Source: Gemmatimonadota bacterium (GTDB lineage: Bacteria > Latescibacterota > UBA2968 > UBA8231). From it: 15,073 bases of DNA. Position numbers and translations under genes: made by a program. Shown here one piece after another: positions 1-15,073 of the stretch. The notes under the pieces are model-generated. The model had not been told where the DNA came from, ran no database searches, and worked only from the letters and a program-made list of their open reading frames with translations. The stretch is from NCBI GenBank assembly GCA_038128265.1, contig JAYPJE010000079.1:1-15073 (forward strand), given 5' to 3'. The stretch's first letter is position 1. Every line of letters begins with the position of its first letter.

Positions 1-1116
1 AGCCGCGAAGAGGCGCTGCAGGCGGCCTGCGATCGCTTTTACGGTCGCCACGCCGAGCGCAACGATATCGCCGAGGAGTTGGAGGCGTTCTATATAGAGC
101 AGGGCGGCTTTCTGCGCCGCGAGGACTTGGCTGCCCATCGCACGCTGATAGAGGAGCCGGTCTCGGTCAACTACCGCGGCTACGATGTCTACAAATGCGG
201 TACCTGGACGCAGGGGCCCTACCTGTGCCAGGCGCTGCGCCTCTTAGAAGGATTCGACGTGCGCGCTCTGGGTCATTTTTCGGCCGACTACGTCCACCTA
301 GTCATCGAGGCAATCAAGCTGGCTATGGCCGATCGCGACGCCTACTACGGCGATCCAAATTTTGTCGACGTGCCGCTGGATGCGCTCTTCTCCGAAGAGT
401 ATAACGCGCTGCGGCGCGCGCTGATCGATATGGAGCGGGCGTCTGGCCAGACCCGCCCCGGCGATCCCTATGCGATGAAGGCGCTGCTCGAGGGGGGCTT
501 GCACCGCCAGCCGGATATCGGGGGCACGACCACCTGCACCATTGCCGATCGCTGGGGCAACGTAGTGGCGGCCACGCCGAGCGCCAACGTCTATCACGCC
601 GGCGGCAGTGGGTCGACGGGCGTCTCCTACGGCAACCGCCTGCGCAGCCTCAACACGACGCCGGGCCATCCCAACTGCATAGCGCCGGGCAAGCGGCCGC
701 GCATTACGCTGACGCCGACGCTGGTGTTGAAGGAGGGGCAGCCGCTGCTGGCCATCAGCGTGGCCGGCGGCGACCTGCAGGATCAGGCGACGCTCAATCT
801 CTTGCTCAACCACGTCGAATTTGGCCAACTGCCCGCCGAGGCGGTGGTGGCGCCGCGCTTTGCTACGGTGCACCACCAGGATTCCTTTGATCCCAATCCG
901 CGCCGCGAGGAAACCATCGGCGCGGTGGGATCGCTGTCGATCAGTGCGGCGATTCAAGAGGACGTGCGCACTCACTTGGCGCAGCGCGGCCATCAGCTCG
1001 ATGTGAAGGAGGGGGCCATTGCAAATCCGGTCATGCTGCACGTCGATCGGCAGAGCGGTCTGCTGCGTGCGGCCGGCGATCCGGCGGCCAAGCGCCACGC
1101 GGCGGGTTTGGATTAG
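1..1116 (+). CDS. ggt: Gamma-glutamyltransferase family protein (Ntn hydrolase), 5' end outside window
   Basis: The frame is open from base 1 (SREEALQAACDRFY...). Motifs: 'YRGYDVY', 'EAIKLAMADRDAYYGDP', small-subunit start 'GTTTCTIADRWGNVVAATPS', 'PGKRPRITLTP', 'GGDLQDQ'. Confidence 0.9.
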   Translation, partial: SREEALQAACDRFYGRHAERNDIAEELEAFYIEQGGFLRREDLAAHRTLIEEPVSVNYRGYDVYKCGTWTQGPYLCQALRLLEGFDVRALGHFSADYVHLVIEAIKLAMADRDAYYGDPNFVDVPLDALFSEEYNALRRALIDMERASGQTRPGDPYAMKALLEGGLHRQPDIGGTTTCTIADRWGNVVAATPSANVYHAGGSGSTGVSYGNRLRSLNTTPGHPNCIAPGKRPRITLTPTLVLKEGQPLLAISVAGGDLQDQATLNLLLNHVEFGQLPAEAVVAPRFATVHHQDSFDPNPRREETIGAVGSLSISAAIQEDVRTHLAQRGHQLDVKEGAIANPVMLHVDRQSGLLRAAGDPAAKRHAAGLD

Positions 1117-1186
1117 CGGCAAAAATTGTTTTTAATGAGGCGAGCACATGGCAGGTTGTGTTGCTCGTATGGGAAAGGAGATTTCT

Positions 1187-1891
1187 GTGAACGCTCTATA
1201 TGCGCTTGTTGGCATCGCCCTGTTGGCGACAGCCGGTTTGGCTCAGGAAGCAGGGCAAAGCGGCGGCGACTATCCCGATCCGGCGCGTTTTGAAGAAGCC
1301 GTACAGCAGTTTGAGGAAGAAGCCTCCAAGCAGCGCGTGCCGCGCAAAGCCATTGTATGCACCGGCTCTTCGAGTATGCGCGGCTGGCATGAAGATCTCT
1401 ACGATGACCTGGCGCCGCTGACGGTTATTTCGCGCGGTTTTGGCGGCAGCAATATGAACGACGTGCTGTTTTACGCCGATCGCATGATTCTGCCCTACAG
1501 GCCGCGCGCCGTCGTGCTCTACGAGGGCGACAACGACATTGCCCAGGGCATTGCGCCGGAAAAGATTCTCGAGACGTTTCGCGCCCTGCTCGAAAAGGTG
1601 CATGCCGAGCTGCCCAAGACGCGCTTTTACGTGCTGTCGATCAAGCCGAGTCCCAGTCGATGGCATATGTGGCCGCGCATGCAGCGGGCCAACGAGTTGC
1701 TGGCTCAGGCGTGTGCCCAAGACGGGCGGCTGACGTACGTAGACGTGGCCTCTGGCATGCTGGGCGAAGACGGCGAACCGCGCGGCGATATTTTCAAAGA
1801 GGACAAGCTGCACATGAACCGCAAGGGCTATGAGATTTGGCGCGACGCGCTGCGCTCAGTGATTATCAAGGCGGAGTGGCCGCACGAATGA
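1187..1891 (+). CDS. Secreted SGNH/GDSL hydrolase (GSSS-type block I)
   Basis: Blocks 'TGSSS', 'RGFGGS', 'YEGDND', 'DKLHMN'. Start placed at GTG 1187 after AAGGAG (1175-1180), giving a signal-peptide-like N-terminus (MNALYALVGIALLATAGLA-QE). Confidence 0.88.
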   Translation: MNALYALVGIALLATAGLAQEAGQSGGDYPDPARFEEAVQQFEEEASKQRVPRKAIVCTGSSSMRGWHEDLYDDLAPLTVISRGFGGSNMNDVLFYADRMILPYRPRAVVLYEGDNDIAQGIAPEKILETFRALLEKVHAELPKTRFYVLSIKPSPSRWHMWPRMQRANELLAQACAQDGRLTYVDVASGMLGEDGEPRGDIFKEDKLHMNRKGYEIWRDALRSVIIKAEWPHE

Positions 1892-2490
1892 GCAACCCGT
1901 GGGACGAACGCTATGCGAGCGAAGACTACGCCTTTGGAACGGAGCCCAACGACTTTCTGCGCGCAGAAGCTGGGCGGATTGCACGCGGAAACGTGCTGTG
2001 TATGGCCGATGGAGAAGGCCGCAACGGGGTTTATTTAGCCGGTTTGGGACATGCAGTCCTCTCGGTTGATCTCTCTTCAGTAGGTCTGCAAAAAGCCGAA
2101 AAGCTGGCTGCAGCGCGCGGCGTGCAGATCGAGACGCGCGTCGCCGACTTGGCCGAATGGCCTATTGAAGTCCAGCACTGGGACGGCATCGTTTCGATTT
2201 TTTGCCACATGCCTTCCACGACGCGGGCGCAATTACACCAGCGGGTCGTAGCCGGCCTTAAGCCGGGCGGTGTCTTTATCCTCGAAGCCTATACGCCCGA
2301 CCAGTTAGCGCACGACACGGGCGGACCTTCTACCATCGATTTGCTAATGAACTCAGCGGCGCTGGAAGCCGAACTGGCCGGGTTGGATCTGATGCATAAC
2401 GTGCAGTTGGAGCGCGATGTCGTGGAGGGTTCGTTTCACACGGGTCGGGCCGCCGTAGTGCAGGTGGTGGGCATCAAGCCGTCCGATTGA
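1888..2490 (+). CDS. Class I SAM-dependent methyltransferase (TehB-like)
   Basis: 'WDERY...YAFGTEPNDFL', motif I 'LCMADGEGRN', 'LKPGGVFILEAY'. The ATG overlaps the upstream stop (ATGA, 1888-1891), indicating translational coupling. Confidence 0.9.
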   Translation: MSNPWDERYASEDYAFGTEPNDFLRAEAGRIARGNVLCMADGEGRNGVYLAGLGHAVLSVDLSSVGLQKAEKLAAARGVQIETRVADLAEWPIEVQHWDGIVSIFCHMPSTTRAQLHQRVVAGLKPGGVFILEAYTPDQLAHDTGGPSTIDLLMNSAALEAELAGLDLMHNVQLERDVVEGSFHTGRAAVVQVVGIKPSD

Positions 2491-2494
2491 ACAC

Positions 2495-3862
2495 TTAGAT
2501 CTGGCGTTCTTTCCACTCGCCTTGTGCAAATTTTCGCGCCGTAAGCCAGCCCTGCAGCGCGCTAAAGGCGATGAGCGAAAACCACAATCCCTCGATATCG
2601 TAGCCGAGCCAGAAGGCCAGCGCATAGCCAACGGGTAGGCGCACGATCCATTGGCCGATAACCGTGTAGTAGAGCGCCGGCTTGGTATCGCCGGCTCCGC
2701 GCAGGCCGCCGCCGGCGGTAATGGCCATGCAGTGTAGCGGTTCGGCTAAAATAATAGCCCAAATGTAGACGGTGCCGACTTCAATGATGGCGGTGTCTTG
2801 GGTGAATATCCCCATGATTTCTTCGGCGAACAATGCCAGCGGCGCGCCGAAGAGTGCCATGCTGATGCTGCCGATAAAAATGGCTGTCCAGCCGCTGCGC
2901 TCTGCGCCTTCGCCGTCGCCTGCTCCCAGTCGCTGTCCGACCAGCGTGGTGGCTGCCGTGCCAAAGGATAGCGAGGTGCGGCGCACGATGCGCTCGACCT
3001 GATTGCCAATGGAGTAGGCTGCCACGGCAATGGTCGGTTGGGCCGTCAGCGCGACGAGTTTGACAAAGACGACGCCCGAGCCGTTGCGGAACAGTCCCTG
3101 GATGGCCGAGGGAATGCCGATGCGCAGCATGCGCTCGGCTCGTGCGCGTTCGGGCAGGAACGAGGTGTCGGGTAGAAAGCGCACCTTGAGGCGGTCGCTC
3201 TTGACCAGCACAATGGCCAGCGTGAAACCTGCGGCTCGGCTAAGCACGGTGGCCAGCGCCGCGCCGTTGACGCCGAGTGCGGGCAGCGGACCTGCGCCAA
3301 AGATCAGTAGGTAGCTCAGGGCGATTTTCAGCGCGCTCATAAAGAGGTTGAGGTAGAGCGGTGTGCGCGCGTCGCCGGCGCCGTAGAGACAGTTGTTGAG
3401 CGTGAAGTTGAGCGCCATAAAAGCGAGGCCGGCAAAGAATACGTGCAGGTAGCCCGTGCCCAATTCGACGACGCCGGCCGGCATGCTCAGTACTTCGAGC
3501 GCGATGCGCGAAAAGGCGATGCCCAGCAGGCTCAGCAGTGAGCTAATGGTGGCAACCAAGACGAGGGCCTGCTTGGTGGTGGCGCTGACGGTGCGCTCGT
3601 CGCCGGCTCCCGTGCCCTGTGCTACGAGTGCGAAGGCGCCGGTGGAGACGGCGATCATCACGACGCCGACGACCATGGTTAGGATTTGTGAGATGCCGAC
3701 CGCAGCAATGGCGTCGGCCCCGAGGTCGCCGACCAGGTAGATATCGGCTACGCCGACCAGCGTGTCTAACTGCGAAGAGAGGGCCACGGGCGTAGCTAGG
3801 GCGAAAATGGGTCGGATTAGCTGCCTATCGAGGCGGCCGGATGCAACGCGCCTAGTGTTGAT
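2495..3862 (-). CDS. MATE family efflux transporter
   Basis: About 12 hydrophobic helices in two repeats. Motifs 'ADIYLVGDLGADAIAAVG', 'GAGDARTPL', 'LGVNGAALATVLS', 'LRIGIP', 'LRGAGDTK'. Start uncertain: best SD (AAAGGGAG) precedes ATC at 3862; the ORF track extends to GTG 3976. Confidence 0.9.
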   Translation of the reverse strand: MNTRRVASGRLDRQLIRPIFALATPVALSSQLDTLVGVADIYLVGDLGADAIAAVGISQILTMVVGVVMIAVSTGAFALVAQGTGAGDERTVSATTKQALVLVATISSLLSLLGIAFSRIALEVLSMPAGVVELGTGYLHVFFAGLAFMALNFTLNNCLYGAGDARTPLYLNLFMSALKIALSYLLIFGAGPLPALGVNGAALATVLSRAAGFTLAIVLVKSDRLKVRFLPDTSFLPERARAERMLRIGIPSAIQGLFRNGSGVVFVKLVALTAQPTIAVAAYSIGNQVERIVRRTSLSFGTAATTLVGQRLGAGDGEGAERSGWTAIFIGSISMALFGAPLALFAEEIMGIFTQDTAIIEVGTVYIWAIILAEPLHCMAITAGGGLRGAGDTKPALYYTVIGQWIVRLPVGYALAFWLGYDIEGLWFSLIAFSALQGWLTARKFAQGEWKERQI

Positions 3863-3983
3863 GGTATGGACTCCCTTTGAGTGGAACTGCGAGGAAAAAG
3901 AATCGCTCTGTGGGTGATCCAGCGCAAGCGCGCTATAATCGGTTCGGTCCGTATTGCCGGCGAGAAGAAAGCGCACAATGCCA

Positions 3984-4011
3984 TTGCTTAATGTGCGCTC
4001 GCACCTATTTT
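3984..4011 (+). promoter_or_regulatory. Possible sigma70-type promoter for the Yip1 gene
   Basis: TTGCTT (3984-3989), 16-nt spacer, TATTTT (4006-4011), about 47 nt upstream of ATG 4059. Confidence 0.35.
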
Positions 4012-4058
4012 TGCTCAGGTCTACCCTGAGAATGTGATTTAATAAGGAGAGTGACGCG

Positions 4059-4790
4059 ATGGAGGGCCCTGGTTTTGCCGCTGAAGAAGCGGGATGGATA
4101 CAGCGCGTGCAGCGCGTTTTTTATGCTCCGCAATCGACGTTTGCCGCCGTTGTTGGGCGCGAAAGTTCGCTGGACTGGCTGCTGCCAGTCGCCCTGACTA
4201 GCTTGGTCGGTTTGGCCTGCCACTTCCTGACGATCGATATCGTGAGCAGTCTGGATGCGCCAGCCGTGCAGGAAAAGCTGCGCGGCCTAGACGAAGCGCA
4301 GCGCGTCCAGTATGAGCAGAGCGTTGCCATGATGCGCGCGCAAGGGTGGACGATGGTGCCGGTCGGACACTTTGCTTCGCTGGTCTTTGTCGGTGCCATT
4401 CTACTCGCTGTTGCGCGTATGGCTTTTCGGGTCGAGATGAGCTTTCGCCAGGCGCTGGTGATCAAGGCTTATGCGACGCCGGTCGTTGCGCTCGAGTGGC
4501 TGCTGCGCGCGCTCGTCGTGCTGGCTACGGGGTCGCCCTTTGTCTACACTGGTCCCGGTATGTTTATGGGGGATGAAGCGACGTCGACCTTTATTGGGCG
4601 CGTGCTGGTCAACATCAACTTTTTCGATCTGTGGCAGATATGGATTATGAGCATCGGGCTATCGGTGCTGGGCCAGATCGACGCGCGGCGCGCCCTGTGG
4701 TCGCTGAGTGTGCTGTGGCTGCTGTGGCTATTAGGTGGGTCCGGGTTGGAAATGCTGGGCGCACAGGCCGGTCTCAACGCGGTAAATTAA
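4059..4790 (+). CDS. Yip1 family membrane protein
   Basis: 'RVFYAPQSTF...WLLP', a soluble loop, then several TM helices and 'INFFDLWQIWIMSIGL'. Strong SD TAAGGAG upstream of the ATG. Confidence 0.8.
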   Translation: MEGPGFAAEEAGWIQRVQRVFYAPQSTFAAVVGRESSLDWLLPVALTSLVGLACHFLTIDIVSSLDAPAVQEKLRGLDEAQRVQYEQSVAMMRAQGWTMVPVGHFASLVFVGAILLAVARMAFRVEMSFRQALVIKAYATPVVALEWLLRALVVLATGSPFVYTGPGMFMGDEATSTFIGRVLVNINFFDLWQIWIMSIGLSVLGQIDARRALWSLSVLWLLWLLGGSGLEMLGAQAGLNAVN

Positions 4791-4851
4791 TTCTCTAATC
4801 GGGGTATGAGACGGCGTAGGTAGCCATCGTAGAAAGGGGACTCGAGTCGCA

Positions 4852-6018
4852 GTGCAAGACGACGTTATCGAGCAGGTGTTACAGGCGCATCCCACGCTTT
4901 TTGGTGACGTGCTGGAGCGCATCGAAGAGCGCGAAGTGCAGATCCTCTACACGCAGATCGATCGCGATAGCCAGCAGCGGCCCCACTTTAGGGAGCACGC
5001 CTATCGCGTCGACGCCGACGCCTACTTTTACCCCGCTAGCACGCTGAAGCTGGCCGGTGCGCTGCTGGCGCTGGAAAAGCTTGGCGAGATACCAGACGTC
5101 GATCGCAACACACCCCTGCGCATTGGCCGTGCGCGCGAAGGCCAGCAGGCCGTCGAGGTCGACGAGACCGCGCCCGACGGCCTGCCCACCCTCGCCCACT
5201 ACATTCGCAAGCTCTTTGTCGTAAGCGACAACGATGCCTATAACCGCCTCTACGAGTTTGTCGGTCAGCAGCGCATGAACAGCGGTCTGTGGGAAAAGGG
5301 CTATCGCGATGTGCGGCTGACGCATCGCCTGTCGTTGGCGCTGTCAGCCGAGGAAAACCGCCACACCAATCCCTTCCAGTTTTATCGCGGGTCGGACGTG
5401 CTCTACGCGCAGCCGGCCCAGTATAACGACGTCTGCTATCGAGCCGAACACCCGATAGAAAAGGGGCGTGCACAGATGGTTGACGGCAAGCTCGTCGAAG
5501 AGCCCAAAGACTTTTCCGGCTCCAACTATATGTCTGTGCGCGTGCTGCACGATATGCTAAAGGCCGTCGTATTTCCACACAGCGTGCCGCCGGCCATGCG
5601 CTTTGCGCTGAGCGACGCCGATCGTCGCTTTGTCTTACACGCCATGTCGATGCTGCCGCGCGAATGCGCCCATCCGCAGTACGATCGAGCGAAATACTAC
5701 GACAGCTACGTGAAGTTCTTTATGTTCGGCGATCGCAGAGAGCCCATGCCCGATCACATTCGCCTGTTTAACAAAGTCGGTCTGGCCTATGGTTACCTGA
5801 TCGACAATGCCTATATTGTCGACTTTGAAAACGGCGTGGAGTTCTTGCTGACGGCCGTGGTTGCCGCCAATGACAACGGCATATACAACGACGGTCAGTA
5901 CGAGTATGATGCGGTGAGCTTCCCCTTTCTCGCCAATCTGGGGCGCGTTCTATACGAGCGCGAACGGCTGCGAGCACGAGAGGTTACGCCGGACCTGCGC
6001 GCGTTTATGATTCATTAA
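4852..6018 (+). CDS. Serine hydrolase of the class A beta-lactamase / penicillin-binding protein fold
   Basis: SxxK 'FYPASTLKL', SxN 'SDNDAYN', KTG-equivalent 'NKVG'. GTG start after AAAGGGGA. Confidence 0.85.
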   Translation: MQDDVIEQVLQAHPTLFGDVLERIEEREVQILYTQIDRDSQQRPHFREHAYRVDADAYFYPASTLKLAGALLALEKLGEIPDVDRNTPLRIGRAREGQQAVEVDETAPDGLPTLAHYIRKLFVVSDNDAYNRLYEFVGQQRMNSGLWEKGYRDVRLTHRLSLALSAEENRHTNPFQFYRGSDVLYAQPAQYNDVCYRAEHPIEKGRAQMVDGKLVEEPKDFSGSNYMSVRVLHDMLKAVVFPHSVPPAMRFALSDADRRFVLHAMSMLPRECAHPQYDRAKYYDSYVKFFMFGDRREPMPDHIRLFNKVGLAYGYLIDNAYIVDFENGVEFLLTAVVAANDNGIYNDGQYEYDAVSFPFLANLGRVLYERERLRAREVTPDLRAFMIH

Positions 6019-6101
6019 AGCGGCACGGGGCGCTCCCATTATAGAGCGTGTGTTGCACCGTGGCGGCGGGCGCTATTCAATACAAAAGGAAGGACATGCT
6101 C

Positions 6102-7136
6102 ATGGCTAAGAGAGAAAAAGTGCGCGCAGTGCTGGTTGGTTGCGGTGGTATGAGCCGCGCCTGGCTTTCGGCGGCGAGCGAACGCAGCGATTTGGAAATT
6201 GTCGGTCTCGTCGACATCGATAAAAAAAATGCGCGCTGGCGTGCCGAAGAGTATCGCTTGGAAAACGCGGAGGTGGGCAGCGATCTCAAGGCCGTGCTGC
6301 GCGACGTACATCCCGACGTGGTATTCGACGTAACGGTGCCGTCAGCCCATACCGATGTTACCGTTACGGCGCTGCGCCACGGCTGCCACGTGCTGGGCGA
6401 AAAGCCGCTGGCCGATTCCATGGCCAACGCGCGGCGCTCGCTGCGCGCCGCCGCAAAAGCGGGTAAAATCTATGCCGTCATTCAGAACCGCCGCTACAAT
6501 CCCAACATTCGCCGCCTGCGCCGCCTGCTGGCCAAAAACCCCATCGGCCCATTGACGACGGTTAACTGCGACTTCTATATCGGTGCGCACTTCGGCGGGT
6601 TCCGCGATCGCATGGAGCACGTGCTGCTGCTCGATATGGCAATACACACCTTTGATCAGGCGCGCCTTATTACCGGAGCCGATCCCGTATCGGTTTACTG
6701 CCAAGAGTGGAATCCGGCCGGATCCTGGTACGATCACGACGCCTCGGCCATCTGCATTTTTGAGATGAGCGATGGGTTGGTCTTTACCTATCGCGGCAGC
6801 TGGTGTGCCGAGGGCCTCAATACGAGCTGGGAATGCGATTGGCGCATTGTTGGCACCAAGGGCAGCGCAACGTGGGACGGCGGTGAGGGCATCTGCGCGC
6901 AGGCAGTAAAAAAAGGCGGTGCGTTCCACGCGCAGATGCGCGACCTGCCGGTGCCGGCGCTGGCCGCCAAGGACCGCGTCGGTGGCCATGCTGGTCTGAT
7001 CGACGAGTTTGTAGACTGCGTGCGCCGTGGCCGCACGCCCGAGACGGTGTGCACGGACAATATCAAGAGTCTGGCCATGGTCTTTGCAGCCATCGAGAGC
7101 GCCAAAAGGGGGCGCAGGGTCGCGGTAAAATACTAG
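6102..7136 (+). CDS. Gfo/Idh/MocA family NAD(P)-dependent oxidoreductase
   Basis: Rossmann 'VLVGCGGMS', 'HVLGEKPLA', 'QNRRY', 'LLDMAIHTFD'. Start is ATG 6102 (or 6096) after AAGGAAGGA. Confidence 0.92.
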   Translation: MAKREKVRAVLVGCGGMSRAWLSAASERSDLEIVGLVDIDKKNARWRAEEYRLENAEVGSDLKAVLRDVHPDVVFDVTVPSAHTDVTVTALRHGCHVLGEKPLADSMANARRSLRAAAKAGKIYAVIQNRRYNPNIRRLRRLLAKNPIGPLTTVNCDFYIGAHFGGFRDRMEHVLLLDMAIHTFDQARLITGADPVSVYCQEWNPAGSWYDHDASAICIFEMSDGLVFTYRGSWCAEGLNTSWECDWRIVGTKGSATWDGGEGICAQAVKKGGAFHAQMRDLPVPALAAKDRVGGHAGLIDEFVDCVRRGRTPETVCTDNIKSLAMVFAAIESAKRGRRVAVKY

Positions 7137-7152
7137 CGCACAGGCGTGGTGC

Positions 7153-8163
7153 TCAGCCGACTTGGACGCCCTGTACCTCGAAGACTTCACGGAGAAAGTG
7201 TTCGCCCATGAGGCGGTAGCCCTCGGCGTTGGGATGTAGATTGTCCGGCAGCAGGTGGGCCAGGTCTTCGCCGAAGAGCTTTAGGCCATCGACGTAGTAG
7301 ATGTGCGCATCGCCGCGCCGCCGGAACGACTCGACGGCTTCCTGAACTTCAATGCGCATTTGCCGCAGCGTCAGTCCAACGGCGTTGGGGGCGTCTTCGC
7401 GATCGTGCCCCCAGATGGGCGAGCAGACGGCAAAGGGCGTGTCGGGATGGCCGTCGCGGATGGTGGCAATGGTGCCGATAATGGCCGGTCTAAAGGTGCG
7501 TGGTCCCAGGCTAGATCCGCCGTAGATATTGATGCCAATTTTGACGGATAAAAAGTCGGCTGGCCGGTCGCGGATCAGGCGGGCCATCATGGGATCGGCG
7601 TGGCACTGGCCGCCAAAGCCAAACGACGTCAGGTTGAAATCCATGCCGCGCGCGACCACGCCTGGCCAGGTAAACGAGGGCGAACCGGCCGTGCGGCAGT
7701 GGGTGATAGACGAGCCGTAGGTGACCCATTTGCGTCGATGGTCTTCGCACTTTTCCAGCGTGCTACCCTCGGGAAGTTCGATGGCGCGCACGGCCACCGG
7801 CATGGCCTGAGAGAGCCAGAGTTCGAGCGCGTTGTCGCCGTCTGGCAGGTTGGTAAACTCCGTGGCGGTCTGACCGGCGGCAAAGTCGATGGTCGCGACT
7901 AGATCGCCGTTGGCGTAGAGGTCGAAGTTGCCCTCTTCAGCAAGCGGCTCGGTGTGCAGCGTGAGGGCTGTGGCATCGCTGGCAAAGCGCAGGCGCACGC
8001 CGGAAGCCATTTCGGCGCGTCCGGCCAGTTCGCTGACGCCGGGTGAGTAGAGGTCTTGGTCTTCGTGGGGAATGCGCCAGGGCTTGATCCATCCTGCGCC
8101 CCGTTCGAGCGAGGCAATGCCGCCCCAGCACAGGCGCGGATCGTCGGCGGGTATGGTGGGCAT
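7153..8163 (-). CDS. SGNH/GDSL hydrolase with N-terminal beta-sandwich domain (SsfX3-like architecture)
   Basis: 'ASGVRLRF', block I 'YGSSITH', 'FGFGGQC', 'IGINI', 'DNLHPNAEGY'. SD AAAGGA upstream of the ATG. No signal peptide. Confidence 0.88.
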   Translation of the reverse strand: MPTIPADDPRLCWGGIASLERGAGWIKPWRIPHEDQDLYSPGVSELAGRAEMASGVRLRFASDATALTLHTEPLAEEGNFDLYANGDLVATIDFAAGQTATEFTNLPDGDNALELWLSQAMPVAVRAIELPEGSTLEKCEDHRRKWVTYGSSITHCRTAGSPSFTWPGVVARGMDFNLTSFGFGGQCHADPMMARLIRDRPADFLSVKIGINIYGGSSLGPRTFRPAIIGTIATIRDGHPDTPFAVCSPIWGHDREDAPNAVGLTLRQMRIEVQEAVESFRRRGDAHIYYVDGLKLFGEDLAHLLPDNLHPNAEGYRLMGEHFLREVFEVQGVQVG

Positions 8164-8212
8164 GGTGTGTGTCCTTTAGCTGCCGTTAGCGGGTTGTAGT
8201 GGGTAGGCCGCT

Positions 8213-8241
8213 AATCTAACGCGCCGGCGCGCGCCTGTCAT
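8213..8241 (-). promoter_or_regulatory. Sigma70-type promoter for the SGNH gene at 8163
   Basis: Minus strand ATGACA (8241-8236), exactly 17 nt, TAGATT (8218-8213). The same -10 hexamer occurs in the TTGACA promoter at 12195-12222. Confidence 0.55.
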
Positions 8242-8510
8242 ATGGCCCCCTGAACGGAGTGGAGCCCCGACCAAACGAGGTCGGGGCTCCATCCTGGGGC
8301 AACGCGGTAATGGACTTCAGCCCGCGTTAAAAGAGCGGGGGTTGCTGCCGGAACGCTGCCACTTCGAAGCCGCGTCCGCTCTGCGCTCGCCGCGTGCCAA
8401 CGGCATGCGGATGCTGCGACCCCGCTGTCACTGGGGCCATGGCAGAAACGGGGCTATCGCGCGCGAAAGCGGAAGCGAGGCGCTCCGATTAGAAAGCGCA
8501 AACCCCCTAT
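8242..8510 (-). ncRNA. Putative ~270-nt structured non-coding RNA, family unassigned
   Basis: Starts just downstream of an exact sigma28 promoter. Manually found helices: a three-way junction (8450-8507), a long-range closing stem (8433-8440 with 8242-8249), and hairpins at 8260-8291, 8301-8328, 8349-8378 and 8390-8410. No ORF with an SD. Confidence 0.6.
8260..8291. repeat. Perfect 13-bp inverted repeat with 6-nt loop
   Basis: TGGAGCCCCGACC-aaacga-GGTCGGGGCTCCA. No U-tract on either side. Confidence 0.9.
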
Positions 8511-8517
8511 TCAAACT

Positions 8518-8544
8518 ATATCGGCATTTTCATTAGCAACTTTA
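8518..8544 (-). promoter_or_regulatory. Sigma28 (FliA/SigD/WhiG-class) promoter
   Basis: Minus strand TAAA-gttgctaatgaaaat (15 nt)-GCCGATAT, matching the TAAA-N15-GCCGATA(A/T) consensus. The extended -35 TAAAGTTG matches 7 of 8 positions of TAAAGTTT. Confidence 0.8.
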
Positions 8545-8549
8545 ATGGC

Positions 8550-8606
8550 TTTGAAATAAAATAACATAAGTGTATTATTTACAATATTTTATAATATATT
8601 TAATTT
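8550..8606. promoter_or_regulatory. AT-rich tract upstream of the sigma28 promoter (UP element or nucleoid-protein binding region)
   Basis: Only 5 G/C in 57 nt in an otherwise GC-rich window, immediately upstream of the -35 box. Confidence 0.55.
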
Positions 8607-8624
8607 GTGTCGAAACCGGTCGTT

Positions 8625-9764
8625 TTATGGCAGCGAGATGCCTTTCCATGCGCAAATGCCCTCTAACAGACCGGCACCGAGGCGGCGATACGCCTCGCGA
8701 GTGAAGACGGTGTCCCCGCTGGCGGCATAGGGTATTTCTAACGTAAGACAGGGAATCTGCCACATGTCCCAAGCGTAGTTGTCGAGGGTGGCCTCCCCAT
8801 CCCAGCGCGACGGATAGTCCGGCTGGCGCAGCAGGTCGGCGTGGACGAGTTCGGTCGGCAGTGAGGGAGCGATGGCTTCGATCGCTTGGCGCGCCGCCTG
8901 CAACTGCAGTTCGGGTCGGCCCGCGCGCGGCAGAAAAAAGTAGGCGCCATCGGCTTCGCCCGGTCCCGGCGCGTGCAGGTCGAGCGCGAGGGTTGGAGTG
9001 CAGCGCTGATGCCAGCGCTGCATATCGCTCTGCACGACGCGGACTTCGTGGCGCATGGGCGGCGTGCTCCAAGCGCGGTTTAGGTCCCAGGGAAAGGGGT
9101 CTTTGCCATAATCGCCCTCTACCACGCCGTCCAAATGGGCTAGGGGCGTAGTCCATATTAGCAGCTGTGCGGGATCGAGGGCCTGTGCGGCGCGGCGCAG
9201 CAGGCCGTCGAGCACCCACGAGCCCGGCATCTCGCCGGCGTGCTGCCGCGCGATGGCGTAGAGACCCGGAACGCCGTCGCCTCGATAGCTATTGGCGAGG
9301 CGCGGCAGGGGGTTGCCTCGGCTTGTGACGCCGATGGGATCGAGTTCCCAATAGCTGCCGCAGGCGCTGCGCGTCATCTCCAAATCGCCCAGCGCGTAGG
9401 GATAGCAGAAAGCTACTTCAAACGCGTCATAGCTTGGCTCGATGCGCCAGACGACCTGATGGCGCCCGTCGTCTAGGGTTTCTACTGTACCCGCTGCAAG
9501 GCGCTCCCAGGTGGCGCCGGCCTGGCGCCATACGGGCCGTGTGCGCTGCCAATTATGCGCACCGCCCAAACAGGAGTCGACGTTGGTCAGCACGAGGTCG
9601 ACGGGGCGCTGGGAGCACTCGACGACGCGGAAGTAAAACCACAGCGCCTCGGTGCCGCCGTGCGGATCGGCGGCGAAATGGACGATGTCGCGCTCGGCCG
9701 TGGAGCGGATATCTACGGCACAGGCGTTGCCGCCGGGAAATTGAGTTTGCACGTGTAGCGACAT
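8625..9764 (-). CDS. M14 family zinc carboxypeptidase (Nna1/CCP-like)
   Basis: N-terminal 'FPGGN' and 'WFYF', 'AFCYPY', Zn ligands 'ARQHAGE' and 'LDLH', 'DLNR', catalytic 'LTLE'. Start set at ATG 9764 after GAGGGA; the longer ORF-track extension overlaps mnmD. Confidence 0.88.
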   Translation of the reverse strand: MSLHVQTQFPGGNACAVDIRSTAERDIVHFAADPHGGTEALWFYFRVVECSQRPVDLVLTNVDSCLGGAHNWQRTRPVWRQAGATWERLAAGTVETLDDGRHQVVWRIEPSYDAFEVAFCYPYALGDLEMTRSACGSYWELDPIGVTSRGNPLPRLANSYRGDGVPGLYAIARQHAGEMPGSWVLDGLLRRAAQALDPAQLLIWTTPLAHLDGVVEGDYGKDPFPWDLNRAWSTPPMRHEVRVVQSDMQRWHQRCTPTLALDLHAPGPGEADGAYFFLPRAGRPELQLQAARQAIEAIAPSLPTELVHADLLRQPDYPSRWDGEATLDNYAWDMWQIPCLTLEIPYAASGDTVFTREAYRRLGAGLLEGICAWKGISLP

Positions 9765-9836
9765 GGGCGTTTCCCTCGTGAATAATAGCTCTAACAAGAA
9801 CGCCAATTGATGCGCGCATGCCAAAGAGAGGATTGC

Positions 9837-10493
9837 ATGGATATCGTCGAAACGGCCGACGGCTCGCATACGCTCGCCTCGCCTTACCCGGGCGAGCACT
9901 ACCACTCGACGCACGGTGCGCTGTGCGAAGGCCAGCACGTATTTGTGCGCCACGGCGTGGCCGATCTCGGACCGCGCGCGCGCATCGGCGTGCTCGAAAT
10001 GGGGTTTGGCACGGGGCTTAACGCCCTGCTGACGCGGCTGTTTGCCCAGCAACATCGGCAGCCGATCGACTACGTGGCCATTGAAGCCAAACCGTTGGAT
10101 GCAGCGCTCGTCGCGCAGCTCAACTATCCGCAGATCATTGAGGAAGCCGGCGCGCGCTTCGCCGAGCTACACGATCTCGCATGGGGCTTGAATGCTCGCT
10201 TAGACGCGTTTTTTTCGCTGAAAAAAGTGCATGTGCGCATCGAAGAAGCCGATTTAAGTGAGCGCTTTGACGTGGTGTATTACGACGCCTTTGGTCCGGC
10301 CTATCAGCCGGAGCTGTGGACACGAGAAGCCTTTGCGCGCATGTACAAAGTGCTCGTTCCCGGAGGTGTTTTGGTTACCTACTGCGCCAAGGGGCAGGTC
10401 AAACGCGATCTGCGCGCGGTGGGCTTTGCGGTGGAGAGCCTGCCGGGACCACCCGGTAAGCGCGAGATGACGCGTGCGCGAAAGGGAGCATAG
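9837..10493 (+). CDS. mnmD: tRNA (5-methylaminomethyl-2-thiouridine)(34)-methyltransferase MnmD (stand-alone MnmC methyltransferase domain)
   Basis: 'TADGSHTL', 'EHYHSTHGA', 'LEMGFGTGLN', 'YYDAFGP...PELWT', 'TYCAKG', 'PGPPGKREM'. SD GAGAGGA upstream of ATG 9837. Confidence 0.88.
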   Translation: MDIVETADGSHTLASPYPGEHYHSTHGALCEGQHVFVRHGVADLGPRARIGVLEMGFGTGLNALLTRLFAQQHRQPIDYVAIEAKPLDAALVAQLNYPQIIEEAGARFAELHDLAWGLNARLDAFFSLKKVHVRIEEADLSERFDVVYYDAFGPAYQPELWTREAFARMYKVLVPGGVLVTYCAKGQVKRDLRAVGFAVESLPGPPGKREMTRARKGA

Positions 10494-10498
10494 GGTTT

Positions 10499-11092
10499 CT
10501 ATAGCGCGAGCAGCATGTCGTAGTTATTGGTGTCGCGCGTCTGGAACTGTCCGCATTCGACAAAACCCAATTTGCGATAGAAGTATTCGGCGCGCGGATT
10601 GTCGGCGCGCACGCCGCCCCACAGCACGATGCGCCGGCGCCCGAGCCGGCGCGCGGCGTCGACTAGCCGGGGGAACAGGGCACTGCCCAGGCCGCGCTCC
10701 TGATAGGCGTCGGCCACCGAAGGGGCCAGCGTGCAGTCGGTAGCCGGGTCGAGCGTCTGTCCGCGCTCGCGATAGCGCGCGGCGTCGCCGTCTAACACGC
10801 CGAGTCGCAGGATAAAGTAGGCGACGATGTGCTGTTCATCGAGGGCGAGAAAGCGCAGCGTGTGTCCGTAGTCTATGTCGCGGCAAAAGGCGTGCCCCTG
10901 CTCGGCGCTGAAGGGGTGAGGGCCGTATACGCGGCGCGTGGCTTCAGAGAGGTGAGTAAAGTAGTGAGCCAAGCGCTCACCGTCGTCGGAGCGGTGCAGT
11001 CGCGCCACGAGTGCGGTGCCGTCGCTTAACGCAATTTCTCCGTCCAATAGGTGCGGGTTGCGCTGTAGGTCGTTTCCCGTCAGCTCGCTCAT
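10499..11092 (-). CDS. GNAT family N-acetyltransferase
   Basis: Acetyl-CoA motif A 'VADAYQERGLGSAL' and motif B 'DNPRAEYFYRKLGF'. SD AAAGGAG. Confidence 0.9.
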   Translation of the reverse strand: MSELTGNDLQRNPHLLDGEIALSDGTALVARLHRSDDGERLAHYFTHLSEATRRVYGPHPFSAEQGHAFCRDIDYGHTLRFLALDEQHIVAYFILRLGVLDGDAARYRERGQTLDPATDCTLAPSVADAYQERGLGSALFPRLVDAARRLGRRRIVLWGGVRADNPRAEYFYRKLGFVECGQFQTRDTNNYDMLLAL

Positions 11093-11113
11093 GCCACGGC
11101 TCCTTTCTGCTGC

Positions 11114-12157
11114 TCAGTGTCCAATCAGTTTGTCGTAGATGGCCTGGGCGACGCGCGCGTTGCCGGCGCGATTAAAGTGTCCGTCGGTCGCGTAGTAGTA
11201 GCGCTGCGCATCTTCGCTGCCGTCCATATAATCCAGCAGGTCGAGTACGGCAATATCTTGGTCGCGACAGTACTGGGCCAGCAGCTGTCCGGGTTTGCGG
11301 CCCATTGACCAGCGGCCGACTAGACCATTTTCAACGGCGTAGCGCGGGTAGATAACGGCGATGGCCGGTCGTGCGCGGTTTGCTCTGGCGAGCGCTACAA
11401 AGTCGTCGATGAGCCCATAGGTGTGCTGCAGGAAGCGCTCTTCAGCAGAGAATGCGTAGCGCAGCCGCGGCGTCCACGCCTGCAGCGCCCAGGCGCGTAG
11501 CGCCAGGCTGGGCATCAGTGGGGCCAAGTGGCGGTGCAGTTCCGCGCGCAGCCGAGTGATCTGCCCTTCGTCATAGGCGAGGCGACCGTCTGCACCGACG
11601 TGTGAAATGGCGTTGGGAAGCAGGTCATTGCCCAAGAAGATGCCCAGCAGCATATAGTCGGCTTCTAGTTGCGGCGCAACGGCGTGCGCGGCAATGAGTG
11701 CCTGCACCGAGCTAAAGCCGATCATGGTGAAGTTATACACCCGCAGCGGCGTGTCCGCGCTAGTGCCGATGCGCTCTAGCTGGCCGGTGAGTGCGTGCTT
11801 CTCGTCTTGTCCCACGCCAAAAAGCATGGAATCGCCAACGATCAGCAGCTGCTGTTGGCGAGCATCGCGCGGCGCTATTTCTCGCGTGCGGAAGCCTAAG
11901 CTGTTGGTGCGGATTGTGTAGGTATACTCGTCGGTGCGGATGGTCTCGCTCGTGTTCGGGGTCAGCGCATAGCCAAAAGGGGGGCTGTGTGGTTGGTTGG
12001 TTGTCGGAATGACAAGTGAGTTGAGCAGGCGCTCGAATGCCAGTTGGAGAAAGGCCTCGTCGTCGGCATAGGCTGCGTAGCGCCCTCGTGCATACCATTC
12101 AACTAGTAGCAGGGGGGCGATCAAACAGACAAGGATAAAAAGGGCGTAGCGCCACAT
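11114..12157 (-). CDS. Membrane-anchored SGNH/GDSL family protein
   Basis: N-terminal TM (MWRYALFILVCLIAPLLLVE), 'TNSLGFR', 'VGDSMLFG', 'FLGND', 'DGHFNRAGN'. Start placed at ATG 12157 (weak SD). Confidence 0.82.
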   Translation of the reverse strand: MWRYALFILVCLIAPLLLVEWYARGRYAAYADDEAFLQLAFERLLNSLVIPTTNQPHSPPFGYALTPNTSETIRTDEYTYTIRTNSLGFRTREIAPRDARQQQLLIVGDSMLFGVGQDEKHALTGQLERIGTSADTPLRVYNFTMIGFSSVQALIAAHAVAPQLEADYMLLGIFLGNDLLPNAISHVGADGRLAYDEGQITRLRAELHRHLAPLMPSLALRAWALQAWTPRLRYAFSAEERFLQHTYGLIDDFVALARANRARPAIAVIYPRYAVENGLVGRWSMGRKPGQLLAQYCRDQDIAVLDLLDYMDGSEDAQRYYYATDGHFNRAGNARVAQAIYDKLIGH

Positions 12158-12194
12158 GGTCTTCTCTGTGCGGGTGCTGGGCTGGGTCCGTTGC

Positions 12195-12222
12195 TTGACA
12201 GTGCATGGGCGCTCAATAGATT
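12195..12222 (+). promoter_or_regulatory. Sigma70-type promoter for the outer-membrane barrel gene (possibly also uxuA)
   Basis: Perfect TTGACA (12195-12200), 16-nt spacer, TAGATT (12217-12222). Confidence 0.55.
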
Positions 12223-12312
12223 GCAGGTGGCGCGCTAGGAAAATATAGCGGGTAGAACGGCGTTGCGCACGGATGCACACTGTGCGCGAGTCTAATGCAG
12301 AGAAAGGTTTGT

Positions 12313-13077
12313 ATGAACGCAGCGATATACCGAGGAGTGATTGTAGGGACGTTGTGGTCGGCGTTGATGGCGTTGCCGCTGATGGCCCAAGTAAATATTG
12401 AACACTATCGGGGCAAAGAGGGCGTAACCGGCGGGGCGCGCCTCTCGCTGCACTCCAATATAGGCAATGTCGACGTCGTCAAAAGTGACGGGGCCGGCAA
12501 CCTGACGGTCAATACGGCAACGGGCACCTATTTGGCCGTGTTCAAAGGGGGCATTGGCTTTCTTGGCGGCAAGCGCTTTGCCAATAGCGGCGTGCTGCAC
12601 CTGCGCTATACGCACACCAACAATGCTCGCTGGCAGCCAGAGCTTTTCGCACAGGGCGACTACGCCAAATCGCGCCGGCTCGATCGGCGTCTGCTATGGG
12701 GAACGGGGATGCGTCGGGTCTGGCGCGCCGATAAGGCGACGGCTTTTTCTCTGGGCTCTGCGCTGATGTGGGAGCGCGAAACGCTTAACCTATTGGCGGG
12801 AGATATGCATCCGGCCAACACGTCGGTCTGGCGTTCGAGCAACTACTTGAATGCGCGCTTTAATCGGCGCATTGAGCTGTCGCTAACGGCCTATTATCAG
12901 TTCGCCTTGGGCGACATCGGAGATGCGCGCCTGCTCGGCACCGGCGAGTTGACTACGCCGCTTGTTGGTCCGCTCAGTCAGACGACGGCGATAGACTTTC
13001 GTTCGGACTCAGACCCGCCGCAGGGAGTCAAAAAGACCGACGTGAAGCTGTCTACCAGCTTTGGTGTCAGGTTTTGA
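12313..13077 (+). CDS. Outer-membrane beta-barrel protein, DUF481-like
   Basis: Signal peptide ending 'PLMA-QVNIE', alternating amphipathic strands, C-terminal aromatic beta-signal 'SFGVRF'. SD GAAAGG upstream of ATG 12313. Confidence 0.75.
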   Translation: MNAAIYRGVIVGTLWSALMALPLMAQVNIEHYRGKEGVTGGARLSLHSNIGNVDVVKSDGAGNLTVNTATGTYLAVFKGGIGFLGGKRFANSGVLHLRYTHTNNARWQPELFAQGDYAKSRRLDRRLLWGTGMRRVWRADKATAFSLGSALMWERETLNLLAGDMHPANTSVWRSSNYLNARFNRRIELSLTAYYQFALGDIGDARLLGTGELTTPLVGPLSQTTAIDFRSDSDPPQGVKKTDVKLSTSFGVRF

Positions 13078-13079
13078 TC

Positions 13080-13099
13080 GCGCGTCGGCAGCGACGCGC
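13080..13099 (+). other. Short intergenic hairpin
   Basis: GCGCGTCG-gcag-CGACGCGC, an 8-bp stem directly after the stop codon, with no U-tract. Confidence 0.5.
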
Positions 13100-13132
13100 T
13101 GGGCAACGCTCGTTAGAAAAGGAGAATAGATC

Positions 13133-14134
13133 GTGGGAATAAACAACTATCCGATAGGCATTGGTTTTCTAACGCAGGTCACGCCTGAGCGCATGCGCTA
13201 TATGGCGCAGATGGGTGCCGAGCACGTCGTGACTTCACTGCCCGGGGGTGGGCGCAATCGCAACGGCGATGTGTGGACCTTTGAAGGCATGCTGGCACAG
13301 CGCAATGAGGTCGAAAGCTACGGGCTCAAACTGTCGGTCTACGAAGGCATTCCGGTGCCGCAGCGAGTTAAACTGGGCGAAGAGGGGCGCGACGAAGATA
13401 TCGAAAACTACTGCGAGTCGATCCGCAATATGGGGCGGGCGGGCATACCCACTCTCTGCTATAACTGGATGGTGGGCTTTGGTTGGCTTCGCACCGATTT
13501 TACGACGCCGGCGCGCGGAGGGGCCGTCGTGACGACTTATCGCCACGCCGATTTTGAGCGCGGTGGTCTGACGCCACTGGGCGAGATCTCCGAAGAGCAG
13601 CTGTGGGACAGCTTGGCATATTTCCTCAACGCCGTAGTGCCCGTTGCCGAGGAAGCAGGCGTCAAGCTAGCCATGCATCCAGACGATCCTCCACGCTCGC
13701 CGGTGCGCGGTATCGGTCGCATTATGACCAGCCCAGAAAATTTTCAGCGCATGCTCGATATGGTCGATAGCCCGGCCAACGGCCTGACTTATTGCCAGGG
13801 ATGCTTTACGGAAATGAACATCGATAACCCGACCTGGATTCGCCGCTTTGCAGAGCAGGGGCGTCTGCACTTTGCCCACTATCGCAACATTAATAAGGGT
13901 GGTCATGCCGACGAATTTTCCGAGACTTTTCACGATGAGGAGGGGGAAGCGGATATGTACGAGGCAATGAAAACGTATATTGACGTCGGTTTTAACGGGC
14001 CAATGCGGCCGGACCACGCGCCGACGATGGAGGGCGAAAACAACGATCACCCCGGCTATGCTCTGCAGGGCCGTCTGATGGCCGTTGGCTATATGAAAGG
14101 GCTGATGGAAGCGATTGTAAAATCGCGCCGATAG
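13133..14134 (+). CDS. uxuA: Mannonate dehydratase (UxuA family)
   Basis: 'LCYNWM', 'LWDSLAYFLNAVVPVAEEAGVKLAMHPDDPP', 'SPANGLTYCQG', 'MRPDHAP', 'PGYALQGR'. GTG start after AAAGGAG. Confidence 0.9.
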   Translation: MGINNYPIGIGFLTQVTPERMRYMAQMGAEHVVTSLPGGGRNRNGDVWTFEGMLAQRNEVESYGLKLSVYEGIPVPQRVKLGEEGRDEDIENYCESIRNMGRAGIPTLCYNWMVGFGWLRTDFTTPARGGAVVTTYRHADFERGGLTPLGEISEEQLWDSLAYFLNAVVPVAEEAGVKLAMHPDDPPRSPVRGIGRIMTSPENFQRMLDMVDSPANGLTYCQGCFTEMNIDNPTWIRRFAEQGRLHFAHYRNINKGGHADEFSETFHDEEGEADMYEAMKTYIDVGFNGPMRPDHAPTMEGENNDHPGYALQGRLMAVGYMKGLMEAIVKSRR

Positions 14135-14182
14135 GCATATAGGGCGGCAGCGGGTGTGCCGTTTCGCTGCCGCCCTATATGC
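14135..14182. terminator. 18-bp perfect inverted repeat between convergent genes (probable bidirectional terminator or 3'-end stabiliser)
   Basis: GCATATAGGGCGGCAGCG (14135-14152), 12-nt loop, CGCTGCCGCCCTATATGC (14165-14182). It fills almost the whole intergenic gap. Confidence 0.65.
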
Positions 14183-14183
14183 G

Positions 14184-15017
14184 CTACTCGCGCCGCGGCG
14201 TAACGACGGTCACGCCATCGTCTTCAATAAGCGGGCGGTCGTATATGTAGGGTGGTTCGAGGACGGCCTGCTGCGCTTCTGTCAACTCAGACACCCAATC
14301 TGGCTGACTGGTCTGGTAAGAGCCGCCGGCAAAGTGCAGGTATTTGGGACTGTAGCGGTAGAGCAGCGAACGGCGCTCGTGTTCGGCCGTCCACGGCAGC
14401 GTGCCGTGCAGCGTGGCTTCGTTGAAGATGACCATATCGCCTGCTTTACAGGGCACGTTATAAACCACTTCGCGGTGTTCATCCCAAGTGCGTATGGCTT
14501 CCGGGCAGGAAAAATTGGCCTTGTGGCTGCCGGGAATGCAGGCAAATCCACCGTCGCCCTCGTTGACGTCGGTGAGCTGGAACTGGCATACAATCATTCC
14601 GCAGCGCATGACGCCGTTGGCGTATTCGTAGTACTGCGAACCGTCAAAAACACGGCTCGTCGAACCGTGCAGGACAAGGCCTTCCGTGCCTTTGCCGCCG
14701 GTCAGCATAAAGGGCGCGTGATCCATTTTCCAGCCGCGCCCGAAAAAGGTGTTCAAGTAGGGAATCAGCTTCTTGTGCGCCAGCAGATCGCGGAAAGGCA
14801 GGCAGTGCGGCTTGTCCCACTGCAGCATATTGGTGAACATACCGCGGCGCAGCGGGCCGTGGGTGCTGCCGTGCGGTGCGTGGTTGGGATCGTCGCGGCG
14901 CTGGTCCCAGTTGGCGTCAAACGCATCATTGAGGGCGCCGACCTCTTCGGCGCTGAGAAAGTTGGGAACCTTGAGAAAGCCCTGCAAATCAAAGAGAAAT
15001 TTTTCCGTGTCGTTCAT
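14184..15017 (-). CDS. Phytanoyl-CoA dioxygenase (PhyH) family Fe(II)/2-oxoglutarate enzyme
   Basis: 'FDLQGFLKVPNFLS', 'LTDV...DGGFACIPGSHK', 'AGDMVIFNEATLHGT', 'RRSLLYRY'. The first iron-ligand motif reads LHGS. Confidence 0.9.
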   Translation of the reverse strand: MNDTEKFLFDLQGFLKVPNFLSAEEVGALNDAFDANWDQRRDDPNHAPHGSTHGPLRRGMFTNMLQWDKPHCLPFRDLLAHKKLIPYLNTFFGRGWKMDHAPFMLTGGKGTEGLVLHGSTSRVFDGSQYYEYANGVMRCGMIVCQFQLTDVNEGDGGFACIPGSHKANFSCPEAIRTWDEHREVVYNVPCKAGDMVIFNEATLHGTLPWTAEHERRSLLYRYSPKYLHFAGGSYQTSQPDWVSELTEAQQAVLEPPYIYDRPLIEDDGVTVVTPRRE

Positions 15018-15073
15018 GCGTATGGCCTCGCTTTGTAAATGCGCACTGGGTGAGAATGCGGCTAAAGTAGGCT

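Follow-up and report, generated by a model that had tools for sequence, protein, structure and literature searches.

A stretch of DNA of 15,073 nucleotides from an uncultured Latescibacterota bacterium (here called the window) carries, between two protein-coding genes, a sigma28 (FliA) promoter behind which no reading frame survives. What does this promoter transcribe, and where did the transcribed unit come from? The first-pass annotation had read the region as a stand-alone non-coding RNA folded into two large domains and ending at position 8242. We found that a stand-alone, sigma28-driven non-coding unit without an Rfam family and separate from the downstream gene stands, whereas a large conserved two-domain RNA ending at 8242 does not. 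The best reading is a unit of approximately 260 nt, from about 8512 to 8252 on the minus strand, with its 3′ module as the working part. On balance we consider it a sigma28-dependent small RNA, probably descended from an mRNA that once encoded a secreted protein with a cohesin fold.

A conserved sigma28 promoter and leader

The promoter occupies 8519..8544 (minus), with the -35 element TAAAGT at 8544-8539 and the -10 element TGCCGATA at 8526-8519. As had been noted, it matches TAAA-N15-GCCGATA exactly (8544-8519); it is the sole match in the window, and shuffled sequences gave none (0/200). The box was expected to be conserved in relatives, and all 14 of its positions are indeed invariant in the six species of the window's genus. 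The promoter is identical in kind at all 11 loci that carry the unit. Its consensus is also found upstream of four of the nine flagellin-domain genes of the window's genome, in a search that used 15-16 nt spacing within 400 nt (expected ~0.0014 per 400 nt). The AT-rich, UP-element-like tract upstream of the promoter (8545..8624, minus) has retained its composition and not its sequence, with 8 of 80 sites invariant in the six species.

Judged by the promoter, transcription would start near 8512. The leader that includes this putative start, GAATAGGGGG (8503..8512, minus), is the Shine-Dalgarno sequence of the ancestral gene described below and precedes an ATG in locus L026. Every one of its nine sites is invariant in the six species, the shared form being GAATAGG(G/A)GG, and it can pair with CCCCC at 8341-8337 (pairing probability 0.64; 78% of cells paired). 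The separate sigma70-like promoter that had been proposed for the next gene is present outside the RNA (8213..8241, minus), with similar hexamers in L002-L006; it gives the downstream gene a conserved site of its own.

Homologues in two genera of one family

A DNA search of 61 genomes detected the unit in five of the seven other genomes of the window's genus (g1) and partly in a second genus of the family (g14). With a covariance model of the 3′ end we obtained one strong copy each in 11 of 76 family genomes, six from g1 and five from g14; the model was built with ten of these 11 carriers, G094 not being among them. The promoter pattern matched ten metagenome contigs, nine of which contain the 3′ motif while the tenth ends within it. 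Promoter, leader, the 3′ motif GGRCTGRAGTCCAT...CCC and a terminator-type hairpin are common to the homologues. Weaker covariance-model matches occurred at 17 places in other genomes (≤29.4 bits), and the four best, on inspection, were mainly terminator hairpins. Of three promoter-pattern matches nominally outside the lineage, L024 and L027 are without the 3′ motif and L028 is the same sequence as L005. The unit is absent from G003 and G007, which are FliA-positive species of the window's genus.

No Rfam family matched the region (best E 1.3). That signatures of tmRNA, RNase P RNA, SRP RNA and common riboswitches had not been noticed agrees with the lack of any covariance-model match at gathering score and with ARAGORN, which found nothing there; eight homologous loci scanned against Rfam gave nothing at gathering score either. 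One match to BjrC68, in L006 only (25.3 of 39 bits), was the terminator. ARAGORN also found no tmRNA in the 84%-complete genome G000.

Two flanking genes served as synteny markers: an M14-type carboxypeptidase-like gene upstream (8625..9764, minus) and an SsfX3_N plus GDSL lipase gene downstream (7153..8163, minus). The M14-like open reading frame extends over 8625-10055 of the window, and its start is probably 9764 (MSLHVQ...), where the homologues begin, not 10055. An M14 peptidase gene lies upstream of the unit in nine of the 11 loci, and the GDSL gene lies downstream in the six g1 genomes and in G103. In G004 and G006 the M14 gene is gone and the unit is kept; G016, which has no FliA, possesses the M14 gene with no unit behind it.

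Conserved structure at the 3′ end

The helices of the two-domain model can be found in the sequence: the six strands that were checked (GGGGUU/AGCCCC, GCGCUUU/GGAGCGC and AUGGCCCC/GGGGCCAU) are where they had been placed, and a perfect 13-bp stem exists at 8291-8260. Their assembly into domains fared poorly. Helices of the three-way junction in domain 1 had pair probabilities of 0.01-0.08, and the two of them were 62% and 71% paired across ten g1 homologues, showing no covariation signal above shuffled controls (76/500 and 84/500 reached the same level). The helix said to close domain 2 had a pair probability of 0.26-0.36, and its 3′ strand (8249-8242) is missing in all five other species of the genus; this strand lies past the terminator hairpin, and the likely end of the structure is about 8252. 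When imposed as a constraint on the window sequence alone, the model lay just 3.5 kcal/mol above the minimum.

The region does fold better than shuffled controls, as had been anticipated (z -4.18 for 8235-8515). The bulk of this score stems from the 3′ end: z was -3.90 for the whole unit versus -1.16 once the 3′ module and the terminator had been removed. Six other helices, picked by eye from the same sequences, formed a set that was 89.9% paired with seven pairs changed on both sides, three of those seven in the terminator; in g1, a 7-bp stem outcompetes the small GGGC/GUCC hairpin of this set. The firm structural elements are that stem (8328-8322 paired to 8307-8301) and the hairpin of the terminator. 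Of the earlier fold, only the last two hairpins are conserved.

The 3′ module comprises 44 nt (8287..8330, minus), made up of the stem, a 14-nt loop (8321-8308) and adjoining sequence. Its boundaries were set after viewing the alignment, and within them 36 of 44 sites are invariant in the six g1 species. Stem probability was 0.87-1.00. The stem changes from A-U to U-A in L005/L077, the one two-sided change in it, and from A-U to G-U in L003. The module by itself was not unusually stable (z -1.2 to +1.3). Its loop is the most conserved sequence over both genera, and the module includes the ancestral TGA stop (8319-8317, positioned from L026 and P0002-P0005) within a conserved GGRC-TGA-AGTCC motif, which is altered in G094.

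Downstream lies the terminator-type hairpin (8252..8291, minus; 13 bp, 8291-8260), in which three of nine pairs show two-sided changes. The window's species and G001 have a weak U tract after it, L003, L004 and L006 a clearer one, and a strict terminator scan does not call the hairpin. The RNA would most likely end after it, near 8252. On the opposite strand, the reverse complement of the module (8298-8332, plus) reads GGGG, ten bases and then a frame of 6 codons; this plus-strand frame has 6-7 codons in five of six g1 species and 13-69 elsewhere.

Probable origin from a gene for a secreted protein

We regard the unit as orthologous to a gene that is driven by sigma28 and encodes a secreted cohesin-fold protein of ~210 amino acids. 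The locus is considered orthologous because the order M14 peptidase - unit - GDSL is common to the near-intact gene of G103. In this genome (L026) the same promoter and leader are followed by an ATG and a frame of ~205 codons with one frameshift, which ends SWGAIKTRYAAD and has its TGA within the conserved motif. Full-length products of 206-211 amino acids are on record, several per cluster. The parent protein was modeled from 28 aligned sequences with a pLDDT of 82.8 (an earlier model from 4 sequences, with a pLDDT of 42.5, was too poor for use), and it is predicted to fold as a cohesin: Foldseek aligned the model with cohesin modules (PDB 6kgf, 2b59, 1g1k and others) at E-values down to 7e-7 and TM scores of ~0.5-0.58 by query. 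Identity to these modules is ~10%, and the parent protein differs from them in having no match in Pfam, a signal peptide, and a tail of the WGxIK type at its C terminus.

The elements conserved while the coding part was lost are those of the parent gene: its promoter and leader, the region of the stop codon, the 3′ UTR and the terminator. The 3′ end of the unit (stop, UTR and terminator) is homologous to that of the parent gene. The eroded coding sequence (8331..8502, minus) holds two hairpins (8445-8425 and 8405-8395) with limited covariation and no surviving frame, and no frame survives in any of the six species of the window's genus. Homology of the body to the parent coding sequence is strong in G031 and G094 and marginal in the window's genus. 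A faint trace of the C-terminal LEVSAFR remains in the window at ~8389-8339 (1/200 shuffles), a segment that G031 has lost. Over the six g1 species, coding traces were equaled by 1, 2, 4, 42, 9 and 184 of 200 shuffles, and profile E-values were ~1-2. Because these traces are marginal, descent in the window's genus is argued mainly from flanks and synteny.

Several stages of decay were observed in g14. The copy in G020 has many frameshifts and stops, identical in a second assembly; a deletion in G031 leaves residues 1-47 and 188-206; G094 has a different deletion; and in G106, the most diverged g14 genome, the middle is unrecognizable and both ends are kept. One protein record (P0006) jumps from residue 68 into the 3′ UTR. 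In a tree of the M14 neighbor, a single gene that does not settle the order within g14, the five g14 genomes form one clade (99/98) with near-intact G103 inside and g1 outside. Since this clade holds G103 and excludes g1, the g1 and g14 cases lost the frame separately. These data suggest that the small RNA probably descended from a secreted-protein gene that lost its coding sequence and kept its promoter, start and tail.

Short frames and frameshifts were seen at several of these loci. In G094 (L081) the start codon and the C-terminal tail still share one frame after the deletion, giving ~49 codons, N bases included, and a frame of 25-28 codons lies behind the leader in G106 (L022/L078). Three distinct frameshifts in L026, L025 and L150 cluster at roughly one position of the protein, in its GPG-K-x-R-x-R-SG segment, a clustering that may reflect a hotspot or coincidence. 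The paralogue at L150:1415-2190 (G011), which is not syntenic, has a sigma28 promoter and ATA at the position of the start codon; it is frameshifted and matches the 3′ module faintly (16.7 bits). A second locus may here be decaying in the same way.

Association with FliA and a hint of expression

FliA is encoded in the window's genome, in 34 of 76 family genomes, and in 10 of the 11 unit carriers, the exception being 58% complete. The parent protein family occurs in 32 of 76 genomes, 31 of which have FliA. Short paralogues with the same promoter occur in three other genera (L132, L137 and L150). Within g14 the FliA link may reflect kinship, because the M14 neighbor has the same five-genome range as the unit and the five genomes are one clade. 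The tracking of FliA by this cohesin-fold family (31/32 carriers; for example, G000:C49:756-5048 and G000:C2:24984-25664) is family-wide. Members occur either as short secreted proteins that bear a WxxIK/LK tail or as the N-terminal domain in Ig-repeat proteins of ~1430 amino acids, and the family is possibly a motility-linked surface system.

Two metatranscriptome runs, from two studies of the same year and habitat that are perhaps one campaign, each contained one contig inside the unit. These contigs, of 152-154 nt, are each 98% identical to the window (3 letters differ) and span 8343 or 8341 to 8494, both stopping at 8494; stretches without RNA-contig cover are uninformative. The other contigs of those runs on 7000-9600 (4/5 and 3/4) were less than 90% alike. 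A contig of run X3, whose library type is not on record, crosses the promoter. We take this as a weak hint that the unit is transcribed, because the runs were chosen with this region, the contigs are strandless and DNA was possibly present.

Proposed action and competing explanations

In the mechanism we propose, FliA-RNA polymerase would initiate near 8512 late in flagellar assembly and stop near 8252. The 3′ stem would then display the exposed 14-nt loop, which may, independently of Hfq, pair with at least one mRNA and so tune motility-linked expression. Pairing with mRNA is slightly favored over protein binding, by analogy to known sigma28 small RNAs (PMC10578931, PMC11187230). Target tests, all of low power, were negative. 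In a scan for duplexes with start regions only, based on crude gene calls and with no accessibility term, the best was no better than for shuffled modules and flagellar genes ranked 491-3494 of 3624. The three exact genomic complements of 12-13 nt were all antisense to coding genes; a candidate at the start of accA proved to be the reverse strand of a cyclase-like gene, accA being elsewhere. An 11-nt complement was not conserved, since neither G001 nor G094 has one beyond the unit.

One possibility, which we rate as a serious though less probable competitor, is that the RNA and its origin are as described and that the 3′ module is a protein-binding site, making the RNA a decoy or scaffold. The missing target signal would suit this, as would the fact that, within the genus, the stem varies as little as the loop. 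Hfq was not found in the window's genome, which is 84% complete, and CsrA is present, with csrA in the flagellar cluster at C2:108632. The g14 motif can also fold into a tetraloop hairpin, GGRC-UGAA-GUCC, with a probability of 0.15-0.80 in five loci; however, it is predicted neither in the window's genus (0.01) nor in G094. A sponge of the CsrB/RsmZ type is unlikely because there is no conserved array of GGA in loops: each unit has 3-5 GGA and 0-2 ANGGA, at positions that are not conserved. Separately, the ribosome-binding sites of flagellin genes in G000 (C2:119215, C2:117641, C2:120701, C4:95593 and C2:144154) share (A)CAAGGAGGTT, which, with the position of csrA, suggests that CsrA may control flagellin translation.

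An unlikely explanation is that the sigma28 promoter drives the GDSL gene by read-through or by attenuation at a leaky terminator, the RNA being a cis-acting leader. The GDSL gene does follow in the same direction in all six g1 carriers, and both the window's species and G001 have a weak U tract. On the other hand, the next gene is convergent in four g14 genomes, of which G106 nonetheless retains promoter and module. The GDSL gene is preceded by a sigma70-like site of its own, and in G003 and G007 it occurs with no unit beside it.

Still less probable is a functionless pseudogene remnant whose promoter and terminator have simply not decayed so far. This would suit the young g14 cases G020 and G031, whose neighbor proteins are 95% alike, and it would be in line with the dispensability of the unit in G003 and G007 and with the persistence of a paralogous gene in the window's genome. 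For the window's genus it is largely refuted by the contrast in conservation. Four-fold sites there are 48-78% identical between species, with 17 of 53 columns of the GDSL gene invariant in the six species, and the middle of the unit is scrambled (24 of 173 sites invariant); yet promoter boxes and leader are invariant at 23 of 23 sites, as is most of the module. Fisher tests against the four-fold sites gave p values of 3e-6 (boxes) and 1e-6 (module), which overstate the difference because the module was defined afterwards (the boxes beforehand) and the species are related.

A gene for a small peptide is very improbable. The invariant Shine-Dalgarno-like leader and the short frames behind it in G094 and G106 would fit one, as would the antisense frame of most g1 species, but no sense-strand frame is common to g1, the antisense frame varies from 6 to 69 codons over the 11 loci, and no plus-strand promoter was found. 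Least credible of all is a divergent 6S or other housekeeping RNA: Rfam 6S matches number 0 in the 76 family genomes, leaving that slot open, and a rod closed by GGGGG/CCCCC can form from the 5′ part, but only 11 of 76 genomes carry the unit, the conserved sequence is found outside that rod, G103 has a protein gene in the rod's place, and neither the window nor the eight homologous loci matched RF00013 or another Rfam model above gathering score.

Relation to known small RNAs

The route of formation that we favor, from an eroded mRNA to a small RNA, is known from OxyS and other small RNAs eroded from protein genes; the family itself is not in Rfam. OxyS was left by erosion of a protein gene and stays in the regulon of its parent (Krieger et al., bioRxiv 10.1101/2021.10.18.464853). 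On that description, the unit resembles OxyS in sitting where relatives have a protein gene, in keeping the parent's promoter control and in being built from the end of a coding sequence, a 3′ UTR and a terminator. It differs in sequence, regulon and phylum, in the failure to find Hfq, and in keeping the 5′ leader and ~170 nt of eroded middle; its regulatory role is putative. Several decay stages with differing breakpoints are seen at one locus, and this repeated, staged loss of coding sequence is the distinctive feature.

Two sets of flagellar small RNAs offer further comparisons. The sigma28-dependent UhpU, MotR, FliX and FlgO of E. coli are Hfq-binding RNAs derived from the UTRs of genes that are themselves intact (Melamed et al., PMC10578931). 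The unit is like them in its promoter consensus, UTR origin, strong 3′ stem-loop and a size near that of UhpU (~260 nt), and unlike them in that its parent gene is eroded, no sequence similarity was detected and its FliA dependence is inferred. Like the window's genome, in which Hfq was not found, that of Campylobacter jejuni is not known to encode it. FlmR (CJnc170) and FlmE (CJnc230) of Campylobacter jejuni likewise belong to the flagellar regulon, FlmR being FliA-dependent (PMC11187230); no sequence relationship to them was seen, and the abstract of that report states no eroded-gene origin for them.

A broader reading, to which we give somewhat less than an even chance, is that the mRNA once had a dual function and its 3′ RNA module came to outweigh the protein. 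The coding sequence would have been lost repeatedly in parallel, at a minimum in the window's genus, in G094, in G106 and in the pair G020/G031, with promoter, leader and module retained, yielding an unlisted flagellar-regulon RNA family that now acts without Hfq in an uncultured phylum.

We found no paper pairing Latescibacterota with small or noncoding RNA. The origins of bacterial small RNAs are usually inferred from end points; here one locus exists in intact, frameshifted, deleted and fully eroded states, and each stage of the route from mRNA to small RNA can therefore be put to the test, as can the question of whether the 3′ end regulates while the protein is still made. The unit would be a first candidate regulatory RNA for motility in Latescibacterota, in a genome in which no Hfq was found.
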